Shown here in pieces: positions 1 to 64,000 of a stretch of DNA of 64,000 nucleotides. The stretch covers positions 26,528 to 90,527 of the forward strand of contig JANLHP010000013.1 of the NCBI GenBank assembly GCA_024654445.1, given 5' to 3'. The first letter of the stretch is position 1; the number at the start of each line of letters is the position of its first letter. Source of the DNA: Candidatus Curtissbacteria bacterium (lineage in GTDB: Bacteria; Patescibacteriota; Microgenomatia; Curtissbacterales; GWA2-41-24). The translations under genes and the position numbers were made by a program. The notes under the pieces are model-generated. The model did no database searches and was not told the origin of the DNA. It worked only from the letters and a program-made list of their open reading frames with translations.

Positions 1-946
1 GTATGCTTTGGGCCCGACTCATGAAGAAGTAATCGTGCCGATCGCGACAGAGTTTGTAAAGTCGTATAGAGATTTACCATTTTACGTTTACCAAATACAA
101 AACAAGTTTCGCGACGAACCAAGAGCAAAAGGTGGGCTTTTACGGGGACGTGAGTTTTTAATGAAGGATTTATATTCGTTCCATGCAACAGAAGCTGAAA
201 TGTTGGAATATTACGAGGTTATGAAAGGTGCATACAAAAAGGTTTTTGAAAGAGTCGGATTGGACGCTATTGAAACGAGGGCTGACGGAGGGACTTTTTC
301 GGAATTTTCCGACGAATATCAAGTTATTTGTGAAAGTGGCGAAGATGAAATCATTTATTGTCCTGGGGGAGATTATGCGGAGAACTCTGAAATTGCTCAA
401 GCCAAAGAAGGTCAAGAATGCGTTTTGGGTCACGGATCCTTGAAGCGGGCAAAGACTATTGAAGTTGGAAATATTTTTCCGTTAAGGGATAATTTTTCTA
501 AAACTTTTGGCCTCACTTTTAAAGATAAAGATGGAAAAGAACAGCCTGTGATGATGGGTTGTTACGGTATCGGGATTTCCAGGCTGATGGGGTCGATCGT
601 TGAGGTTTTCAATGATGACAAAGGGATTACTTGGCCAAAAGGGGTTAGTCCTTATGACGTTCATCTTGTGCATATTGAAGATCCGGGAACTGAGCAATGG
701 GCAAAAGAAACTTACGAGAAATTAACTAAATCCGGAATTGATGTTTTATGGGATGACAGAGAAGATGCTAGTGCAGGACAAAAATTTGCAGATGCTGATT
801 TAATTGGGATTCCAGTAAGACTTATTGTTTCCAAGAAGACTGGAGGAAGTAAAGTTGAATGGAAAGAAAGAGCGTCCAAAGATAGTGAATTAATAAGTCT
901 GGATGAAGCCGTTAAGAGAATAAGCAGTTCTGGCCAGCCTCGTTAG
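1..946 (+). CDS. proS: prolyl-tRNA synthetase, C-terminal part (5' end lies outside window)
   Basis: Reading frame is open to the window start. Class II aaRS catalytic motifs (FRDEPRAKGGLLRGREF, GCYGIGISRL) are followed by an anticodon-binding region. TAG stop at 944-946. Confidence 0.85.
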   Translation, partial: YALGPTHEEVIVPIATEFVKSYRDLPFYVYQIQNKFRDEPRAKGGLLRGREFLMKDLYSFHATEAEMLEYYEVMKGAYKKVFERVGLDAIETRADGGTFSEFSDEYQVICESGEDEIIYCPGGDYAENSEIAQAKEGQECVLGHGSLKRAKTIEVGNIFPLRDNFSKTFGLTFKDKDGKEQPVMMGCYGIGISRLMGSIVEVFNDDKGITWPKGVSPYDVHLVHIEDPGTEQWAKETYEKLTKSGIDVLWDDREDASAGQKFADADLIGIPVRLIVSKKTGGSKVEWKERASKDSELISLDEAVKRISSSGQPR

Positions 947-984
947 ACTTGTTGTAAGCACTTAGTGTAAAATCTTCCTTTAAT

Positions 985-2097
985 ATGTCGTATCAAGTAA
1001 CAAAAGGTGCAAAAGGCAAAGTGGACGTAAAAGTCGATGTTCCAAAGGACGAATTTGACCAAACTTACGACCAAGTTCTTGCTGCTTTAGGACGAGATGC
1101 AAAAATAGCAGGATTTAGGCCTGGTAAGGCTCCTAAGGATGTTCTTGTTGGACATGTTGGTGCGAACAAAATTCTCAATGAAGCAGCCGGTTTTTTGATA
1201 AACAAACACCTGGGAGAAGTTTTCGAAAAGGAAAAGTTTTTCCCAATAGATTCGCCTAAAATTTCGATTTCGACCCTGGCCCCAGGTTCTGCTTTTTCTT
1301 TTACGGCCTCTTTTACTCAGAAACCCCAAATTAAAATTGGTGATTGGAGAAAGATAAAAATAGAGAAGGTTAAGCCCAAAGCGATTGCGAATACGGACGT
1401 AGACGAGTCGATTAAAAATATTTTTGAAGCATGGAAGAAACAAAAAGCTTCAAAGGAGCCAAAAGAGCCAGAGGAGTCAAGAAAGTTTATTTATGACGCG
1501 CGAGGCGAGAAAATATTTTTGAAAGATGAACCAAAGAAGTCAGAAAAAAGTGGAAGTCCTTCGACTAAAGCTCAGGACAAAATTGATGACAATTTCGCAA
1601 AAGCGATCGGAGCGAGAGATCTAGCGCACCTAAAAGAACTTGTCAGGAAAGATCTGGAGACTATTGTTACGGATCAAGTGGAAGCGAAAGTGGAGCAAGA
1701 GCTTTTTGAAAAGTTGGTCGAAATGACTGAAGTTGAGGTGCCGGAGATATTAGTTGACGACGAACTCAATAGGATTTTAGTGAGGCTTTCTTCGCAACTA
1801 GAACAGCAAGGAAGGGATTTAGATTCTTATCTTAAAGAAGAGAAAACGACGATTGATGAGCTTAAAACTAAATGGAGAGAACAAGCAGAAAAGAATGTTA
1901 AAACGACACTGGTAATGGATAAGATCGGGAGAGATGAGAAAGTTTCTGTCTCTCAAGAAGAAGTTGAGACTGCACTCAGAGGGGTTGGAGAAGCAAATTT
2001 GACCGACGAACAAAAAGCGGACATGGAAAGATACGTAACGCTTTCTATATTCCAAGCAAAGACTTTGGACTTGGTTAAAAAAGCAGTAGCTTTATAA
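985..2097 (+). CDS. tig: trigger factor (short form)
   Basis: N-terminal ribosome-binding signature GFRPGKAPKDVL, 370 aa. Sits next to proS. Confidence 0.85.
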   Translation: MSYQVTKGAKGKVDVKVDVPKDEFDQTYDQVLAALGRDAKIAGFRPGKAPKDVLVGHVGANKILNEAAGFLINKHLGEVFEKEKFFPIDSPKISISTLAPGSAFSFTASFTQKPQIKIGDWRKIKIEKVKPKAIANTDVDESIKNIFEAWKKQKASKEPKEPEESRKFIYDARGEKIFLKDEPKKSEKSGSPSTKAQDKIDDNFAKAIGARDLAHLKELVRKDLETIVTDQVEAKVEQELFEKLVEMTEVEVPEILVDDELNRILVRLSSQLEQQGRDLDSYLKEEKTTIDELKTKWREQAEKNVKTTLVMDKIGRDEKVSVSQEEVETALRGVGEANLTDEQKADMERYVTLSIFQAKTLDLVKKAVAL

Positions 2098-2139
2098 ATT
2101 CCCCCTAAAATTGATTCAAGGTGTATAATTAGCCTCCAA

Positions 2140-2994
2140 ATGAGAGAAAGGGTTGGGCCATTTTTAAGGAATCCAAGGAGAGTTGCGTTCAGCTCTGGGG
2201 TTCTTGCCGCAGCGTTTTTCTCAGGCTGTGTTGACTCAGACGCACCGGATAATAAGGTATCAACGCCTACATAAACCCCAACGGCAGGTCGACAATTCGA
2301 GAGAGCAACTTCTACTCCTGAGCCCACCGTGGTCACAAAAACCCCAACTGTTGTTTCACCGAAAGCATCACCTGAGCCCCAAGCAACTGCTTTGGCAGGA
2401 AACGATAGCGGAAGAGCATTGGAATTGGACGGTTTTGGCGACGATGCGGTCAAGTTTAACGGAGAGGGTTATGATTTCACTGCTTTGCCTGTTCGAGTAG
2501 AAGCAAGAATCAAACTCAACGAATCACTTACACCTGGATTGTCTAGGTTCGAAGGCGATACCGTGCTTGCAAAAGACGAAGCGATTGCTTTTTTTGCTGC
2601 CTTAGCTGCTTGTCCTGATGCAGGAATGGCTTTAGTTATTGATGACGGAGATCCAGTTTGCGGGCCAAAGGTCCAACGTGGCGTTTGGAAGGACATTGGT
2701 TTTGTTTACGACGGGGAAACTGTCACTTTTCTTCAAGGTGGAAAGGAAGTTGAAAAAAGAGATTGGCAGAGCCAGGTTCCCCTTGAGAATGGATTAGTAG
2801 TTATCGGAAGGAGTTCTGAAGGAATTACTCCTAAGATATGGAATGGGTTTATGGACTTTGTTTGGGCGGCAAACAAAGATGGGGTTATTTTTATGGTGGT
2901 TTTTGATAGAGATTTTTACGATTCGGTGAAGAATAGAGCTGGGACACCTGAAGGAGACGCAAAGATTGTTACAGTAACGGATAATTTACCTTGA
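2140..2994 (+). pseudogene. putative lipoprotein interrupted by an in-frame TAA (2272-2274); pseudogene, sequencing error or readthrough
   Basis: ATG at 2140 encodes a signal peptide with a lipobox (VAFSSGVLAAAFFSGC), then a TP-rich linker. A single TAA follows, and the same frame stays open through the 2329..2994 ORF (a T/P/S-rich linker continues). An extended -10 (TGTATAAT) lies at 2122-2129. Confidence 0.4.
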
Positions 2995-3058
2995 TAAAAA
3001 CAAGCTAAAGTTTTAGAATGAAGAGTCGATTCGATGGCAACTAGGTTGTCTGAGTTCC

Positions 3059-3137
3059 GTCATTGCGAGAAGCGGAGCGACGAAGCAATCTAATTAGAGT
3101 TTGAGATTGCCACGCTCATATATTCGCTCGCAATGAC
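3059..3137. repeat. structured palindromic intergenic element (copy R1): outer 11-bp inverted repeat GTCATTGCGAG/CTCGCAATGAC with a nested 7-bp inverted repeat GCAATCT/AGATTGC
   Basis: Perfect inverted repeats read directly from the sequence. Related copies at 50951-51097 (inside ychF), 39099-39167 and 12711-12896. Confidence 0.6.
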
Positions 3138-3178
3138 AAAGAATTATGCTTGAATTAGAGAGGATGTGCATTACTTGA

Positions 3179-4018
3179 TTGGCAAAAACCATTGTTACCC
3201 ATTTTTCTCCAGATTTTGACGGAATACCCGCGATTTGGTTATTGAAAAAATTTCATCCCGATTTTAAAAACGCCAACGTCGTCTTTTGCCCTGCAGGAGG
3301 GACTTACAATAACGAGTCGGTAGACTCTAATCCGGACATTGTTCATGTCGACACAGGCATGGGGAAGTTTGACCATCATCAAACGAATGATTTTACTTGT
3401 GGAGCTCAGCTTGTTTACGAGCATTTAGTCAAAGAAGGATATGTAGCAGAAGATGATGAGGCCTTGGCTCGAATGGTCAAGATTTTTACCGAGGTAGATC
3501 ATGCATGGGACGTTTACAAATGGCCAGAACCGGAAAGTGACAGGTGGGAATTTGGGTTGCCGAGCATTTTAGTTGGTTGGAAGGTCAATTTTCCGAAACA
3601 AGACGAAAAGTACGTTGAGTGGATGATGTCGCCGCTGGACGCGATTTACAGGATTATGCAGTTTAAAGTGAAGGCGGAAAAAGAATTAGAAGAGGGTAAG
3701 GAATTTAAGACGCGCTGGGGAGAAGGAATTGCGATGTATACGCCAAACGACGCGGTTTTGGATGCCGCTATTAAAAAAGGGTTCGCGCTTGTTGTCAGAA
3801 AAGACCCAAAAAGAGGTCATGTGCGAATAACTGGTTCCAATAATCACAAGGTCGACCTAACGCGCGCGTACGAAATGTTTCAGAAGAAAGATCCCAACGC
3901 AACGTGGTTTCTGCATGCCTCCAAAGTTTTACTTAGAAACGGGTCGACCAGAAATCCCACTATGAAACCGACTAACCTTGGGATAGATGAAGTAGTTGAG
4001 GTTCTGGAAAAAGCGTAA
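3179..4018 (+). CDS. DHH-family phosphoesterase (NrnA-like)
   Basis: Motifs HFSPDFDG and FDHHQTN (DHH), 279 aa. Confidence 0.7.
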   Translation: MAKTIVTHFSPDFDGIPAIWLLKKFHPDFKNANVVFCPAGGTYNNESVDSNPDIVHVDTGMGKFDHHQTNDFTCGAQLVYEHLVKEGYVAEDDEALARMVKIFTEVDHAWDVYKWPEPESDRWEFGLPSILVGWKVNFPKQDEKYVEWMMSPLDAIYRIMQFKVKAEKELEEGKEFKTRWGEGIAMYTPNDAVLDAAIKKGFALVVRKDPKRGHVRITGSNNHKVDLTRAYEMFQKKDPNATWFLHASKVLLRNGSTRNPTMKPTNLGIDEVVEVLEKA

Positions 4019-4019
4019 T

Positions 4020-4412
4020 ATGCTTAAAAAAACTAAATGGTTAGTCAAAGAAGGAGCTTTACGAGTTAAATATATGACCACAAAAGATTGTATTTTTTGC
4101 AAAATAGTAAGCGGAGAAATTAAATCTAATTTGATCGCTGAAACTAAAAAGGCGATTGCTATTCATGACATTAACCCTGTTGCTTCAACTCACATTCTTA
4201 TTATTCCAAAAAAGCATATTGATTCGGTTTTGACAGTAAGCGAGGAAGACAGCGGGGATATAATAGAGTTATATAGAGTTGCGAAAAAGATAGTGGAAGA
4301 TAAAAAACTTGATGCTTTCAGACTGACTTTTAATGGCGGGAAATATCAACATGTGCCCCATTTGCACATGCATTTGATATCAGGAAGTAAAGTAGAATGG
4401 TCAAGACTTTAA
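4020..4412 (+). CDS. HIT-family (histidine triad) protein
   Basis: Histidine-triad motif HVPHLHMHLISG and CIFCKIV N-region. Start placed at ATG 4020 (TAATATG junction with the upstream gene); ATG 4074 is also possible. Confidence 0.8.
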   Translation: MLKKTKWLVKEGALRVKYMTTKDCIFCKIVSGEIKSNLIAETKKAIAIHDINPVASTHILIIPKKHIDSVLTVSEEDSGDIIELYRVAKKIVEDKKLDAFRLTFNGGKYQHVPHLHMHLISGSKVEWSRL

Positions 4413-4448
4413 AGAAAATCATTATATGCGAGAGGAAGGTGATTTTAT

Positions 4449-4637
4449 ATGGCTACTAAAGTCGTAGCACAACCAGGCGAATCAGTAGATTCACTAATTA
4501 GAAAATTTAACAAAAAGGTCCAAGCCGAAGGAATTTTAATGGAGCTTAAAAAAAGAGAGCATTATCTAAAGCCTTCTTTAAAGAAGCAACAAAAAATTCA
4601 GATGGCTCGTAAAAAATTTATTAAGAGAAAGATTTAA
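4449..4637 (+). CDS. rpsU: 30S ribosomal protein S21
   Basis: 62-aa basic protein with an S21-like sequence (SLIRKFNKKVQAEGILMELKKREHYLKPS). Confidence 0.85.
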   Translation: MATKVVAQPGESVDSLIRKFNKKVQAEGILMELKKREHYLKPSLKKQQKIQMARKKFIKRKI

Positions 4638-5086
4638 TGTCACTTTTAGATACTATCAATTCTGATTTGACTGCCGCAATGAAGGCGAGGAACCCGACTG
4701 TGGTTTCCTCCCTTAGAATGGTGCTTTCAAACCTTAAGACCGCTGCAATTGCCAAGGGTGCAGACTTGGAAGACGACGAAATTGTTTCGGAGATATCAAG
4801 AGTGGCGAAGCGACACAAAGAATCGATTCAAGCTTTTGAAAATGCAGGTCGAGCGGAACTTGTTGAAAAAGAAAAAAAGGAACTGGCAGTAGTTTCTAAG
4901 TACTTGCCTGAACAAATGAGCGATGAGGAAGTAAGTAGGATTGTAGATGAAGTTATTGCCCAGACGGGTGCCGCGACGATTGCAGATTTGGGCCGTGTAA
5001 TGAGCAGCGCAATGATTAAGATAAAAGGCCAAGCTGATGGTTTCGTTGTTTCTGCCTTAGTTCGCGAAAAATTATCCGCTAAGTAA
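4637..5086 (+). CDS. yqeY: GatB/YqeY-domain protein
   Basis: Start overlaps the rpsU stop. YqeY-like N-terminus (LLDTINSDLTAAMKARN). Confidence 0.8.
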   Translation: MSLLDTINSDLTAAMKARNPTVVSSLRMVLSNLKTAAIAKGADLEDDEIVSEISRVAKRHKESIQAFENAGRAELVEKEKKELAVVSKYLPEQMSDEEVSRIVDEVIAQTGAATIADLGRVMSSAMIKIKGQADGFVVSALVREKLSAK

Positions 5087-5090
5087 TTTT

Positions 5091-5492
5091 ATGTTGACTG
5101 TTTTGATTCGGACTGATACCCGATATCCTGTTAATAGAAAGGCTATAAGAAAGGCAGTTTTTGACACTTTTCTGAAGCATGGAATTGTCTCCAGTTGTGA
5201 GGTCTCTGTTTTTATTGTGGGGGAGCGAAAAATGAAAGAGCTTTCAGAGAAATATTATGGTGATAGCGATCTTCACGAAGTATTTTCGTTTCCGCTCGAG
5301 GACTCTGAATCCTCGTCAGAAAATAGGGGTTTTGTTAATTCGCCTGATGACAAATTGAGACTGGGTGATATAGTGTTATGCTGGCCGCAGGTTGTTATGC
5401 TTGCCGGCCAGGAAGGCATAATGGTGGACGAAGAAATTTCCTTCTTAACCGCTCACGCTGCCGAGCATTTACTTGGAATTCATCACGAGTAA
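5091..5492 (+). CDS. ybeY: endoribonuclease YbeY (rRNA maturation factor)
   Basis: Metal-binding motif HAAEHLLGIHHE (H-x3-H-x5-H) at the C-terminus. Confidence 0.85.
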   Translation: MLTVLIRTDTRYPVNRKAIRKAVFDTFLKHGIVSSCEVSVFIVGERKMKELSEKYYGDSDLHEVFSFPLEDSESSSENRGFVNSPDDKLRLGDIVLCWPQVVMLAGQEGIMVDEEISFLTAHAAEHLLGIHHE

Positions 5493-5507
5493 CAGGATCT
5501 ATTTAAC

Positions 5508-7112
5508 ATGACCGTTTTCTACCGTAAATACCGACCGCAGAAATTTTCTGACCTTGTCGGTCAAGAAAATATAAAAGAAATACTTTTGGCACAGTTGTCA
5601 TCTGGCAAGATAAGTCATGGATATTTATTTTCCGGGCCAAGAGGTACGGGGAAAACTTCAACTGCTAGAATTTTTGCAAAGGCCGTAAACTGTCAGGCCT
5701 ACCAGAAACCAGTTACCAGAAACCAGAAACTGAATTTTGGTGAGCCTTGCAATAAATGTATTTCGTGTAGGGCGATTGTTGATGGTTCGCACCTTGATCT
5801 GATTGAGATTGACGCCGCTTCCAACCGGGGCATCGAAGAAATACGAGACCTTCGGGAAAAAATTAAACTTTCGCCTGTTTTTTCCCAGTTTAAAGTGTAC
5901 ATAATAGACGAAGCGCACATGTTGACGACCGAAGCGTTCAATGCGCTTTTGAAAACTTTAGAGGAGCCTCCTGCACATGCAATTTTTATTCTCTGTACAA
6001 CAGCTGTTGAAAAGTTGCCTCAAACGATAATTTCCAGACTTTCCAGAATAAAGTTCGCAAGAGCAAACAATGAATCGATAATTCGTGCACTCGAAAAGAT
6101 TGCCAAAAGCGAAGGAATAAAAGTTGACCGTGATGCCCTTGTCGCAATTAGTAGAGTAGCAGATGGTTCTTTTAGAGATGCAATTTCAATTTTCGATCAG
6201 GCTGCTGCAAGTGGGCTAGGTGTTACCGCGGAGCAGATAACAAAATCGATCGCAGTTTCTGGCTGGAACCAGACTTCAGAAATTGTCGGTTTTCTGATGC
6301 ACAAAGATTTGAAGGCCGCGATCGTTTTGATTGATGATTTTGCCAAAGAGGGAGGGGATGCCCAGCTTTTAACTAGAGAAATTATTGCAGTTGTTGAAAA
6401 AATTCTCTTTTTAAAAATCGGAGTTGCCGATACTCTTTCAGACTTAGATTCTGCGCGCAGAGAAAAGATAAACTCACTTTCCGAAGACATAAGTTTTGCG
6501 GATGCTCAAAATCTGCTCAAGTTACTTTTAATTGCAGAAGGCGAAATGAAACTTTATCCGCTGCCAAAAATTTCTCTGTTTCTAGCTTTGTGTAAATATT
6601 GTGGTGATAACCTTCCTCAAGAGCAGCTTGCAGTCAAAAGAAATGAAAGAGTTGCTGAAGAGCCCAATTTGGAAGAGAAAAAATCAGGGAAAGAAAAAGT
6701 TGAAGTAACTGTTGATACTGGAGGGGATTCTGGCGAGATAAAATTAAGTGCAAAAGGTAAGGTGGGGTCACTATCTAACATAGAAGATAAGTGGAAGCAC
6801 TTTTTGGAGAAAGTGCGGCCCGCAAACGCTCATCTTGTTGCGCTTCTTCGTTCAACTAGACCGATGGAGTTTGATGGTGTTAATCTAGTACTAGAGGTTT
6901 TTTACAAATTTCACAAGGAGAAGTTAGAGGAACCCAAGATAGCAAAATTGCTTGAGGAAACGTTATCTGACGTGTACGGTCAAAAGATCAGTCTAAGAAC
7001 AGTGCTTGCACAAAAAAGGTCAAAGTTACCCACACCGGTTGAAAAAAGTGACGTTGTTGATGTTAGCAGCGAAGATCTCTCTAAACTTGCCCAAGAGATA
7101 TTTTCTAAATGA
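5508..7112 (+). CDS. dnaX: DNA polymerase III subunit gamma/tau
   Basis: Walker A GPRGTGKTS, AAA+ clamp-loader sensor motifs, zinc module NC..PCNKCISC. A tandem-repeat insertion lies at 5699-5731. Confidence 0.9.
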   Translation: MTVFYRKYRPQKFSDLVGQENIKEILLAQLSSGKISHGYLFSGPRGTGKTSTARIFAKAVNCQAYQKPVTRNQKLNFGEPCNKCISCRAIVDGSHLDLIEIDAASNRGIEEIRDLREKIKLSPVFSQFKVYIIDEAHMLTTEAFNALLKTLEEPPAHAIFILCTTAVEKLPQTIISRLSRIKFARANNESIIRALEKIAKSEGIKVDRDALVAISRVADGSFRDAISIFDQAAASGLGVTAEQITKSIAVSGWNQTSEIVGFLMHKDLKAAIVLIDDFAKEGGDAQLLTREIIAVVEKILFLKIGVADTLSDLDSARREKINSLSEDISFADAQNLLKLLLIAEGEMKLYPLPKISLFLALCKYCGDNLPQEQLAVKRNERVAEEPNLEEKKSGKEKVEVTVDTGGDSGEIKLSAKGKVGSLSNIEDKWKHFLEKVRPANAHLVALLRSTRPMEFDGVNLVLEVFYKFHKEKLEEPKIAKLLEETLSDVYGQKISLRTVLAQKRSKLPTPVEKSDVVDVSSEDLSKLAQEIFSK

Positions 7113-7522
7113 TCAAAAAGCTTTACCTTATAGTTTTTATTATTTCTCCGCTTGTTCTTTCCGGTTGTCTGCCTAAGATTGGTGGGGGAGAGAAAAAGGC
7201 AGAAGCTGATCAATTTGTTCAAGGTTCGGTGGTTCCGAGTTTTCCTCAGACTGTCCCTTTATATAAAGATGCTAAGACCGTCGAGTCTTTTGAGAGCATG
7301 GATTCTTGGGGAGCGAGTTTTGTAACAGAGGAAGATTTAAATAAGGTGGTTGAATTTTATGGAACGAGCCTGCCTGCTCTTGGTTGGGAGGCAGATCTTA
7401 AAAAAAACGCTTCTTATTTTACTTACAATATAAAAAATGAGCAGTACGTTGGTACAATTGTTATAAATAAGGCGTCTGACGGCAAGCGGACCGCAATATT
7501 AGCTTCTCTTACTACCAGATAA
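7109..7522 (+). CDS. lipoprotein
   Basis: ATGA overlap with the dnaX stop. Signal peptide with lipobox LVLSGC. Confidence 0.55.
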   Translation: MIKKLYLIVFIISPLVLSGCLPKIGGGEKKAEADQFVQGSVVPSFPQTVPLYKDAKTVESFESMDSWGASFVTEEDLNKVVEFYGTSLPALGWEADLKKNASYFTYNIKNEQYVGTIVINKASDGKRTAILASLTTR

Positions 7523-7564
7523 AATTTGACGGCCAATTTTTGGGTTGATAAGATTGAATTGTCC

Positions 7565-8182
7565 ATGAAGAAGGTATTTCTTTTGCCCCTTTTCGTAATT
7601 CTCCTTGCTGTTTTCTCTTTTGATGCGTTTGCAATTTCCAACGACCAGTCTGTTGGGAAAATGGGGGAGAGGCTTGAGGAGTTAAGGCTAAAGAGGCAAG
7701 AGATCCGCGACAGGAATTTAGAAAAAAGACAAATGTTGCAGGAGAATTTACAAGAGAATAGGGAAGCGAAGAAAGAACAGTTCAAAGGCGAGGCGGCTAC
7801 AAGGATTAGAAATGCCTTTGCAGTAATCCTTAGGCGTTATAATGCAGCTCTTCTGAGATTAGACAAAATATCCGAAAGACTTGCTTCGAGAATTGACAAG
7901 CTTAAGGCCAAGGGGGTTGACACGTCAAAGGCGGAAGCCGATCTAGCAGCAGCCGAGGCAGCCGGGGCAGAAGCGCAAGCTGCAATAGACGCCGCCCAAA
8001 CTGCTGTTGACTCGATAGATACGTCGTCTGGTGATGTAAGAAGTGTGGTTTCTGCGGCTAAAGATGCGGTAAAAAACGCGAAAGAATCTCTTAAGAAGTA
8101 TCATAAGGCATTAGTCCTTGTAACCCGAGACCTAAAGGCATCGGCTGACTTAAGAAGCGAAGAAGGTGAACATGCAAACTAG
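7565..8182 (+). CDS. secreted coiled-coil protein (start probably ATG 7565; ORF track starts at 7526)
   Basis: Signal peptide MKKVFLLPLFVILLAVFSFDAFA. Remainder is charged, Ala-rich and helical. Confidence 0.5.
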   Translation: MKKVFLLPLFVILLAVFSFDAFAISNDQSVGKMGERLEELRLKRQEIRDRNLEKRQMLQENLQENREAKKEQFKGEAATRIRNAFAVILRRYNAALLRLDKISERLASRIDKLKAKGVDTSKAEADLAAAEAAGAEAQAAIDAAQTAVDSIDTSSGDVRSVVSAAKDAVKNAKESLKKYHKALVLVTRDLKASADLRSEEGEHAN

Positions 8183-8438
8183 AAAATCTGGGCTTTTAAA
8201 TTTAATAATACTTATTTCGGTGGCGGTTGTTGGTGCTGCACTGTTAGTGTTTGGTGTTTTAGACTTAGGAGACTTCAAGAAAAATAGTGGCATAAGCCAA
8301 GATGAACAAGTTAGACGGTTAGAGACCTTAGGAGGGTCGGACGAGGTTGACGATATAGAAGTTTATCTTAATGACACTGATGTTGAGAATGTCGACAGTG
8401 AGTTAAGCGAGGTAGACGAATCTCTTCAAAGTCTCTGA
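8166..8438 (+). CDS. small membrane-anchored acidic protein
   Basis: One N-terminal TM segment and an acidic C-terminus. Overlaps the upstream gene. Confidence 0.4.
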   Translation: MNMQTRKSGLLNLIILISVAVVGAALLVFGVLDLGDFKKNSGISQDEQVRRLETLGGSDEVDDIEVYLNDTDVENVDSELSEVDESLQSL

Positions 8439-8485
8439 ACCCAGCACACTCTCTTGACAAAGTCCTATAGTTAAGATACCATTCG

Positions 8486-9133
8486 TTGATTATGGCAATG
8501 AATTACATTGAAGCCCCCAGAGGAGCTTCAAAAGCAAATCTTGAACAATATGCCAATGGTATTGGCCAAATGGAGCAACTTGCCCGAAGCCTTCAATCTC
8601 AAGAACTACTTCCAGAAAGATTTGCACCAGAACCATCAAGGCTACGCACTTCTCTAGAAGGTAGAGTCCGTCAGGAAACCCTTACGATTGGCGGTAAAAC
8701 TTCACAAGAACTTTTAGGAGCACTAACTCAAGGTGGTTTTAGAATCGGCTCTTATGCCAGAAGCATGATGGAAAGTCCTGCTTTCACCACTTTGCCGGAA
8801 CCTCAAGAAATAGACCTAGTTCGCTTACAAGTTAAAGACTTAGGAATCAGCAAAAACATACCCACAACCGATGAAATATACGCAAAAGCTCAAGAATTAG
8901 GTCTTGACCTTTGCCCTGCCGAAGTCGGCCCTCAATTACGTCTTAAATATAAGGATCAACCACGCGGAGAATGGGTTACTATAGGAATGAAGCAAATTCC
9001 TGCTTCCGATGGCTATCCTAATGTGTTTGAAGTTGGTCGCCATGGTCGTGGGTTATGGCTCCCTAGCCGTTGGACTAGGCCTGACCTCTGGTGGAATCCC
9101 GGCGATCAGTTTGTTTTCAGTCTCCGCAAGTAA
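8486..9133 (+). CDS. hypothetical protein
   Basis: 215-aa ORF with no recognisable motif. Convergent with the Fic gene. Confidence 0.5.
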   Translation: MIMAMNYIEAPRGASKANLEQYANGIGQMEQLARSLQSQELLPERFAPEPSRLRTSLEGRVRQETLTIGGKTSQELLGALTQGGFRIGSYARSMMESPAFTTLPEPQEIDLVRLQVKDLGISKNIPTTDEIYAKAQELGLDLCPAEVGPQLRLKYKDQPRGEWVTIGMKQIPASDGYPNVFEVGRHGRGLWLPSRWTRPDLWWNPGDQFVFSLRK

Positions 9134-9160
9134 TCTTGGCTTCTTAAACTCTTAAGTTCT

Positions 9161-10195
9161 TTATTTTTCCTTTAAAACATAATAGGTTGCCCGTCCACGA
9201 CCTTTTCTCTCAATTAACCCAAGCTCAATTAGTTTTTTAAAATCAAGCGCTCTTGTTGCTTTTGCACGGCTTGTGAGCTTTGCATAAGCCGGGTCGGCAA
9301 TAAAGCCTTTTTCGCGAATGTACTCAAGCATTTTAAGGTGGTATGGTTGCAGCTCATTATCAGGATTTACCGCAGACTGCGGAAGCATTTTCTGAACCCG
9401 CAAGAGTTCGTCAATAATCCCTTCTGTAAAATATTCAAGCCAATTAGTAAAGTCTTGCTTGTCAACAATCTCGTAATAATTACCAAATTCTCCAACCGTC
9501 TGAAAGTATCTTGTGACATTTTTGTTGTAATAGTTTTCAAAGCTAAAAAGATTAAACGTATTGAGTCCTAAAGCCGCCAGTAAAACTTTTGTAACAAGTC
9601 TGGTTGTTCTCCCGCTTCCATCCATAAACGGGTGAATTACAACCATTTGTTTATGAAATACACCAGCAAGAATTAGAGAGTCAATTACATTTATATTTTC
9701 ATTTATGAACTTGATTAAATCCTCAAGTAGCAACTCCACATCTTTGACATCAGGAGGAAGATATACCGTCTGTCTTGTTCTTGAATCATTTACAACAACT
9801 GCTTTTTCTCTAAGCTGCCCTGACTCAAAAGACGGAAGCAAGCCTGCTGTTATTTGTTTTTGAATGTTAAGAATGAGACTTATAGATATTTCTATCGTTC
9901 CTTCGGCAAGCTTTCTGTTTAGGTCTTGCAGCGCTTGATTGTAATTTAATACTTCGCGCTCACTGTCCCGAATATGGGAAGGTTTTGATTTAAGAATCTT
10001 TTTGACCTCTGTTAGTGGTAACGGATTTCCCTCAATGCTTGTTGAAGCATAACTTGAGACTTCACGCGCACTTCTCTCAAGTTCAAGAAGTACTACGTTT
10101 GAGAAATGTTTATTATTGAGATTGGAAACTAAAGAGTCAATTCTTTTGATGTTTGCTAAAAGCTTGTCTGTGATCGTATATCGAGGCTGAAACAT
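9161..10195 (-). CDS. Fic-family protein (AMPylase-type; N-terminal inhibitory motif, C-terminal wHTH)
   Basis: Fic active-site motif HPFMDGSGRTTRL. Inhibitory-helix motif STSIEGN ([ST]xxxE[GN]). C-terminal winged-helix-like KGRGRATYYVLK. Confidence 0.85.
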   Translation of the reverse strand: MFQPRYTITDKLLANIKRIDSLVSNLNNKHFSNVVLLELERSAREVSSYASTSIEGNPLPLTEVKKILKSKPSHIRDSEREVLNYNQALQDLNRKLAEGTIEISISLILNIQKQITAGLLPSFESGQLREKAVVVNDSRTRQTVYLPPDVKDVELLLEDLIKFINENINVIDSLILAGVFHKQMVVIHPFMDGSGRTTRLVTKVLLAALGLNTFNLFSFENYYNKNVTRYFQTVGEFGNYYEIVDKQDFTNWLEYFTEGIIDELLRVQKMLPQSAVNPDNELQPYHLKMLEYIREKGFIADPAYAKLTSRAKATRALDFKKLIELGLIERKGRGRATYYVLKEK

Positions 10196-10202
10196 ATTAG
10201 TA

Positions 10203-10235
10203 TATAGACGAATTATAGACGATTATTAGACGATT
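10203..10235. repeat. 3 x 11-bp tandem direct repeats (TATAGACGAAT / TATAGACGATT / ATTAGACGATT) immediately upstream of the Fic start
   Basis: Read directly from the sequence. Located 8-40 nt upstream of the Fic start codon (minus strand). Confidence 0.5.
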
Positions 10236-10367
10236 TGTAATAGTTGACTAATTAAAGAGTCAGGGGTCACCGATAGATGGAAAGTAGAATAAAACCAGTC
10301 ATTCGATAAAAGAAGAAAATTCTGGTATTAAACGTAGTGGAAACTTGATATATAATTTGGTAATATT

Positions 10368-10976
10368 ATGGAAAGTTCAGAAGCGGCTACTCAGCTGCTT
10401 AAAAACAAATATAATCTTCATAAAAGCCCAGAAGTAGATAACGCTGCGAAGCGTACAAAAGCACACACAGGCGAGAGAATTCCCCAAGACCCATTACTTC
10501 GTATTCAAAACTACTTGAATCGTTTTCACGAAATTACAGATCGACCTGACGCAGACGATCGTGAACACGGCATGGATGCTGCAAAAAGATTTCTTCACTC
10601 AAAGTATGTCATTAAACCAGATGAGGTCCCAGAAGGATATTTTGAAAACCAGCAACGCCAGGCACGCGAACTTGGACATGGGGATATTGAAATAACAGGT
10701 GACATGCGAACTCAATTAACAGATGTTCTTGTCGCAGATCAAAAATCAAGTCTTGATAAATGGGTTGATTATCTTTCCTCGCCGGACGCTCCCTACCCTG
10801 ATAGTTTAAAATATTTTACCCTCAGAAGCATTCTTACGATGGGTGATTACGATAAAGAAAGACACGCATTTACGCAAAGATCAAAAGGCACGGTTAAACC
10901 ATTTCCAGACCTCAACCGAGAGGCACTTGCCTACGGGTATAAGTGCCCTTTTTGCTTATTGACACGGCTTCTATAA
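10368..10976 (+). CDS. hypothetical protein
   Basis: 202-aa ORF. A TATAAT-like box lies just upstream. Confidence 0.5.
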   Translation: MESSEAATQLLKNKYNLHKSPEVDNAAKRTKAHTGERIPQDPLLRIQNYLNRFHEITDRPDADDREHGMDAAKRFLHSKYVIKPDEVPEGYFENQQRQARELGHGDIEITGDMRTQLTDVLVADQKSSLDKWVDYLSSPDAPYPDSLKYFTLRSILTMGDYDKERHAFTQRSKGTVKPFPDLNREALAYGYKCPFCLLTRLL

Positions 10977-11038
10977 AAGGTTTATTACAAGACTAGTTTA
11001 AATCCAAAACAATTTTCGTATTTTAACAACCAAAAATT

Positions 11039-11518
11039 ATGCGAGCTGCCCGTGCAGTTTTTCGCACCCTAAAAATTAAAATGAAGGAGAAATTACAGCA
11101 CACAAAACGCAATAATCTAAAGGTAAACTGGAGAACTGTTTGGTACTCTGTTTTGATTTGGCTGATGGGAATTATTGTTGGCGGATTTGTTGTTTTGCCT
11201 TGGTATTATTTAGTTTTCCCCTTAATTGTTTTATGGACTACTGTTGTTTACTTTAACAGCAAAAGGTCCGAAAAGAGTTTCAGGGCTGGTCTTTGGATTT
11301 CTTTGTTTTGGTTTTTTTCTATTTGTACTTTAGATTTTATTGAGATCATTGGTCCTTATTACTTTGATGTGCCATTCTATTTTTCGGATTCAAGAAACTG
11401 GTTGAAATATCCCTTAATTCTGCTTGTGCCCGTAATTTACAGTTTGGTTTTGGAATCTTCAAGATTTAGAAAGCCCCCGCGCCGTGTCCTTGCGCCAAAG
11501 TTAAGTGCGGATATTTAA
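11039..11518 (+). CDS. integral membrane protein
   Basis: Four predicted TM segments. Confidence 0.5.
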   Translation: MRAARAVFRTLKIKMKEKLQHTKRNNLKVNWRTVWYSVLIWLMGIIVGGFVVLPWYYLVFPLIVLWTTVVYFNSKRSEKSFRAGLWISLFWFFSICTLDFIEIIGPYYFDVPFYFSDSRNWLKYPLILLVPVIYSLVLESSRFRKPPRRVLAPKLSADI

Positions 11519-11583
11519 ATCTCTTGCTGTTGATTCGACGCTTTGAGGTATGTTAACCTTAATTTTAACGAAATCCCCAAACA

Positions 11584-12141
11584 ATGCGAGATCTTTCGAA
11601 GACACAATATCGTGATCACAATAAGCTTGCTTCACTCAAAAAATACGGGAAAATTTTTATAATCGTTGCTTTTATACTTGGAGTTTTCTTCGCTGTTACT
11701 TCTACTTTTAATATTTCAACACCTGGTGGCTCCGCGGTGGTATTGAGAGAAGCCCCTAGAGGACTTACTCCCGTTGGAGGCAGTAGCGAACTTTCAGGTG
11801 TTGCGGAGGGTGGCGTAGAGCTTACCAAACAGACGGCAACATTACAGGATGTGGAATATGGTGGAGAAGCAAGAGGAAGTGCAACAAGGTCTTTTGGTGG
11901 TGGAACGTATATCCTTACTGTTTCTGCAACGCTTCCGGATCCGACCAATAACTTATACCAAGTATGGCTTGCAAATGGAAGCCAAGCACTACCAATCGAT
12001 TATATGAGTGGTTCCAAAAATAGTTGGAGCCTGTCACTTCGAGATACAGATAAATATTCCAACTATCGGGAGATCTGGATTACAAGAGAAATAACAAAAG
12101 ATTCAAAACCCGAGTTACACGTATTGGAAGGCTCCTTTTAA
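11584..12141 (+). CDS. membrane-anchored extracytoplasmic protein
   Basis: N-terminal TM (IFIIVAFILGVFFAV) followed by a Gly/Ser/Thr-rich domain. Confidence 0.5.
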   Translation: MRDLSKTQYRDHNKLASLKKYGKIFIIVAFILGVFFAVTSTFNISTPGGSAVVLREAPRGLTPVGGSSELSGVAEGGVELTKQTATLQDVEYGGEARGSATRSFGGGTYILTVSATLPDPTNNLYQVWLANGSQALPIDYMSGSKNSWSLSLRDTDKYSNYREIWITREITKDSKPELHVLEGSF

Positions 12142-12232
12142 CGTTCATAGTTGATCGTATATCGTTCATCGCAATTTAAGTTTCTTCTTTGATTGACTAC
12201 TCCCCATCAACCATTTACGATTAACGATTAAC

Positions 12233-12652
12233 ATGAAGCGAGTGATGGTTTTCGGCGCATTTGACGGATTGCACCCCGGCCACATTAATTTTTTTAACCA
12301 AGCCATAAAGCATGGTGATTATCTGATTGTTTCTGTTGGAACTGACAAAAACGTTTTTAAAATAAAAGGCAAGAAACCCTTGTTCTCTCAAAACGAAAGG
12401 CTATCGCTTGTGGAAAACGTCGCCTTGGTGGATAAAGCAGTTCTTGGTGCGGAAGAAGATTTTTACGGAGAACTAAAAAAATACGAACCAGATTTTATTT
12501 GTTTGGGCTACGATCAGTGGGCGAGTGAGGAAGAGGTTAGTCACGGTTTAAAAAAAGCTGGCCTTTTAAAAACTAAAGTCGTAAGACTTAAACCCTATAA
12601 AGAAACTAAAGCTAAGTCAACTCATTTGAAAAAGCGCTCAGTAGATTTCTAA
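12233..12652 (+). CDS. cytidylyltransferase-like nucleotidyltransferase (TagD/RibL-like HxGH family)
   Basis: N-terminal motif VFGAFDGLHPGHINF, 139 aa. Confidence 0.7.
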   Translation: MKRVMVFGAFDGLHPGHINFFNQAIKHGDYLIVSVGTDKNVFKIKGKKPLFSQNERLSLVENVALVDKAVLGAEEDFYGELKKYEPDFICLGYDQWASEEEVSHGLKKAGLLKTKVVRLKPYKETKAKSTHLKKRSVDF

Positions 12653-12710
12653 GCATTTTCAAGGTGATAAAGTTCTGGTGTTGCTTTCGCTGCCAGAATA
12701 ACATTATCAT

Positions 12711-12896
12711 CTTGTCATTCCAGCGAGAGCTGGAATCCACTTCGAGTAAGGGGGAATCAAAATATCAAGGTCTTCAGGTCGGCGAGTAATTCATTTATGG
12801 ATTCTGAATCTAGTTCAGAATGACGGAGGTCCCTCGAGGAAACCTCGGGTTCCTCTTAAAGTTCTAGTAGGGTGGAAAGGTCGAGGTGGCTCGACA
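12711..12896. repeat. cluster of hairpin-forming repeat modules sharing submotifs with the R1/R3 family
   Basis: Stems ATTCCAGC/GCTGGAAT, TTCTGAA/TTCAGAA, palindrome CCTCGAGG, GTCGAG/CTCGAC. Shared motifs CTTGTCATTC and CTTCGAG. Confidence 0.45.
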
Positions 12897-12897
12897 T

Positions 12898-13251
12898 TTA
12901 GAAAGGAAATCTTTTAGCAATTTTTGTTACGATTCCTTCTTTGTGCTGTTTGGAAATTTTTTTCTCCTTAACTTTGACGAGAAGTCTCTTCATTCGTTCA
13001 ACTGCTTTATCTATGGCTTTGTCCACCGAGTGTTCAACGTCTACAATCGAAAGATTTTTTCCTGGTATGTCTATTTCTATCTCACAATAGTAATCTTGTT
13101 CTTTGTCGCGATGAGATTTTTGTGATATCAAACGGACTTCAATTAGGTCTATTTTGGAGTGGAATTTAGCTAACTTTTTTACTTTTTCTTTTGCGTATTC
13201 TTCTACTTCTGGGAATTCTTTGAGGTGAATGCCGGAGACTATTATATTCAT
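12898..13251 (-). CDS. hpf: ribosome hibernation promoting factor (RaiA/HPF, S30AE family)
   Basis: Typical HPF sequence MNIIVSGIHLKEFPEVEEYAKEKVKKLAKF, 117 aa. Confidence 0.85.
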   Translation of the reverse strand: MNIIVSGIHLKEFPEVEEYAKEKVKKLAKFHSKIDLIEVRLISQKSHRDKEQDYYCEIEIDIPGKNLSIVDVEHSVDKAIDKAVERMKRLLVKVKEKKISKQHKEGIVTKIAKRFPF

Positions 13252-13368
13252 TGTGGTAATTTTATATTAACAATTGACAATTAACAATTAACAATTTACC
13301 ATTTACTTCGATATGTTTGATCCTTCTTCGTCAAGATTTAGGAGGACAAGTAAGTTAGGAGTATAAAG

Positions 13369-13653
13369 ATGTTTGACAAGTTACAACAATTAAAAGAACT
13401 CAAAAAGATGCGCGATGACGCGATGCGGATTCAGAAGGCGCTCGACGAGGAAGTCGTAGAAATTGAAAGAAATGGTGTTAAGGTCAAACTAACACTCGCT
13501 CAAAGATTTATCGAAATCAATGCAAATGGTCATGACGATAGCGATGTCGTTGAAGCTGTAAACGAAGCTGTAAAAGAAAGCCAAAAAGAGGCAGCCAAAA
13601 AGATGCAAGGCATGGTTGGTATGGATGGCCTCAAGGGCATGTTCGGGCAGTAA
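13369..13653 (+). CDS. ybaB: nucleoid-associated protein YbaB/EbfC
   Basis: 94 aa. QQLKELKKMRDDAMRIQKAL ... MQGMVGMDGLKGMFG. Upstream of recR. Confidence 0.85.
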   Translation: MFDKLQQLKELKKMRDDAMRIQKALDEEVVEIERNGVKVKLTLAQRFIEINANGHDDSDVVEAVNEAVKESQKEAAKKMQGMVGMDGLKGMFGQ

Positions 13654-13676
13654 TTGTTTGATATACTTCTTTCTGA

Positions 13677-14273
13677 GTGAAAGTTCCAAAAAGTGTTGCT
13701 AATTTAATCGAAGCTTTTGAAAGCTTGCCTGGGATTGGCCCAAAGACCGCGGCGAGGCTTACTTACTATCTTCTGCACGCTCCGGACTCGCTTTCCGAAA
13801 AACTTTCGGAAGCCACACGCGATTTAAAAACAAATACTAAAATTTGTTCTATTTGCCAGAATATTACAGAACATGACCCGTGCGAGATTTGTGAGGATGC
13901 CGATCGCGATCAGACGATTATTTGTATCGTGGAGGATCCGCTGGATGTTTGGGCGATAGAAAAATCCGGAAGTTTTGGAGGTTTATACCACGTTTTGCAT
14001 GGAGTAATTGCGCCTCTTGAGAATGTTGGTCCAGAAGACCTTAGAATAAATGAACTTTTGAGTCGACTTAAGGATGAAAAAGTAAAGGAACTTATTATGG
14101 CAACAAACCCGTCGATGGAAGGTGAAGCAACAGCAATGTACATTCAAAGATTAGTAAAACCTCTGGGATTAAAAGTTACGAGAATCGCCAGGGGAATTCC
14201 TATCGGTGCAGAGTTGGAATACGCAGACGAGGTTACAGTCCGCAGAGCTCTCGAAGGTCGCAAAGACTTTTAA
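13677..14273 (+). CDS. recR: recombination protein RecR
   Basis: HhH LPGIGPKTAARL, C4 zinc finger CSICQN..CEIC, Toprim domain. Confidence 0.9.
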   Translation: MKVPKSVANLIEAFESLPGIGPKTAARLTYYLLHAPDSLSEKLSEATRDLKTNTKICSICQNITEHDPCEICEDADRDQTIICIVEDPLDVWAIEKSGSFGGLYHVLHGVIAPLENVGPEDLRINELLSRLKDEKVKELIMATNPSMEGEATAMYIQRLVKPLGLKVTRIARGIPIGAELEYADEVTVRRALEGRKDF

Positions 14274-14353
14274 GATGAATAACGAATTAAGAATTATGAA
14301 TTAAGGTTTCAAACCATAATTCATAATTCAAGATTATACGCTACAATGGAATC

Positions 14354-14863
14354 ATGGGTGACGGCGACGGATTTGGTTCCCAAATTTTAGATACTGTAGG
14401 TGAAGTTGGTGGGGCAGTTGGGTCTGAACTTAAAAAATTCGGCAAAAGTGCTGCATCTCAGGTTACGGGTGGTCAAGACTCTTCTTCTAATTCGACAAAT
14501 AATTCCGCAAAAAATAAATCGAGTAGCCCTGGTGACAATCCCGTAGGTGAATTTAAAAAGGTAGGCCAATCTATAGTTGGACAGATAAGCGGGCGAGAGC
14601 CAAGGCACGATGAAATAGCCGAAATGAAAAAGAATGACGATGAATTTTCGGAAGCCGAACATTCTGCTGTTGCTGTCAGAATTCAGCAGATTTATGAGGA
14701 ACATGCGGCCAAAAGGGCAAGTGAAGCAAAAAAAGAAGAGATGGTAGAGGGGCGAAAAGAAGAGGTGAAGGCTGAGAATCTAGAAGTGCAAAAGAAACAA
14801 GAATTCACTAACAGCGCAATCCAAAAAACACGCGCAGAGATCAAGAATTATGGAGCGGAGTAA
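14354..14863 (+). CDS. hypothetical low-complexity protein
   Basis: Gly/Ser/Lys/Glu-rich 169-aa ORF with no TM segment. Confidence 0.4.
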   Translation: MGDGDGFGSQILDTVGEVGGAVGSELKKFGKSAASQVTGGQDSSSNSTNNSAKNKSSSPGDNPVGEFKKVGQSIVGQISGREPRHDEIAEMKKNDDEFSEAEHSAVAVRIQQIYEEHAAKRASEAKKEEMVEGRKEEVKAENLEVQKKQEFTNSAIQKTRAEIKNYGAE

Positions 14864-14915
14864 TTTTTGCAAGGCCGACTTTACTTAGAGCGTAATAAAA
14901 ACTAAAATTTGACCG

Positions 14916-15134
14916 ATGACACAGGAGAGAAGTGGTGAAAGACTACAAGGGAAAGGCCAAAACGGTGTCCCCGGCGGCGGATTATCGCCAGAATTAAGAG
15001 ACATATTGGAAGGTCAAAGTCTGGAAGCTGAAGTCGATGCAGCCATAGATGCAGTACTTGAAGAAGGATATCAAATGGCACGGGAAGAAATGTTAAAAGT
15101 AATTCAAGAAATGAAAAAAGATCCAAGCAAATAA
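14916..15134 (+). CDS. small hypothetical protein upstream of Fic (possible Fic partner)
   Basis: 72 aa. Contains AVLEEGY, which resembles but does not fully match the Fic inhibitory motif [ST]xxxE[GN]. Confidence 0.35.
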   Translation: MTQERSGERLQGKGQNGVPGGGLSPELRDILEGQSLEAEVDAAIDAVLEEGYQMAREEMLKVIQEMKKDPSK

Positions 15135-15139
15135 ACCTG

Positions 15140-15997
15140 ATGCAAAATCTTGAAGGTTCAGAGAATCTGTCTTTGTCTGAGGATGGTGAAAAGAGAAAAA
15201 TAGCAGAAGGTGGGATGTTAGCGGCGCATTTCGTTAGAAAAGTGTCAATGGGGAGAAAGGTGGATGGCAGGAGATACGGTTTTGATGGTGATTACGTAAG
15301 GGCAATTAATAAAAGGGTGGCCGCCGGTGCTGACTGGGGAGGTCGGCTTAGGGAGGAGAATTTAGGTATAGATGAATTTGATGCCGTAAGCTGGCATGAG
15401 GTGCCGACAAGATTTTATTTGTATTCTAACTGGTTGGACACTCAGATGAGAGAGGTTACATCCAACCCTGATGATATTGTTCTTGCTCTCGAGACTGCTG
15501 CAGCTGCACATTACGGGCTTACTCAACCAGAGCTCCATCCTTTTGCGTTTGGAAATGGTAGAACTGCAAGGGCTTTGGTCAATGGAATTTTAATGACCTG
15601 TGCTGATGAGCTTAGGCTCTACAAAATAGCTCTCCCTCCAATTCCAATTCTTCGAGATTACAATGAGGATCGAGATCGGAGATATATAAAAGCCTTAAGG
15701 TCTGTCAGGGAAACTGGAACACTTAATCCCTTAATGACTGTTTTGGCCAACAGATGGTCTCAAAATTTAGGAGAACTTTTGGAAAGAATCCACAAGGAGC
15801 TTGGGATTCCTAAAAATCCAGCTGATAAAAGAATGATCGAAACCTTGGAGAGGAGAAAAGATAGGCTCGATGAATTTGCTGGTCATTCCGAAAGCTCGAA
15901 TAAAAATGTACAAAAAAAAATGAAGAATGGTTATCATCAGTACTGGGTTCCCAATTACTTTGATCCGGTTTGGATGAAGGGTGGTAGTGGCAATTAA
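15140..15997 (+). CDS. Fic-domain protein
   Basis: Fic motif HPFAFGNGRTARALVN. N-terminal KIAEGG is inhibitory-motif-like. The 3' end overlaps the cysS start by 17 nt. Confidence 0.8.
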   Translation: MQNLEGSENLSLSEDGEKRKIAEGGMLAAHFVRKVSMGRKVDGRRYGFDGDYVRAINKRVAAGADWGGRLREENLGIDEFDAVSWHEVPTRFYLYSNWLDTQMREVTSNPDDIVLALETAAAAHYGLTQPELHPFAFGNGRTARALVNGILMTCADELRLYKIALPPIPILRDYNEDRDRRYIKALRSVRETGTLNPLMTVLANRWSQNLGELLERIHKELGIPKNPADKRMIETLERRKDRLDEFAGHSESSNKNVQKKMKNGYHQYWVPNYFDPVWMKGGSGN

Positions 15998-17408
15998 GCT
16001 TTATAATTTTCTCCCCAAAAAAGTAGAAGAGTTTAATCCGATCAATGCCAAGAGCGTCGGGATGTATACCTGTGGCCCGACGGTTTACGACTATGTCCAC
16101 ATTGGCAATTGGCGTACCTTTGTTTTTGAAGACGTTTTAAAGCGTGTTTTGAGATTTAATGATTTTGATGTGACGCATGTTATGAATATAACCGACATCG
16201 ACGACAAGATAATTAAAAAAGCCGCTGATGAAGGAGTCGACTATAAGAAGATAACAGAAAAATTCGAAGAAGCGTTTTTTGATGATTTTGAAAAATTAAA
16301 TATAGAATCCGAAGAGGATGCACCGAGAGAAGTTCGTAGAGAAACAAATATGTTCGAACAGTATCCTAGGGCAACCGAGAGTATTGACGCAATGATAGTC
16401 CTGATCCAAAAACTTCTCGAAAAAGGTGTTGCCTACAAAGGGGACGATGGAATTTATTTTTCGGTTGAAAAATTTCCAAATTACGGTAAACTTTCTGGGC
16501 TTTCTAAAGGTAATTTGAAAAAGGGCGCGAGGGTTAACGCTGATTTATACGATAAAGAAAGCTGGGCGGATTTCGCGCTTTGGAAGTTCCCTTCTTCGCC
16601 AAAGGCTTCGGGAGGGCAAGTAAAAAAGGAGCCCAGTTGGCCGGCGCCATTTGGAGAAGGTAGACCGGGTTGGCATATCGAGTGTTCTGCTATGAGCATG
16701 AAAGCTCTTGGCGAAACGTTTGATATCCATGCCGGTGGTGTAGATTTGCTGTTTCCTCACCACGAAAACGAAATTGCGCAAAGTGAGGCGGCGACCGGGA
16801 AGAAATTCGTTAATTATTGGATGGAGGGTGAGCATCTACTTGTTGAGGGAGAAAAGATGTCTAAAAGCTTGAACAATATTTATACGCTTGCCGATATTTC
16901 TGAAAAAGGATTTGATACTCTCGCGCTCCGCTATTTGTTTCTGACGGCACATTACAGGTCTAAACTTAACTTTACTTGGGAAAGTCTACAGGGTGCGGGC
17001 AATGCGCTGAACAATTTGCGGGAGGAAGTCGCCAGTTGGAATGAGGTCGAAAAGGAGGCGTGGGAAGGTTTACCTGATTTTGAAAAAGATTTTAAAAACG
17101 CGATCAACAACGATTTGGACATGCCGCGAGCAGTTGCTGTGATGTGGGATATGGTTAAAAGCGATAATCCAACTGTTCGAAAGCACGAATCAATTTTGGT
17201 GATGGATAAGGTTTTGGGGCTTGGGCTGGAGAGAATTAAAAAAGCAGAATTGCCAGAAGGCGCGAAAGAACTAATTGAAAAAAGAGAGGCAGTGAGGAAG
17301 ACGGGAGATTTTGAAGAGTCGGATAATATGAGGGGAGAGTTAGCAAAGATGGGGGTTGAGGTTGAGGATACACCGCAGGGGCCAAAGTGGAAGGTCAAAC
17401 AGCGATAA
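15981..17408 (+). CDS. cysS: cysteinyl-tRNA synthetase
   Basis: Class I HIGH-type motif HIGNWRTF and KMSKS. Zinc-binding Cys residues present. Confidence 0.9.
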
Positions 17409-17479
17409 CTTCACAGGACGAGACCACTCTATTACTCTAGAGTATTAGAGTGATTTATACTGCATGATAGTTCATAGAA

Positions 17480-18151
17480 ATGATTGATGTCGTTAAAGTT
17501 AAAAATCGAAATGAGGGGCAAGACAAGGCGCATGATCTTTTAAAAAGGTTAGTCGATGATAAAACTCTGCTGGCCCTTAGCGGGGGAACTTCTCCTGATT
17601 ATAAACGAATGATTGTTAAGCCAGGCGATATTAGACCTGGGGCAATTTGCGTTGTAGACGATCGGTTTGGAAAACCATTCCATAAAGACAGCACGGAGTT
17701 TCTTCTAAAAGAATCAGGCGTCAAAGATTGTGCAGACGACTATTGCATGGAAGCTCACAAGATTTTAAAGGGGGAAGATCTAATAACAACCGGGAAAATT
17801 TATGCGGAAGAAATCGAAGAATTATTTGGAAGGTTTAGTAAAAGGGTCGGTCTAATGGGGGTTGGGACAAATTTACATACTGGTGGAATTTTTCCTTACA
17901 GTTTGGCTGCAAAATCTCCGGAGCTTGCCGTTGGGGAAACAGTTGATGATAAATACAAGAAGAGGGTTTCAATAACCCTAAAAGCATTGGGGCAATTTAC
18001 TGGCTTTATAATTTTGATGTTTGGAAAAGAAAAAAAAGATGCAATTAAAACAATGCTAGATGAAGCGGAAAATGATATGCAAAAGTATCCTGCGATTTTT
18101 TACAGAAAATCGAAAATCAAATCTTACTTAATTACAGACCAAAACGTATAA
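17480..18151 (+). CDS. pgl: 6-phosphogluconolactonase
   Basis: LALSGGTSP motif (SGGSTP-type sugar-phosphate isomerase/lactonase fold). Adjacent to zwf and gnd. Confidence 0.7.
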   Translation: MIDVVKVKNRNEGQDKAHDLLKRLVDDKTLLALSGGTSPDYKRMIVKPGDIRPGAICVVDDRFGKPFHKDSTEFLLKESGVKDCADDYCMEAHKILKGEDLITTGKIYAEEIEELFGRFSKRVGLMGVGTNLHTGGIFPYSLAAKSPELAVGETVDDKYKKRVSITLKALGQFTGFIILMFGKEKKDAIKTMLDEAENDMQKYPAIFYRKSKIKSYLITDQNV

Positions 18152-18235
18152 ATATTCTTCGAGTGAGCGTAGCGAATCGAGAAGTTTTTATTAAAGTGAG
18201 TTCTCGACAAGCTCGAATAATATTATTAATATAAA

Positions 18236-19186
18236 GTGATGAAACTTGGATTCATAGGCCTAGGCAAAATGGGTAACAGAATGGTCATTAAACTTCTTGG
18301 TGAAGGACATGAAGTTGTAGTTTGGAATAGAACAAAGGCGAAGGTCGATGAGCTAAAAGAGGAAGCTGCTAGTAATTGGAAACTTTCTGACGCTGAATCA
18401 GTTGCTGACCTAGTTAAAAAAGCTGGCGGAGATGAGCCGGGGCCAAGAATTATTTGGTCGATGTTACCAGCAGGGGAAGCGACCGATGAAATTCTTGAGG
18501 AAGTTGGAAAGCATGTAAAAGAAGGCGACATTGTAATTGACGGAGGGAACTCTAAATTCACAGATACTGACAGAAGATTTGGCGAATTTACATCAAAAGG
18601 AGTTGAATATTTGGGTATTGGAGTTTCCGGTGGAATTATAGCAGTAGAAGAGGGTTATCCTCTGATGGTTGGCGGAAGTTTGACTGCTTACGAATATATC
18701 GAGCCGATTTTAGATTCTCTGGCAAAACCTGGGGGCGGACATCAATATTTTGGAGAAGGTGGAGCGGGGCATTTTGTGAAGATGGTTCATAACGCAATTG
18801 AGTATGGGATTATGGAATCTATTGGTGAAGGATTTGGGCTGTTGGCCGAGTCTCCACACAATTTGGATTTATTGAAAGTAGCACAGCTTTACCAAAAAGG
18901 GACACTGGTTTCTGGTTTTATGATGGCGAGGACAATTGAAGTTTTGCAAAACGATCCAGAACTGAAAACTATTAAAGGAATAATAGGCAAGGCTTCGTTT
19001 GAGACTATTTGGGCTGTCGAGGAAGCGAAAAAGAGGGATTTGATTTTTGACATTATTGAGAGATCCCTTGAAATTAGAAACGAGTCCGAAAAAGATCCTA
19101 AAATTCAAAAATCTGTTGCTGCCAAGATAGTTGCCGGCCAAAGAGATGCTTTTGGTGGTCATGGTGTAGAAAAGGAAGAGAAATAA
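18236..19186 (+). CDS. gnd: 6-phosphogluconate dehydrogenase (decarboxylating), short form
   Basis: N-terminal Rossmann GFIGLGKMGNRMV, 316 aa. Confidence 0.8.
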   Translation: MMKLGFIGLGKMGNRMVIKLLGEGHEVVVWNRTKAKVDELKEEAASNWKLSDAESVADLVKKAGGDEPGPRIIWSMLPAGEATDEILEEVGKHVKEGDIVIDGGNSKFTDTDRRFGEFTSKGVEYLGIGVSGGIIAVEEGYPLMVGGSLTAYEYIEPILDSLAKPGGGHQYFGEGGAGHFVKMVHNAIEYGIMESIGEGFGLLAESPHNLDLLKVAQLYQKGTLVSGFMMARTIEVLQNDPELKTIKGIIGKASFETIWAVEEAKKRDLIFDIIERSLEIRNESEKDPKIQKSVAAKIVAGQRDAFGGHGVEKEEK

Positions 19187-20680
19187 TTAAATCTTACAGA
19201 TAGTGAGAATCGGTTGGAGCCACTCGCGGCCATCTTTTTTAAGAATTTCTTCTGCTTCTTCGGCCCCCCATGTTCCAGGTTTATAAACGGTTAAAGGTAC
19301 TTCGTTTTTGCTCCATGCTTCCTCTATAGGATCTATGACTTTCCAACTTTCTTCTATTTCTTCCTGAGAAATAAATAGGCTTTGATTACCAAGTATTACG
19401 TCAAGCAGTAGTCTTTCGTATGCTTCTGGTTGCGGGGTATCGAATGAAGTTTTGTAGCAGAACTCCATAGCAACGGGTTCGAATTCGCTGGTAAGCCCTG
19501 GTTTTTTGGCGGTGAGCCTGATGCCGATGCCTTCATTGGGCTGGATTTGAATAGTAATCGTGTTAGGAATATTTGGATTTTCGAAACCTTCAAATATTTT
19601 GTGTTGACGATCTTTAAATTGAAGAATGATCGAGGTTACCTTTCCAGTTAATCTTTTTCCAGTTCTTAGGTAAAAAGGGACTCCTTGCCATCTTTCATTT
19701 TCTATAAATAACTTTGTCATAGCATATGATTCCGTTTTTGAGTTTGGTTCTATGTTTTCTTCTTCCAGATATCCTTCGTACTGTCCTCTTACTGTGGAAG
19801 TTTTGATTTCTTCGGGGGTTAATTTTTTAATGTTTTTAATTACCTCTAATTTTTTTTCTTTTATCGATTTGGACGATGAGTCTTCTGGCTCTTCCATTGC
19901 AATTAGCGCAAGAAGTTGAATAATGTGGTTTTGGATAATATCTCTTAATGCTCCTGTTTTATCGTAAAACGCACCACGTTTTTCGACGCCAATATTTTCT
20001 GCCGTCGTTATTTGGATGTGGTCTATGAACTTGTTGTTCCAAAGAGATTCAAACAGTTCATTTGCAAATCTGAAGGCGAAAATATTTTGGACAGTTTCCT
20101 TGCCAAGATAATGGTCTATTCTGTAGATTTGATCTTGGACAAAATATTTAGAAAGGACTTGCGCTATTTTTTGCGCAGATTTTAAATCTTGTCCGAAAGG
20201 TTTCTCGACAATTACAAGCGGCTTATTGTCGTTATGGTTTTGACACGCGAGGTGCAGACCATTTTTCCCTAAATTCTCGACCGCTTCTTCCAAGATGGTT
20301 GGAGAAATTGCCATGTAATAAATTCTTTTGACGCAGCCTGCAGCCTCTTTTTCAAATTCGCTGATGGCATTTGTTACTTCTGTTAGGTTTTTGTCTTCTG
20401 CAACATCCAAGGGGACATATTGGATCTTTTCAAAAAACGATGGGATTTTCTCTTTATCAACAGCGCTTAGTGATTCGTCAACAATGGCCCTGAAATTTTC
20501 GGAAGAATGTTCGGTTCTTGCTGCCGCTATTATTTTGAAAGCGGTTGGTAAAAGATTCGCCTTGTAAAGCTTAAAAAGAGCCGGAAAAATCCTCTTTCTT
20601 GCAAGGTCTCCAGTTGCGCCAAAGACTACAAATGTAGCTGGGGACTTTTTAATATTTTCGATCTCGGATGTGGTTGGCAT
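19187..20680 (-). CDS. zwf: glucose-6-phosphate 1-dehydrogenase
   Basis: N-terminal FVVFGATGDLARKRIFPAL and active-site region RIDHYLGKE. Confidence 0.9.
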   Translation of the reverse strand: MPTTSEIENIKKSPATFVVFGATGDLARKRIFPALFKLYKANLLPTAFKIIAAARTEHSSENFRAIVDESLSAVDKEKIPSFFEKIQYVPLDVAEDKNLTEVTNAISEFEKEAAGCVKRIYYMAISPTILEEAVENLGKNGLHLACQNHNDNKPLVIVEKPFGQDLKSAQKIAQVLSKYFVQDQIYRIDHYLGKETVQNIFAFRFANELFESLWNNKFIDHIQITTAENIGVEKRGAFYDKTGALRDIIQNHIIQLLALIAMEEPEDSSSKSIKEKKLEVIKNIKKLTPEEIKTSTVRGQYEGYLEEENIEPNSKTESYAMTKLFIENERWQGVPFYLRTGKRLTGKVTSIILQFKDRQHKIFEGFENPNIPNTITIQIQPNEGIGIRLTAKKPGLTSEFEPVAMEFCYKTSFDTPQPEAYERLLLDVILGNQSLFISQEEIEESWKVIDPIEEAWSKNEVPLTVYKPGTWGAEEAEEILKKDGREWLQPILTICKI

Positions 20681-20724
20681 TAACTCATTTTACAACACAA
20701 AGGTGATCGGGGGACGAGTGGCGT

Positions 20725-21270
20725 TTAATTAAACTTGATGTGTACGATTTGGAGGTGTTGTGAAGAACCGTCGTGGCCTGAAGGACTAAAAACCTCTACT
20801 GTTCCTGTAGACGTTGTTGAAGGTTCAAAAACTACTGATGCTTCGAACGGGCACGCGTCGTAGTCCATGCAAGCAGTGGCGCTTCCAAGACCTAGAATAT
20901 TGCCCTTTGCATCTTTTACTCTAATTTGTACATTCCCCTCGAAAACATTGGCCTGCCCTGATACCTTGACTGGCGAAGAAACTACTGATTTTGACAGGGG
21001 TAGATTAACTGTTATGCCGACATTTCTAACTTCTTGAGTGTCTGAGCCGGTTGCCGGTTGTGACGGTGGTGTTGTTCCCGCGATTGGAGTAGGAGAAACC
21101 ATATTGCCAAAGCCACCCGTGGGTGATGGAGTTGCGACTACTAGTGGTGTAGGTGTGGGACTTTTGGGCTTGTTAAGGACCCTGCTTCTGAAAAGTTGGA
21201 AAACGCCAATTGAAGCAAGGATAAGAATTGCTATTACTACTAACCCGACTTGGAAACTTCTTACATTCAT
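20725..21270 (-). CDS. secreted Thr/Pro-rich protein
   Basis: N-terminal TM/signal peptide and a TP-rich linker. Folded C-terminal domain containing cysteines. Confidence 0.5.
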   Translation of the reverse strand: MNVRSFQVGLVVIAILILASIGVFQLFRSRVLNKPKSPTPTPLVVATPSPTGGFGNMVSPTPIAGTTPPSQPATGSDTQEVRNVGITVNLPLSKSVVSSPVKVSGQANVFEGNVQIRVKDAKGNILGLGSATACMDYDACPFEASVVFEPSTTSTGTVEVFSPSGHDGSSQHLQIVHIKFN

Positions 21271-21338
21271 ATCAAATTAAAGGGGACAGAGGAGCAGTCG
21301 AGTGGCATTTTATACCAGGATGTTATCTAAAATCAAGA

Positions 21339-21695
21339 TTAGGCAGCTTTAACGGGGAACATTACGAAATGAATCAATGTGCTGATGAGCCAAAGAACAA
21401 CAGCGGCGAGCAGGGCTGGGAGCCACCCGTCGATTGCAAAACCTGGGACAACAAGAGAAACTCCATATATCAAAGCCGCATTAATAACGAAGGTGAAAAG
21501 CCCTAGAGTGACCATATTTATGGGTAGGGTTAAGACAACGAGAATGGGTTTTATGAAAGCGTTAACTACTCCGAGGGCTAAAGCTACGACTAAAGACGTA
21601 ACGAAGTTGTCGACATGAATCCCTGGAAGATAAGACGCAACGAGAAAAATTGCTAGTGCGGAAAGTAACCAACTTGCGAGAATGCTTACCATCAA
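21339..21695 (-). CDS. phage-holin-4-2 / DUF360 (YvlD-like) family membrane protein
   Basis: LPGIHVD ... IKPILVVLTLPINMVTLGLF ... VPGFAIDGW pattern. Four TM helices, 118 aa. Confidence 0.6.
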   Translation of the reverse strand: MMVSILASWLLSALAIFLVASYLPGIHVDNFVTSLVVALALGVVNAFIKPILVVLTLPINMVTLGLFTFVINAALIYGVSLVVPGFAIDGWLPALLAAVVLWLISTLIHFVMFPVKAA

Positions 21696-21768
21696 ATTTA
21701 GTATAGCACTCCATTAATTCCTTGCAAATATTGCGCCTTTTTTGCCGTAGGAGTAGAATTTTAAGTGC

Positions 21769-22125
21769 ATGAAAGCCGATTCCTCTTTGATTCGCACCCT
21801 CTATCTTTATGGTTTTTCTCTCGTCGGTCTTGTTCTAATTGTAATCGGGACGGTAAGGCTTATTGATTTGGGTCTTAAAACATACTTGTTTAAACAGGCG
21901 GATACTTTTGTTGCATATCCAGCATATCCTCCAGAAAAAGTGGGAGAAGATTCCAGGGAGATGACTGAAGAAGAAAGGGTAAAGCTTAAACGTGAACAGG
22001 AAGAGGCGGAAATTAAAAATGCTAAAAGCAGAAAACAGGCCACGGCATCAAGTTCGATTGCAATGATAATAGTTGGTGCTCCGCTTTTTGCGTATCACTG
22101 GCGCTTGGCCCGAAAAACTTTCTAA
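21769..22125 (+). CDS. small membrane protein
   Basis: Two TM segments flanking a charged loop. Confidence 0.45.
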   Translation: MKADSSLIRTLYLYGFSLVGLVLIVIGTVRLIDLGLKTYLFKQADTFVAYPAYPPEKVGEDSREMTEEERVKLKREQEEAEIKNAKSRKQATASSSIAMIIVGAPLFAYHWRLARKTF

Positions 22126-22138
22126 TTATTTTTCAACA

Positions 22139-22615
22139 ATGACAAGAGAAGGTCTTCCAAATGGTTCTGACTTAGCTGACGATCTGGACACTCTTTTTAG
22201 GGGTGGCGGAAAATTAGAAGAGTTTAAACAGACAGCTAGTGCTTCGGAGAATGGAGAATCATATCCTTTAGACCCGTTTATCGATAGTTTTCTGGACGGA
22301 CAGTTTCACCCCCTCCATTCTTTTATGAGTATTAGAGATGAAGTGGCAAGACTAATTGAGGCTCTTCCGCGATGGAAGGAGGAAAAGATGGCTCATTTAA
22401 TTAAGAGCGGAGATACTGAAAACGCTCAAAGAGTTGGGGATATTTCATATTCTTCGATTGAAGAAAGAGCTAATCGTCGCCGCGAATTACAAGCAAGACG
22501 TATGGGGGTGATTCCAGATAGGTCGAGTCGAGAGTACGAGAATTTGAGAAGAACGGCGGACTTTTACGACAAGGTCAGTGAAATTGCGAGGGGTGCAAGA
22601 GAAGAGAGCGCTTAG
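22139..22615 (+). CDS. hypothetical protein (start moved to ATG 22139 to avoid overlap)
   Basis: ORF with no recognisable motif. Confidence 0.45.
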   Translation: MTREGLPNGSDLADDLDTLFRGGGKLEEFKQTASASENGESYPLDPFIDSFLDGQFHPLHSFMSIRDEVARLIEALPRWKEEKMAHLIKSGDTENAQRVGDISYSSIEERANRRRELQARRMGVIPDRSSREYENLRRTADFYDKVSEIARGAREESA

Positions 22616-23113
22616 AGGTTCCCGCAAGCGACGTAAGTGTTAACTTCCTGTTGAGATTTGTGCACATTGATTGCCAGCGGTTTCTGGCTTTTTAGTTTCT
22701 CCATTGTTGTGTTGAGTACTGTATTCGATTCTCCGTCGACAACGTTTGCTAGGGAGTAAACAATTGCGCCTGGTGTGGGACAGGAGCCGCTATGAATGTG
22801 GGCGGGTTGGGGTGTTGTATCGGGCGGCACCAACCATGTTTATATTTACGACGACCTTGCCGTTTTCTTCATCCAGCGTTGCTATTCCTACTTCACCCGA
22901 GTTGTTTTGTTCGGCAAGTCTTACGATTTCTATGTCGACAACGCTGCTTTGCGCGTTATCTACCTGCTCTGAAGTTTTCTCGCCGAGATCTTCTGTTATT
23001 CCCATAAAGTTTCCTCGTGTGCCTGTCATGTAACCAATAATCAGAGCAAGGATAACAAATACTATCGTAACTAAACCGCTAACCGTTCTCATGTGAACAG
23101 TGTAATGTTTCAT
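22612..23113 (-). pseudogene. membrane-anchored CHRD-domain protein split by a +1 frameshift near 22815-22835
   Basis: ORF 22790-23113 gives a TM anchor plus ...GEVGIATLDEENGKVVVNINMVG. The overlapping ORF 22612-22833 continues with PAHIHSGSCPTPGAIVYSL. Together these reconstitute the CHRD-domain signature (aHIHxGxxGxxG). Confidence 0.5.
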
Positions 23114-23235
23114 TTATTTAATTCTTGTAAAATTTGAGTATTAAAATTGTAATGACGGTTGATTTTTGGCTCACTTTCGGGTATTTATTAATCACCCCAT
23201 TGTAGCAAGCACAATGGGGATCCCATAATCGCATT

Positions 23236-24552
23236 ATGATAAGTGGCGATGATCTTTTCAGTAATACAAATACAGAGAATGTTCCTTTGGCAGACAGGAT
23301 GAGACCTCAAAGCCTTAAGGAGTTCTTTGGGCAAGAACATTTGGTCGGAGAAGGAAAAATTCTTCATGAAGCATTAGGCGCGGATAAGTTATTTTCTGCC
23401 ATTTTTTGGGGTCCACCAGGAAGTGGAAAAACGACCCTTGCGCAAATAATTGCCAATGAAACAAATGCGGATTTTGTGAAGATTTCTGCCGTTGTTTCTA
23501 ACGTTAGTGAAATGAAGAAGATAATTGAAGCGGCGAAGGAAAGAAGTAACCTCTATTCCAAAAAGACAATTTTATTTATTGACGAAATTCACAGATTTAA
23601 TAAAGCCCAGCAGGATATTTTGCTTCCTCATGTAGAGGGCGGGACGGTAACTTTGATTGGGGCGACGACCGAAAACCCGTCGTTTGAAGTCATTGGGCCA
23701 CTGCTTTCTAGATCTCGCGTTCTGACCCTTCAGCCACTTACGGATGATCAAATAAAGAAAATTATTAACCTAGCACTCAAGGATGCTAAAAGAGGCCTTG
23801 GTAAAAAGAAGTTCAAGGTTGAAAAGGATGCTCTTAACACTCTTGCGCTTGCAGCAAATGGTGATGCACGATTTGCGCTGACGACTCTTGAAATTGCCGC
23901 TGATATTTCGAAGAGCGGTGTTATAAAGCTTGTGAATATTAAAGAAGCAATGCAGAGAAAGGTTGCTGCTTACGACAAAAAGGGTGATTACCATTACGAC
24001 ACAATTTCGGCTTTTATAAAAAGCATGAGAGCGGGCAAGACGGATGCTGCGATTCACTATTTGGCACGGATGATTGATGCGGGTGAAGACCCTATTTTTA
24101 TTGCGAGAAGGATGGTAATTTTCGCGAGTGAAGACATAGGTAATGCTCAACCGACGGCTTTGGTTCTTGCAACAAGTACGATGCAGGCGGTGCATATGAT
24201 CGGCATGCCGGAGGCTGCTTTGATTTTGGCTCAAACTGTTGCCTATCTTTCAGAAGCACCAAAGAGTATTTCTTCGACAGAGGCGATTTCTGCCGCTATT
24301 TCAGATGTACAAAAACTCGGGCTTGATCCAATTCCACTGCATTTGAGAAATGCTCCAACTAAACTTATGAAAGAGCTGGGATATGGCCGAGGTCATGTTA
24401 GGTATCCCTGGAGGGACGATGAAAACGCTGGAGGCAACGAATATATGCCGAAAAATTTAGTTGGTAAAAAATACTATATCAGCCCTCGCTCACGCTCGTC
24501 TGATGTAACTTCTCGCTCCGCTCACAGTTATAAAAATCTCCGAAAAGCTTAA
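23236..24552 (+). CDS. rarA: replication-associated recombination protein A (AAA+ ATPase)
   Basis: Walker A FWGPPGSGKTTLAQIIAN, Walker B ILFIDEIHRFNK, MgsA C-terminal domains. Confidence 0.9.
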   Translation: MISGDDLFSNTNTENVPLADRMRPQSLKEFFGQEHLVGEGKILHEALGADKLFSAIFWGPPGSGKTTLAQIIANETNADFVKISAVVSNVSEMKKIIEAAKERSNLYSKKTILFIDEIHRFNKAQQDILLPHVEGGTVTLIGATTENPSFEVIGPLLSRSRVLTLQPLTDDQIKKIINLALKDAKRGLGKKKFKVEKDALNTLALAANGDARFALTTLEIAADISKSGVIKLVNIKEAMQRKVAAYDKKGDYHYDTISAFIKSMRAGKTDAAIHYLARMIDAGEDPIFIARRMVIFASEDIGNAQPTALVLATSTMQAVHMIGMPEAALILAQTVAYLSEAPKSISSTEAISAAISDVQKLGLDPIPLHLRNAPTKLMKELGYGRGHVRYPWRDDENAGGNEYMPKNLVGKKYYISPRSRSSDVTSRSAHSYKNLRKA

Positions 24553-24556
24553 AGCC

Positions 24557-24850
24557 TCAATCAATCTGCAATCCAATTGAGTTTACCTTGGGAAGATATA
24601 ATTTTACTTGTTCTCTGAATTTATCAGCCAGATTCGAAGAATACCTTCCGTAACCGCTGCTTTCACTTTTACTACAAAGCCGATTTTCATATTCTTGAAC
24701 TATATCTAAGATTTTTTGTCCTTCGTCGTTGAATTGTTTTTGATATTTTTGAGGCTCGAGTGTGTAATGATCATGAGTATTTTTGAAGCTTTCAAAAGCC
24801 TTCTTGTGATCGTTTAGCATCAGTTCAAAATATTGTTTATATTTAGACAT
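24557..24850 (-). CDS. small hypothetical protein
   Basis: 97-aa ORF. Stop abuts the rarA stop. Confidence 0.35.
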   Translation of the reverse strand: MSKYKQYFELMLNDHKKAFESFKNTHDHYTLEPQKYQKQFNDEGQKILDIVQEYENRLCSKSESSGYGRYSSNLADKFREQVKLYLPKVNSIGLQID

Positions 24851-25090
24851 ATTGGATAAACTTCCTACGGCAATAGAGCCTTTAGTATGTCTTTAAAGTT
24901 TACAAGAGCGAGCAGAAAAAATCACCTTCTTTGCTGTTGGTATCTCGGAAGTATGTAATCGCTTTTCGCATTCATCCATGGTTAAGAGTCAGTGGTGTTC
25001 TGCGAGCGATTATAAATATACGGTACGTAGTACTAATATACTTCGCCGCCATCTTATATTTTTATAACCTCTTTGTGATATCTTTAAGTT

Positions 25091-25837
25091 ATGCTTCGAA
25101 CTGCCCCAAAAAAGTCGTCTTCAACTGTACCATTTTTATCTGATTCAGTTGAGGACATTTTAAAACTCGGAGAAAAAAATCAGTTTTCTAACTCACTATT
25201 TTCTCAACTTGTAAAACTTATTGCAACCGTCATAGTTTTAATATCCGTTCTTGTTATGTACGGATGGATTCTGAATGTGGAGCTTTTGAAAAGTTTTCTT
25301 CCGGACCGCGCGTTGATGAATTTTATAGTCGCAACCCTTTTTTTTGTGAGCGGGATCGAACTGTTTTTTATTACAAGATCTGTCCAGGGACATAAAGAAG
25401 TTTCGCAGGTAGTTTTTCCTGCAACAAGCATTTTTATTTTGCTAATTGCTTCAACGATTTTGACTGCTTCAGTTATAAAAATCCAAACGGGCATTGAAAC
25501 CTTGCTTCTTGATGATTCCCAAATTAGTGCGGATGTTACGGTTTCCAAGGTTCAAGAAGTTCCAAGTATGATCAGCTTTATAATTTTTGCGCTTGTTGGG
25601 ATTTTAACTTTAATGAATTTTAGGAGGTTGAATTTAGTCTATTTTTTTGCAGGCTTCCTTTTCTCTATTTTGGGGATTTTGGCAATTTTGGGACATTTAT
25701 TTAACGTAACCCTTCTTTATTATAATGCTCCCGGTATTAGTGCACCGATGTCTGTAAGTGTTGCGGTTATGTTCATTTTACTCGGGATGGGGTTAGTTCT
25801 TACTGCTTTGGAAAGTAAAAGAGCTACTTTGAGATGA
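25091..25837 (+). CDS. polytopic membrane protein (possible sensor partner of the downstream kinase)
   Basis: About 7 TM segments. ATGA overlap with the downstream histidine kinase. Confidence 0.55.
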   Translation: MLRTAPKKSSSTVPFLSDSVEDILKLGEKNQFSNSLFSQLVKLIATVIVLISVLVMYGWILNVELLKSFLPDRALMNFIVATLFFVSGIELFFITRSVQGHKEVSQVVFPATSIFILLIASTILTASVIKIQTGIETLLLDDSQISADVTVSKVQEVPSMISFIIFALVGILTLMNFRRLNLVYFFAGFLFSILGILAILGHLFNVTLLYYNAPGISAPMSVSVAVMFILLGMGLVLTALESKRATLR

Positions 25838-27723
25838 TAAAGCTAAATCTTCGGCTACTTTTGATTTTTCTTGAGATTGCAATAATTCCGGTTGCGCTTA
25901 TTAGCTATCTTGCGCTTTTTAATACTAAAAGCGCGATCACAACCCAGGTACTGAATCAACTCGACCAGCTTGCAGCTATAACGAAAAATAGGGTCAGGAG
26001 TGCAAATGTTCAAAACCTGGAACTCTTAAGTGATGTAATCAATAGTGCGAGTGGGGGGCGGCCCATTTCTGAGTTTAAATCTCTTATTGATCCTGAGAGT
26101 GACATAAGAAGTATTTCCATTACGGATGTTGGCGGAAAGGTTACGTCTTCAACGGATCCAGAGAAAGTTGGCCGCAATTTTGGCTCTGAAGAATTCTTTC
26201 TGAAAGCAAGAGTCAGTAGACGCGCTACAACGTTTTTGCAGGGCAAAAACAGAGAGCTTTTAATCGTTGTCTCTGGCCCAATCACCCGCGACGGAGAACT
26301 TATAGGGGTTGCGATTGTCGAAAAGAATGGTGCGAGTTTCTTGTCTATTTTTAATGAAAATGTTGGACTTGGTACGAGTGGGGAAATTCTCTTGGTGGCC
26401 AGAGACAGAAACGGGGGCTCCGTTTATATCACTCCCTCCAAATTTGACCAGCTAGGTCCTCTTTCTCGTAGTACGCCCAAGGATGACTTTAGCCAAGCCG
26501 CAACTCAAGCGCTTTTAGGACGCGAACAAACTTTCGACAGTAGTATTGATTACCGTCAGGAAAAAGTTCTCGCCTCCACTCGTTATATTGAGGAAGCAGA
26601 TTTGGGTGTGATTGCAAAAATTGACCAGAAGGAAGCGTATCTTTCGATTGCCAAGTTGAGTGGGCTTTTGACTATCGTCTCTCTAGTTTCGGTAAGCGTT
26701 ATTGCACTTATATCTCTTTCGGCGGCAACTTCTATTGTTGCCCCTATTAAAAAACTTATTAATATGACAAATAAAATTTCTGGTGGAGATTTTTCGCATC
26801 GTGCTGTTGTTGAATCGAGGGACGAAATAGGGCAGCTGGAACTTTCCTTTAATATTATGGCGATGAAACTAAAGCGGTCGTATGAGGGACTTGAGCAAAA
26901 AGTAAGAGAAAGAACGAAGGAGCTGGAGGTCAGCACAAGGAACCTCGAAATTGCAAACGCTAACCTTAAAAACTTGGACAAACTTAAAGACGAGTTTGTG
27001 TCCATAGCATCTCATGAACTCCGAACTCCGATGACGGCGATTAAGGGCATGGTTTCGATGATTGTTGACGGTGATTATGGAAAGGTCGAGAAAGGGCTCC
27101 ATGAACCACTTGCGGATATTGCTAATTCTACTGACAGGTTAATTGTCCTTGTTAACGAACTCTTGAATGTTTCAAGAATCGAGGCGGGGCGACTTAAATT
27201 TGAACTCAGCGACTTTGCAATCCAACCTGTTATTGGCGAAGTTGTTACGTCTCTGATCCCGCTTGCAAAAGGGAAAAATCTTTACCTGGATTTTAAGTAC
27301 GACGGACTTACGTTTGTGCAAGGAGATACCAATAAAATCAGGGAAGTTTTAAGTAACTTAATTGGCAACTCGCTTAAATTTACAGAACGTGGAGGCATAA
27401 CAATAAGCTTAGAGGAAGACGGAGATCTATTGAAGGTGTTTGTTCAGGATACCGGAATTGGTATTAGTTCTGAGGACCAGGTTAAATTATTCGGTAAATT
27501 TAAACAAATAAGTAGTTATCAGGTTGGAAGACCAGCGGGTAGCGGGCTGGGTCTTTATATTTCCAGAGAATTGACAAGAAAGATGGGTGGAGATCTTTGG
27601 ATTCAGAAATCGGAACCTCAACAAGGATCGACTTTTGTATTTTCGCTTCCGCTTGCAACTTCAGAACTTGCCAAAAGATTGAGAGAAGTCGTGAAACAAC
27701 AATCACAAGAAGTACAGCTTTAA
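25834..27723 (+). CDS. sensor histidine kinase (periplasmic sensor, HAMP, HisKA, HATPase)
   Basis: Two TM segments bracketing a sensor domain. H-box SHELRTPMTAIKG. G-boxes GSGLGLYISRE. Confidence 0.85.
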   Translation: MIKLNLRLLLIFLEIAIIPVALISYLALFNTKSAITTQVLNQLDQLAAITKNRVRSANVQNLELLSDVINSASGGRPISEFKSLIDPESDIRSISITDVGGKVTSSTDPEKVGRNFGSEEFFLKARVSRRATTFLQGKNRELLIVVSGPITRDGELIGVAIVEKNGASFLSIFNENVGLGTSGEILLVARDRNGGSVYITPSKFDQLGPLSRSTPKDDFSQAATQALLGREQTFDSSIDYRQEKVLASTRYIEEADLGVIAKIDQKEAYLSIAKLSGLLTIVSLVSVSVIALISLSAATSIVAPIKKLINMTNKISGGDFSHRAVVESRDEIGQLELSFNIMAMKLKRSYEGLEQKVRERTKELEVSTRNLEIANANLKNLDKLKDEFVSIASHELRTPMTAIKGMVSMIVDGDYGKVEKGLHEPLADIANSTDRLIVLVNELLNVSRIEAGRLKFELSDFAIQPVIGEVVTSLIPLAKGKNLYLDFKYDGLTFVQGDTNKIREVLSNLIGNSLKFTERGGITISLEEDGDLLKVFVQDTGIGISSEDQVKLFGKFKQISSYQVGRPAGSGLGLYISRELTRKMGGDLWIQKSEPQQGSTFVFSLPLATSELAKRLREVVKQQSQEVQL

Positions 27724-27774
27724 CCTTTGTGGATTTTCCCTGGTGAGCTTTTTTTGATATATAATATGTAACAA

Positions 27775-28149
27775 ATGGCAAAAGTACTGCTAGTAGAGGA
27801 CGATCAGTTCTTACAGAAAATGTATCAGAAAAAATTCCAGATTTCTGGATTTGAGGTAGAAATCGCAAAGGACGGGGAGGAAGGTCTTTCTAAAATGAAG
27901 GCCCTAAAGCCAGATATAGTGCTTATGGATATAATGATGCCGAAATTGAACGGAATCGACGCGACTGCGGCAGCAAAATCAGATGAGACGACGCGTAATA
28001 TTCCGATTATCATACTTACTAACTTATCAAGTACAGAGGACGCCCAAACTGCGGTCAAGAAAGGTGCGGTCGATTTTATGGTGAAGTCGAACTTTACTCC
28101 AGCCCAAGTTGTTGAAAAGGTCAAACAGGTTCTGGCGTCTGGCAAGTAA
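27775..28149 (+). CDS. single-domain response regulator (CheY-like receiver)
   Basis: Receiver motifs LVEDD, MDIMMP, K near the C-terminus. 124 aa. Confidence 0.85.
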   Translation: MAKVLLVEDDQFLQKMYQKKFQISGFEVEIAKDGEEGLSKMKALKPDIVLMDIMMPKLNGIDATAAAKSDETTRNIPIIILTNLSSTEDAQTAVKKGAVDFMVKSNFTPAQVVEKVKQVLASGK

Positions 28150-28219
28150 AGCTTTTTAACGCTCTCTTTTTAATGCTAAACTAGTTGTAGGCGGGATATT
28201 TTATTCTGCTTGGAATTAC

Positions 28220-29893
28220 GTGATTTCTGACAACGACCTATACCAACTTTTACTGAAGAATCAATACCTTTCCGAGGACGATTTGAAAAGGGTTGCTTCT
28301 TACGCAAAAGACAAAAGTGTCTCTCTCTATGATGCAATTGTCGAGAACGATTTGGTTTCTGATGAGAATTTAGGAAGTCTTGTCTCTGACTTTTTAAAAA
28401 TTCCCATGATTTCCCTTTCGAAAGTCGAAATTTCTCCTGAGGCTTTAAATATAGTTCCCGAAAACGTGGCAAGAGCTCAGAAAATGATAGCTTTTTCCGT
28501 GGAGGGGGATAGTGTAAAGATAGCAACTTCCAATCCTGACAATAGGGAAACTATAGATATGATCTCGCGAAAGGTCGGGAAAAAGGTTTATGTTTATCTG
28601 ACGACGGATCGGGACATTGCAAACGCGCTCAGTCTTTACAAAAAGGAACTGCAAAAAACATTTGACGAGATTTTGGTTGAACAGGTACAGGAAGCTGGAA
28701 GGTCGGCGAGTAAAGAGGCACCTGTCGCTAAGATTGTTGATACGTTAATTGAATACGCTTATGACAATAAGGCGTCTGATATTCACATCGAACCCGGTGA
28801 AGAAGATTCCTTGGTCCGTTTTAGAATCGACGGAGTATTGCACGATGTTTTAAAACTGCCCAATGATCTACACGATCAGGTTGTATCTCGGATTAAGGTT
28901 TTGTCGCGGCTCAGAACGGATGAGCATATGAGTGCTCAGGACGGCAAACTTTCGATGAAAGTTCACGAGGAAGAGCTCGATATTAGGGTTTCAATCGTGC
29001 CGATTGTTGAAGGAGAAAAGACAGTTCTTAGATTGCTAACATCCCACTTTAGGCAATTTGGGCTGGCTGATTTAGGGATGAACGACCGTGATCTCGCAAA
29101 AGTTAAAAATGGTTTTATGAAACCGTATGGGATGGTACTTTCGACGGGGCCAACGGGTTCGGGGAAAAGCACTTCGATGTACGCAATTTTAAAGATTTTA
29201 AATACGAGGGAAAAAAATATTGCGACCATAGAAGACCCTGTTGAGTATACGATAGACGGTTTAAATCAAATTCAGGTAAATGCAAAAACCAACCTGACTT
29301 TTGCAAACGGACTCCGTTCACTTCTGCGACAAGACCCCGACATTATATACGTGGGGGAAATAAGAGATGAAGAGACGGCCGACATTGCAATAAACAGTGC
29401 TATGACGGGGCATTTGGTTCTTTCTACGCTTCACACAAATGATGCCGCGACGGCTTTACCAAGGCTTATTGATATGCATATCGAACCTTTTTTAGTTGCC
29501 TCAACTGTAAACGTTATTATTGGTCAAAGGCTTATTCGTAAGATTTGCGAGAAATGCAAAACGTCGTTTACAAAAAAGCCGGAAGAGCTTACGAGCTTAA
29601 TAAGTATTGAGGAGGTTAAAAAGCATTTTGGTCAAAGTGGTGAGATAAGAATGTATCATGGGAAAGGATGTTCTATGTGCCACATGACAGGTTATAGGGG
29701 AAGAATAGGCATTTTTGAAGTTCTCGAAGTAAGTGCAGCTATACAGGAATTAATCAATCAGAAAGCTGACAGTGATGTTATCGTTAAACGTGCTGTGATT
29801 GAAGGTATGATAACAATGATCGAGGATGGTCTCGATAAGGTTCAGCAAGGAATTACGACAATTGAAGAAGTGCTGCGAGCCACAAAAGAGTAA
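28220..29893 (+). CDS. pilB: type IV pilus assembly ATPase (GspE/PilB family)
   Basis: Walker A GPTGSGKST, Asp/His boxes, C-terminal tetracysteine CEKC..CSMC. Confidence 0.9.
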   Translation: MISDNDLYQLLLKNQYLSEDDLKRVASYAKDKSVSLYDAIVENDLVSDENLGSLVSDFLKIPMISLSKVEISPEALNIVPENVARAQKMIAFSVEGDSVKIATSNPDNRETIDMISRKVGKKVYVYLTTDRDIANALSLYKKELQKTFDEILVEQVQEAGRSASKEAPVAKIVDTLIEYAYDNKASDIHIEPGEEDSLVRFRIDGVLHDVLKLPNDLHDQVVSRIKVLSRLRTDEHMSAQDGKLSMKVHEEELDIRVSIVPIVEGEKTVLRLLTSHFRQFGLADLGMNDRDLAKVKNGFMKPYGMVLSTGPTGSGKSTSMYAILKILNTREKNIATIEDPVEYTIDGLNQIQVNAKTNLTFANGLRSLLRQDPDIIYVGEIRDEETADIAINSAMTGHLVLSTLHTNDAATALPRLIDMHIEPFLVASTVNVIIGQRLIRKICEKCKTSFTKKPEELTSLISIEEVKKHFGQSGEIRMYHGKGCSMCHMTGYRGRIGIFEVLEVSAAIQELINQKADSDVIVKRAVIEGMITMIEDGLDKVQQGITTIEEVLRATKE

Positions 29894-30936
29894 TGAGCGT
29901 CACACTGTCCAAGAAAGATAAATTGATGCTTATCAGCAATTTGGGAACGATGCTGACGGCTGGTATTCCGATCTTGGAAGCCGTAGAGTCACTTGCTTCA
30001 GACTCAAAAGGGAATCAGAAGAAAATCATCGAAACTCTACACGCAGATCTTAATCAGGGAAGAACCATCTCAAGTTCGTTTGCTAAATTTCCAAAAGCTT
30101 TTGACCCTGTTACTGTAAATTTAGTTAAGGCGGCAGAAGAGTCGGGCACGCTTGATTCTTCGTTAAAAGATTTAACGGTTGGTATCAAGAAGGACATGGA
30201 GTTTACGGAAAAGGTAAAGGGTGCGATAACTTATCCTGTTTTTGTAATTATTGTTTTTGTCGGCGTGCTTCTTTTGATACTAACTTTTGTTATCCCGCGT
30301 ATATCTAGTGTGTTTAGCAGGCTTAATGTTGACTTGCCTCTTCCTACAAGAATTCTTATTAATTTTTCAGATCTCCTTTTGGGTAAGACAATTCCAGTGA
30401 TTGCTGTGTTGGCTGTTCTTGTTGTAGGTATAGTCTTTTTGTACAAAACGAGGAAGAAAACGCTATTAAATGTTATTTTGTCCTTGCCAATTTTAAAGCG
30501 GCTTGCGAGAGATATTGATTTAACAAGGTTTTGCCGCAGCATGTCACTTCTTCTGACATCTGGTATTCCGATTACCGAAGCCCTTGATCTGTCGAGTAAT
30601 GTAGTAACAAAAAAGGAAGTTTCCAGAGCGATAGAAACTGCTAAAAAATTTGTCGCTGCCGGCAGAAAACTTTCGGAGAGCTTTAAGGAAAATTCAAAAG
30701 TTATTCCAAGCATTATGATCAGAATTACAGAAGCCGGAGAGAGGAGTGGGACACTTGAAAAGTCTATGCAGGACATTTCGGAATATTTTGAAGGTGAAGT
30801 TACGAGAAGACTCCGAACTCTGACGTCACTACTCGAACCGTTAATGCTAGTCTTTATTGGACTATTGGTCGGTGGCATGATGCTTGCAATTATCGCGCCA
30901 ATTTACGGGCTGATCGGTAATATTGGCGCAAGATGA
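29893..30936 (+). CDS. pilC: type IV pilus platform protein (GspF/PilC family)
   Basis: Two GspF-type repeats and three TM segments. ATGA overlap with pilB. Confidence 0.85.
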   Translation: MSVTLSKKDKLMLISNLGTMLTAGIPILEAVESLASDSKGNQKKIIETLHADLNQGRTISSSFAKFPKAFDPVTVNLVKAAEESGTLDSSLKDLTVGIKKDMEFTEKVKGAITYPVFVIIVFVGVLLLILTFVIPRISSVFSRLNVDLPLPTRILINFSDLLLGKTIPVIAVLAVLVVGIVFLYKTRKKTLLNVILSLPILKRLARDIDLTRFCRSMSLLLTSGIPITEALDLSSNVVTKKEVSRAIETAKKFVAAGRKLSESFKENSKVIPSIMIRITEAGERSGTLEKSMQDISEYFEGEVTRRLRTLTSLLEPLMLVFIGLLVGGMMLAIIAPIYGLIGNIGAR

Positions 30937-31424
30937 GCCTACTTTCTAAAAAAAAGAGAAAATTCGGCTTTACTCTCGTTGAGGTCATCATAGTTGGTGG
31001 ACTCTTTGCTCTTGTTGCTTCTTTTTCCGCAATTAACATCTTAAGAAGTCAAACGCACAGCACCTTGGTCTCGCAAGTTACAATTTTTGTTTCTGATAGT
31101 AGGTCACAGCAAGTGAGAGCAATGGCGGGGGATTCGCAAGGACAATCGACTTCAGGTGATTGGGGGATACACCTAGAGAATAACAGGTATGTCTTATTTC
31201 GCGGATCAACATATTCTGCGGGAGATGGTGGGAATTTTATCGTCAACCTAGGCTCTACTATGGCCATCAGTTGGACATTGCCAACGGCGGACATAGTTTT
31301 TGTCAAAAGGAGCGGAGAGGTAGTTTCATACACCGAAGGTGCCAACACCGTTACTTTCACCAATAGCGCAAGTGGCGAACATGCGCAACTGACAATTAAT
31401 CGCTACGGGAGTATTTCGAGATGA
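30933..31424 (+). CDS. pseudopilin (prepilin-type N-terminal cleavage/methylation domain)
   Basis: N-terminus KFGFTLVEVIIVGGLFALV. Confidence 0.7.
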   Translation: MSLLSKKKRKFGFTLVEVIIVGGLFALVASFSAINILRSQTHSTLVSQVTIFVSDSRSQQVRAMAGDSQGQSTSGDWGIHLENNRYVLFRGSTYSAGDGGNFIVNLGSTMAISWTLPTADIVFVKRSGEVVSYTEGANTVTFTNSASGEHAQLTINRYGSISR

Positions 31425-33313
31425 TTATGCACTTTTCAAAAGGGCAATTTTTGGTTGAACTGTTGGTCGCAATTGGGCTGACGTCTGTGATATTGCCGGC
31501 GCTTTTGACTGGCTTTGTGGCGTCTCGGGAAGGAAGGGACCAGGAGGGGCAGAGATTGGTTGCCACGGGTCTTGCGCGTGAAGCGCAGGATGCGACGAGG
31601 AGTGTGAGGAGTAGGACGAACGGTTGGGATTACTTTACCAATGGGACATATTACCCTCGAATATCTGGAAGTGTCTGGGAGCTTGCTGCGGGAGTTGAAA
31701 CTATCGGTGATTTTACAAGACAAGTGGAAATAAGCGATGTCAGGCGTGATTCGGCTGGCATCATTGTTTCATCCGGCGGCACAATAGACCCATCTGCTAG
31801 AAAGGTTGTTATCCGAGTCTTGTGGGAAAAACCGCGTTCTTCAAATGTTACCTCGACGTTTTATGTAACGCGTTATTCAAGTTTGGTTTTTGTTGATACG
31901 ACAGACGCTGAATTCAACGCAGGGGTACGAAACGGTACAGTCGTTACGAATACTGCGGGGGGTGAAGTAACGCTTGGAGCTGGCGGTGGTGGAGATTGGT
32001 GCGCTCCTAATTTATCGATAAACCCTCTTGATTTACCCAAAAACGGTGTTGCTAATGCAATTTCTGCAATAGAAGGAAAGGTGGCAGCGGGAACGGGGGA
32101 GAATTCTTCTGGTGTTGCTTTTGCAAGTATTGGTGTTGCGAATACTAATCCGCCGACTTCTCAGGTGTCGGGAACTTTCGATGGATACAAAACGAACGGA
32201 GTTTTTACAGAAACAAACTATGCGTACCTCGCAACCGACAATAACTCGAAAGAAGTGGTAATTATTGACTTAACTCAACAAGTTGGTGGTAAATATGTCG
32301 AGGTTGGGTATTTTAATACGCCGAGTAGCAACGCGGATGGTTTAAGCGTCTATGTTGCTGGCAACATCGGATTTCTTACGACCGGTAGTCGACTTTATAC
32401 TTTCAATTTAACGAGCAAAACCGGTTCGAGAGCGCAACTTGCTAGTATTGCTCTGCCTGCAGCAGGAACAAAAGTCGTAGTTGTAGGTCAATACGCATAT
32501 ATTTCAATTGCGGGGCATACAAAAGAGTTACAAATTGTAAACTTCAATGGCGCCGGGACAACTCTCGCGAACCATGGTTACTCAGATGTAAATGGTGAAG
32601 CGGCATATGATGTTGCTGTCAATTTAACAGGTACTAGGGCTTATCTTGCGACAGCTGCATCAACAAGTCTTCGGGAGTTTTTTATAATCAATACAACAAA
32701 TAAATCATCGTCAAATCCTTCTCTGCCCCAGGTTGGTTCTTATGATGCAAGTGGTATGAGTCCGAAAGGGGTCGCAATTACCACCGGTAATAGAGCAATT
32801 TTGGTGGGAACCTCAGCAGAGGAGTATCAGGTGATTAACATTGCAAATGAAGCCACACCTGTAAGATGTGGAGGATTGCAGCTAGCAAATGGCGTAAATG
32901 ACGTGGCTGCGGTTCTGGAAGCAGACGGAGACGCTTATTCATATATCATCACGGGTGATTCGTCAAACGAGTTAAAAATCATAGAAGGGGGACCAGGTGG
33001 CACGTTTGTTACTTCCGGTAGCTTTGAATCCAGAACTTTTACGATGAGTGAGGAGATTGCTTTAAATCAACTTACCTTCACCGCAACCGAACCTTTGAGC
33101 ACGGATGTTAAGCTCCAAATTGCCATAAATGGCGATAACAGCACTTGGAGTTATTTTGGTCCGGACGGAACAGGGAGCACTTTTTTTCAGACTCAATCAC
33201 CGATCCCGCTCTCTTTGATTAATGGAACATATGTTCGTTATAAGGCTTTTTTGGAAGGTGACGGATTGTCTTCACCAATACTTTCGGATGTCAACATTTA
33301 CTATTCACCATGA
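31421..33313 (+). CDS. large pilin-like protein (630 aa), candidate tip adhesin/minor pilin
   Basis: Prepilin-like N-terminus KGQFLVELLVAIGLTSVILPALLTGF, followed by a long Gly/Thr/Ser-rich beta-type region. Confidence 0.65.
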   Translation: MIMHFSKGQFLVELLVAIGLTSVILPALLTGFVASREGRDQEGQRLVATGLAREAQDATRSVRSRTNGWDYFTNGTYYPRISGSVWELAAGVETIGDFTRQVEISDVRRDSAGIIVSSGGTIDPSARKVVIRVLWEKPRSSNVTSTFYVTRYSSLVFVDTTDAEFNAGVRNGTVVTNTAGGEVTLGAGGGGDWCAPNLSINPLDLPKNGVANAISAIEGKVAAGTGENSSGVAFASIGVANTNPPTSQVSGTFDGYKTNGVFTETNYAYLATDNNSKEVVIIDLTQQVGGKYVEVGYFNTPSSNADGLSVYVAGNIGFLTTGSRLYTFNLTSKTGSRAQLASIALPAAGTKVVVVGQYAYISIAGHTKELQIVNFNGAGTTLANHGYSDVNGEAAYDVAVNLTGTRAYLATAASTSLREFFIINTTNKSSSNPSLPQVGSYDASGMSPKGVAITTGNRAILVGTSAEEYQVINIANEATPVRCGGLQLANGVNDVAAVLEADGDAYSYIITGDSSNELKIIEGGPGGTFVTSGSFESRTFTMSEEIALNQLTFTATEPLSTDVKLQIAINGDNSTWSYFGPDGTGSTFFQTQSPIPLSLINGTYVRYKAFLEGDGLSSPILSDVNIYYSP

Positions 33314-33810
33314 AGAAACTAAATTTGCTTTTTAAACCCGGTTACAGCTTAGTAGAGTTTTTGATGTATTTTGCACTGATTTCGATATTTTTGATTGTGC
33401 TTACACAAATGTTTGTTTCGATTCTCGAAGTACAAACCGAATCGGAAGCAACGTCTTCCGTCGACCTCGACGGTCGCTTCATTCTAGCAAGGTTGATTTA
33501 TGATATTTCAAGATCTACAACGGTAACTACTCCCCAAAACCCAGGTAATAGTTCTTCTAGCTTGCTTTTAGTTATTGGTGGAGCGAACTTTACCTATAGC
33601 GAAAGCGGAGGAGCTTTTGTGCTCACTAACAATTTGGGTGCCGGGAATTTAAACAGTTCCGAAACACAAATTTCGGCGCTAAATTTTACAAAGCTTGGAG
33701 AAGCCGGCGGAAAAGAAACGATAAAATTTACTTTTACGTTAAGTAGCCGTGTCCAGAGGCCTTCCGGGCCCGAGGTGAAAACTTTTGGGACAACCGTTGA
33801 AAGGAGATGA
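33310..33810 (+). CDS. pseudopilin
   Basis: N-terminus GYSLVEFLMYFALISIFLIVLTQ. Confidence 0.65.
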   Translation: MKKLNLLFKPGYSLVEFLMYFALISIFLIVLTQMFVSILEVQTESEATSSVDLDGRFILARLIYDISRSTTVTTPQNPGNSSSSLLLVIGGANFTYSESGGAFVLTNNLGAGNLNSSETQISALNFTKLGEAGGKETIKFTFTLSSRVQRPSGPEVKTFGTTVERR

Positions 33811-33902
33811 ATTAATTTCTAATTCAAAATTTCTAATTTCTAATGAATGTTTGAATTATTTAATTATTAAAACATTAAAGAATTGATTAAAAATTAAGAA
33901 TT

Positions 33903-34325
33903 ATGAATGTTCTCGATTTCTCTCGAACAAGAAAAGGTAGACAAGTTCTCAAATCTCGGAGTGGGATGGTTCTTGTGACCCTGCTTGTTTTCATGGCAGT
34001 GGGAATTATAATCACGTCGGCAGCTGTTGTTATCGTCCTTGTTAATTCGCAGGCGACCTCACGTTTTTTCCTAGGAGAGGAAGCATATGCCGCTGCTGAA
34101 TCCGGAGCGGAAAACGCGATTTTGAGGTTGCAGCGGGATCCCAATTATGCGGGAGAATCGGGTATGATAATAGGAAGAGGAACGGCGAATATTACAGTTT
34201 CGGGATCATCGACCAAAACAATTGTTTCCGAATCAACAGTCGGAAGTTATAAGCGGAAAATACAAGTAGTGGGAAATTACCAAAATTTTATATTTACCCC
34301 TACGAGTTGGGTAGAGATTAACTAA
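33903..34325 (+). CDS. pseudopilin (PilX-like)
   Basis: N-terminal hydrophobic segment GMVLVTLLVFMAVGIIITSAAVVIVLV. Confidence 0.6.
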   Translation: MNVLDFSRTRKGRQVLKSRSGMVLVTLLVFMAVGIIITSAAVVIVLVNSQATSRFFLGEEAYAAAESGAENAILRLQRDPNYAGESGMIIGRGTANITVSGSSTKTIVSESTVGSYKRKIQVVGNYQNFIFTPTSWVEIN

Positions 34326-34329
34326 AATT

Positions 34330-35034
34330 ATGTTTTTTGGCGGCGGAAGATTTATCGTTTATGTTAGAAGTAATGCAATAGTCCTTGGTGTTAAAGGGAT
34401 GTCGGATCAGAGTTTACCTCTGGGCGCTGATGTTGTTAAGAATTTGGACGTTTTAGACCCTGATAAATTTGCAAAACTTGTTGGCGATTTTTTTGGCAAG
34501 TATAAACTAAAAGGAAAGAAGGCAGTTATAGTAATAGGGGCCGACTTGGTTTTTGAAAAAATAATTGTGAGTAGCGCTGACGATTTGGTGGCTGCCGAAA
34601 AATTTTTTAATGAGGTTCCGACTGATGCTAAAAATATTTCTAAAAAGATAATCAAAGAAGGCAAAAATGTAAGGTTGGTTGCTGTAAATGGTGGTTTTTT
34701 TACTCCGGTAGTCGCGTCACTCAGGAGCCTTGGCGCAGAATCTGAGGTTGTTTTGCCTGCTACTGTTTTGGGTTTAGGAAATGAGGCAGTGGGAGCAGGC
34801 GATATTGGCAAAATTACAAGCAATAAGATGGCGATGTCGAGCGCTAATTTTTTGGATCGTGGAAAGGAAGAAAAACCTAAGAAAGAAGAACTCTTGAAGC
34901 CTGTTGAAGCTGGCAACAAAGAGGGAGAAATTGAGAGCCTGAGAAAAAATCAACTCGTGCTTTTGGCTTTAGGAGTTATTTTGGTTCTAGGCGCGGGCTT
35001 GCTTTTTGCATACGCGTTTGGATTTTTTAGTTAA
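34330..35034 (+). CDS. putative pilus assembly protein with C-terminal TM (PilM/PilN-like)
   Basis: Position within the pilus operon. C-terminal TM LVLLALGVILVLGAGLLFAYAF. Confidence 0.4.
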   Translation: MFFGGGRFIVYVRSNAIVLGVKGMSDQSLPLGADVVKNLDVLDPDKFAKLVGDFFGKYKLKGKKAVIVIGADLVFEKIIVSSADDLVAAEKFFNEVPTDAKNISKKIIKEGKNVRLVAVNGGFFTPVVASLRSLGAESEVVLPATVLGLGNEAVGAGDIGKITSNKMAMSSANFLDRGKEEKPKKEELLKPVEAGNKEGEIESLRKNQLVLLALGVILVLGAGLLFAYAFGFFS

Positions 35035-35048
35035 TTTTCTTTTGCCTA

Positions 35049-35588
35049 TTGACAAGCATTTGGTGTTTATTAAAAAATGAGAGAGTAGTACAAAAAATGA
35101 TCCTGCCTAAATACAGAAACGCACAAGGTTTCACACTCATTGAGCTTTTAGTCGTTATTGGTATTCTTGCTATTCTTCTCGCGATAGTCTTAGTCGCGAT
35201 TAACCCCGCCAGGCAATTTTCTCAGGCCAACAATACTCAGAGGAAGAGTGATGTAAACGCGATACTTAACGCGATTCACCAGTATGCTGTTGACAACAAT
35301 GGTAACACTTCTGCACTGGGTATTGATGGGACGGTGAGAACTATTACGTCAACTGTGGGAGCGACAAATGTTAATCTTTGTGAAGCTAATGAATTAGTAC
35401 CGACTTATATCGCGGATCTTCCGCTTGACCCACAAGATGGTACGGAGGATCCTGCTAGGTCTGTTTGTACCGATGTTGGAGCAACATACAATACAGGATA
35501 TACTGTAGTTGTGAGTGCGACCGACAATAGGGTAACTGTAGCTGCTCCGGGGGCAGAACTTTCCGAAATTATAACGGTTACCAGATAA
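35049..35588 (+). CDS. pilA: type IV major pilin
   Basis: Class III signal with G/F cleavage site: AQGFTLIELLVVIGILAILLAIVLVAINP. Confidence 0.8.
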   Translation: MTSIWCLLKNERVVQKMILPKYRNAQGFTLIELLVVIGILAILLAIVLVAINPARQFSQANNTQRKSDVNAILNAIHQYAVDNNGNTSALGIDGTVRTITSTVGATNVNLCEANELVPTYIADLPLDPQDGTEDPARSVCTDVGATYNTGYTVVVSATDNRVTVAAPGAELSEIITVTR

Positions 35589-35857
35589 GACTTCCGTTCT
35601 TTCCATCTTCTTTAGGCTCCACAGGCTTTTGTTGAGGACCACAAGAACTGTTACTAAGTTCTTTAGACCCGCAGATCTACTGAGTAGATCGAGGATTGCA
35701 AGAATTTGTTACCAGGTTCTTACAATCTTTTGATGATTTCTTAATGTATGTTTCGTATCATACGTGTCAATGTCCCATTACATTCGGCCAGTATCTACAC
35801 ACGACAGAAGTCCCCCATAAGACTCAGCCACCCGAGGTATTAATAAAAAAACATTAC

Positions 35858-35880
35858 TCCGCCAAAAGCGGATTTTTTTT
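35858..35880 (+). terminator. Rho-independent terminator (TCCGC-CAAAA-GCGGA followed by T8)
   Basis: Hairpin plus poly-T read from the sequence, 270 nt downstream of pilA. Confidence 0.7.
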
Positions 35881-35920
35881 GATGCTAAAATAAACAACAT
35901 GTATGCAGAGGAGGTGAGGC

Positions 35921-36304
35921 TTGATGGATAGTGTAGTTCATTTTGAAATACCGACAGATGATTTAGCGAGGGCTAATAAATTTTATAGTTCAGCTTTTGG
36001 CTGGAATATGATTTCGGAGACTGGACACGATTACGTGCTCGTTATGACTGCTGAAAGTGACGAGAAAGGTCCGAAAGAGCGAGCGAGGATAAACGGGGGA
36101 ATGTTAAAGAGACAGGGGCCGATTACCAACATAGTAATTACTATAAATGTGGACGATATCGACGAAGCGCTTCGTAAAATAGAAGAGGCCGGAGGTAAGA
36201 CGATTCGTGGGAAGCAGCCGGTTGGGGAAGCGGGGTTTGCCGCGTATTTTACTGACACCGAAGGGAACGTCGTTGGCCTTTGGGAGAACGCAAGCAAAAG
36301 TTAA
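35921..36304 (+). CDS. VOC-family (glyoxalase/bleomycin-resistance fold) protein
   Basis: HFEIPTDDLARANKFYSSAFGW ... GNVVGLWE. Confidence 0.75.
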   Translation: MMDSVVHFEIPTDDLARANKFYSSAFGWNMISETGHDYVLVMTAESDEKGPKERARINGGMLKRQGPITNIVITINVDDIDEALRKIEEAGGKTIRGKQPVGEAGFAAYFTDTEGNVVGLWENASKS

Positions 36305-37647
36305 CTTTTTTCTCTCGCCCGAGGCTTTAGGATGTCTTCCCAGTAAAGCTTTGCAACGTTCTTATAAGGTAGGGGCAAAGAACTTTCAGATAAACCAAGT
36401 TCCTTAAGAGCCGGGAGCGACCTATGGTCGAGTATCGCTGCCTCATTCAGATAACCCTTGCCTGCTTTAACTAATTTTTTATCAAGCAGCCATCCGAGTA
36501 AGTATGACAGATCTTTAGTCATCGCGAATTTCTTTGTATTTTTCGTATTTATATGTCCTCGCATGACCCGATAGGTTGTTTTCCAAGCGCTTTCGAGGGC
36601 TTTTTCCCAAGACTCATCATCAATATATTTTGGTAGCTTTTGACTTGTTGGAATCTTTAATTCTGTTCTTAAATGGCGTTCAATTTGGTCTTCGAAAATT
36701 TTAAAGAATGATTTTCCATCTTGGGCCATTTGAGTCGCGAAAACAAAGAAAGGCTTAGGTGTACCGGATTCTTCTCCAAAGAATTCCAGTCTGAAGGCTT
36801 CGTCGTATCTTTTTGCCAGACCTTCATATAATTCTTCTGAATCAATTTTTAGATTGCTCCCGCCTACTGCGAATAGCAATTGTCCATTAACTGATTGCCT
36901 TGAATGGCCTTCAACTTCGTGCCCGATAAGCTCTAGTAGCTTGTCGCCAGTTACTTCTCTGTCTGCGGGTATAGAAATTCTGGGGCCGGTTTTGGATTTG
37001 TCACGAACATCAATCGAAGTCGAGGTCTTGCTTATTGAAACTCTGAATGCCGGCCCATTTTGTTTTTCGTCTTGTAAGATTCCGTATTCTGCCAGTGCCC
37101 ACTCAAAAGCTTCTTTTATTTGTCTTGCATTTAACTTTAAGTTTTTTAGATATTCCTGCTCGTCGTGTGTAAGTAGTGCTTTTTGCACGGGTAGAGCACT
37201 TTGGGGTGACGTCAATCTTTCGTAGCTTTTATTTGCGACCCTAATTAAATTCTTAGTCAGACGAGGATACTTTTGAGAAAAAGCTTTTGCGATTTTACTT
37301 TCGTCTTTTTGTTTTATTCCTTCTATTAGAAGACAGTTGGAAAGATTGTCTTCTATATTCAGATACAGGATTCGCTTAACCACTTTTTCGAGGGATGATT
37401 TCGGCTTCAGGCTCGCAACTTCGTCTTTAAGCTTAAGGAGCAGTCTTTTATTTTTTGCTACCTTGAGCGTATTTGCGTGAGAATAAGTAAATTTTGGGTT
37501 ATAAGATTTATCTTTCCCGAATGCAGCAAATACTTTTTCTTTCTCTTTTTTCAGTGAGGTTGGGTCGGGAGTATAGATTTCGACAGGGTTCCACATTCCC
37601 GAAATTCCAGAGACCTTTCTTGTAATTTTTGCTAAATCACCTGACAT
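36301..37647 (-). CDS. HExxH-motif protein resembling the DUF1704 (QEGLA-motif) family; putative metallopeptidase-like
   Basis: IGHEVEGHS (HExxH) and YEGLAKRYDE. 448 aa. Confidence 0.6.
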   Translation of the reverse strand: MSGDLAKITRKVSGISGMWNPVEIYTPDPTSLKKEKEKVFAAFGKDKSYNPKFTYSHANTLKVAKNKRLLLKLKDEVASLKPKSSLEKVVKRILYLNIEDNLSNCLLIEGIKQKDESKIAKAFSQKYPRLTKNLIRVANKSYERLTSPQSALPVQKALLTHDEQEYLKNLKLNARQIKEAFEWALAEYGILQDEKQNGPAFRVSISKTSTSIDVRDKSKTGPRISIPADREVTGDKLLELIGHEVEGHSRQSVNGQLLFAVGGSNLKIDSEELYEGLAKRYDEAFRLEFFGEESGTPKPFFVFATQMAQDGKSFFKIFEDQIERHLRTELKIPTSQKLPKYIDDESWEKALESAWKTTYRVMRGHINTKNTKKFAMTKDLSYLLGWLLDKKLVKAGKGYLNEAAILDHRSLPALKELGLSESSLPLPYKNVAKLYWEDILKPRAREKS

Positions 37648-37796
37648 AAGAATTTAATTGCTGAATTGCTGATTGTTAGATTGTTAAATTGACTGGATGG
37701 CATTTATAATTTTAACAAGAATCTAAAGAGATTTTCTTTCTGACTTATTACAGCTCTTTAATTAAATTTCTAAAATGATTTGTATCATTTTAAAAA

Positions 37797-37970
37797 ATGG
37801 CTAAGTATAGCAAGAAAGCACAGGAGCAGGCTGGTGAAGCCATGCATAAAATGAAGCATGGCAAACTTAAGAGCGGGAAAAGTGACAAAACTGTAAAGAG
37901 CAAGAAACAAGCAATAGCAATTGGGCTTGAGGCGAGAAAAAAAGGTGCCAAGGTACCTTCTCCAAAATAG
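37797..37970 (+). CDS. small basic protein (57 aa) of a widespread family ending ...AIAIGLEARKKGAKVP
   Basis: Hand translation gives MAKYSKKAQEQAGEAMHKMKHGKLKSGKSDKTVKSKKQAIAIGLEARKKGAKVPSPK. It is below the ORF-track size cut-off and on the strand opposite the track's 37790..37996 ORF. Confidence 0.55.
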   Translation: MAKYSKKAQEQAGEAMHKMKHGKLKSGKSDKTVKSKKQAIAIGLEARKKGAKVPSPK

Positions 37971-37999
37971 GTGATATAATCGAGACCACTTTTCAATCC

Positions 38000-39049
38000 A
38001 TGCGTATTTTTGTTGCTGCCATTATTACTCTTGTTGTCTTGATATCGGGTTTCGTTCTTTATTCTAGAGTTGATCGTTCAGCTGGTGATATTACTGTTCT
38101 TCTGACAGACGAGTTAAACACCGATGACAATATGGGGGAGGCAGAAGTCGGGCTGCACGAGCTTTCGATAGAAGGACTGAGAGGCGGCGAGTATCCAGGA
38201 AGTGACATTACGATTGAGCAGGCGCTTGACCCGGGTTCTAACTATCAGCGATACATTGCTTCTTATAGATCGGAAGGTTTGAAAATTTACGCCCTTTTGG
38301 CAATCCCAAACGGGCCGAAACCTCGAGGGGGATATCCTACAATTATTTTTAATCACGGATATATTCCACCAGCTCAATACAGAACGACGGAACGATATGT
38401 TGCGTACGTGGATGGGTTTGCAAGAAATGGATACATAGTTTTTAGGTCCGATTACCGAGGACATGGAAATTCTGAAGGTAGCCCTTCAGGAGCGTATGGG
38501 TCGAATGACTACACGATAGATGTATTAAATGCGGTTGCATCTCTTAAAAAGCACCCAGATGTAGACGAGAGCAAAATCGGTATGTGGGGACATAGCATGG
38601 GAGGGCATATTACTCTCAGGAATATGGTTGCAAAGAGTGATGTTAAAGCGGGAGTTATATGGGCGGGTGTTGTAGCTTCTTATCCGGATCTTATAAACAG
38701 GTGGAGAAGGGGGAACAGGCCGTCTCCAACACCACTGCCCGGTGGTGCGAGAAGGTGGAGACAACTACTCGTGGAACAATATGGTGAGCCGGAAAAAAAT
38801 CCGCAGTTCTGGAATTCAATTTCTGCCAACTCATACCTTGCCGATATTTCAGGCCCGATACAGCTTCATCACGGTACACATGATACTTCTGTACCAGTTG
38901 AATTTTCGCAAAAACTGGACGAGCAATTAAAAGCGGTGGGCACAGTGTCGGAACTAAACGTATATCAAGGAGACGATCATAATTTAAGCGCTAACTTTAA
39001 CACTGCTATGCAAAGATCTATTGAGTTTTTCGACCGATACCTGAAGTAG
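38000..39049 (+). CDS. membrane-anchored alpha/beta hydrolase (S9/dienelactone-hydrolase-like), paralog A
   Basis: N-terminal TM, nucleophile elbow GHSMGG, catalytic Asp/His region DDHN. Confidence 0.75.
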   Translation: MRIFVAAIITLVVLISGFVLYSRVDRSAGDITVLLTDELNTDDNMGEAEVGLHELSIEGLRGGEYPGSDITIEQALDPGSNYQRYIASYRSEGLKIYALLAIPNGPKPRGGYPTIIFNHGYIPPAQYRTTERYVAYVDGFARNGYIVFRSDYRGHGNSEGSPSGAYGSNDYTIDVLNAVASLKKHPDVDESKIGMWGHSMGGHITLRNMVAKSDVKAGVIWAGVVASYPDLINRWRRGNRPSPTPLPGGARRWRQLLVEQYGEPEKNPQFWNSISANSYLADISGPIQLHHGTHDTSVPVEFSQKLDEQLKAVGTVSELNVYQGDDHNLSANFNTAMQRSIEFFDRYLK

Positions 39050-39098
39050 AGTAAAAGGGGATAGAGTTTAGGGTTAAGAATTGGATAGCGTTCAAGGT

Positions 39099-39167
39099 GA
39101 GATCCTTGTCATTCAGTGCCATGCGGTCCTCGTCCTTCGGACTGCGGACCTAAGGGGTCTCACTTGG
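39099..39167. repeat. structured repeat (copy R3): CAAGG-TGAGAT-CCTTG hairpin plus a GTCC-TTCG-GGAC (UUCG tetraloop) module
   Basis: Shares CAGTGCCATRCGGTCCTCGTCCYTCG with the ychF-internal copy. Contains the reverse complement of ATCTCACCTTG. Confidence 0.5.
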
Positions 39168-39174
39168 GCTTAAT

Positions 39175-40278
39175 CTAAAGGGAGTTTAATGCTTCCTGGG
39201 CTTCTTGAAGGTTTCTATTGTAGATTACTGCTTTTTCGAACTCTTGTCGAGCGAGTTCTAGGTTTCCTTGCTTCTTATAAATTTCCCCACGAATAAGATA
39301 AAGCTCGGAAAAGGCTCTGTTGTGATTATTAAGAACCTTGTCCGTTATGGCGAACACTCTCGGGTAATTTCCCAATTCGTAGTACGCTCGTATTGGTTCG
39401 ATTTGGTACCAAAGAGTTCTGAAAGGGAGCTGATTTTCGACTTCTTCAAACTCGCGGACCGATTCTTGGTAGTCGCCGGTGTTGTAGAGCGCGACTGAAA
39501 GGTTGAAACGAGAATAGATGTCGCTCGGGTTGTTCACAAGTTCATTTTGCGAGAGCTCTGCCGCTTTTCTCCAAGCAACTTGCTCGTCCGAGTTCTCACC
39601 AAGAATCGCTTTGGCTATATGCTCTTTTTCGGGTGGTACAAGAACGAGATATTCGTAGTTAAATTTTTTCCAAACGGCGTTAAAGTCACTATACGAATAG
39701 CGTAAATTTTTGCCCTGCAAGGAATCGTCTTGGATGATCTGTCCTGTTGTTTCGTCGTAACCTTTAATAATTCTGTAATGGCCAATGTCGTCGTCTACTT
39801 TAAGCAAGGTTCTTGCAATGACGGGAATGTCATAAGTAATAAAAAGTTTTACTTCCTCCATACTCCCAGTTGGGCGATGATACGGAATAAGTTCGTAGTC
39901 CTTTGATTTTTCTCCCAACTCTTCGAGGGTTACGGATTTGTCGTCGTTATCTCCCTGGGGATTTTGGTAGGGTCTAAGTTCTTGACCCAAGGTTTGTTGG
40001 CTAACGTTTATTCCGTAGTAAGAAAGAGCCATCGAAAGAGCTGCCGGGCCGCAATTATTGAAGGTTTGAAAAACGTGATAGTCATTTGCAAGTATTTTCT
40101 GAGCGGGTGGGTTTTCCAGCGTGAGTTTTGGGGAGGGGGAAGGTCCCGTTAGTTGACGTTGTTCTTGAGATAAATTGTCCGTTGAGGTGTTGTCTGACCA
40201 GCGATCAAATGCAGCCAGGCTGCCGATTGTCACAATAATTAAAAAAACGATTATAAATACAAGCTTAAACATAAGCAT
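39175..40278 (-). CDS. secreted C39-like papain-fold peptidase domain protein with C-terminal TPR repeats
   Basis: Signal/TM, motif FNNCGPAALSMALSYYG, C-terminal TPR-like repeats. Confidence 0.65.
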   Translation of the reverse strand: MLMFKLVFIIVFLIIVTIGSLAAFDRWSDNTSTDNLSQEQRQLTGPSPSPKLTLENPPAQKILANDYHVFQTFNNCGPAALSMALSYYGINVSQQTLGQELRPYQNPQGDNDDKSVTLEELGEKSKDYELIPYHRPTGSMEEVKLFITYDIPVIARTLLKVDDDIGHYRIIKGYDETTGQIIQDDSLQGKNLRYSYSDFNAVWKKFNYEYLVLVPPEKEHIAKAILGENSDEQVAWRKAAELSQNELVNNPSDIYSRFNLSVALYNTGDYQESVREFEEVENQLPFRTLWYQIEPIRAYYELGNYPRVFAITDKVLNNHNRAFSELYLIRGEIYKKQGNLELARQEFEKAVIYNRNLQEAQEALNSL

Positions 40279-40339
40279 ATTTTACCACTCCGATTTGACA
40301 TGGTATTTTTCACAAAGGTAGAATTATGTTTACCGCCAA

Positions 40340-41998
40340 ATGCAAAACATTGCTCTGGGAGCTTTTGTTTTAGTAGTTTTCTACAATCTCCTTTTCTATA
40401 AAATCCCTCTTGGGCTAGGAGTAGGTTTTTGGTTTTTAATTCTCAATCTTTTTTTTATTGCAACGGCGAAAGTTGATTCCCGACGAATTTTAACTGGTGT
40501 TGGCTTTTCTGCTGCTTCTGTATTGTTCGCCTTTTTATTCTCATTAAGATCTAATTTTCTTGTTCAAGTCGTAGATTTAGTTTTGGCGGTTCTTTTTACT
40601 ACTGCTGCCATTTATGCTTACAGGTCACAAAAAGAGCCAAGATTTGAGCTTCCTTATTTTCTTACCTTGCCATTAAAACTCGTTGGCAACTCAATTTTTT
40701 ACTTTGGTAGCAATCTTAAAAATTCGGAGTTTTCTTCCAGTAAAATTTCTGCGGGAAAAGTTTCATATATAGCCCGTGGAATTCTTATTTCGGCTCCCAT
40801 ACTTGCAGTTCTTTTTATATTGCTTTCGGTAGGAGATCCAATCTTTGGTCGAGTTGCCCAACTTTTTTTCAAAGATATAGGCTTAAGGCTTTTAATTTCG
40901 GTCACCATTTTTGCAGCGTTTGTCGCTTTAGGGATTGTTAGAGCCGAAAAACCGGATGACAGAGAAGACACGCAAAAGGTGGTAAGTTCAAAAGCTTACG
41001 AACTATCGACGATAGTGGGTGGTATAGTTTTTCTTTTTGCGATTTTTATTGGGGTGCAGTTTAGGTATTTATTTACCGGAGTGGGGGAAAGAGAACTACA
41101 TAATTTAGGTATACAAAGCTTAACTTATTCGGAATACGTGAGGAAGGGGTTCTTCGAACTTATAGCGGCCTCTGTTCTTGCAAGCAGCGTTGTTTTATAT
41201 GTTTTGCGCTTTATTCACAAATTTCACGCTAAAGAGAAGATATGGGTTCAGGGGTTAACAGGCACGTTAATATTTGAAATAGGTCTAGTTCTACTGTCGG
41301 ATTTTCAGCGTTTGAATTTATATCAGGCGACGCATGGTTTAACTAGGGCACGTGTTTTTGGGTTTGTTTTTTTGGTCTGGCTTTTAGCGATGCTTTTGAT
41401 TTTGGTTTGGCGTGTGTTTGTTAAAACTGAAAGCCAGAGGATTTTTATCGCCACACTTTCTGTCAGTCTAGTGACTGTTTTGACGATAAATATTGCCAAC
41501 ATTGATAGCTTGATTGCAAACGATTTCAAACCAACGGTCAATAGTGAAATAGACTATTCTTACATCGCTTCTCTATCTACTGACGCAGCTGGTAGCTGGC
41601 CCGAAATAATCCGTGAAAGCGAAAAAATCTTGGATGAAGTTGCGGTGACTCCGGAAGATATTAAGCCGGACGAAAATAGGAAATTAACGCTCACGTATCT
41701 TGCACTTAATCGTCTTGATACGAAAATTGCTTTTTTGATTTCTAAATATGGGTCAAATGATTTGTATTACGATTGGACCGGTGGTGGAAATTTAAGGGAT
41801 TTTAATTCGCGCAAGTGGCACTCGTTTAACTTTAGTCAGTATTTGGCGTTTAAGAAGATAGAAGGTAACTATGAGGATTACAAAAAGGTTAAACATTTAA
41901 TCGCAAGAACCTCGGCGCTGCAATCTAGCGTCAAGCCGGAAGTGCAAAAAGACACACAGTTAGATCGCCCAATTGAACCACCTCTTGTTACAGATTAA
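40340..41998 (+). CDS. polytopic membrane protein with C-terminal soluble domain
   Basis: About 10 TM segments, 552 aa. Confidence 0.6.
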   Translation: MQNIALGAFVLVVFYNLLFYKIPLGLGVGFWFLILNLFFIATAKVDSRRILTGVGFSAASVLFAFLFSLRSNFLVQVVDLVLAVLFTTAAIYAYRSQKEPRFELPYFLTLPLKLVGNSIFYFGSNLKNSEFSSSKISAGKVSYIARGILISAPILAVLFILLSVGDPIFGRVAQLFFKDIGLRLLISVTIFAAFVALGIVRAEKPDDREDTQKVVSSKAYELSTIVGGIVFLFAIFIGVQFRYLFTGVGERELHNLGIQSLTYSEYVRKGFFELIAASVLASSVVLYVLRFIHKFHAKEKIWVQGLTGTLIFEIGLVLLSDFQRLNLYQATHGLTRARVFGFVFLVWLLAMLLILVWRVFVKTESQRIFIATLSVSLVTVLTINIANIDSLIANDFKPTVNSEIDYSYIASLSTDAAGSWPEIIRESEKILDEVAVTPEDIKPDENRKLTLTYLALNRLDTKIAFLISKYGSNDLYYDWTGGGNLRDFNSRKWHSFNFSQYLAFKKIEGNYEDYKKVKHLIARTSALQSSVKPEVQKDTQLDRPIEPPLVTD

Positions 41999-42045
41999 AG
42001 TTAACAAATTTGTGGTAATCTTAAGTTAGAGAGGGGGTGAATGTG

Positions 42046-42186
42046 ATGTTGAATATTACAAACTTAAGTCCTCTTACTGCCTTACTTTTTGGAATACTTA
42101 TTCTTGTCTTTCCAAAATTCCTAAATTATTTTGTGGCAATTTATCTTATTATCACTGGTATCTTGGGACTGGGACTGATTAGTTAG
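42046..42186 (+). CDS. small membrane protein resembling the DUF3096 family (46 aa)
   Basis: Hand translation gives MLNITNLSPLTALLFGILILVFPKFLNYFVAIYLIITGILGLGLIS. GAGAGGGGG RBS-like upstream. Below the ORF-track cut-off. Confidence 0.5.
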   Translation: MLNITNLSPLTALLFGILILVFPKFLNYFVAIYLIITGILGLGLIS

Positions 42187-42574
42187 TGAGTTTTTCAATC
42201 TTTTCAATAAGCTCGTCCATTTCGAAGGGCTTGGAGAGAAAATCCTCCGCTCCCGCGTTCTTGTATGTGTCTTTAACGTCTGGATGGGCGGAGACGATGA
42301 TAACCGGAACATTCTTAGTTATCTTTCTATTTTTTAACTCCTTGCAAACTTCTCGGCCGTCCTGGCCGGAGAGCAAAACATCAAGCAGAATAATATCAGG
42401 CAGGTCCTTCTTTTCAAGCTTGGGCGAAAGCAAAAAGTCGGCGTCCGAAAAAGTCGTTACATCGTAATCGTTGGCTTCGAGCATTGCTTCAAAAGCATCT
42501 AAAATGTCTGGATCATCGTCTACAACAAAGACCCCTCGATGTTTCTCAGGACTGATAGCTTTCTTTTTCATCAT
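42179..42574 (-). CDS. single-domain response regulator (receiver)
   Basis: Receiver motifs VVDDD, LLDVLL, Lys near the C-terminus. Overlaps the downstream kinase stop. Confidence 0.8.
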   Translation of the reverse strand: MMKKKAISPEKHRGVFVVDDDPDILDAFEAMLEANDYDVTTFSDADFLLSPKLEKKDLPDIILLDVLLSGQDGREVCKELKNRKITKNVPVIIVSAHPDVKDTYKNAGAEDFLSKPFEMDELIEKIEKLTN

Positions 42575-44304
42575 AGAGCGCTTTGGTTTGGTGTCGTAAG
42601 GTGAGGATCTATGTCAAGGTTTTTAGCTCTTTTTTCGGGTAGACTGAAGTAAAAAGTAGAACCTTGACCGATATTACTTTTAACCCAAAACTTGCCACCG
42701 TGGTGCTTGATAATTTCAGATGATATGTAAAGGCCGATGCCAAGTCCGGGGAAGGTTTTGTCCGTGGTGTCGTAAACTCTGTAGAAACGCTCGAAGATTT
42801 TACCCAAATGCTCTTCTTGCATTCCTATACCGAAATCTTGAACCGCTACTTTTACATGATCCTTCTTGGCTGATAATCTAATCACTACCTTGTCTGCCTT
42901 GGGTGAATATTTAATTGCGTTTGATATAAGATTTTCCAAAACTTGGCCAATACGTTCTTCGTCGCCAAAGATTTTTTTATCTGTTTTTCCCTTTATTACC
43001 AGTTTGTGTTTTTCCTCCGATTGTTGGAGTATGTCCATGATTTCATCGACAGCTTTGTCAAAATTAAAAAGTTTACGCTTAAACTCGAGGCGGCCTGCTT
43101 GTATTTTAGAAATATTCAACAGGTCATAAATTAGCTCCGTTAATTTGTTTATCTGTCTGTCCATTTTAGAAAGATGATCGGCTGCTTTTTGATCTCCGAT
43201 TTGTTCGGAGTGTTTTTTGAGAATTTGTGTGAACATTTTTACGCTAGTAACCGGAGTTTTAAGTTCGTGAGACGCAACCGCGATAAAGTCGTCACGAAGG
43301 CTGATTGCTTCTTGGGAGCCTTTATAAAGTTTGGCGTTTTCGATGGAAATTGATGCTCGCAGTCCTAACTCTTCTGCCATAACTAAGTCTGCAGGATTGT
43401 AGTGTCTTTTTGTATCGCTTGTAACGAAGCTGATCGTGCCGATCGGGCTTTTTTGGGAAAAAATTGGGACGGTTATTGCGGAAGTAAACCCAACCTTTCG
43501 AAGAAGCTTTAGGTCTTTTTTGTTTTTTGCAACCGCAACAAGCATATCGTCGGTGATACTAGGGTAGATTTCGGATTTACCCGTTCTTAAAACGTTAGGA
43601 GTACCGGTTGGATCGTTCATATCCGGTGGCCGAACTTTCCTTAGTTCCTTTGCCCATTTAATTTTCTTGGGGTCTTTATGTGCTAGTGCAACTTGCTTCA
43701 ACTCACCGTTGTCGTTAAGTAATTCAATTGTGCACCAATCGCCAATTTCGGGAACGGCCAGAACCGCGATTGTGTTCAAGGTTGTTTGATAATCAAGAGA
43801 AGATGAGAGTATGCGGCTTGCTTCTGCCAGATAGATGAGGTTTCTTTCTATCAGCAGTCTTTCTCTGTGATACGTGAAGGCTATTTTAGAAGAGAGAGTG
43901 TCTATGAACGTTCCGATTTTCTGACTCATTTCATAGTAATCGTCTACGGACATGTCTTTTAACAGGCCTTCTCTTTTTAGATCTGTCCAGATTGCTTGTT
44001 TAAGAAAGATAGTTCCGTCTATCGCTTCTTCCAGGGTCAGCCCGTCTTGCACCGAATCTTTCGCGAGCTTTTCCCCCAGGTCTCGAAACAGGTTCGCAAC
44101 CGCCTTCATGTTGCCGTTTTCAAGATTATTAGCCAGGACATGAATTAAGGCGATATGGTTGTTTTGATATTTATCTACGAATTCAGTGCGTAAGCTGTGG
44201 CTTCCTAGGTACTTTTTGTGAAGCCGTGTTGCCTCTTTTTGTATGGGGTCAGCATTCTTGAGCAAAAATTGCCTGATCTTTGCAAATTTTTCCTTCTTTT
44301 TCAT
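42571..44304 (-). CDS. cytoplasmic GAF-domain sensor histidine kinase
   Basis: No TM segment. GAF-like region, H-box ASHELKTPVTS, HATPase GLGIGLYISSE. Confidence 0.85.
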   Translation of the reverse strand: MKKKEKFAKIRQFLLKNADPIQKEATRLHKKYLGSHSLRTEFVDKYQNNHIALIHVLANNLENGNMKAVANLFRDLGEKLAKDSVQDGLTLEEAIDGTIFLKQAIWTDLKREGLLKDMSVDDYYEMSQKIGTFIDTLSSKIAFTYHRERLLIERNLIYLAEASRILSSSLDYQTTLNTIAVLAVPEIGDWCTIELLNDNGELKQVALAHKDPKKIKWAKELRKVRPPDMNDPTGTPNVLRTGKSEIYPSITDDMLVAVAKNKKDLKLLRKVGFTSAITVPIFSQKSPIGTISFVTSDTKRHYNPADLVMAEELGLRASISIENAKLYKGSQEAISLRDDFIAVASHELKTPVTSVKMFTQILKKHSEQIGDQKAADHLSKMDRQINKLTELIYDLLNISKIQAGRLEFKRKLFNFDKAVDEIMDILQQSEEKHKLVIKGKTDKKIFGDEERIGQVLENLISNAIKYSPKADKVVIRLSAKKDHVKVAVQDFGIGMQEEHLGKIFERFYRVYDTTDKTFPGLGIGLYISSEIIKHHGGKFWVKSNIGQGSTFYFSLPEKRAKNLDIDPHLTTPNQSAL

Positions 44305-44408
44305 GCCACTTCCATATTAAAATTCACCCAAACGGGGAATTGTACTTAAATTAAGTAAGAAAAATGTAAGAATTATGTAGTAGGTTTGTTAGTATTTAGA
44401 AGTCGAGG

Positions 44409-45020
44409 TTAATTGCTGTAACTTTCGCAGGCGGCTTTTGCTTGTGGGTCTGTTATCTGAGCGCACATTGAGTTGGAAGTGCCGGGGCTTGCAGTAGCGG
44501 GGCTTTGAGTCTGCTCTTGAGTTTGTGTTAAGTCCATGAATTGTACGTCAGACGGTGGGGTGAACTTGGAATTGTCTGGCGACCAGGAAGAACATTTCAT
44601 ATCGACTTCTTTGTTTACATCGAAATCCTGGTTTTGATCTTGTGTCTGCTCAGTCGCCGCGCTGTTTTTAATTTTTACTCCTTGACCCATTACTGGTGTC
44701 CATGTATATGTGTACTCGCTGTCGTTGATCATAGAACTGTGCATCTCCGTTCCGTTCGGGTCTGTCATGGTAAAGTCGCCTCTTACTTTATTACCAGAAA
44801 CATAAATAGTACCTTCTGTTGACTGGCCGGGATATTTAACAGTGCAGGTTTGGTTTTTGCCAAAAAGTCCGGCTATTGTTCCTTTAACTTGTGTTTGGGC
44901 TTCAGGTGACCCGGGTGTAGTGGTTTCTGTCGATTTGCCTCTATTAAAAACAAATGCTCCGATTCCTATTACTGCAACAAGTGCTATTGCGCCGGCAGCA
45001 ATTTGAAGATTTCTTGACAT
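44409..45020 (-). CDS. membrane-anchored extracytoplasmic protein
   Basis: N-terminal TM. Thr/Gln-rich, with C-terminal Cys pairs. Confidence 0.5.
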   Translation of the reverse strand: MSRNLQIAAGAIALVAVIGIGAFVFNRGKSTETTTPGSPEAQTQVKGTIAGLFGKNQTCTVKYPGQSTEGTIYVSGNKVRGDFTMTDPNGTEMHSSMINDSEYTYTWTPVMGQGVKIKNSAATEQTQDQNQDFDVNKEVDMKCSSWSPDNSKFTPPSDVQFMDLTQTQEQTQSPATASPGTSNSMCAQITDPQAKAACESYSN

Positions 45021-45031
45021 TTCTTTTTGAG

Positions 45032-45060
45032 AGTATATTCCTCTGTGTTAATTTTGTCAA
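45032..45060 (-). promoter_or_regulatory. sigma70-like promoter for gene 44409-45020 (TTGACA-17 nt-TATACT)
   Basis: On the minus strand, TTGACA (45060-45055), a 17-nt spacer, then TATACT (45037-45032). The ATG at 45020 lies 11 nt downstream of the -10. Confidence 0.5.
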
Positions 45061-45175
45061 AATTTAAGGTATGACACCTCTTCGAGTCTGAGCTTGAAAG
45101 CTCATCCCTCAGAGTCGAATGACTTTCGATGACTCAAGGTTGCCACCTTAAATCACGAAGAATCTCACCTTGACT
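45053..45175. repeat. palindromic repeat element R4 (~87-bp imperfect palindrome bounded by TTTAAGGT/ACCTTAAA), followed by the ATCTCACCTTGAC motif
   Basis: Core 45064-45150 is the reverse complement of core 45830-45915. Flanks TTAATTTTGTCAARATTTAAGGT are in the same orientation at both loci. Confidence 0.65.
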
Positions 45176-45812
45176 TAACTTTTTTGACTTGCCAAATTAG
45201 TGCAGTGAGCGGAAGAGAGAGAAGAATTAATATCCATATCAAGTAGGAAAGGTCGATTCCGAAAGGCGCCCACTTTTGGATATCCAGGTTCTGCGCAATG
45301 TCGTAAACTCTCCACGGCGGTTTTTTTAGAACATGCATAAAGTACTCCCTTAATATCGAAGGTATTAAAAGGGCTACTATAATAATGAAGACACTTATTC
45401 TAGATGTAAAAAGTTTCTGCTTTTTGGTTAGGCGCACAAACAGCAGGTAAAAGATAAAAAAGTTTTCAAAAAAATTGGGAAAGAATATAAGCAAACTTCT
45501 ATTGCCAATTAGCGGAAACAGAATAGCTCCTGTAAGTCTGTACAAAAATGAAGATACAGCGATTTTTCTTGCTAATTGGTCCTTCCATGATAGGGAGGTG
45601 AATGCGGCAATGGCAAGATAATAAATATCGAAGATCTTGTCCCACAATTGGTATGCTTCACGCTCTCCGTTGTTTGCAAAAGGCAGGAAATTAAAATCAT
45701 AAACATCTATAAAGATAGATGCAAACAATCCAAAAAGCGGCCATTTTAAAATAGAGAATCCGGCTACGAGGCGAATAATAGAGAGAACGATATATGTTTC
45801 CAGAAGAGACAT
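45165..45812 (-). CDS. polytopic membrane protein bracketed by repeats R4 and R5
   Basis: 215 aa, about 6 TM segments. Its stop codon lies within the ATCTCACCTT motif. Confidence 0.55.
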   Translation of the reverse strand: MSLLETYIVLSIIRLVAGFSILKWPLFGLFASIFIDVYDFNFLPFANNGEREAYQLWDKIFDIYYLAIAAFTSLSWKDQLARKIAVSSFLYRLTGAILFPLIGNRSLLIFFPNFFENFFIFYLLFVRLTKKQKLFTSRISVFIIIVALLIPSILREYFMHVLKKPPWRVYDIAQNLDIQKWAPFGIDLSYLIWILILLSLPLTALIWQVKKVKSR

Positions 45813-45815
45813 TTT

Positions 45816-45965
45816 AATTTTGTCAAGATTTAAGGTGGCAACCTTGAGTCCTCGAAAGTCGTTCGACTCTGAGGGGTGAGCTTTTAAGCTCAGACTCGAA
45901 GAGGTGCCCTACCTTAAATCATAATGTTCAAGGATGAGACCTTAACAAGGATCTCACCTTAACTT
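45816..45965. repeat. palindromic repeat element R5 (core inverted relative to R4), plus a tandem duplication of the CAAGGATSWSACCTTAAC module
   Basis: See R4. 45925-45964 holds two tandem copies of about 18 bp ending in ATCTCACCTTAAC. Confidence 0.65.
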
Positions 45966-46529
45966 TAATTTAAGAATTTGTTTGAGTTGACCTTCAATTG
46001 CTGGATCGTTTATTGGCCCAAAACTAATTAAAGCGTTATCTCCGTTTCTGATTTCTCTTTGCAAAAAGTTATCTACTTTCTCTTCGTTAACGTAAAACTT
46101 GAGTGATTTTGTAGTAGATTCACAAAAATTTTGACCTGTGCCAGTTACTAAGCAGCCATAATCGACGTACATGGGTAGGGTTGCGAAGAACTCGCCCCAT
46201 GTAGTATTTGGCTTTTTAACCACGACGTGGTTGGGGTTTGATGCTTCTATGTAAACATCAGGAGAAACGTTGTGGTATTTTTTGGTTGTAAATTCTCTCT
46301 CTGTGCCTTCTGTAAAGATCAAAAACGACGCTTTTGTATCAGCATTGACCTGTGTAGTTGTAGGGGTCGGGCTTGATGTTGTGGTAAGCGGCAACTTTTT
46401 GTCGCAGGCGGAAAGCACAAAAGGGCTGATCAAAATCAATGCTAATACTCTAAAGCTGTACACGTATTCAGAATAACATTTCCTGTTTGATTTGTGGTGA
46501 ACGCAGCGGTTTGTATATAATCTGCACAC
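45954..46529 (-). CDS. putative lipoprotein (true start probably GTG near 46463)
   Basis: Lipobox FVLSAC after a hydrophobic stretch. The ORF-track start at 46529 abuts the divergent SPFH start, leaving no promoter space. Confidence 0.5.
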   Translation of the reverse strand: MCRLYTNRCVHHKSNRKCYSEYVYSFRVLALILISPFVLSACDKKLPLTTTSSPTPTTTQVNADTKASFLIFTEGTEREFTTKKYHNVSPDVYIEASNPNHVVVKKPNTTWGEFFATLPMYVDYGCLVTGTGQNFCESTTKSLKFYVNEEKVDNFLQREIRNGDNALISFGPINDPAIEGQLKQILKLKLR

Positions 46530-47285
46530 ATGGAATTGATGCTGATTGTCATTTTGGTTCTCTTGCTTTTTGTTTTGCTTATTTCGATTAAGCAGGTAAA
46601 TCAGTACGAACGGGGAGTAAAGTTTCGATTTGGGAGATTTGTAGGAGTGTTGGAGCCAGGATGGAGAATTATTTTGCCGATTATCGAAGGATGGAAAAGA
46701 GTCGATATTCGAGTTAAGGCGGTCGACGTTCCGGACCAGGAAGCGATAACTTTAGATAACGTAAGTGCTAGAGTTAATGCTGTCATTTACTACAGAATAG
46801 ACGTTGCCCAAAAGGCTATTTTGGAAGTCGAAGATTACTTCTTTGCGGTTTCTCAGATGGCGCAAACCACAATGAGAAACGTGATTGGCGAAACTTCTCT
46901 TGATGATTTACTTTCGAAGCGGGATCAGGTTGCAGACAGAATAAAAACAATTATAGATAAGGCGACAGACGCATGGGGAATAAAGGTTGAATCGGTCGAA
47001 CTTAAAGATATTATCATGCCCGACGAAATGAAAAGGGTGATTGCAAGACAGGCGGAGGCAGAACGCGAAAGACGCGCGATTATTATTAAGGCAGAAGGGG
47101 AAAAGGCTGCCGCACAAAATATTTCCAGCGCTGCGAGTACTCTTTCCAAAACGACGGGCGGGCTTCACATAAGAACACTTCAAACTCTATCTGAAATTTC
47201 GGGTGATAAAAATAATACAATTGTAGTTGTGACTCCGCTTGAAGTTCTGCGAGCCTTCGAAGGCCTCGCCAAAAAAATTAAGTGA
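46530..47285 (+). CDS. SPFH/band-7 (stomatin/prohibitin-like) protein
   Basis: N-terminal TM, SPFH core, C-terminal coiled coil QAEAERERRAIIIKAEGEKAAAQ. Confidence 0.85.
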   Translation: MELMLIVILVLLLFVLLISIKQVNQYERGVKFRFGRFVGVLEPGWRIILPIIEGWKRVDIRVKAVDVPDQEAITLDNVSARVNAVIYYRIDVAQKAILEVEDYFFAVSQMAQTTMRNVIGETSLDDLLSKRDQVADRIKTIIDKATDAWGIKVESVELKDIIMPDEMKRVIARQAEAERERRAIIIKAEGEKAAAQNISSAASTLSKTTGGLHIRTLQTLSEISGDKNNTIVVVTPLEVLRAFEGLAKKIK

Positions 47286-47287
47286 GA

Positions 47288-47605
47288 CTATTTTCCCGAA
47301 TTAAGTTGTAAGCGCTGGAAGTGAGCAACATCGTAGATTGCGGTTATTAGCGAGGCACTCCCGGGTCCAACGTCTCTGAGACCTATTATTGAGTTTCTAT
47401 CCCTCTCCAATAATTTATCTATTGTGTCAATCTTGTTTTTTATGATCAATGTTCGAACCGGGCCGGTGATGACCCTTTCCGAGAGTTGAGGAATGACTGC
47501 GAGCACGGAGTTGTCGTCGTACCATTTGAATTGGGCTTTACAGAGTTGTTGCCAAGATTTATATGCTCCTGAACTATACCTTTTCCAGGTTGGATATTCT
47601 TCCAA
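47288..47605 (-). CDS. hypothetical protein (possible helix-hairpin-helix fold)
   Basis: 105-aa ORF. IIGLRDVGPGSASLITAI is HhH-like. Weak evidence. Confidence 0.4.
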   Translation of the reverse strand: MEEYPTWKRYSSGAYKSWQQLCKAQFKWYDDNSVLAVIPQLSERVITGPVRTLIIKNKIDTIDKLLERDRNSIIGLRDVGPGSASLITAIYDVAHFQRLQLNSGK

Positions 47606-47804
47606 TTCTGCTGCGAGTTTTGATTGGGCTTCTTTCAGAGTTTGCGGGGGCGTTTCGGTGAGAGTTGTTGGTGGGTAACTCTATCTATTTCCGGTCTTTG
47701 TCGTTCTGCCATTAAAGAGTAAAGTTATCAGAAAGAGTGGAGCAGATCAATCTCTAGATTTTGGGTGCGCTTGTTTGGTAAACTGAAAAAAATCTCCCCA
47801 AAAA

Positions 47805-48854
47805 ATGATATCGCGCCGGATTTTCATTATTATCACTATTGCCGTCGTCGGAGCCGCTGGAGCTCTCGTTATTATAAGGAGAGATGGGACGGAATTAGTT
47901 CGATCGATTTTGCCGGATGTTCCTGGAGCAGTTAATCCCACGCCAAGCCCCTTTCCTTTTCAGGAATTGACGATTCCGTATCTGAAAAGCAGAAAATATG
48001 ACAGTAATTTAGGAAGTCTGGAAAGGGTAAGTGAGAACGCAAACTATATTTCATATTTAACAAGTTATGAGTCTGATGGTCTAAGGATTAATGCTCAGTT
48101 AACGGAACCTAAGGGTCCAAGACCTGAGGGAGGTTGGCCAGCGGTTATCTTTATTCATGGCTACATTCCTCCAGGGCAGTATCAAACGCTCACGAATTAT
48201 TCATCTTACGTTGACTATCTTTCCAAAAACGGGCTTGCGGTTTTTAAGATAGATCTTAGGGGACACGCAAATTCGGAAGGAGAACCAGGTGGGGCCTATT
48301 ATTCTTCGGATTACGTAATTGATGCCCTGAACGCTTATTCTGCTTTGCAGAAAGCGCAGTTTGTTAATCCTGACAAAATTGGTTTGTGGGGACACAGTAT
48401 GGCGGGCAACGTGGTCTTTAGGAGTTTAGCCGCAAAACCGGAAATTCCGGCGGTCGTGATTTGGGCGGGTGCGGGATACACATATTCGGATATCCGGGAG
48501 TTCGGAATTGACGATGACAGTTACCGGCCTCCGCCAAGCGATACGGAGAGGCAAAGAAGAAGAAGGGAGCTATTTGATACTTACGGAGATTTTAACGCCG
48601 AGAGTTCTTTTTGGGAGCAGGTTGCACCGACCAATTATTTGGGGGAGATGAAAGGGGCTGTACAGCTTAACCACGCGACGAACGACAACGTTGTCAGTGT
48701 TCGATATAGCCGGAATCTGACAAATCTTCTTAAGGATGCCGGAGTTCGTCACGAATTGCACGAGTACGGTGGTGGTGGGCACAATTTTTCCGGTGCTTCA
48801 TTTAATGCTGCTATGCAGAATACAGTTACTTTTTTCCAAGAGAACCTTCGGTAA
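47805..48854 (+). CDS. membrane-anchored alpha/beta hydrolase, paralog B of 38000-39049
   Basis: Same architecture and clear sequence similarity to paralog A. Nucleophile elbow GHSMAGN. Confidence 0.75.
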   Translation: MISRRIFIIITIAVVGAAGALVIIRRDGTELVRSILPDVPGAVNPTPSPFPFQELTIPYLKSRKYDSNLGSLERVSENANYISYLTSYESDGLRINAQLTEPKGPRPEGGWPAVIFIHGYIPPGQYQTLTNYSSYVDYLSKNGLAVFKIDLRGHANSEGEPGGAYYSSDYVIDALNAYSALQKAQFVNPDKIGLWGHSMAGNVVFRSLAAKPEIPAVVIWAGAGYTYSDIREFGIDDDSYRPPPSDTERQRRRRELFDTYGDFNAESSFWEQVAPTNYLGEMKGAVQLNHATNDNVVSVRYSRNLTNLLKDAGVRHELHEYGGGGHNFSGASFNAAMQNTVTFFQENLR

Positions 48855-48993
48855 TCTCTTAATAATTTCTTACAAACCTCTAACCTCAATCTAAAAATTT
48901 TGATCTAGAATACGCACAATCGGTAATTGTGCTTTTGAATATTCTCACCTTGATTTTTTGGATCATCGGTCAGAGTAACTAAGCAAAAAGGAG

Positions 48994-49283
48994 GTGATAG
49001 ATAGTTGGTGGACATTAGTAATCATTATAGACATTACTTATGAACGATATTGGAAGGACGCTTATTATTTTTGGATTTTTAATCTCATAGGAATTTTGGT
49101 GAGTGTTTCAGGCAAAATCCCATTAATTGGCCGATTGCCTGGAGACATTATTATAAAAGGGAAGGTTTTACATTTTATTTTCCGTTAACAACCTCGCTAA
49201 TCCTCAGTATAGTTTGTCCCTCGTTCTTAGATTTTTTAATAGATAGATTACGTTCAGCATATGTTCGCAACACGCAGATATGA
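48994..49283 (+). pseudogene. DUF2905-like small membrane protein with an apparent frameshift at the A-run near 49160-49166
   Basis: Frame 0 gives ...GKIPLIGRLPGDIIIK then stops. The +2 frame continues with (E)GFTFYFPLTTSLILSIV..., matching the second conserved half of the family. Confidence 0.5.
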
Positions 49284-49780
49284 GTCGCGAATTTTTGGAA
49301 GTGATACGAGACGTAGAAGCACTTGCAAGTGAACCTCAAGGTTTTGGCTTTGAAGGGGAATGGAGTAGCCGTTTGCAGCCGGTTCTGGTGCAAAATCAGC
49401 CGGGTGAGAGGCTACACAGCCATAAAGAAAGGACAATGGCCATTCCTCGCAGGCCAACGCGCGGCCGGATTTATCATGCCGGTTCAGGCAACAGCGGCCA
49501 TTTTTGGAGAAAAAAAGTGGGAACTTTTTGCGATTGATACTGGATACCAACTCGTTGCAGTTCTTGCGATGGGTGTTGTTCTAGCTATCTTATGGCAGGT
49601 GAAGAGGGACATTGGTTTGCAAATGCTGATCCTAAAACACCGGGAAAAACAGGAGATCGAGCTTTCTTTATTGATGAAACAGGTGTGATCCGCGCGACAG
49701 AAGGCGGAGAAGCAACTCCTGGCAGTAAACCCCTCGAGAACTAAGTATCTTCTTTTTGTTAAACTATTTCTTATGAATTT

Positions 49781-50254
49781 ATGAACAAACAACTTAAGCA
49801 CGAGGTTACGCCTTTGGGAATGCTAAATAATGCAAAGGTTTGGTACGTTTTGTACAGACAGAACATTTATTTGGGGACCCATCACAAAATAATAGCTATA
49901 TACTGCTTGTTGATTAGCTTTGAAATGTTTCTCAAGTCTTACCTAATTTATTTAAATAAAATGGAGTATTCCTGCGATTCAAATTTAGAGAAGCTAGGAC
50001 ACAAATTTGGAAATATTGTTAAGGCTATTAAAAAAGAAAAAGATGCTAGATTATCACCTCGGATAGACAGTCTTATTAAGAAGTATGATCTTATGTCTAT
50101 AGATACAAATAATCTTAGATATCCAAGAAAAGGTGACGAATTTTTAATCCATGCGGGATATCTTAGCCCACATAATGAATTTGACGAGTTGTTAGATGCT
50201 ATTGGAGGAGAGGTTAGTGGAGGTATTGTTGATAAATTTTACGATGAAACTTAA
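49781..50254 (+). CDS. HEPN-domain protein (orphan, with no adjacent nucleotidyltransferase partner)
   Basis: Helix with FEMFLKSYL (cf. HEPN AxExxLKAxL) and the C-terminal motif NLRYPRKGDEF (HEPN-type SRYPD). 157 aa. Confidence 0.55.
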   Translation: MNKQLKHEVTPLGMLNNAKVWYVLYRQNIYLGTHHKIIAIYCLLISFEMFLKSYLIYLNKMEYSCDSNLEKLGHKFGNIVKAIKKEKDARLSPRIDSLIKKYDLMSIDTNNLRYPRKGDEFLIHAGYLSPHNEFDELLDAIGGEVSGGIVDKFYDET

Positions 50255-50287
50255 TCCATCATTTTTAATGAAGGGGAAAGTAAGAAT

Positions 50288-51496
50288 ATGAACCTATCTG
50301 TCGGTATTGTTGGACTACCCAACGTGGGGAAAAGCACGCTTTTTAATGCGCTTTTAAAGAAGCAGGTGGCTGACGCGCAGAATTATCCGTTTACGACGAT
50401 TGAACCAAACGTCGGCGTTGTTGAAGTTCCAGACCCACGTCTTTTCAAACTTGCAGACGTGGTAAAGAGCAGTGAGGGTTTAGCTCCGAATTTTAAGATA
50501 ATTCCAGCGGTTGTTAAGTTTGTAGATATTGCTGGTCTTGTTAAAGGTGCAGCAAGCGGCGAAGGATTAGGGAATCAATTTTTGTCGCATATTCGTGAGG
50601 TTGACGCGATTGTTTTTGTGTTGAGGGATTTTAGTGGAGAAGTTATTCGGGTGGGAAGTGAGAATCCCCAGGAAGATCTTGAGGTTCTAAAAACTGAACT
50701 TTTGATTAAGGATCTTGAGACTATTGATAAGCGAATTGATAGTTTAGGTAGGGAGTTGAAACCTCTTGGGCACCAAGATCCTAAGCATCAAGTTTTGGTG
50801 ACGATGCAAAAAGCGAAACAACTTGCTGAAGAGGGGAAGTGGCTGGGAGAAAATATGGACGAGGAAGAACTGGCGAAAATCCGTGAATTGCAGCTGCTTT
50901 CGACGAAGAAAACAATTGTTGTATTAAACACAGATGAGGGTAATCTCTCTGTTATTGCGAGTGAATCGAAGCAATCTCCAGATTCTGGATATACAGTGCC
51001 ATACGGTCCTCGTCCCTCGAGGACTCAGGACTCCGGGCCTAAAAGCCAGGATGACAAAAAAGAGATTGCCGCGGGCTCTTCGAGCCCTCGCAATGACAAT
51101 TATGTAAGGATAAGCGCGAAACTAGAACAGGAACTTTCGGACCTTGATGAGGAAGAGCAGGGAGAATACCTAAAAGAGCTTGGGATTGGCGAACCCGGAT
51201 TAAATCGTTTAATTAAAAATGCGTATGAAACTTTGGGGCTTATTACTTTTTTTACTGCCGGGCCAAAAGAAGTGCATGCGTGGACGACAAATAAAGGCGT
51301 ACTTGCACCGCAAGCTGCAGGAGTAATTCATACGGATTTTGAAAAAGGATTTATTGCTGCAGAAGTTATAGATTGGGAAACTTTAGTTGATGTGGGTGGA
51401 TGGCAGGCGGCAAAAGGGAAGGGACAAGTTAAGACTATCGGAAAGACAGAAGAAGTAAAGGATGGAATGGTTGTGGAGTTCAGGTTCAGTAACTAA
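50288..51496 (+). CDS. ychF: ribosome-binding ATPase YchF (Obg-family GTPase) carrying a 49-aa internal insertion
   Basis: G1 [17 protein letters not shown] domain at the C-terminus. 402 aa, versus about 363 for canonical YchF. Confidence 0.9.
50951..51097. repeat. composite structured repeat inserted in frame (147 bp) within ychF: R1-type outer/inner inverted repeats enclosing an R3-type module
   Basis: GTTATTGCGAG...GCAATCT...[CAGTGCCATACGGTCCTCGTCCCTCGAGGAC...]...AGATTGC...CTCGCAATGAC. Compare copy R1 at 3059-3137 and copy R3 at 39099-39167. Confidence 0.6.
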
Positions 51497-51876
51497 TATG
51501 CAATATTGCCGCTGTTGAATACACGGAGAGCTTTACCGTCTCGATTTTGGAAACGGGTAACGTAGGAGCCGTCTTCTTGGCGTTGGTAAGCAAACGAAGT
51601 TACATTGAGAAAAGGTCTTAATTCCCCTGTGCGAGAATTTTTGCCGGAAACTGTAAGCCTGATAGTACCTGTCTCTTCTTGAGAAGGTGGTTTGGAAACT
51701 TCGAAAGTGTAGAGTCCTTTGCCTGTAAAAAGATACCTTCCTTCCAACATTTTTCCTTGCCATGCGGGTAAGAGTCGTTGGAGTTCTGCCGGGTCGAACT
51801 CGCTAAGGTCCATCGTGGTAGATTTTTTATCCTCTGTGGTGGTAGCGCCCTTTATTTCTGCTTGTTCCGTTGTCAT
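51493..51876 (-). CDS. hypothetical protein
   Basis: 127-aa ORF with no recognisable motif. Confidence 0.4.
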   Translation of the reverse strand: MTTEQAEIKGATTTEDKKSTTMDLSEFDPAELQRLLPAWQGKMLEGRYLFTGKGLYTFEVSKPPSQEETGTIRLTVSGKNSRTGELRPFLNVTSFAYQRQEDGSYVTRFQNRDGKALRVFNSGNIAY

Positions 51877-52001
51877 TGAAGGAATTTATATCATTTCAGA
51901 CCTTGCCAATCAACTATCGAGGTTGAAGTTGAGGCTTATGTCTGATATCATTTCCCATACAGTTTTGCAGCCTCGAGCTGCATTTTAGTACTAATGTAAA
52001 T

Positions 52002-52475
52002 ATGGCATACGAGTTAATGGTGATTGGAAGCAGTTCCGCAGATGTCGACTCTCTTTTCAAAAAAGTTGAGGGGTTGGTTAAAGGTGTAAATGCAACCGAA
52101 ATTGTTTCGCAAAAATTGGGCAAAAAGCCTTTAGCGTATCCAATCAAAAGACAAACAGAGGCAGAATATTTTCTTTTCAATTTCGAGGTAGAAGGTGAAG
52201 CTGTTACTTCTATTTCCGAATCCTTAAGGCTTGAGCAGGAAGACGTTTTGCGTTACGTTATACTTAAGACAAAGGTAAAACCGGCTGATGCAAAAGGCGC
52301 AAAACTTGCAGTTGTTTCTGGTGGTGAAGCAATAGAGCCTCCAAAGAAAACCGAAAAGGTTAAGGTAGAAGTTAAAGCAAAGGAAGTAAAAGTATTACAA
52401 GTACCACAAGTATTAAAGGTAAAAGAGACGAGCACTAATTCGTCAGTGAAAACTGTGAAAGGAAAGAGTAAATAA
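52002..52475 (+). CDS. rpsF: 30S ribosomal protein S6 (with a Lys/Val-rich C-terminal extension)
   Basis: YELMVIG...LGKKPLAYPIK. Conserved rpsF-ssb-rpsR order. Confidence 0.85.
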   Translation: MAYELMVIGSSSADVDSLFKKVEGLVKGVNATEIVSQKLGKKPLAYPIKRQTEAEYFLFNFEVEGEAVTSISESLRLEQEDVLRYVILKTKVKPADAKGAKLAVVSGGEAIEPPKKTEKVKVEVKAKEVKVLQVPQVLKVKETSTNSSVKTVKGKSK

Positions 52476-52478
52476 CCA

Positions 52479-53003
52479 GTGGGTAGCCGAGCTTCTCTAA
52501 ACAAAGTTTTATTGATAGGAAATCTGACAAGAGATCCGGAATTAAGGTATACGCCTTCGGGTGCTGCCGTTTGTTCTTTTGGAATTGCCACGAATAGGTT
52601 TTATGTTGCTGCCGATGGTACCAAAAAGGAAGAAGCAGAATTTATAAAAATAGTTTCCTGGAATAAACTTGCAGAACTTTGTTCTCAACTTCTTTCTAAA
52701 GGTAGAAAAGTCTACGTTGAGGGAAGACTGCAAACTAGAAGTTGGGAAACGCCAGACGGGCAAAATCGCCAAACGACAGAAGTAGTTATTGACGACATGA
52801 GAATTTTAGATTCGAGACGTGATGGCGAAGGTGGAGATTATGCAGATGTTGGGGCATCAGCTCCTTCAGCCGGACCCGAAACGGCGGCAGCAGCCCCGAG
52901 CGTTGAGGAACCGAAAAGTAATAAAAGCGAGGATAAGCCAAAAGCGCAGAAAAAGGAAGCAGCAGCCGAAGACGAAGTAGATCTCGATGATCTCCCGTTT
53001 TAG
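52479..53003 (+). CDS. ssb: single-stranded DNA-binding protein
   Basis: OB-fold N-terminus LNKVLLIGNLTRDPELRYTPSG. Acidic tail ending DLDDLPF. Confidence 0.9.
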   Translation: MGSRASLNKVLLIGNLTRDPELRYTPSGAAVCSFGIATNRFYVAADGTKKEEAEFIKIVSWNKLAELCSQLLSKGRKVYVEGRLQTRSWETPDGQNRQTTEVVIDDMRILDSRRDGEGGDYADVGASAPSAGPETAAAAPSVEEPKSNKSEDKPKAQKKEAAAEDEVDLDDLPF

Positions 53004-53132
53004 AAGTTATAAGTTATAAGTCACAAGTTATAAATAATAATGCAAAAATTTAAATCAGTAGATCAATAAATTGCTCTCTGATATAAATCTTTTTTAAAAC
53101 AAAATTTATTATAATTGGATTAAGGTAGTTTT

Positions 53133-53360
53133 ATGCAAAAATTTATTAAGAAACAAAGAAAAGCTAAAAATTGTCCGCTTTGCGCGACAAATACGACCAT
53201 CGATTATAAAGATGGTGTTTTACTGAGGCGTTTTATTTCTGAAAGAGGTAAAATTCAAGGTAGGGCTAGAACCGGAGTTTGTGCTAAGCACCAGAGACAA
53301 GTTACAAGGGGAGTTAAGCTAGCAAGACACATGGCAATCTTGCCGTTTGTTCAATCTTAA
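53133..53360 (+). CDS. rpsR: 30S ribosomal protein S18
   Basis: [35 protein letters not shown]. Confidence 0.9.
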
Positions 53361-53371
53361 AGATTAAATTC

Positions 53372-54628
53372 ATGCCCATAATAACACCAGGCAACATTCT
53401 TCCCAACCAAAATAAAGGTTCGGGTATTATTTCCTTTATCGCTCAGTTTGCAGTCGTCGCAATTATCTTTTTTGGAATCGGTTTTATTGCCGGCCAAAAG
53501 AAGATAGAAATCACCAACAGAAACTTCGTTCCTCATATAACTGTCCAAAATAAATTACCGCCCAAAGAACAAACTGTAGATTTCTCTCTTTTCTGGCAAG
53601 TCTTTGAAACTTTACCGGAAACATATCTCGATAAGAGCGCAATAGACGCGCAAAAAATGGTAAATGGCGCAATCGCCGGAATGGTAAGGTCTCTTGGTGA
53701 TCCTTACACTGTCTTTTTGGATCCAAAACAAAATGAGGCAATAAGAAGTGAGTTGTCTGGAACTTACGAGGGTGTTGGAATTCAACTTGGGTTTAATAAA
53801 GAAAAAAGGCTTGCGGTTATTGCTCCTCTTTCGCAAACTCCTGCAGAGCGTGCTGGGGTTTTACCGCAAGATTTGATTTTGAAAATTGGGGACAGAGAGA
53901 CGTTTGATGTGACGCTTCCGGAGGCTGTCGATTTAATTCGCGGACCCGCTGGAACGAAGATTAAGCTTCAAATTGCAAGAGAAGGGCAGACTGAACCTAT
54001 CGAGCTTGAGATGCAAAGAGAAAAAATCACAGTCAAAAGTGTAGAAGTTAATTTTAGAGACTTTGAAGGTAAAAAAGTTGCAATTCTTAAAGTATCACGG
54101 TTTGGTGAAACGACAGACAGCGAGTGGGACGAAGCGGTAAATAGGGTACAACTCGAAGGTGCAAAGGCTGTTGTTGTTGACATGAGAAATAACCCAGGCG
54201 GATTGCTTTCGTCTTCAGTACATCTTGCTTCGGAATTTGTGGGCGGCGTAATTGTTAAACAGCAATTTTCGGATGGAAGTGTAAGAAACTTGGACGAGGA
54301 TCATAACGGGGAACTTTTGAATATTCCTCTGGCGGTTCTAGTAAATGGTGGTTCGGCTTCGGCTGCCGAAATTTTTGCGGGAGCAATTCAAGACAAAAAT
54401 AGAGGGCAAATTGTAGGGGAGAAGACATTCGGCAAGGGAACAGTCCAGGACGCTTTAGAACTGCCTGGGAATGCTGGACTTCACGTTACCATCGCAAAGT
54501 GGCTTACACCAAAAGGAAATTCGATCCACAATGAAGGCATTACCCCGGATGTTACAATAGAGCCACCTCAGGGCCAAATGGGCCAAAGAGACGACCCCCA
54601 ACTTAATAAGGCACTCGAGGAATTGTAG
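53372..54628 (+). CDS. ctpA: carboxyl-terminal processing protease (S41 family) with PDZ domain
   Basis: N-terminal TM, PDZ domain, catalytic region GGSASAAEIFAGAIQD. Confidence 0.85.
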   Translation: MPIITPGNILPNQNKGSGIISFIAQFAVVAIIFFGIGFIAGQKKIEITNRNFVPHITVQNKLPPKEQTVDFSLFWQVFETLPETYLDKSAIDAQKMVNGAIAGMVRSLGDPYTVFLDPKQNEAIRSELSGTYEGVGIQLGFNKEKRLAVIAPLSQTPAERAGVLPQDLILKIGDRETFDVTLPEAVDLIRGPAGTKIKLQIAREGQTEPIELEMQREKITVKSVEVNFRDFEGKKVAILKVSRFGETTDSEWDEAVNRVQLEGAKAVVVDMRNNPGGLLSSSVHLASEFVGGVIVKQQFSDGSVRNLDEDHNGELLNIPLAVLVNGGSASAAEIFAGAIQDKNRGQIVGEKTFGKGTVQDALELPGNAGLHVTIAKWLTPKGNSIHNEGITPDVTIEPPQGQMGQRDDPQLNKALEEL

Positions 54629-54749
54629 AATAAAGTGCCTTGCGATAAGCAGAGCTTGCGATCCTCATTCTGCAATAGCAGAATTGCGGTTCTAAGTTCC
54701 ACACTATCGTGTGTATAACTATCTAAAGGCTCTTGAAGTTTTAAAATAA

Positions 54750-55865
54750 ATGTTTGACAGATTAAAGTTAAAAAACTTAACGGCTTTTCTGGTTATTGGT
54801 GCATTATGGGTACTGACTATCGTTGCGGCGCTCAGAGTTTTTGACGGCAACCTTGCCAACTTAAATATAGGCAATGGAAAACTCTCCCAAACCCAAAGAT
54901 TGGTCGAGGAGGAATCTGTTGTTATCGACGTTGTAGAAAAGGCTTCTCCGTCTGTTGTTTCAATTGCCATCGAGAATAGGCAACTCTTTACTCCATTTGG
55001 GGCGCGAGGCGAGAAAGAATCCGGAATAGGAACAGGCTTTGTTATTTCCAGCGACGGCTTAATTCTTACCAATCAACATGTTGTTTCTTTGGAGAATGAA
55101 AAATATATAGTCATTGTTACCAACGAGAAGGGTGACGAAAGAAAGCTTGAAGTAAAAGAAATTCACAAAGATCCGTTCAATGACCTTGCCATTATTAAAG
55201 TAGACGCAAATGATCTGGCGCCAATAGAGCTCGGAGACTCTGATCAAATCAAAGTTGGCCAAAAAGTCATTGCTATTGGAAATGCGCTGGGCATGCTTCA
55301 GAATACGGTTACAACAGGTGTTGTCTCGGGTCTTGGTCGTGGAGTCTCGCCCGTTGATCCAACGACGGGGATTGCAGAAAGACTTGAGGACCTGGTGCAA
55401 ACAGATGCTGCAATTAACCCAGGCAATTCGGGCGGGCCGCTTGTTAATTCTGCCGGCCAAGTTATTGCCATTAACACAGCTGTTGCTTCCGGTGAAAATA
55501 TCGGTTTTGCAATTAAGATTAATATCGCAAAACAGTTAATTGAAGATTTCAATAGATCGGGGGGCAGAATATCGAGACCTCTTCTTGGAATTCGTTATAC
55601 ACACGTTTCTCGCGACGTCGCAATTTTAAACGAGGTTCCTGAAGGTGAGCTGGTGCAAGAAGTTGTAAGTGGGTCGGCTGCAGCTGATGCTGGAATAAGA
55701 GTAGGGGACATTATCACTCATTTTGACGGGCAAAGACTTTCGGAAGAAACGAGACTTGCCCAAATTATCAGAGGTAAAAAAGTTGGAGAGAGTGTGAGTA
55801 TTCGAGTTTTTCGAGACGGGCAAACGATTGATCTGACGGCAACTTTAAAAGAAGCTTCGCAGTAA
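54750..55865 (+). CDS. htrA: HtrA/DegP-family serine protease with PDZ domain
   Basis: N-terminal TM. Catalytic triad context H (TNQHV), D, GNSGGPLVN. C-terminal PDZ domain. Confidence 0.9.
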   Translation: MFDRLKLKNLTAFLVIGALWVLTIVAALRVFDGNLANLNIGNGKLSQTQRLVEEESVVIDVVEKASPSVVSIAIENRQLFTPFGARGEKESGIGTGFVISSDGLILTNQHVVSLENEKYIVIVTNEKGDERKLEVKEIHKDPFNDLAIIKVDANDLAPIELGDSDQIKVGQKVIAIGNALGMLQNTVTTGVVSGLGRGVSPVDPTTGIAERLEDLVQTDAAINPGNSGGPLVNSAGQVIAINTAVASGENIGFAIKINIAKQLIEDFNRSGGRISRPLLGIRYTHVSRDVAILNEVPEGELVQEVVSGSAAADAGIRVGDIITHFDGQRLSEETRLAQIIRGKKVGESVSIRVFRDGQTIDLTATLKEASQ

Positions 55866-55870
55866 ACTTT

Positions 55871-56356
55871 TTAAATTATTCTTTCTAAGACTTCCTTAAA
55901 AAACCTGCCAATTACAAAGTAAATATTGGCCCAGATAAATGCGGCGATTGCCGTGTAGAGCCAGAACACCCTGTATGTTACTCCGAAAGTGCCAGCGACA
56001 ATTGGTGTTACAATCCTGAGTCCCGGGATAAGTCTGCCTATAACTATTGCTACTCCACCTCTTTTTTCAAACCATTTTTCTATCCGCTCAATTTTATTGG
56101 GAGTTATTTTTGTGTACTTGCTAAATTTTAGCAAAATCATATGACCAAAACGTCTTGCGAGGGTAAACAATATCGTTGAGCCACAGATGGTTGCGGCTAC
56201 AGTTGTTGCGATAATGAACAGGTAGTTGGAAGATGGGAGAGCTGCGGTTGTCGCGATGAAAATATCACCAGGGATTGGAAGAGGAATGCCTCCTTCTTCT
56301 AGAAAAAGGATAACGAAGAGGCCCAAATAGGAATAGCTTTCTAAAAAATTTAGCAC
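55871..56356 (-). CDS. DedA/VTT-domain membrane protein
   Basis: FLEEGGIPLPIPGDIF ... RLIPGLRIVTPIVAG. Confidence 0.75.
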   Translation of the reverse strand: MLNFLESYSYLGLFVILFLEEGGIPLPIPGDIFIATTAALPSSNYLFIIATTVAATICGSTILFTLARRFGHMILLKFSKYTKITPNKIERIEKWFEKRGGVAIVIGRLIPGLRIVTPIVAGTFGVTYRVFWLYTAIAAFIWANIYFVIGRFFKEVLERII

Positions 56357-56544
56357 TTGTCGGTTAAATTATATTACCAAATAATTTAGTCTCGTGCTTT
56401 TTCAAGATCTTCTATGACGCGGTCAAACTTAACATTAACAATTTCTTCAAGATTATGCCCCACCAAACCTTACTTCAATCCTTTTTTGATACTATTCGTA
56501 TACGGATTGAAGAGCAGTTAAGGTGGGTAGGCAAGATTTATTTG

Positions 56545-57456
56545 TTAAGCTTCCTGACTGCTTTCTAAATCCGACACTATTTTATTGAGGTTTCCGTCTA
56601 AAATGGACTGAAGGTTTCCCCATGACTTTTTAATCCGATGGTCTGTGATGCGATCTTGGGGAAAATTGTAGGTTCTTATTTTTTCACTCCTGTCGCCACT
56701 GCCAAGCTGTAGTGCTCTCTCTGAGCTTGCACTCGCCGCCTTCTTTTCTTCTTCCATCGCAAAAAGTCTGGCTCTTAAAATTTGCATTGCAATTTCCCGG
56801 TTTTGACCCTGAACTCGTTCTGTCGAGGCTTTAACAACTAGACCAGTTGGTTTATGTTTGATCCTGACCGCGGTCGAAACCTTGTTGACGTTTTGTCCTC
56901 CATGGCCACCAGAACGGAAAGCTTCAAATTCGATGTCAGTTGGGTTGATGACAACTTCTGTCGGGCTTACTTCTGGGAGGATAGCAACGGTTGCGGTTGA
57001 CGTATGGATTCTGCCGGAGCTTTCGGTTTTAGGAACACGTTGGACCCTGTGAACTCCGGATTCCCACTTAAGTTTATCCCAAGCACCACGCCCGATAATT
57101 TTGGCTGTTACTTCTTTTAAGTTTCCAATGCCGCCTTCACTTTTATCGAGTTCTTCAATTTTCCAGTTTTGAGATTGGGCGTATCTTTGGTACATTCTGT
57201 AAAGGTCGCCTGCGAAAAGTCCTGCCTCGTCTCCGCCTGCTGCTGATCTAACTTCCAAGATTACGGAATTGCCACCAACTGGCGAGTCTTGATCCGAACT
57301 CTGATTAAGTGAGCGTTCAAGGTCTGACTTTTGTGCTTTTAGATCTGCAATTTCTTGTTTTGCTAATTCTTCCATAGACGGATCGTCCAAGAGCTTTTGG
57401 GCCTCGGCAATTTTTGCGTCTATTTCTGAGATTTGATTTTTAAGATAATCGCTCAT
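56545..57456 (-). CDS. prfA: peptide chain release factor 1 (short N-terminus)
   Basis: GGQ motif ([12 protein letters not shown]) and RF1-type tripeptide region VPKTES (PxT). Confidence 0.85.
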
Positions 57457-57500
57457 ACTGATAGTTTAATAGAGATTATAGTTGTGGAGTAAAGGGTAAT

Positions 57501-57812
57501 CTAAGAAGAGGCTTGCTTTTTGGCAAGCTCTAACATTTCACGAAGCGATTCTGGACGTTTTTGTTCCTGTCTTTTCGCAACGATTGTTTGCTTTTGAGCT
57601 TGAACTTCTTTTGCCTTTTGTCTGGATTTTTCGAATTTTTCTACTTTACCTAATGTGTCCACGTACTTCATTTCACCCGTAAAGAATGGGTGACACTTGC
57701 TGCAAACTTCGACACGTATTTCGGGCACAGTCGCGCCCGTTGTAAACGTATTTCCGCAGACGCATGTTACTTTGGCGTCGTCGTAATATTGGGGATGTAT
57801 TCCTTGTTTCAT
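57501..57812 (-). CDS. rpmE: 50S ribosomal protein L31 (with C-terminal basic extension)
   Basis: [10 protein letters not shown]...CVCGNTF...[10 protein letters not shown]. Confidence 0.85.
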
Positions 57813-57842
57813 TGCTCGAGTATTTTAGCATTTTAGCCTTGT

Positions 57843-58742
57843 TTACTCAAGCCGCTTGTGGAGCGGGTGGTTGCGGCGTTTATGCTCTGCAAGTATTACG
57901 GCAATTGTAATCAGAAGACCCCCGACGATTAACTCACGCGTTAATTTTTCCCCGAGCAGGATTATTGCAAGGATTGCTCCTGTTATTGGGTCGATGTAAA
58001 AGAAAAATGATGCTTCTCCTGCCGGGAGTCTTTTGAGTCCTTCCATCCAGGCCCAATATGCGGCCAAAGACGCCAAGACGATTCCATATACAAGGCCAGC
58101 GAGCCCTATGGAATTAACGCTTGCGATCCAATTAGGAATTGTTACAAATTCCCAAACTACAAAGGGTACAAAAGTTAAAGCTCCAATCAAAAGGGTATAA
58201 AAAGTGACTGTTGTCCCGTCGTAAATTTTTAGAAGTTTTTTGGCTACGATGCTGTGAACAACGCCAGTTATCGATGCAAGCATCAGCAGAATATTTCCGA
58301 GCAAATGCCCAGATGAAGACCCTGCTTGAGGTTTACCAATTATGACAACTACACCTGCAAGTGCAGTAAGACTTGCGAGAATTAGTTTTGCTGTTAATTT
58401 TTCTTTGAGAAAAATGCTTGACGCGAAGAGCGTAAGAATAGGAGTTGCTGCGATTAGGAGTGCGGCATTAATCGCATAAGTAAGTTTTAGGCCGATAAAG
58501 AAAAATGCCAAATTTAATGTAACGCCAAAAAGAGCGGCAAGTATAAACATGCTCAGGTCCTGCTTTTTAAAATGAAGTGATTTTAACGCGAAAGGGAGCA
58601 TCAGAAGAGACGCTAGAAACATTCTTAAAAATGCTAGGGAGAAAACTGGTATTTGGGTAAGGGTCAACTTCATAATCGCAGGCGCTCCGCCCCAAATAAA
58701 AACGGCAATAAGAATGAGTACGTAAGGGGATTTTAATTTCAC
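57843..58742 (-). CDS. EamA/DMT-family transporter
   Basis: 10 TM segments in two EamA repeats. GTG start in a GTGA overlap with the upstream stop. Confidence 0.75.
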   Translation of the reverse strand: MKLKSPYVLILIAVFIWGGAPAIMKLTLTQIPVFSLAFLRMFLASLLMLPFALKSLHFKKQDLSMFILAALFGVTLNLAFFFIGLKLTYAINAALLIAATPILTLFASSIFLKEKLTAKLILASLTALAGVVVIIGKPQAGSSSGHLLGNILLMLASITGVVHSIVAKKLLKIYDGTTVTFYTLLIGALTFVPFVVWEFVTIPNWIASVNSIGLAGLVYGIVLASLAAYWAWMEGLKRLPAGEASFFFYIDPITGAILAIILLGEKLTRELIVGGLLITIAVILAEHKRRNHPLHKRLE

Positions 58743-59653
58743 TCTATACTTTCAACAAGTCGGTCTACTCCAAACGAAAAGCCGACTGCCGGAATATCTT
58801 TTTTGGCAAACATGCCAACCAAATTGTCGTATCTGCCACCAGAGCCGATGGAGAGACTTTCGATATTTTTATTTGGCTTTAACTCAAAAATAGTACCGGT
58901 GTAATAGTCCAATCCGCGGGCGAGCGAGTTATCGAAAATGTAATCATCTTCGGCTAGTTGATGTTCGACCTTGAGGGCAGAAAAAATATTTTCAAGTTCT
59001 TCCGTAGGTTTTGAATTTAGTATTTTGTTTAGGTGCTCGTCTATGTCAGTTTGCGAATAACCTTTGTCTTTTAGTTCCGCCTCGACGCCTGCGCGTTCTA
59101 TTTTGTGAATTTTATCAAGAGCTACGACAACGTCGTTGGGTACACCTTCAAAATTTTTTCTGTCGTTAATTATCATAACCGCGGTTTTTAAGCCTACTGC
59201 CTTTGTGGCTTTGATTGCTGCTGCAATTATCTTCGCGTCTTCTTTTACATCCGCTTGTCCTACAGTATCAAAATCAAATTGAGTGAACTCGCGGTATCTG
59301 CCGTGCTGTGGATTTTCTCCACGAAACACTTGACCGATTTGGTAACGCGAAAAGGTTGGTTTAAGTAGCTGCTGGTTGTTGGCAACATATCGAGCTAAGG
59401 GAACTGTGAGGTCGTAACGAAGGGCAAGGTCACGGCCGCCGCGGTCGGTAAATTTGTAAATAAGTTTTTCTTCCTCGCCGTATTTGCCAGTTAAGGTTTC
59501 TGCGAATTCAACTGTCGGAGTTTCTATTGGTACGAATCCAAACTCTTCAAGAACGTCCGCTATTTTATTTATTGTCGTACGTCTCTTTTTAGCAACGTCG
59601 GGGTCTAGGTCTCGAAAACCTTTGGGTGTAGGTGGAGCTTTTTGCATATTCAA
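58739..59653 (-). CDS. hisS: histidyl-tRNA synthetase catalytic domain only (no anticodon-binding domain; HisZ-like architecture)
   Basis: Class II motifs KGFRDL, FRGENPQHGRYREFTQ, GGRYDNL...GFSFGVDRL. The ORF stops about 10 aa after motif 3. Confidence 0.75.
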   Translation of the reverse strand: MNMQKAPPTPKGFRDLDPDVAKKRRTTINKIADVLEEFGFVPIETPTVEFAETLTGKYGEEEKLIYKFTDRGGRDLALRYDLTVPLARYVANNQQLLKPTFSRYQIGQVFRGENPQHGRYREFTQFDFDTVGQADVKEDAKIIAAAIKATKAVGLKTAVMIINDRKNFEGVPNDVVVALDKIHKIERAGVEAELKDKGYSQTDIDEHLNKILNSKPTEELENIFSALKVEHQLAEDDYIFDNSLARGLDYYTGTIFELKPNKNIESLSIGSGGRYDNLVGMFAKKDIPAVGFSFGVDRLVESIE

Positions 59654-59676
59654 CTTTATGATACCAGAAATTGAGC

Positions 59677-60597
59677 CTAAAGTATGTGTATGAGGGCTAC
59701 ATTGTTCTTGTCAGATGAAGTTGTGAAGAAAATAATTGCTGTTTTGTCTTTTGCAATATCCGCACTTTTGGCAGTTTGGCCACCGAGGGTGATTTTTGAA
59801 TCTTTAGTTAGCGTGAATTCTATTAATTTTCCGTCTTGATTATTTTTTAGCGAAAAAAGATTTTGGCGAACAGGAGTGAGGATAACTCCAGTTGCATATG
59901 CTTTGGTCACTTGCGGTTTATTATCCCGAATTACTTCGAATTTTTTTGCAACGATCGAATCACTTTCTGTTTCTTCGCCTACTGCAACAGCATAATCACC
60001 AACTCTTATATTTTTGACTGGTTCCTTGGATTCTTCCTCTTCGTCTTCAGCTTGTGGCATGGTAAATTCTGTTGAAGTGGAAGTTCTTACATTTTGGTCA
60101 CCTGCTTGAGTAGTTATGGTTACAAGGGAATCAAAAATAGTTTTAACGGGGCCCGCAAAAACTGAATCACCTTTAGAATCCTTTAGTACAAAAAAGGTGA
60201 GTGATGCTTTTTGACTGTTTTGATCGTCAACCTTTAGGCTGCTTGCCAAAGATAGGATATTTACGAGGTTTAAGCCGTCTTGAAGTTTTGCTTCTTTTTC
60301 AAAGTTGCCATCTTTGTCGGCAACTACCACTTCTTGAAAGTAGTTGGAGTAGATGAGCACGTAGTTGTTGGGGTTAGTTTTTCCTTTAAATGTAGCAGTT
60401 GGTGAGCTTAAGACCGTCTGATCGGAGGGAGTGACATCGAACCCTTCTTTTTTGTTTTCTATTCCTAAATTTGTTTTTACTTCGCTCTTTATTTGTTCTC
60501 GATTGGCCTTTGGTTGTCTTTGCCAGAGCCAAAAAATTCCGCCAGCAATTACTGCTAATATAATAAGGAAGGTGCTGAGTTTTGCGGTTTTTTGCAT
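59677..60597 (-). CDS. membrane-anchored extracytoplasmic protein (start set at ATG 60597; ORF track extends to 60738)
   Basis: From Met48 the N-terminus is MQKTAKLSTFLIILAVIAGGIFWLW (TM). The upstream extension would overlap the divergent gene. Confidence 0.5.
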   Translation of the reverse strand: MQKTAKLSTFLIILAVIAGGIFWLWQRQPKANREQIKSEVKTNLGIENKKEGFDVTPSDQTVLSSPTATFKGKTNPNNYVLIYSNYFQEVVVADKDGNFEKEAKLQDGLNLVNILSLASSLKVDDQNSQKASLTFFVLKDSKGDSVFAGPVKTIFDSLVTITTQAGDQNVRTSTSTEFTMPQAEDEEEESKEPVKNIRVGDYAVAVGEETESDSIVAKKFEVIRDNKPQVTKAYATGVILTPVRQNLFSLKNNQDGKLIEFTLTKDSKITLGGQTAKSADIAKDKTAIIFFTTSSDKNNVALIHIL

Positions 60598-60707
60598 AAG
60601 GTAAGTGGCGACAAGGAGAGACCGTGTTAGATTATCATAGATCCTAAAATATGGCAATTGGCGGTCATTGAAGTGGAATTTCTTGTGTGCTATGATTTTT
60701 ATCCAAC

Positions 60708-61367
60708 ATGGTAGACGTTTGGTTTCATGGACAGGCATGTGTAAGACTTAAGGGCAAAAATGCCACTGTCGTTTTTGACCCTTATGACAGCGAATTTACT
60801 GGACTTCCACCACTTAAGCTTGCAAGCGACATTGTTTGCATAACTCACGATCACAAAGACCACAATAATGTAGACGCAGTCGTCCCGGCAACAGACGAGC
60901 TGAAGCCTTTTGTTATTTACGGCCCCGGCGAATATGAAATACGTAGTGTAAATATCGTTGGGGTGCCAAGTTACCACGACGATAAGCAGGGTGCGGAGCG
61001 AGGTAAAAACACAATTTATCACGCAACATTGGACGAAGTTAATTTTGTACACCTTGGTGATTTAGGGCAAAAGAAATTAACACAAGAACAAGTAGAAGAA
61101 CTTTCGACTTGTGATGTTTTGTTTATTCCCGTTGGGGGCGTTTATACAATTTCCGCAAAAGATGCTCCGGATATCATTGCGCAAATCGAACCTAAGGTAG
61201 TAATCCCGATTCATTACAAGTTGCCAGGTCTAAAGTTTGACCTTGAGCCTCTCGACGCTTTTCTTCAAGCAATGGGCAAAGAGAAACAGGAACCAGCACA
61301 GAAATTTTCTATTAGCCGAGAAAAACTTCCGGAGGAACCAGAAGTCGTTATTCTCGAAAAGCAGTAG
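60708..61367 (+). CDS. MBL-fold metallo-hydrolase (UPF0173-like)
   Basis: Motif CITHDHKDHNN (HxHxDH). Confidence 0.75.
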   Translation: MVDVWFHGQACVRLKGKNATVVFDPYDSEFTGLPPLKLASDIVCITHDHKDHNNVDAVVPATDELKPFVIYGPGEYEIRSVNIVGVPSYHDDKQGAERGKNTIYHATLDEVNFVHLGDLGQKKLTQEQVEELSTCDVLFIPVGGVYTISAKDAPDIIAQIEPKVVIPIHYKLPGLKFDLEPLDAFLQAMGKEKQEPAQKFSISREKLPEEPEVVILEKQ

Positions 61368-61385
61368 AGCTGCCCCAATAAGATT

Positions 61386-62753
61386 TTGCAAATGGCAACG
61401 CAAACGACAGGTCATGTACCACCTAACGATCAGGACGCCGAAAGATCAATCATCGGAGCCATTCTTCTTGATAGCGAATCTTTAACTTCAATAATCCAAA
61501 TACTAAAAGCGGAACATTTTTATAAAGAGGGTCACAGTAATATCTTCAGCGCGATAATAGATCTTTATGAAAAACGTGATCCGATTGATTTGGTAACGCT
61601 TACAGCGCAGCTTAAAAGCCGTGGGAATTTTGATAAAGTTGGAGGCACAGCGTACTTGGCGTCTCTTGCTTCTGGGGTTCCAACTGCCGCAAACATTGCC
61701 CACTACGCCAGAATAGTTCGTGATCACTACGTAAAGCGCCAGTTGATCGCAACCGCTGCAAAGATTTCTCAATCCGCCTTTGACGAAACAGGGGATATCA
61801 GGAAGATTCTGGATGACACGGAGCAAACGGTTTTCGGTTTGTCTCAGTCGCAGATGCAGCAAAATTTCATTCCTTTGAGGGATGCTCTTGCCGAAAGTTT
61901 TGACAGACTCGATGAGCTGCATAAAAAGGCAGGAGGTTTACGTGGAGTGCCGACCGGTTTTTGGGATTTGGATGGCAAACTTGCGGGAATGCAAGATTCT
62001 AACCTTTTGATACTTGCCGCAAGACCCGGTCAGGGTAAAACCTCTTTTGCTCTTAATATTGCAAGGCACGTTGCAGTAAGGGAAGGTTTGCCTGTTGGAA
62101 TATTTTCGCTGGAGATGAGTAAAGAAGAGCTTGTCGACAGGTTGCTCGTTGAACAATCGGATGTCGATGCTTGGAAGCTTAAGACGGGAAAACTGGATGA
62201 TGAGGATTTCGACAGACTGCAGGAGGCGATGGGGATTTTGGCAGACGCGCCGCTTTTTATCGATGATATGCCAGGCGCCAACATTCTGGAAATGAGGACG
62301 AAAGCAAGGAGGCTTCAAGTTGAACACGGACTTTCTTTTTTGATCGTCGATTATTTGCAGCTTGTTCATGGGCGGAATTTGGAAAATAGAGTTCAAGAGG
62401 TTTCCGAAATTACTCAGAGTTTGAAGAATTTGGCAAGAGAGCTTAAGATTCCGGTTCTTGCGTGTTCGCAGCTCTCAAGAGCAGTTGAGCAGAGAGGAAC
62501 GAGAAGACCCCAGCTTTCGGATTTGAGAGAAAGTGGCTCAATTGAACAGGAAGCGGACGTCGTGATGTTCCTGTGGAGGCCGGATCCGGATAAAAATGAA
62601 GAGGTAAAGCTTGATATTCAAAAGCACAGAAATGGTCCGACGGGGGAAATTGATTTGATGTTTAAGGCAGAACGCGTGAAGTTTTATGGTATGGAAAAAA
62701 GAAGAACTAAAGATGCTCCGGCGGAAGAAACTGGTCAAGCGGTTGGAGCTTGA
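61386..62753 (+). CDS. dnaB: replicative DNA helicase
   Basis: N-terminal ERSIIGAILLD, Walker A ARPGQGKTSFALNIA, RecA-like C-terminal domain. Confidence 0.9.
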   Translation: MQMATQTTGHVPPNDQDAERSIIGAILLDSESLTSIIQILKAEHFYKEGHSNIFSAIIDLYEKRDPIDLVTLTAQLKSRGNFDKVGGTAYLASLASGVPTAANIAHYARIVRDHYVKRQLIATAAKISQSAFDETGDIRKILDDTEQTVFGLSQSQMQQNFIPLRDALAESFDRLDELHKKAGGLRGVPTGFWDLDGKLAGMQDSNLLILAARPGQGKTSFALNIARHVAVREGLPVGIFSLEMSKEELVDRLLVEQSDVDAWKLKTGKLDDEDFDRLQEAMGILADAPLFIDDMPGANILEMRTKARRLQVEHGLSFLIVDYLQLVHGRNLENRVQEVSEITQSLKNLARELKIPVLACSQLSRAVEQRGTRRPQLSDLRESGSIEQEADVVMFLWRPDPDKNEEVKLDIQKHRNGPTGEIDLMFKAERVKFYGMEKRRTKDAPAEETGQAVGA

Positions 62754-63072
62754 GGGTCAGACCTCTCTTTGAGTTCGCGGGAGTTTTGATCTTTTTCATC
62801 CCAAATCTTAAGGATGTTTTCAGTAGGAACGTGAAGGTTCCTCATCGCATTGACCCAAAGAAAAGTAGATTCTAATCTCCCAACTAACTGCTGCTGATAC
62901 AAATTGACTCTCGTGCTTTCTTCTTCGATCCTTCGCGAGAATTCACCTTCAACGTCAAATTTTCCTGCTTCTGTCATATTTTGTTATTTTTATTGTTCAA
63001 GATTTTGCTTTGTGCCGTGGGAGAGATAAACCGTTTTTGCTATCGCAAAAAAAGCGAACTCTCAATTTTGTG

Positions 63073-63156
63073 TGCCGAGAGAGGGGGTCGAACCCTCACG
63101 ATCTTGCGATCATAGGTTTTTGAGACCTACGCGTCTGCCGGTTCCGCCATCTCGGC
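63073..63156 (-). tRNA. tRNA-Leu (anticodon CAA), long variable arm
   Basis: Reverse complement reads GCCGAGA-TG-GCGGAACCGGCAGACGC-GTAGGT-CTCAAAA-ACCTAT-(variable arm GATCGCAAGATCGTGA)-GGGTTCGACCCCC-TCTCGGC-A. 7-bp acceptor stem, anticodon-loop positions 34-36 = CAA. A hairpin terminator lies downstream at 63027-63048. Confidence 0.8.
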
Positions 63157-63257
63157 TCAGAGCTAGATATTTAGCCTCGAATATTATATCATTTCCTAAA
63201 GCTCGACTAATTGTCTAACGTCAATAGACTATCGACAACTGGCGATCAACAATTAAT

Positions 63258-64000
63258 ATGACTATTCGTGACATATATGAACTTGCCGTTAAGATGGGAA
63301 TGGACGCCGACCCAAGGGGTAAAGACGGCGTAAAGTCACATCTGGCGAGAATGGAAAAGTTATACCAGGATCTACCGAAAACCAAAAAGGCAGAGTTTGA
63401 CCTCGAAACTTTAAGAAACCCATATTCCGATACAAGAATTTTGTTTGGGAGTCCTTCGGTAAACGTAGACGCCGTAATGGCGGGAATTGATGCTGGCGGA
63501 ACAGAAGTTTTGCTTACCGACCGGCTTAATCAGAAGGGGGAGGGCATTGACCTTTTGATTTCTCACCATCCAAGTGGACACGCACTGGCATCTTTGCACG
63601 AAGTTATGGACTTGCAGGTAGAAACTTTTGCTAATGCGGGTGTACCGGAAAACGTGGCGCAAGCGCTTCTTGCGGATTCAATGGGTTATATAAAAAGACG
63701 TTTTGGACCGCTCAATCATTCCCAGACTGTTGACGCCGCGCGACTTTTAGGTGTGCCCCTTTTGGCTCTTCATACCGTTTGGGACAACATGGGGGACGCT
63801 TTCATGAAGAACTATCTAGCTGATAAAAAACTGACTACAGTCGGTGACGTGATGGAGGTAATTTGTGAAATTCCGGAGTTTAAAGAAGCAATAAAAGGGA
63901 AAGCGGGTCCGAGCATTGTCTCTGGAGGTGAAAAAAGTAGAGTCGGCAAAATACTGATTACTTTAACTGGTGGCACTAACCCCCAAAAAGATCTTTATAT
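63258..64000 (+). CDS. Nif3-family dinuclear-metal-centre protein (3' end outside window)
   Basis: MTIRDIYELAVKMG ... LLISHHPSGH (NIF3 HHP motif). Reading frame open to the window end. Confidence 0.75.
   Translation, partial: MTIRDIYELAVKMGMDADPRGKDGVKSHLARMEKLYQDLPKTKKAEFDLETLRNPYSDTRILFGSPSVNVDAVMAGIDAGGTEVLLTDRLNQKGEGIDLLISHHPSGHALASLHEVMDLQVETFANAGVPENVAQALLADSMGYIKRRFGPLNHSQTVDAARLLGVPLLALHTVWDNMGDAFMKNYLADKKLTTVGDVMEVICEIPEFKEAIKGKAGPSIVSGGEKSRVGKILITLTGGTNPQKDLY

Follow-up and report, generated by a model that had tools for sequence, protein, structure and literature searches.

GTC-tagged hairpin repeats in a Candidatus Curtissbacteria contig, including an in-frame composite copy in the ychF gene

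Repeat elements in the window

The window, by which we mean the whole 64,000-nucleotide stretch of DNA that was analysed, has a G+C content of approximately 41% and a GC skew that is positive throughout. It carries repeats at six places (Table 1). R1 starts 65 nt downstream of a gene and is followed by the gene with locus tag NUV69_01200, R2 and R3 lie between convergent genes, R4 and R5 occur close to each other, and a composite copy is embedded within the reading frame of ychF.

The first-pass annotation had described these nested-hairpin repeats as one family built from reusable modules. The repeats are real where it placed them and exceed chance expectation, but they are not a single family. 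Judged from their sequences, they form three groups. The GTC-tagged units of R1, R2a and ychF make up the first, the core of R3 the second and the palindrome present as R4 and R5 the third. This palindrome is a separate element of a different family from the GTC-tagged units, and its link with R3 is a flanking motif of 10–16 nt only. The idea of modules holds in so far as some elements lie within others, but R4/R5 does not belong among them. Most of the submotifs quoted as common to the loci were enriched: GTCATTSCGAG (up to one mismatch) occurs 6 times in the window against 1.35 expected, CGGTCCTCGTCC twice against 0.11 and ATCTCACCTT three times against 0.12. CTTCGAG (15 against 8.3 expected) and CCTCGAGG (3 against 0.41) were borderline. 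Altogether the 64 kb contain three dimers and one nested unit of the GTC-tagged class.

Table 1. Positions of the repeat elements and their parts in the window.
Feature	Position	Strand	Description
R1 dimer	3058-3138		81 nt, tags outward; intergenic, downstream of ORF 2329-2994
R1 left unit (type A)	3058..3092	+	CGTC tag, ATTGC/GCAAT, internal loop, apex GAGAAGCGGAGCGACGAA, tail CTA
R1 left basal stem	3062-3066 / 3085-3089		ATTGC/GCAAT
R1 right unit (type A)	3102..3138	-	TGTC tag, ATTGC...GCAAT, tail CTC
R2a left unit, canonical	12713..12739	+	TGTC-ATTCCAGC-GAGA-GCTGGAAT-CCA
R2a right unit, canonical	12798..12825	-	CGTC-ATTCTGAA-CTAGA-TTCAGAAT-CCA
R2b, two more hairpins	12826..12900	.	between convergent coaD-like and hpf genes; without GTC-tagged stem
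R3	39093..39168	+	decayed copy of inner ychF element (~58-nt common core), between convergent genes; weak hairpin potential
R4	45062..45154	.	~95-nt self-palindromic element, ends ATTTAAGGT..ACCTTAAAT
R5	45827..45919	.	second copy, 94% identical to reverse complement of R4
ychF gene	50288-51496		essential GTPase
Composite ychF insert	50951..51097	+	147 nt = 49 in-frame codons, no stop; residues 222-270, ends ...SSSPRND
ychF left type A unit	50950..50978	+	TGTT-ATTGC-GAGTGAATCGAA-GCAAT-CTC; tag decayed
ychF inner nested unit	50980..51056	-	TGTC-ATCCTGG-[57-nt loop]-CCAGAAT-CT
ychF inner-unit loop	~50989-51046		copy of R3 core
ychF right type A unit	51060..51098	-	TGTC-ATTGC-GAG-GGCTC-GAA-GAGCC-CGCG-GCAAT-CTC

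Structure of the GTC-tagged units

R1 is composed of two units in opposite orientation. The perfect 11-bp outer inverted repeat previously recorded here, GTCATTGCGAG (3059–3069) and CTCGCAATGAC (3127–3137), is present, as is the nested repeat GCAATCT/AGATTGC. When folded as single-stranded DNA the element reached −20.2 kcal/mol (z = −4.8), and 0 of 200 shuffled sequences folded as well. A search of full-text literature for GTCATTGCGAG returned primers only.

Both units of R1 belong to a type that we designated type A, with the consensus [C/T]GTC-ATTGC-GA-G[variable apex]C-GAA/GYG-GCAAT-C. The internal loop has GA on one side and GAA or GYG on the other, and the apex is closed by a G-C pair and varies in both length and sequence. 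A census of 2.5 Mb of loci recovered 275 type A units, among whose centres 178 were distinct. The base preceding GTC was T in 160 and C in 105 of them, and the most frequent tails were CTC (119), CCA (69) and CCC (41). Because the available units had been chosen for perfect stems, a count of covarying pairs would have been circular and was replaced by a fold test on the apex. In this test units were picked by their conserved flanks alone, the apex playing no part in selection, and the apices folded better than their shuffles (Wilcoxon p = 3e-20). GCGAAGC, the most frequent apex, was reported by Hirao and co-workers to form an unusually stable DNA mini-hairpin. The basal stem also occurs in variants that preserve pairing, namely ATCGC/GCGAT (L126; L numbers denote loci collected from other sequences), ATGAC/GTCAT (L213–L222), ATTCT/AGAAT and ATGCC/GGCAT.

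The four hairpins attributed to R2 were all recovered, and two of them have perfect 8-bp stems. These two constitute R2a (12713–12825), a tags-outward dimer whose stems differ in sequence while both pair perfectly, and they are the only perfect 8-bp hairpins in the window that start with AT and have a loop of 4–5 nt; each is preceded by a GTC tag and followed by a CCA tail. The remaining two hairpins, R2b, lack a GTC-tagged stem; they are probably terminator-like and have candidate status only. Across the three dimers, the tags are CGTC and TGTC in R1, TGTC and CGTC in R2a, and TGTT, a decayed form, and TGTC in ychF.

The ychF insert and in-frame copies in other genes

The composite copy reported inside ychF was confirmed. 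Three collinear blocks of the insert are common to R1, and its interior resembles R3 (83% identity over 40 nt, with a common core of approximately 58 nt). R3 is a decayed copy of the expanded loop of the unit nested in the ychF insert. As a structured element in its own right R3 was not supported, since as a whole it folds no better than shuffles (z = −1.1). Its hairpin does have the GTCC/GGAC stem, but the loop, described earlier as a UUCG tetraloop, actually reads GTCC-TTC-GGAC.

Most Curtissbacteria YchF orthologues are 359–360 residues long and have no insert, and the site is empty in L004. In the AlphaFold2 model of the window YchF, residues 224–270 have pLDDT below 50 and are located between confidently predicted strands (208–215 and 273–275), which makes a disordered loop following the G4 strand the most likely state of the insert. 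Other ychF genes carry different occupants, including a solo type A arm (..EEIASSQAPRND..) in L001 and a dimer with CTGG stems in L002, which encodes VILGS...FWTSQND and has a further insert in one hairpin. The Daviesbacteria gene of L126, which came from a sample of distant YchF loci obtained by a scan on a universally conserved peptide, has a type A dimer in the same loop, four codons away. Its right arm differs from that of the window at 2 of 34 nt, whereas identity between the two proteins is only 50%. Within Curtissbacteria ychF, three different elements share the right junction AATGAC|AAY, two codons before VRI, and the native ..PPIAGG.. residues are lost in all three alleles. Such a pattern suggests that an occupied site was refilled or that the target is a preferred one, and speaks against random insertion.

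In-frame copies were also identified in other genes. The right-arm variant of the window ychF is in frame in leuS (L207) and at the trpC/trpF junction (L206), both found by a metagenome scan with a 34-nt pattern containing two free (N) positions; the same variant is present in three or four different genes. In addition, L001 has a dimer within a release-factor gene (prfA/B) and L126 a dimer in a prmC-like gene, where it encodes ..DSRFRGND. The lengths of tags-outward dimers are distributed uniformly modulo 3 (12:15:17), which indicates that the in-frame copies are a selected subset.

Rickettsia palindromic elements (RPE), said to have been reported by Ogata et al. in 2000, offer a close parallel. 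In both cases palindromic repeats have entered housekeeping genes without breaking the reading frame and are translated into additional loops of 30–50 residues, in a reduced genome of a host-dependent bacterium. The 49 extra codons of ychF, absent from orthologues, and the copies in release-factor, prmC, leuS and trpC/F genes show that the ychF insertion behaves like an RPE, on the basis of in-frame insertion and not of sequence-family identity. The differences are the host phylum, the sequence subfamilies and the composite nesting, in which a type A dimer holds a solo unit with an expanded loop.

Several further observations concern these genes. In the L002 ychF dimer (10730–10831) the left hairpin contains a 33-nt extra piece flanked by an 8-nt direct repeat, GGAGCGAC, and is possibly a nested insertion with target duplication. 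The alignment of Curtissbacteria YchF proteins revealed other inserts at other loops, such as SASAKASAGQAG after the P-loop helix, SLRSSSFDKLRTAG, PSTSLRTSRP and stretches containing GWxxGxPP, all of which look like translated GC-rich repeats of other families. A 370-residue ORF at 985–2097 of the window shares 34 nt at 79% identity with ychF (1636–1669 against 50696–50729) and may encode a second Obg/YchF-type GTPase. In L206 another repeat end, ...CGCTCAGGATGAC, is located at approximately 2250–2350 in a trpF-like reading frame, downstream of a type A dimer.

Distribution and polymorphism

Units of this class were found in other Microgenomates, including L001 and L208 (both Curtissbacteria), L126 (Daviesbacteria) and L223 (Levyibacteriota). 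The type A left-arm pattern matched at least 120 IMG/VR contigs, and units of at least 89% identity are present on plasmids of Methylosinus, Methylocystis, Novosphingobium, Legionella, Halomonas, Calothrix and Aulosira, whereas in GenBank phages such units are rare. Among 261 units in viral contigs selected by the pattern, 138 were solo, with no partner within 200 nt, and 44 tags-outward dimers were found, with a median length of 83.5 nt and spacers of 8–58 nt.

Sites differ in occupancy between relatives. The coaD-like and hpf genes on either side of R2 overlap by 4 nt in five syntenic relatives (read from DNA in L208 and from gene coordinates in the other four) compared with 245 nt between their stop codons in the window. 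The spacer upstream of the gene beside R1 measures 184 nt in the window and 115 nt in the only relative that shares this neighbour, as judged by gene coordinates. Near-identical contigs also differ by the presence or absence of a solo unit of 62–63 nt, the flanks of which, AAAAGAGAAAAT and AAAAAGAGAGAAAAT, form an imperfect direct repeat of 12–15 nt. Dimers showed no regular target-site duplication, and no parent insertion sequence with the same ends was found. As a separate observation, L035 (5705–5800 and 5960–6000) combines GTC-tagged and GTAG-tagged repeats nested within one locus: a GTCATTCTGAG...CAGAATGAC dimer encloses hairpins with a GTAG tag (GTAGTGCGAGGC...).

Association with genes for single-domain GIY-YIG proteins

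Outside the window, arms of this class directly accompany genes for single-domain GIY-YIG proteins of approximately 95 residues (L223, L224, L227, L231, L234, L238, L213–L222, L265 and, as a pseudogene, L208). In L223 the order is an arm, 17 nt, a 96-residue GIY-YIG ORF, 2 nt and an inverted arm, while in L224, also from Patescibacteria, a dimer ends 16 nt upstream of the gene. The GIY-YIG gene of L227 has type A arms on both sides. Two related Patescibacteria, including a MAG from the Microgenomates, have type A arms directly next to their Ssn-like genes, and this arm-ssn-arm order is reminiscent of an insertion sequence. In L208 a type A dimer surrounds approximately 200 nt with a frameshifted GIY-YIG remnant (hmmsearch E = 4e-21), and L213–L222 have arms after the stop codon of the GIY-YIG gene and a polymorphic unit before its start.

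Forty viral-contig loci and L227 make up 41 further Ssn-like loci, 39 of which have GTC-tagged hairpins in their flanks, as found by a permissive detection for which approximately 0.16 chance matches are expected per flank with 5-bp stems. The type of unit varies between Ssn-like loci and includes CGTC-1, CGTC-3, type A and others. The flank of the Ssn-like gene of L265, an unclassified viral contig, features the stem of the left R2a unit, ATTCCAGC/GCTGGAAT. Intact Ssn-like proteins are 96–97 residues long with Y-11-Y-47-E spacing, as in SsnA (Y6, Y17 and E64). In databases these proteins match Pfam PF01541 only, with nothing specific in NCBIfam. We arrived at the GIY-YIG association independently, through L208, but it is not new, having been published in 2025 (PMC11893778).

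Comparison with characterised repeat systems

CGTC-tagged REPs are defined by a CGTC or TGTC tag (CCTC allowed), stems of 8–9 bp starting with AT, loops of 4–5 nt and CCA tails, and are mostly arranged as dimers (PMC3733652). Families CGTC-1 to CGTC-4 include dRS3 of Neisseria and RPE-4 and RPE-6 of R. conorii, which Di Nocera, De Gregorio and Rocco (2013) assigned to CGTC-4 and CGTC-1, respectively (PMC3733652). As published, these repeats occur in five phyla, mostly in Alphaproteobacteria, with no associated enzyme, and their in-frame copies encode VIPAKAGI, SFPRKRES and DSRFCRND (PMC3733652). R2a corresponds to this description in its tag, its continuous 8-bp stems starting with AT, its loops (GAGA and CTAGA), the CCA tail on both units and the opposite orientation of the units. 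Intragenic in-frame copies are another common feature, and DSRFRGND in the prmC-like gene of L126 resembles DSRFCRND and HSRFRGND of R. conorii. The type A units of R1 and ychF agree with it in their tag and in having a short unpaired tail (in type A generally CTC, CCA or CCC) but depart from it in their stem: the basal stem is 5 bp long and followed by an internal loop, and the type A apex measures 9–45 nt. Although the basal stem starts with AT, type A is outside the stem and loop sizes of all four families, and its peptides (VIAS.. and ..PRND) are missing from the published list of intragenic copies. The type of R1 is a bipartite-stem form of the GTC-tagged hairpin repeat class.

The second relevant system is that of the NTS repeat, CGTCATTCCCGCGMAVGCGGGAATCYRG, and the Ssn-related motifs (SRM), which flank genes for the 94-residue single-domain GIY-YIG protein SsnA (Chenal et al. 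2025, Nat Commun, PMC11893778). SsnA binds the hairpin in single-stranded DNA only and cuts a few nucleotides upstream; cleavage is governed by the three nucleotides before the palindrome and binding by the C after it (PMC11893778). Homologues from Neisseria and Wolbachia bind single-stranded hairpins sequence-specifically and nick 5′ of the tag, leaving double-stranded DNA and RNA untouched, and SRMs flank 71% of the homologues of ssnA (PMC11893778). The NTS-ssnA-NTS layout is IS-like, its mobility being hypothesised only (PMC11893778). The units described here have the same (C/T)GTC 5′ tag, a hairpin starting with AT, C immediately after the palindrome, tags-outward placement on both sides of a GIY-YIG gene of approximately 95 codons and many dispersed copies. 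Based on its tag, stem, loop and tail, R2a matches both the definition of Di Nocera and colleagues and NTS, from which it departs in stem letters only.

In contrast, the published degenerate SRM sequence, HGTCWYN(0-2)YYVSBRHN(0-5)WNVSBRGN(0-2)RNCYNB, matched none of the window units (0 matches in the window, 0.17 in shuffles), and in L126 it matched only the canonical unit. In type A, one continuous stem is replaced by a basal stem of 5 bp that leads through an internal loop to an apical hairpin of variable sequence and length. Many copies here are intragenic, as opposed to 2% in N. meningitidis, and the host belongs to a Patescibacteria lineage that is unmentioned in PMC11893778. Our literature search on palindromic, REP and RPE elements in the Candidate Phyla Radiation (CPR) found nothing relevant.

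REPIN-RAYT systems likewise have inverted doublets of tagged hairpins as their replicating unit, with long persistence and vertical inheritance (PMC3116915; 10.1101/2021.07.10.451892). The units described here carry GTC in place of a GTAG tag, searches of the window and of the Patescibacteria loci turned up no RAYT, and what the arms bracket is a GIY-YIG nuclease gene.

Origin and spread of the repeats

Based on these comparisons, we consider it likely that R1, R2a and the outer part of the ychF insert belong to the GTC-tagged hairpin repeats of the kind known as CGTC-tagged REPs or NTS/SRM, the class recognised by Ssn nucleases, and that they are non-autonomous derivatives of an arm-ssn-arm arrangement spread via a cognate Ssn-like nuclease. 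They represent a known class of element in a new host lineage and not a new kind of element. In the mechanism that we propose, each unit of a dimer would fold into a hairpin when the DNA is single-stranded, and an Ssn protein of approximately 95 residues with a GIY-YIG domain would bind this hairpin and nick its strand on the 5′ side of the tag, at a distance of a few nucleotides. The dimers of the window, which contain no ORF, may descend from the arm-ssn-arm layout and would have spread by or with the cognate nuclease together with host replication and repair. They would have survived where harm is small, either just downstream of genes (R1 and R2) or translated within a disordered surface loop of YchF. 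Candidate roles in the cell are control of incoming or replicating single-stranded DNA, recombination hot spots or nothing at all. We infer that a cognate nuclease is present in this genome, cuts these units and causes their spread. Several points stand against this explanation: there is no ssn-like gene in the 64-kb window, the published degenerate SRM sequence matches none of the window units, the same repeat class has also been tied to a Group 2 RAYT in Neisseria, the detection of flanking hairpins was permissive, and the shared right junction in ychF is unexplained by random insertion. Since DNA hydrolysis by GIY-YIG nucleases is not known to be coupled to strand transfer, transposition by Ssn is a hypothesis only, as it also is in PMC11893778.

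Three other mechanisms, and chance, were weighed against this explanation. The first-pass annotation had suggested REP/BIME- or MITE-like elements, and the former comparison was correct for R1, R2a and the ychF copy, which have the anatomy of CGTC-tagged REPs or Ssn-related motifs and form inverted dimers. Inverted dimers of 5′-tagged hairpins are also the architecture of REPINs, and Bertels and Rainey tied the Neisseria repeat ATTCCCGCGCAGGCGGGAATC, of the same class, to a Group 2 RAYT, with decay of the repeat where the RAYT is frameshifted. The repeats could accordingly be REPINs mobilised by a RAYT, an HUH tyrosine transposase acting on single-stranded hairpins, with the GIY-YIG gene as a frequent neighbour only. 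We regard this as unlikely. The annotation had seen no transposase in the window, and our search for RAYT and IS200 ORFs agreed; no Ssn-like ORF was found in the window either. With approximate RayT and IS608 TnpA queries, phmmer gave no match in the window or in approximately 240 kb of Patescibacteria loci, and the one RAYT that was found (L200, Bradyrhizobium) is flanked by GTAG repeats and not by GTC-tagged ones. In addition, the study of CGTC-tagged REPs by Di Nocera et al. did not reveal a dedicated transposase (PMC3733652), and the arms directly bracket a GIY-YIG gene in many independent loci. Classical MITEs, that is, deletion derivatives of insertion sequences moved in trans by a DDE transposase acting on terminal inverted repeats, would share the inverted terminal arms, the small size (the 83.5-nt median) and the presence/absence polymorphism, and one polymorphic solo unit does have an imperfect direct repeat around it. 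The MITE comparison was apt in a loose sense only, in that the dimers are non-autonomous and their arms elsewhere flank a small nuclease gene. Single units are nevertheless the commonest form, dimers have no regular target-site duplication, and neither the window nor the surroundings of arms yielded a transposase. Each arm folds internally into a hairpin and has a conserved tag that stays unpaired, a signature of recognition in single-stranded DNA. A MITE origin is consequently very improbable.

The repeats might alternatively be immobile regulatory structures of the host in RNA or DNA (terminators, mRNA stabilisers or a small-RNA family) under site-wise selection. The positions of R1, R2 and R3 after or between genes are consistent with such a function, and REPs in general are often transcribed and able to stabilise mRNA. 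However, the ychF copy is in frame in a coding sequence, five other genes of relatives also contain copies that keep the frame, relatives have empty sites and units are the same across phyla. By eye, we saw no T-tract after R1 or R2a. The structured small-RNA family proposed earlier gained no support either: no Rfam match overlapped R1, R2a, R3–R5 or the ychF insert, the dimers are strand-symmetric, one copy is translated in frame, the commonest apex is a DNA mini-hairpin, and the cognate protein family acts on single-stranded DNA and not on RNA. We therefore judge a regulatory origin improbable, while secondary regulatory use of the repeats at some sites is possible. Chance or composition would fit the marginal enrichment of CTTCGAG and CCTCGAGG and the fold of R3, which is like that of shuffles. 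Against it, motif counts exceeded all or nearly all shuffles, R1 has z = −4.8 and the same units recur in hundreds of unrelated contigs. As a general explanation of the similarities, chance has a negligible probability, and it was ruled out for R1, R2a and the ychF copy by enrichment, the R1 fold and recurrence elsewhere.

The reading that the window dimers derive from arm-ssn-arm elements and spread via an Ssn-like nuclease can be taken further, but only tentatively. The arm-ssn-arm arrangement might be a mobile element in its own right, truly autonomous and relying on a GIY-YIG single-strand nuclease, with R1-like type A dimers as its miniature derivatives; these would colonise housekeeping genes of Patescibacteria (Microgenomates) in frame and belong to a pan-bacterial SRM subclass missed by the published pattern. 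We hold this extended proposal to be doubtful; if true, it would mean a class of autonomous element not yet demonstrated, and a steady supply of new protein loops.

The present results extend the Ssn/SRM system, CGTC-tagged REPs and the RPE phenomenon to the CPR, and a very widespread variant with a bipartite stem escapes the published search motif. Cases of arm-gene-arm order, of a pseudogene within a dimer and of empty sites bear on whether these repeats are moved and by what. For annotation, the repeats explain odd insertions of 30–50 residues in CPR proteins with peptides such as VIASE..KQS or ..PRND. For biotechnology, each new pair of hairpin and nuclease is a candidate restriction tool specific for single-stranded DNA.

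Other repeats and structures in the window

The R3-core and R4/R5 patterns gave no matches in viral contigs, so these groups remain two-copy families. R4 and R5 (region 45040–45975) flank a hypothetical membrane-like ORF of 215 residues (45165–45812, − strand) with no Pfam match. Their interiors are inverted with respect to each other, whereas the two outer flanks have the same orientation. On the − strand the left flank, TTAATTTTGTCAAR, reads TTGACA, 17 nt from the TATACT of the gene at 44409–45020. A module of terminator plus promoter, or a flip-flop palindrome, could account for this layout.

Over the whole window, Rfam at gathering and E-value thresholds returned a tRNA and weak sub-threshold matches only. 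The match nearest to the repeats was RAGATH-32 (12886–12929, E = 0.62), which is weak, below threshold and at the edge of R2b, and the tRNA gene at 63073–63156 (− strand) was the sole match above the gathering threshold. The motif ATCTCACCTT is located at 39094–39103, 45162–45171 and 45951–45960. On the − strand it provides the TGA stop codon of the ORFs at 45165–45812 and 45954–46529, and two units of it form a 46-nt hairpin at 45926–45963.

Follow-up and report, generated by a model that had tools for sequence, protein, structure and literature searches.

In the MAG of a Candidatus Curtissbacteria (CPR) organism, a small gene for a membrane protein is flanked by two copies of a palindromic repeat, whose cores lie in opposite orientations between outer flanks that keep the same orientation at both sites. 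This pair is most likely an ordinary REP/MITE-like palindrome that was duplicated locally, and no new regulatory device. More specifically, we consider it about an even chance that both go back to a single intergenic repeat, palindromic and mosaic and of the REP/BIME/REPIN or Correia-type kind, and that the unit was duplicated locally and its interior then flipped. All positions refer to the window, i.e. the whole stretch of 64 kb of DNA that was analysed. CPR bacteria have genomes of ~1 Mb, in which few repeats are known.

A repeat search gave inverted arms of 93 nt at 45062-45154 and 45827-45919, complementary at 87/93 positions (94%), with the six mismatches at arm positions 11, 13, 35, 44, 59 and 69. 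These arms are slightly wider than those given by an earlier, sequence-only reading of this DNA (45064-45150 and 45830-45915), whose claim that the cores are reverse complements is borne out, the complementarity extending beyond the ends to span the 93 nt. The pair is the sole inverted repeat of at least 30 nt across the 64-kb window, the two copies are 766 bp apart, and no third copy of the core or of its left module was found in the window. An assembly artefact was considered and rejected, since copies that differ at 6/93 positions share no exact words as long as the k-mers usual in assembly.

Copy A of the repeat unit (45048..45182, minus strand, 135 nt) lies between gene 2 (45165-45812) and gene 1 (44409-45020), and along the minus strand, which is the transcribed one, it leads from the tail of gene 2 with its T1 motif, through the 93-nt palindrome, to a left (L) module. 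Core A (45062..45154) is an imperfect palindrome with terminal inverted repeats (IRs) ATTTAAGGT (45062-45070) and ACCTTAAAT (45146-45154), and each of its ends is a mini-hairpin of its own, of the form AAGGT-N4/5-ACCT. The L module of copy A (45048..45061) is TTAATTTTGTCAAA, which reads TTGACAAAATTAA on the minus strand and is the source of a −35 hexamer, and the right (R) flank (45158..45182, minus strand) holds T1, here CAAGGTGAGATTCTT (45158-45172), together with the final codons of gene 2 and its stop (AAG TCA AGG TGA). Copy B (45814..45971, minus strand, 158 nt) lies between gene 3 (45954-46433) and gene 2 and has the same frame as copy A with the core flipped, core B (45827..45919) being the reverse complement of core A. 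Its L module (45814..45826), TTAATTTTGTCAA, is identical to that of copy A at 13/13 positions and gives on the minus strand TTGACAAAATTAA, then an A, then the gene-2 ATG, and its R flank (45947..45971, minus strand) likewise holds T1, here TAAGGTGAGATCCTT (45947-45961), with the end of the gene-3 reading frame and its stop (AAG TTA AGG TGA).

That the flanks are direct, as had been claimed before, was confirmed on both sides. On the left, TTAATTTTGTCAAR followed by ATTTAAGGT stands at 45048-45070 and again at 45814-45836 with 22/23 positions identical, and two matches to this left-flank word were obtained in 0/100 shuffles; on the right, 45158-45182 and 45947-45971 are 84% identical. Since everything beyond the terminal IRs (ATTTAAGGT and ACCTTAAAT, 9 bp long in copy A, 10 bp in copy B) is direct on both sides, the flip concerns a 73-bp interior whose limits coincide exactly with these repeats. 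Copy B has in addition 23 extra nt separating the core from the right flank. This segment, present in copy B only (45922..45946, minus strand), holds a second mini-hairpin, GTTAAGGTCTCATCCTT, which was read directly from the sequence; it is a near-copy of T1 with the centre TGAGA inverted to TCTCA, and it pairs with T1 to give a ~11-bp hairpin just past the gene-3 stop codon. Divergence between the two copies amounts to 6/93 in the core and to 1/14 and 2/15 in the flanks.

The ORFs of gene 1 and gene 2 are real and both on the minus strand. Gene 2 encodes, as the sequence-only reading had it, a polytopic membrane protein (215 aa, at least five hydrophobic segments), which belongs to a Microgenomates-restricted family with no Pfam match and has 29 homologues in Microgenomates. 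Its ATG lies 1 nt past an L module and its stop within an R flank. The product of gene 3 ends in a C-terminal LKLKLR tail that is absent from its family (...QIPxx in the family versus ...QI-LKLKLR), and it departs from the family exactly at the start of the repeat. At the loci of gene-2 and gene-3 homologues, neither synteny nor bracketing repeats were found. For a conserved SPFH neighbour, identity to the best homologues does not exceed 82%, so that there was no sister genome for comparison, and exact look-ups of proteins encoded in the window gave no record.

Upstream of gene 1, the promoter-like site proposed earlier was recovered on the minus strand at 45032..45060, where TTGACA (45060-45055), a 17-nt spacer and TATACT (45037-45032) match the consensus at 11/12 positions; the window has two sites of at least 11/12, both just upstream of gene starts. 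The −10 hexamer lies outside the repeat, whose boundary falls between −35 and −10, and with the gene 1 ATG at 45020 a very short leader would be expected for this putative promoter. In copy B, TTGACA ends 8 nt before the gene-2 ATG (7 nt intervening) and is followed by no −10. This leaves copy A as the only one of the two that can act as a promoter, and judged by its sequence the L module of copy B cannot be one. On neither strand did the terminator scan make a call at copy A or copy B; their stems are A/U-rich at the base, the tail is AUUUUG in the former and AUCUUG in the latter, and a G+C-rich stem with a T run is absent from both copies on both strands. A terminator role is unsupported, as the hairpins have no U tract. 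The proposal that each unit is a bidirectional terminator fused to a promoter is thus not supported, its promoter part holding for copy A only, and the annotation should carry a plausible promoter in copy A alone and, as far as can be predicted, no canonical terminator in either copy.

Both cores have the potential to form extensive structure. For core A the predicted folding energies are −28 kcal/mol (plus strand) and −36 kcal/mol (minus strand), with z of −2.9 and −4.1, and core B, which is a better palindrome than core A, reaches ~−40 kcal/mol on both strands; overall, the predicted folds of the core on both strands have z from −2.9 to −6.4 and take the form of a long branched hairpin. Whichever way the core is turned, the polycistronic RNA of the minus strand would thus have, directly after a stop codon, a stable stem-loop, which could be a 3′-end hairpin that protects the transcript, or a weak attenuator. 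With a stable stem-loop predicted in either orientation, the orientation itself is probably neutral.

In the local-duplication reading, the unit on the minus strand would comprise the last ~6 codons and the stop of a gene overlapping T1 (YAAGGTGAGATYCTT), the 93-nt imperfect palindrome bounded by its 9-10 bp IRs, and TTGACAAAATTAA. Local duplication of the whole 135-nt unit, i.e. gene tail, hairpin and the −35 hexamer that serves the following gene, would have come first, either as a ~766-bp tandem duplication of gene 2 and its downstream spacer, with most of the upstream gene copy later lost, or as an equivalent Campbell-type event. The segment between the terminal IRs would then have been flipped in one copy, likely by a replication template switch across the hairpin or by intra-hairpin recombination, and the 23-nt mini-hairpin of copy B may have arisen likewise. 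Under this scheme the L module of copy A would be the −35 half of the gene 1 promoter, and that of copy B a duplicated, non-functional half-promoter. We infer the order of events, the mechanism of the flip and the role in RNA from two paralogues.

A single duplication and one flip would explain why two copies lie 766 bp apart and none other occurs in 64 kb, whereas two independent insertions would require a target of ~40 nt that was already duplicated. The similar divergence of core and flanks is consistent with one duplication date, and the split of −35 and −10 at the repeat boundary, with a −10 unique to copy A, is expected of a copied native spacer. The same reading is favoured by a flip whose ends coincide exactly with the 9-10 bp repeats between direct flanks, by the gene-3 C-terminus, which leaves its family pattern at the very start of the repeat, and by a core that folds well on both strands, with no compensatory substitution and no Rfam family matched. 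Moreover, copy B has a second, smaller direct copy with an inverted centre, TTAAGGTGAGATCCTTG and then TTAAGGTCTCATCCTTG, a pattern that is the footprint expected of template switching. According to two studies (PMC8794818; PMC8604942), template switching between short inverted repeats inverts the spacer or loop, leaving a reverse-complemented spacer, unmoved flanks and nearby changes that perfect hairpins, and the loop inversions documented are typically ~4 nt. Copy B is like such inversions in being the better palindrome and in having a mini-hairpin with an inverted centre, but unlike them in its flipped interior of 73 nt and in being compared with a paralogue, not as descendant with ancestor; 73 nt between repeats of 9-10 bp is large for this mechanism, which argues against a template switch as the source of the flip. 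If the local-duplication reading is true, the locus would be a natural example of a palindromic spacer evolving while the function of the locus stays unchanged, the spacer having been duplicated with a gene, its interior flipped and small hairpins added.

Not all of the modules are local. The T1 motif recurs at 39093, where a third related element (39090..39170, plus strand), a ~80-nt hairpin between convergent genes, has an exact T1 as its left arm (39093-39107) and GGGGTCTCACTTGG as its right arm. The centre of this hairpin shares homology with a palindrome of 149 nt that forms an in-frame insertion in ychF, whose product has 402 aa; the peptide of the ychF insert had 0 matches among 1.84 billion representatives. 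T1 or AAGGT..ACCTT units are found at 3 loci in the 64 kb. The recurrence of T1 and the ychF-related palindrome indicate that the genome carries mosaic palindromic repeats, and with T1 at the unlinked position 39093 and a copy of the palindrome family in ychF, some modules appear dispersed, which favours mobility over a purely local duplication.

Such mobility is the basis of a tentative alternative, possible in our judgement at somewhat better than a quarter of the overall probability, in which the 93-nt core is a non-autonomous REPIN/MITE-type mobile element, trans-mobilised by a transposase encoded elsewhere and inserted twice in opposite orientations beside T1-type motifs, or in which the whole T1-core-L unit is mobile. 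The two ends of the core both follow TTTAAGGT-N4/5-ACCT..GAGTC and are inverted relative to each other, as in the architecture of a REPIN (PMC3116915, PMC3337134); T1 serves at the third locus as an arm of another hairpin, and the related palindrome in ychF indicates that palindromic DNA moves in this genome. Against this stand the number and position of the copies, only two in 64 kb and adjacent, and the identical direct flanks on both sides, which would mean that the target itself had been duplicated beforehand. Neither the 93-nt core nor the 135/158-nt unit is bordered by a target-site duplication, and readings of TTAA or AT as a target site are inseparable from the terminal IR itself. Among the 35 ORFs scanned with Pfam there was no transposase, RAYT, recombinase or integrase, and no match to Y1_Tnp.

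The collections searched for further copies also speak against a mobile element, the repeat being absent from the relatives' loci and from the public genome, metagenome, viral, phage and plasmid collections searched. In genome_contigs, an exact 19-mer had 4 matches versus ~4 expected by chance, and these were rejected as they come from unrelated taxa and have no second 12-nt core word. In metagenome_contigs, an exact 24-mer and a gapped pattern (L flank and terminal repeat ... terminal repeat) each gave 0 matches, as did three patterns in viral_contigs, and blastn against phages and plasmids gave no match. Of the two origins that the sequence-only reading had proposed, inversion of a palindromic core and insertion of a MITE, both are still leading, although the MITE part finds no support in a target-site duplication or in any other copy in the 64 kb or the collections.

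REP, BIME and REPIN sequences of Enterobacteria and Pseudomonas are short extragenic imperfect palindromes at gene 3′ ends, which occur as single units, as inverted doublets forming a longer hairpin, or as mosaics with other short motifs, vary in orientation among copies and are thought to act as RNA 3′ hairpins; REPs and REPINs are present in tens to hundreds of copies in a genome and are linked with the RAYT transposase (PMC3116915, PMC3337134). The repeat described here is like them in its core ends, which are inverted mini-hairpins, and in being an intergenic palindrome 3′ of genes, mosaic and of variable orientation, but unlike them in having three loci in 64 kb, no RAYT seen among 35 ORFs, no sequence similarity and a CPR host. 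RAYT genes are single-copy. Correia/NEMIS elements of Neisseria are intergenic MITEs of ~100-150 bp with terminal IRs of ~26 bp, a TA target duplication and hundreds of copies, which form mRNA hairpins and whose ends may supply promoter hexamers. The present repeat likewise is an intergenic hairpin with terminal IRs and contributes a promoter hexamer to the adjacent gene, but its terminal repeats are 9-10 bp, it has no duplication and two copies only, and its −35 lies in the flank and not in the invertible part.

It is rather doubtful, at perhaps a fifth of the probability, that the locus is the visible piece of an active REPIN-/RPE-like family of mobile hairpin DNA in an ultra-small CPR genome, in which short AAGGT/ACCTT modules, namely T1, the 93-nt doublet and the centre common to the 39.1-kb hairpin and ychF, would undergo shuffling and flipping and even in-frame insertion into a gene for an essential GTPase. 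If this were true, it would imply an undescribed system of single-strand hairpin transposition or template switching in Patescibacteria, and CPR bacteria would maintain REPIN/RPE-like selfish palindromes, one of them tolerated inside ychF, a finding of moderate interest to the study of how CPR genomes evolve.

We think it improbable that gene 2 and one element form a mobile cassette, integrated via its own and a resident element in an integron/attC-like or Campbell-type manner, although such integration leaves the recombination site duplicated and direct around the gene, and direct flanks do bracket one tightly packed ORF here. The likeness to integron attC sites and cassettes goes further: an imperfect palindrome (~60-140 nt in attC) stands right after a tightly packed ORF that has no promoter of its own, successive ORFs are bordered by similar sites, the R-flank GTTAAGG matches GTTRRRY at 6/7 positions, and homologues of gene 2 occur in unrelated contexts in other Microgenomates. 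However, these homologues have no such bracketing sites, which tells against the cassette that the sequence-only reading had suggested; the terminal repeats TTTAAGG/CCTTAAA do not fit RYYYAAC/GTTRRRY (mismatches at 2/7 positions each), and their order relative to the ORFs is opposite to that of attC. The 10-bp stem is continuous, without the usual unpaired spacer, there are only two sites, one of them flipped, and the flip would be left unexplained. No integrase was found within ±10 kb of the locus or in the 35 scanned ORFs.

Slightly less probable still is an active invertible switch, in which the 73-bp cores, or the whole 766-bp gene-2 segment between the 93-nt arms, would flip and thereby alter expression of gene 2, gene 1 or a downstream two-component system. 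Both core orientations do occur in one genome with the flanks unchanged, inverted repeats of 93 nt and 94% around a gene are a substrate for inversion, and a histidine kinase and a response regulator (Pfam scan) are encoded downstream of the locus on the same strand. But the two orientations were seen solely at two separate, diverged loci, and their differences at 6 positions make the cores diverged paralogues, not two states of one switch; the 73-bp interior is short for protein-mediated inversion, no recombinase is encoded within ±10 kb, and an orientation-dependent promoter within the core was found neither by eye nor by the promoter scan.

Finally, it is very unlikely, and already weakly refuted, that the core is a structured RNA (ribozyme, riboswitch or sRNA) working in one orientation: a stable, branched structure is predicted (z as low as −6.4), and one orientation has a hairpin that requires G-U pairs, but the two copies are oppositely oriented relative to transcription, neither strand is consistently better folded, none of the core substitutions (0/6) is compensatory, and a covariance model from the two cores found no additional match in the window or in 8 loci from relatives. 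When the whole window was compared with Rfam 15 at the gathering threshold, the repeat had no match, and with E relaxed to 10 (44900-46100, 38950-39300 and 50880-51160) there were chance matches far below threshold, none of them on the cores. A hammerhead was rejected by eye, as its core motifs are absent from the three-way junction, and Rfam concurs; a small ORF of 13 aa in the core of copy A was also set aside, as it is not kept in copy B. The tRNA/tmRNA scan of the window gave a tRNA-Leu at 63072 as its sole match.

The two repeat units lie between consecutive minus-strand genes, copy A (45048-45182) between gene 2 (45165-45812) and gene 1 (44409-45020), and copy B (45814-45971) between gene 3 (45954-46433) and gene 2. 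In a repeat scan their cores (45062-45154 and 45827-45919) appear as arms of 93 nt each, complementary at 87/93 positions (94%) with six mismatches at arm positions 11, 13, 35, 44, 59 and 69, and no other inverted repeat reaches 30 nt anywhere in the 64-kb window. Next to each core on its left side, the 13-nt L module (TTAATTTTGTCAA), which carries a -35 hexamer, is identical at 13/13 positions and in direct orientation (45048-45060 and 45814-45826). To the right, a direct stretch of 25 nt is 84% identical (45158-45182 and 45947-45971), with a gap to the core of 25 nt in copy B (45922-45946) versus 2 nt in copy A. Thus, the sequence-only reading of reverse-complement cores with direct flanks was borne out by the repeat scan, the coordinates being slightly wider; the copy census it proposed, carried out in the 64-kb window by mismatch-tolerant pattern searches, blastn-short and a covariance model, found only copies A and B. 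Terminal inverted repeats of 9-10 bp, ATTTAAGGT / ACCTTAAAT, are the exact limits of the inverted part. In the transcription sense both elements share one frame, ...AAG TYA AGG TGA (the stop of the upstream gene) GATYCTT ... TGATTTAAGGT, then 73 nt in either orientation, then ACCTTAAAT and YTTGACAAAATTAA.

The core is itself an imperfect palindrome, with 72/105 aligned columns common with its own reverse complement, and both of its ends are mini-hairpins (TTTAAGGT-N4/5-ACCT..GAGTC), so that it is a doublet made of two short palindromic units inverted relative to each other. Folding energies are -28 (plus strand) and -36 kcal/mol (minus strand) for copy A and about -40 kcal/mol on both strands for copy B, the better palindrome of the two, with z-scores from -2.9 to -6.4, and a stable RNA hairpin is certainly predicted at the repeats. 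There is no consistent folding preference for strand or for orientation, none of the six core substitutions is compensatory, and no Rfam family matches the cores even at E up to 10, a pattern that favours a DNA-level palindrome, or a hairpin of a generic kind, over a functional RNA with a set orientation. The repeat likely serves as an RNA/DNA hairpin that follows stop codons and works in either orientation.

Each unit had been read as a bidirectional terminator fused to a promoter. The terminator half is not supported when intrinsic terminator features are tested, as the scan calls none at copy A or copy B on either strand, and in both copies the stem bases are A/T-rich with no T run after them. 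Regarding the promoter, TTGACA (45060-45055), 17 nt and TATACT (45037-45032) on the minus strand at copy A do match the consensus at 11/12 positions. Sites of at least 11/12 number two in the window and about 3 in shuffles; both stand 11-15 nt 5' of start codons (40295 for the ATG at 40340, 45060 for the ATG at 45020), making a real promoter with a very short leader plausible for gene 1, its -35 likely supplied by the flank of copy A. The -10 falls outside the repeat, and in copy B the sequence after TTGACA is AAATTAA-A-ATG of gene 2, which leaves no space for a -10, so that the repeat by itself is not a promoter module and copy B would hold a dead half-promoter. The second site (40295-40324, plus strand, TTGACA-18-TAGAAT), 15 nt upstream of the start of a DUF4153 gene at 40340, suggests that this organism uses promoters of sigma-70 type whose leaders are very short.

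Next in the minus-strand series after genes 3, 2 and 1 come genes for a GAF histidine kinase and for a receiver protein. Gene 1 encodes a protein with a single N-terminal membrane anchor; the gene 2 product (215 aa, at least five hydrophobic segments) is 100% identical to hypothetical protein NUV69_01470 of a Candidatus Curtissbacteria MAG, which assigns the window to a CPR/Microgenomates genome. Gene 3 encodes a secreted or lipoprotein-like protein (159 aa by the NCBI start), whose C-terminus ...QLKQI-LKLKLR leaves the family pattern ...QLxQIPxx exactly at the repeat start. QLxQ is retained in 7/11 aligned homologues, which end 2-5 residues past the motif; five read ...QIPxx, and the other four of the 11 stop earlier. 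The extra tail (...QLKQILKLKLR*; 45954-45971, the 3' end of gene 3) is encoded by the right flank of copy B, so that the repeat appears to have rewritten the C-terminus of gene 3.

The 15-nt right-flank motif T1 (YAAGGTGAGATYCTT; 45158-45172 and 45947-45961) recurs exactly at a third locus, 39093-39107 on the plus strand; four matches with at most two mismatches were found, three of them exact, versus 0.6 expected by chance. This third T1 belongs to a hairpin of ~80 nt (39090-39170, plus strand) between convergent genes 38000-39049 and 39175-40278, whose left arm is T1 and right arm GGGGTCTCACTTGG; copy A matches the arm at 20/23 nt and copy B at 19/20. In copy B, T1 is directly followed by a near-copy with an inverted centre (TTAAGGTGAGATCCTTG to TTAAGGTCTCATCCTTG), the two forming a small hairpin just 3' of the gene 3 stop codon. 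T1 is also similar to the core-end mini-hairpin TTAAGGTGGCAACCTTG, and all intergenic AAGG-N4-9-CCTT mini-hairpins of the window fall within copy A, copy B and the 39.1-kb locus. The 39.1-kb hairpin has a centre homologous (42/52 identical) to 50979-51031, a stretch within an in-frame 149-nt palindrome (50950-51098, plus strand, dG -60 kcal/mol, z -5.0) inside the GTPase gene ychF (ORF 50288-51496), and it joins three loci in one mosaic repeat network. At this palindrome the protein has 40 residues versus 12 in E. coli YchF, a search of 1.84 billion representative proteins with the insert peptide gave no hit, and insertion within a coding gene resembles that of Rickettsia palindromic elements. 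T1 at three loci and the homologous centres indicate that this genome carries mosaic palindromic repeats, among which copies A and B are the most similar pair in the window. A T1-like word with two mismatches (CAAGGTGAGAATATT, 48938-48952, minus strand), in the 48855-49322 spacer beside a GCACAAT-TACCG-ATTGTGC hairpin, may be a fourth, degraded family member. In the spacer after recR, a near-perfect 19-bp hairpin with a 1-nt loop (14291-14329, GAATTATGAATTAAGGTTT / AAACCATAATTCATAATTC), which includes TTAAGGT, could be either a terminator or one more of the small palindromic units.

For the focal pair we propose that the whole unit was duplicated once, locally, and that the interior of one copy was then flipped once. 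The 766-bp spacing of the copies, the similar divergence of core (6/93) and flanks (1/14; 2/15), the repeat boundary that separates the gene 1 -35 from its -10, and the deviant C-terminus of gene 3, which looks as though a copied gene 2 tail plus spacer had become fused to gene 3, all fit duplication and flip. Replication template switching is documented to invert a spacer that lies between short inverted repeats (PMC8794818; PMC8604942), most reported cases having far shorter loops, and the copy B mini-hairpin with inverted centre looks like the same kind of footprint. Against a purely local origin, T1 is dispersed to 39093-39107 and ychF has taken up a related palindrome, so that a mobile, REPIN-like element keeps substantial weight as an explanation. 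A MITE inserted twice independently in opposite orientations would need a ~40-nt target (L module and T1) already duplicated in two neighbouring spacers and struck at the identical position, with no target duplication seen, and one duplication with one interior flip would be more economical.

Relatives of the repeat were sought in genome, metagenome, viral, phage and plasmid collections. A core 19-mer gave 4 matches in 185,579 species genomes versus ~4 expected by chance, a second 12-nt core word being absent; metagenomes gave no real match to a 24-mer or a gapped pattern of flank and ends, viral contigs none to the repeat patterns, and phages and plasmids none by blastn. No sister genome is on record, since the highly conserved SPFH neighbour has best homologues at just 82% identity, and homologues of gene 2 (at most 57% identity) and gene 3 lie in unrelated contexts with no bracketing repeats. 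Membership among MITEs, REPINs, attC sites or invertons cannot be established; tests for target duplication, attC core sites and terminator features found none of the three. An active family of hairpin elements in a CPR genome seems unlikely. We place the focal repeat in the broad class of palindromic intergenic repeats (REP/BIME/REPIN- or Correia-like), as a member specific to this genome, where it is probably present as a pair that arose by local duplication and has the interior of one copy flipped. A Pfam scan of 35 ORFs, which took in all those within 10 kb on either side, found no transposase, recombinase or integrase. Paralogous genes for 349-aa secreted alpha/beta-hydrolases (S9/S33-like) at 38000-39049 and 47805-48854, both on the plus strand and ~10 kb apart, flank the focal locus, and two Fic/DOC-domain proteins are encoded less than 6 kb apart at 9161-10195 (minus strand) and 15140-15997 (plus strand).

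Follow-up and report, generated by a model that had tools for sequence, protein, structure and literature searches.

Gene remnants and a stand-alone HEPN-like gene upstream of ychF in a Candidatus Curtissbacteria genome

HEPN-T proteins of the AF0298-like type are all-alpha and about 120-150 aa long (Anantharaman et al. 2013, PMC3710099). A variant class has been described in which the motif histidine is lost, with D in its place, and an alternative conserved histidine lies between helices 2 and 3; stand-alone HEPN-T versions are listed as a known state, and 1wwp is listed as a PF05168 structure (PMC3710099). The HepT-MntA system of Shewanella (SO_3166/SO_3165; 5yep, 6m6u, 7bxo) belongs to the same superfamily. 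Here we describe a 157-aa HEPN-like protein that has the approximate size and, by prediction, the all-alpha build of the AF0298-like proteins and shares with them an acidic helix-2 residue (E48), a basic residue (R/K113) and an alternative histidine N-terminal to it (H74). Unlike HepT, it has no RX4HXY motif and neither its gene nor those of the relatives examined adjoin an MNT gene; HepT chains are among its best structural matches, but these matches are non-significant. In contrast to HEPN-T/PF05168 proteins in general, it and most of its relatives score below the Pfam threshold, it lacks the canonical Rx4-6H motif and its family is small.

The gene lies on contig JANLHP010000013.1 of a Candidatus Curtissbacteria metagenome-assembled genome (MAG; assembly GCA_024654445.1), within the 64,000-nucleotide stretch of DNA that we analysed as a whole (the window). 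A first-pass annotation had placed an island of high GC at 49190-49780, between a frameshifted DUF2905 gene and ychF, and proposed that it was a decayed toxin-antitoxin or defence islet, or a non-coding RNA. Both flanking genes are as it described them, and so is the composition: 49300-49520 is 52.0% GC and 49281-49744 is 48.9% GC, against 41.4% for the whole window, and values as high as these occur in only 0.56% of windows of 221 bp and in 1.1% of those of 464 bp, respectively. Stops interrupt all three forward frames across 49190-49780, again as claimed. The stop-free stretch at the end of the segment is present, although it spans 68 codons (49538-49741, C-terminus ...GSKPLEN, with the stop running to 49744) and not 70. 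'ORF-poor' proved a relative term: long ORFs cover 91% of the window and leave no wider gap between ORFs of at least 70 aa than 48855-49322, yet NCBI calls a 94-aa coding sequence inside the segment. Judged by its sequence, the GC-rich segment is neither a non-coding RNA nor what is left of a nucleotidyltransferase. Three or four ordinary genes have broken down here, and their remnants, all on one strand, make up a patchwork.

One of these is a DUF2905 pseudogene on the plus strand at 49040-49283, which carries two 1-nt frameshifts and is matched by PF11146 once its frames are stitched together. Its reading begins in frame 2 at 49040 (MNDIGRTLIIFGFLIS, with an in-frame stop after codon 16), continues in frame 1 at 49084-49164 (..LIGILVSVSGKIPLIGRLPGDIIIKGK) and ends in frame 0 at 49164-49283 (GFTFYFPLTTSLILSIV...NTQI, stop TGA at 49281-49283). 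PF11146 scored 25.6 bits against the single ORF at 48994-49188, covering profile positions 8-45 of 64, and 61.4 bits (E 9.9e-17) against the three stitched pieces. No uninterrupted frame holds the domain: positions 1-57 of 64 were recovered only after stitching. The stretch 49190-49283 is the 3' third of the frameshifted gene and not part of an island.

The 3' end of a second gene, for a DUF1761 membrane protein (PF08570), lies on the plus strand at 49464-49595 in frame 0. Only its last 43 codons survive, without the native stop; the 97 or so codons that made up the 5' two thirds are gone. PF08570 matched the scrap with 35.3 bits (cut-off 31) over positions 82-122 of 123 only, and a hidden Markov model (HMM) built from 19 full-length 140-aa DUF1761 relatives gave 68 bits over positions 98-140 only. 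We found no full-length DUF1761 domain in one open frame and no upstream remnant in any frame. The scrap resembles the DUF1761 family of small membrane proteins in the C-terminal 43 residues, over which it is 72-79% identical to the 140-aa relatives, but it amounts to only the last third of such a protein, has neither a start nor a stop of its own and is joined to other scraps in a different frame. At the nucleotide level it is 75% identical to the DUF1761 gene of another genome (L083), with an abrupt start of similarity at 49467; the intact DUF1761 gene of that genome likewise lies close to rpsF-ssb-rpsR. The GC content at third codon positions (GC3) of the scrap is native, at 0.35.

A third remnant follows at 49601-49744, on the plus strand in frame 2, and keeps the C-terminal ~48 codons of a type IV pilin-like gene (prepilin N-methyl family), native stop included. 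Over 44 aa the scrap shares 55% identity with P0027, whose 152 aa include the PF07963 N_methyl motif. An HMM built from 120 members of the family, most of which carry Planctomycetota names, scored it at 36-40 bits over positions 106-150 of 152 only, and positions 1-105 had no match in any frame upstream. In common with the type IV pilin/pseudopilin family the scrap keeps the C-terminal motif W-x-A-x-A-x-P-x2-PGKTGDR-x-FF-[IV]-DE-[ST]-GVIR and the native stop, whereas the N-terminal cleavage/methylation motif and hydrophobic helix of the family (PF07963) are missing, and for that reason no pilin could be produced or assembled from it. Nor does it duplicate the window's own pilin-like gene (30933-31424).

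Between the DUF2905 and DUF1761 remnants lies a 180-bp piece without recognized identity (49284-49463, plus strand), the GC maximum of the segment at 52%. Frame 2 is open from an ATG at 49280 (MSREFLEVIRDVEALASEPQGFGFEGEWSSRLQPVLVQNQPGE...), and GC by codon position in this frame is 0.64/0.46/0.44, a coding-type periodicity comparable to that of the window's genes (0.52/0.38/0.38); of its six frames, three are open. The piece probably derives from some further gene. No homologue of its first 43 codons was found, no paralogue exists within the window, Pfam and Rfam gave no match, and tblastn of its peptide against plasmids returned nothing meaningful. The idea that the missing 5' part of the DUF1761 gene decayed into this piece was rejected as unproven: in each of the three frames, local alignment to the 19 DUF1761 relatives stayed at z<=2 when judged against 500 shuffles, and neither the DUF1761 family HMM nor blastn against L083 found anything upstream of 49464. 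That it is the middle of a pilin gene into which the DUF1761 scrap was inserted was not supported either. The scrap is 129 bp long, so that frame 2 is preserved across it, but stitched constructs left the pilin-HMM score unraised at 38-40 bits throughout, their sole echo being 0.1 bit for EWSSRLQPVLVQNQPGERGYTAIKKG aligned to the pilin C-terminal motif.

The GC excess of the segment resides in codon positions 1 and 2. In its own frame each piece shows GC1>GC2>=GC3, with GC3 of 0.29-0.44, inside the window's own range (mean 0.38, sd 0.07, in 150-nt chunks). Because GC3 is native, the pieces are not recent foreign DNA; a foreign origin was rejected on comparing the pilin fragment (GC3 0.29) with the gene of its nearest pilin relative, which is 70% GC and sits within a locus of 75% GC. 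The direct and inverted repeats flanking the scraps were only short, chance-level ones, not the mark of a mobile element or target-site duplication, and promoter and terminator scans yielded sites no commoner than in shuffled sequence.

An assembly or consensus artefact, with a chimeric join or indel errors disguising intact genes in the real genome, seems unlikely. The source is a MAG, homopolymer runs adjoin both DUF2905 shifts (T5 at ~49075; A4/G3/T4 at ~49155-49168), and exact-protein look-ups with the HEPN-like protein and YchF found no independent copy or assembly of the locus. Against this, 590 homopolymer runs of at least five bases elsewhere in the window show no comparable breakage; that the window is 91% coding despite them argues that the DUF2905 frameshifts are real and not a general sequencing-error pattern. 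Nor would a chimera normally be expected to place two 130-150 bp scraps between collinear flanks, and synteny with relatives holds on both sides: DUF2905 and a hydrolase gene upstream, and the HEPN-like gene, ychF, rpsF and ssb downstream. The native GC3 of the fragments is likewise unlike the gene of the nearest pilin relative, at ~70% GC. In JGI metagenome contigs the junction 22-mer was absent, as was the close HEPN-like family itself, and among GTDB species genomes no YchF is closer than 50% identity.

Downstream of the remnants, the intact 157-aa gene (49781-50254, plus strand; NUV69_01505, an NCBI 'hypothetical protein') had been suspected of encoding an orphan HEPN protein. A direct profile match did not materialize: PF05168 (gathering score 22 bits) gave no match even at E<=1, and Pfam, NCBIfam and PADLOC held no HEPN or defence match. 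The connection came through relatives. An exhaustive profile search retrieved 58 of them, counted as 50%-identity clusters in a set of 1.84 billion representatives, the nearest being from Microgenomates (Curtissbacteria, Daviesbacteria). PF05168 matched 19 of 50 family members and every other family matched at most two; P0075 (24.7 bits) and P0059 (23.5 bits) pass the PF05168 cut-off of 22. P0059 in turn matched the family profile with E 1.8e-12, and hhalign of the close-family alignment against P0059 gave a probability of 98.4% (E 5.7e-15). With PADLOC-DB, the 50 members returned only scattered single matches, none common to more than two. This transitive sequence evidence supports assignment of the product to the HEPN superfamily, of PF05168/HEPN-T type.

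The family alignment agrees with this assignment. E48, K52 and H74 are invariant and L51 and Y114 near-invariant, defining as conserved elements a Glu-x3-Lys helix (E48 in LExYLK), an invariant histidine and R/K-Tyr-Pro (R/K113). The FEMFLKSYL helix (E48, L51, K52) and RYP motif (R113, Y114, P115) singled out by the first-pass annotation as HEPN-like are these same conserved residues. The family has no Rx4-6H endoRNase motif, since no conserved histidine occurs 4-6 residues after R/K113; at the motif position the 157-aa protein reads R113-YPRKG-D119. Its sole invariant histidine, H74, lies upstream of R113, between helices 2 and 3. By these residues the protein matches the variant HEPN-T class of PMC3710099, not the canonical motif, and because the canonical Rx4-6H is absent, any RNase activity is speculative.

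An AF2 model of the protein is all-alpha (pLDDT 94.2, pTM 0.90), and a shallower model gave the same structural picture. The best Foldseek matches in the PDB were HEPN proteins, at non-significant values (E 0.36-4.7, TM 0.33-0.51): HepT (6m6u_H, 7bxo_G, 5yep_C), a 'HEPN domain protein' (4nqf_B) and 1wwp_A. Sequence searches of the PDB with close-family and wider-family profiles and with P0075 returned no HEPN chain.

The gene for YchF (50288-51496, plus strand; Pfam MMR_HSR1 and YchF-GTPase_C) starts 33 bp downstream of the HEPN-like gene. In a related genome (L089) the HEPN-like homologue lies 4 bp upstream of ychF, so that the two genes are directly adjacent in two genomes, the present one and L089; in another (L081) the homologue is two genes upstream of ychF-rpsF-ssb. 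Such synteny in three genomes is more easily reconciled with a stand-alone gene passed on by descent than with the remaining half of a broken MNT-HEPN pair. At the spot upstream of ychF a Daviesbacteria relative carries hicAB, and the position appears to be a variable one. We know of no earlier description of a HEPN-T gene placed directly upstream of ychF.

We consider it likely that the locus combines recently decayed gene scraps with a separate, intact and divergent stand-alone HEPN-T protein. On this reading, 49040-49780 would be protein-coding DNA that has decayed recently within a streamlined Curtissbacteria genome. Two single-base deletions would have killed the DUF2905 gene, and further deletions would have joined at sharp breakpoints the three scraps that follow head to tail: the 180-bp piece, the DUF1761 3' end and the pilin-like 3' end. 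The absence of internal stops from the fragments fits recent decay; some remaining selection on the 94-121-aa ORF considered below would account for it as well. The segment would owe its high GC to the Gly/Ala/Pro/Glu/Arg-rich peptides it encodes, through codon positions 1 and 2; it would itself be without function, perhaps transcribed through toward the downstream genes. The HEPN-T protein is predicted to form an all-alpha bundle with basic-Tyr-Pro where other HEPN proteins carry Rx4-6H. The AF0298-like HEPN-T variants of Anantharaman et al. 2013 suggest by analogy that it binds RNA, possibly cleaving it through an alternative site of histidine and a basic residue, and that it probably acts as a dimer. 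Its gene is presumably co-transcribed with ychF. A nucleotidyltransferase partner would either never have been present or have been lost long ago.

A stand-alone HEPN protein without Rx4-6H, encoded beside a universal translation-associated ATPase in several genomes, offers a hint of function. That the protein is a dedicated YchF partner in this Microgenomates lineage, co-transcribed with it and binding or cleaving RNA on the ribosome or tRNA under stress, is nevertheless a quite improbable extension; if true, it would give a stand-alone HEPN with a non-canonical His/basic-residue site a housekeeping, translation-linked role.

It is very unlikely that the ORF of 94-121 aa that contains the DUF1761 C-terminal helix (49323/49404-49688) encodes a functional new small membrane protein. 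NCBI annotates it as a coding sequence, the 94-aa 'DUF1761 domain-containing protein' P0007, and its DUF1761 part is stop-free and as close to relatives as given above. However, the ORF has only a third of the domain, it reads on beyond the native C-terminus through the pilin scrap in the wrong frame, nothing is significantly similar to its upstream half, and no identical or similarly truncated form occurred among the matches.

HEPN proteins paired with MNT partners suggested the decayed toxin-antitoxin of the first-pass annotation, in which the segment would be a wrecked antitoxin and the HEPN toxin its orphan. The downstream protein is indeed HEPN-like, the upstream DNA is indeed decayed coding sequence, 180 bp of it without assigned identity, and the toxin-antitoxin genes hicA, mazEF and parE occur near family members in L081 and L092. 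The identifiable pieces, however, are DUF2905, DUF1761 and pilin-like genes, and profile searches with NTP_transf_2 and DUF86 gave no signal in any ORF of the segment on either strand, NTP_transf_2 remaining unmatched even at E<=1; the upstream nucleotidyltransferase is absent, as had been noted. In six family contexts (L081, L082, L089, L090, L091 and L092) no MNT-domain neighbour was recorded or found on the records examined, a count that leaves out a cut 419-aa neighbour in L091 and unannotated neighbours in L092. Stand-alone HEPN-T proteins are known in any case (PMC3710099), and counter-selection would be expected against an orphan active toxin. We regard this scenario as extremely improbable.

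A structured non-coding RNA in the GC-rich core, at about 49284-49463, deserves equally little credence. The plus strand of the 180-bp piece, which has no protein homologue, folds at -63.4 kcal/mol (z -2.6, with none of 200 shuffles as stable; minus strand, z -0.6). The piece nonetheless has the coding-type three-base periodicity and open frames described above and is flanked on both sides by gene fragments. Rfam provided no family for the proposed RNA: at gathering level the only match in the window was a tRNA at 63073-63156, and at E<=10 the region 48800-50400 gave three chance-level matches, all within the HEPN-like gene and none in the segment. The silent pilS cassettes of Neisseria are 5'-truncated pilin copies, which the pilin scrap superficially resembles, but the window holds no related expressed pilin, and that the 3' scraps are retained as a store of silent pilin-type cassettes, or else constitute a new structured RNA, is a weaker proposal.

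The locus overturns no current knowledge, and the points it makes are modest. What stood as a 'hypothetical protein' beside a GC-rich gap can now be annotated as three identifiable pseudogene fragments and a small HEPN-T branch that was previously without assignment and is mostly missed by current Pfam, NCBIfam and PADLOC models. For annotators, the 94-aa NCBI protein is a gene scrap. Biologically, a streamlined CPR genome can still harbour a local patch of recent gene decay. The HEPN-like gene itself is the compositional opposite of the neighbouring GC-rich segment: at 32.7% GC, it falls in the lowest 0.3% of 474-bp windows.

The segment lies on the forward strand between an alpha/beta hydrolase gene (47805-48854) and the 157-aa gene (49781-50254), which is followed by ychF (50288-51496), rpsF and ssb, in a window that has a GC content of 41.4% and is about 91% coding in long ORFs. 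GC reaches 52.0% in 49300-49520, a value attained by only 0.56% of windows of that length, and is 48.9% across 49281-49744 as a whole (top 1.1%). All three forward frames contain stops, and 48855-49322 is the window's largest gap between ORFs of at least 70 aa. The first-pass annotation had therefore been right about a GC-rich, frame-interrupted segment, and Pfam matches also confirmed its flanking genes, a frameshifted DUF2905 gene and ychF. Its limits needed correction: the first ~95 bases of the proposed island (49190-49283) are part of the DUF2905 gene, and the final open stretch has 68 codons rather than 70, ending in GSKPLEN and a stop at 49744.

The DUF2905 gene is split over three forward frames. 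From its start ATG at 49040 it reads MNDIGRTLIIFGFLIS in frame 2 up to a stop; the second piece, 49084-49164, lies in frame 1 (..LIGILVSVSGKIPLIGRLPGDIIIKGK) and the third, 49164-49283, in frame 0 (GFTFYFPLTTSLILSIV... to a stop). PF11146 scored 25.6 bits for the single ORF of annotated size and 61.4 bits, over positions 1-57 of 64, when the three pieces were stitched together. The two frameshifts agree in sign, and each is next to a homopolymer run. Because the window is otherwise unbroken despite 590 runs of at least 5 bases, we took them to be probably real mutations.

Downstream, 49464-49595 (forward strand, frame 0) encodes the C-terminal 43 residues of a DUF1761 protein, without the native stop. 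The DUF1761 profile (PF08570) scored 35.3 bits (cut-off 31), only on positions 82-122 of 123, and an HMM built from 19 full-length relatives matched at positions 98-140 and nowhere else in any frame. In a large protein database, 140-aa DUF1761 proteins were 56-79% identical to this stretch, and NCBI's own 94-aa call for the ORF was also among the matches. At the DNA level, identity to the DUF1761 gene in L083 was 75% and had a sharp onset at 49467, in a run of 17 identical bases. The next piece, 49601-49744 (forward strand, frame 2), is the 3' end of a type IV pilin-like gene, with ~48 C-terminal codons and the native stop. Over 44 aa its product shares 55% identity with P0027, a protein with a prepilin N-methyl motif, and an HMM of 120 family members, mostly named as Planctomycetota, matched only at positions 106-150 of 152. 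Two pilin-like genes in the window (30933-31424 and 35049-35588), both inside an apparent larger same-strand gene block at ~25-35 kb, matched this HMM weakly (21 and 27 bits); the scrap resembles neither.

For the remaining 180 bp (49284-49463), searches recovered neither a homologue nor a Pfam match nor a paralogue elsewhere in the window, and comparison with the parts lost from DUF1761 and from the pilin showed no significant similarity. GC by codon position in frame 2 is 0.64/0.46/0.44, the same ordering as in window genes (0.52/0.38/0.38), so this piece is most likely another gene scrap. Its forward-strand RNA fold reached -63.4 kcal/mol (z -2.6; none of 200 shuffles was as good), whereas the reverse strand gave z -0.6; the folding excess is weak. 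If the frame is switched from 2 to 0 within 49358-49440, this stretch reads EWSSRLQPVLVQNQPGERGYTAIKKG, a faint echo of the C-terminal motif of the pilin (HWFANADPKTPGKTGDRAFFIDETG). With the pilin HMM the shifted reading scored only 0.1 bit, and the echo may reflect an older, more decayed copy, or chance.

These pieces show the segment to be the wreckage of ordinary genes, of which the 180-bp piece alone could not be assigned to a family. All scraps lie on the same strand, two are 3' gene ends, their boundaries are sharp and they contain no internal stops. This pattern suggests that the patchwork probably arose by a few recent deletions, each of which would have run from an upstream point into a gene, in an ancestor that carried several small genes in series (DUF2905, X, DUF1761, pilin). 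The intact DUF1761 gene of L083 is close to rpsF-ssb-rpsR, which makes such a gene plausible in this neighbourhood. The corresponding space upstream of the HEPN-like gene in the Daviesbacteria contig L081 is occupied by other genes, one DUF5666-like and two forming a hicB-like/hicA pair; the window segment matches none of them, so the spot appears variable.

The gene of the nearest pilin relative is 70% GC in a locus of 75%, but GC1 in the DUF1761 and pilin scraps is 0.62-0.63 and GC3 only 0.35 and 0.29. The excess thus sits in amino-acid-determining positions, encoding Gly/Ala/Pro/Glu/Arg-rich peptides, and the synonymous positions look native, which argues against a recent import from a high-GC donor and also against GC richness as the mark of a structured RNA. 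The first-pass reading of the segment as a decayed toxin-antitoxin or defence islet, or an ncRNA, is not supported: upstream ORFs gave no nucleotidyltransferase signal, the wreckage consists of DUF2905, DUF1761 and pilin scraps and the 180-bp piece, and the segment matched no Rfam family at E ≤ 10.

The 157-aa product is identical to NCBI NUV69_01505, which is annotated as a 'hypothetical protein' and comes from a Candidatus Curtissbacteria MAG (112-kb contig). Direct searches of Pfam, NCBIfam, PADLOC and PDB sequences gave no HEPN match, and a word-indexed database returned only five relatives. When 1.84 billion representatives were searched exhaustively with a profile, 58 relatives were found at E ≤ 1e-3. 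Across the alignment of these, E48, K52 and H74 never vary, L51 and Y114 hardly do, and position 113 is R or K, within the consensus motifs LExYLKAYL, LGHNF and LRYP; the features singled out in the first pass are among these. PF05168 (HEPN) was matched by 19 of the 50 members scanned singly, any other family by at most two. P0075 and P0059 aligned collinearly with PF05168 and scored 24.7 and 23.5 bits, above its gathering threshold of 22, and P0059 aligned to the close family across the three motifs (hhalign probability 98.4%, E 5.7e-15). An AlphaFold model from a deeper alignment was all-alpha (pLDDT 94.2, pTM 0.90). Its best PDB matches were HEPN proteins, namely HepT (6m6u/7bxo/5yep), the 'HEPN domain protein' 4nqf and 1wwp, at E 0.36-4.7 and TM 0.33-0.51, so the predicted structure alone would not carry a HEPN claim.

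Anantharaman et al. (2013, PMC3710099) placed 1wwp under HEPN-T (PF05168), noted stand-alone versions, and described members that lack the Rx4-6H histidine, retain the basic residue, and have an alternative conserved histidine from a helix 2-3 insert together with a helix-2 acidic residue. The E48/H74/R113 pattern fits that description. The transitive evidence therefore supports a divergent HEPN-T-type protein, for which RNase activity is possible by analogy. The locus thus combines a set of pseudogene fragments with a member of a new branch of a known family, one that existing models capture poorly. Among distant members, P0045, P0047 and P0076 carry a C-terminal extension of ~80 residues (wider alignment, columns ~400-480) whose two Cys pairs, C-x2-C ... 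C-x2-C, look like a zinc ribbon; P0005 has an N-terminal extension of ~100 residues instead.

No nucleotidyltransferase domain was recorded or found by scanning among neighbours in the window, L081/L082, L089, L090, L091 and L092, in scans that did not extend to a cut 419-aa neighbour in L091 and the unannotated neighbours in L092. The HEPN-like gene precedes ychF by 33 bp in the window and by 4 bp in L089 (YchF 44% identical, collinear), and in L081 it is two genes upstream of ychF-rpsF-ssb. Other ychF loci, from 80 genomes, lack the family, so the pairing is limited to a small clade. Both in the window and in L081 the HEPN-like gene is strongly AT-rich (32.7% GC against 41.4% in the window; 27.6% against 37.7% in L081, 6001-6471), and in the window its GC is in the lowest 0.3% of windows of its length, so that a top-1% GC-rich stretch directly adjoins a bottom-0.3% gene. 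Because toxin-antitoxin genes lie nearby in two contexts, L081 (mazE/pemK, 873-1453; hicB-like/hicA, 5313-5871) and L092 (parE with a small upstream gene, 1035-1522), the gene may have an accessory or conflict-related origin. PADLOC models gave no consistent match across the family. Directly upstream of the L089 homologue is a gene (1376-3292) whose 638-aa product matched HATPase_c_3 (GHKL ATPase) only weakly, at 18.7 bits, which is under the cut-off.

The window YchF (402 aa) has a ~40-residue insertion relative to its L089 orthologue (50950-51100, codons ~222-268), of low complexity and rich in Ser, Pro, Asp and Lys, at a place where GC peaks locally at 52%. Between ychF and rpsF is a 127-aa reverse-strand ORF (51493-51876) that has no Pfam match and a 4-nt overlap with the ychF stop; in L081 a Fic-domain gene occupies the corresponding place.
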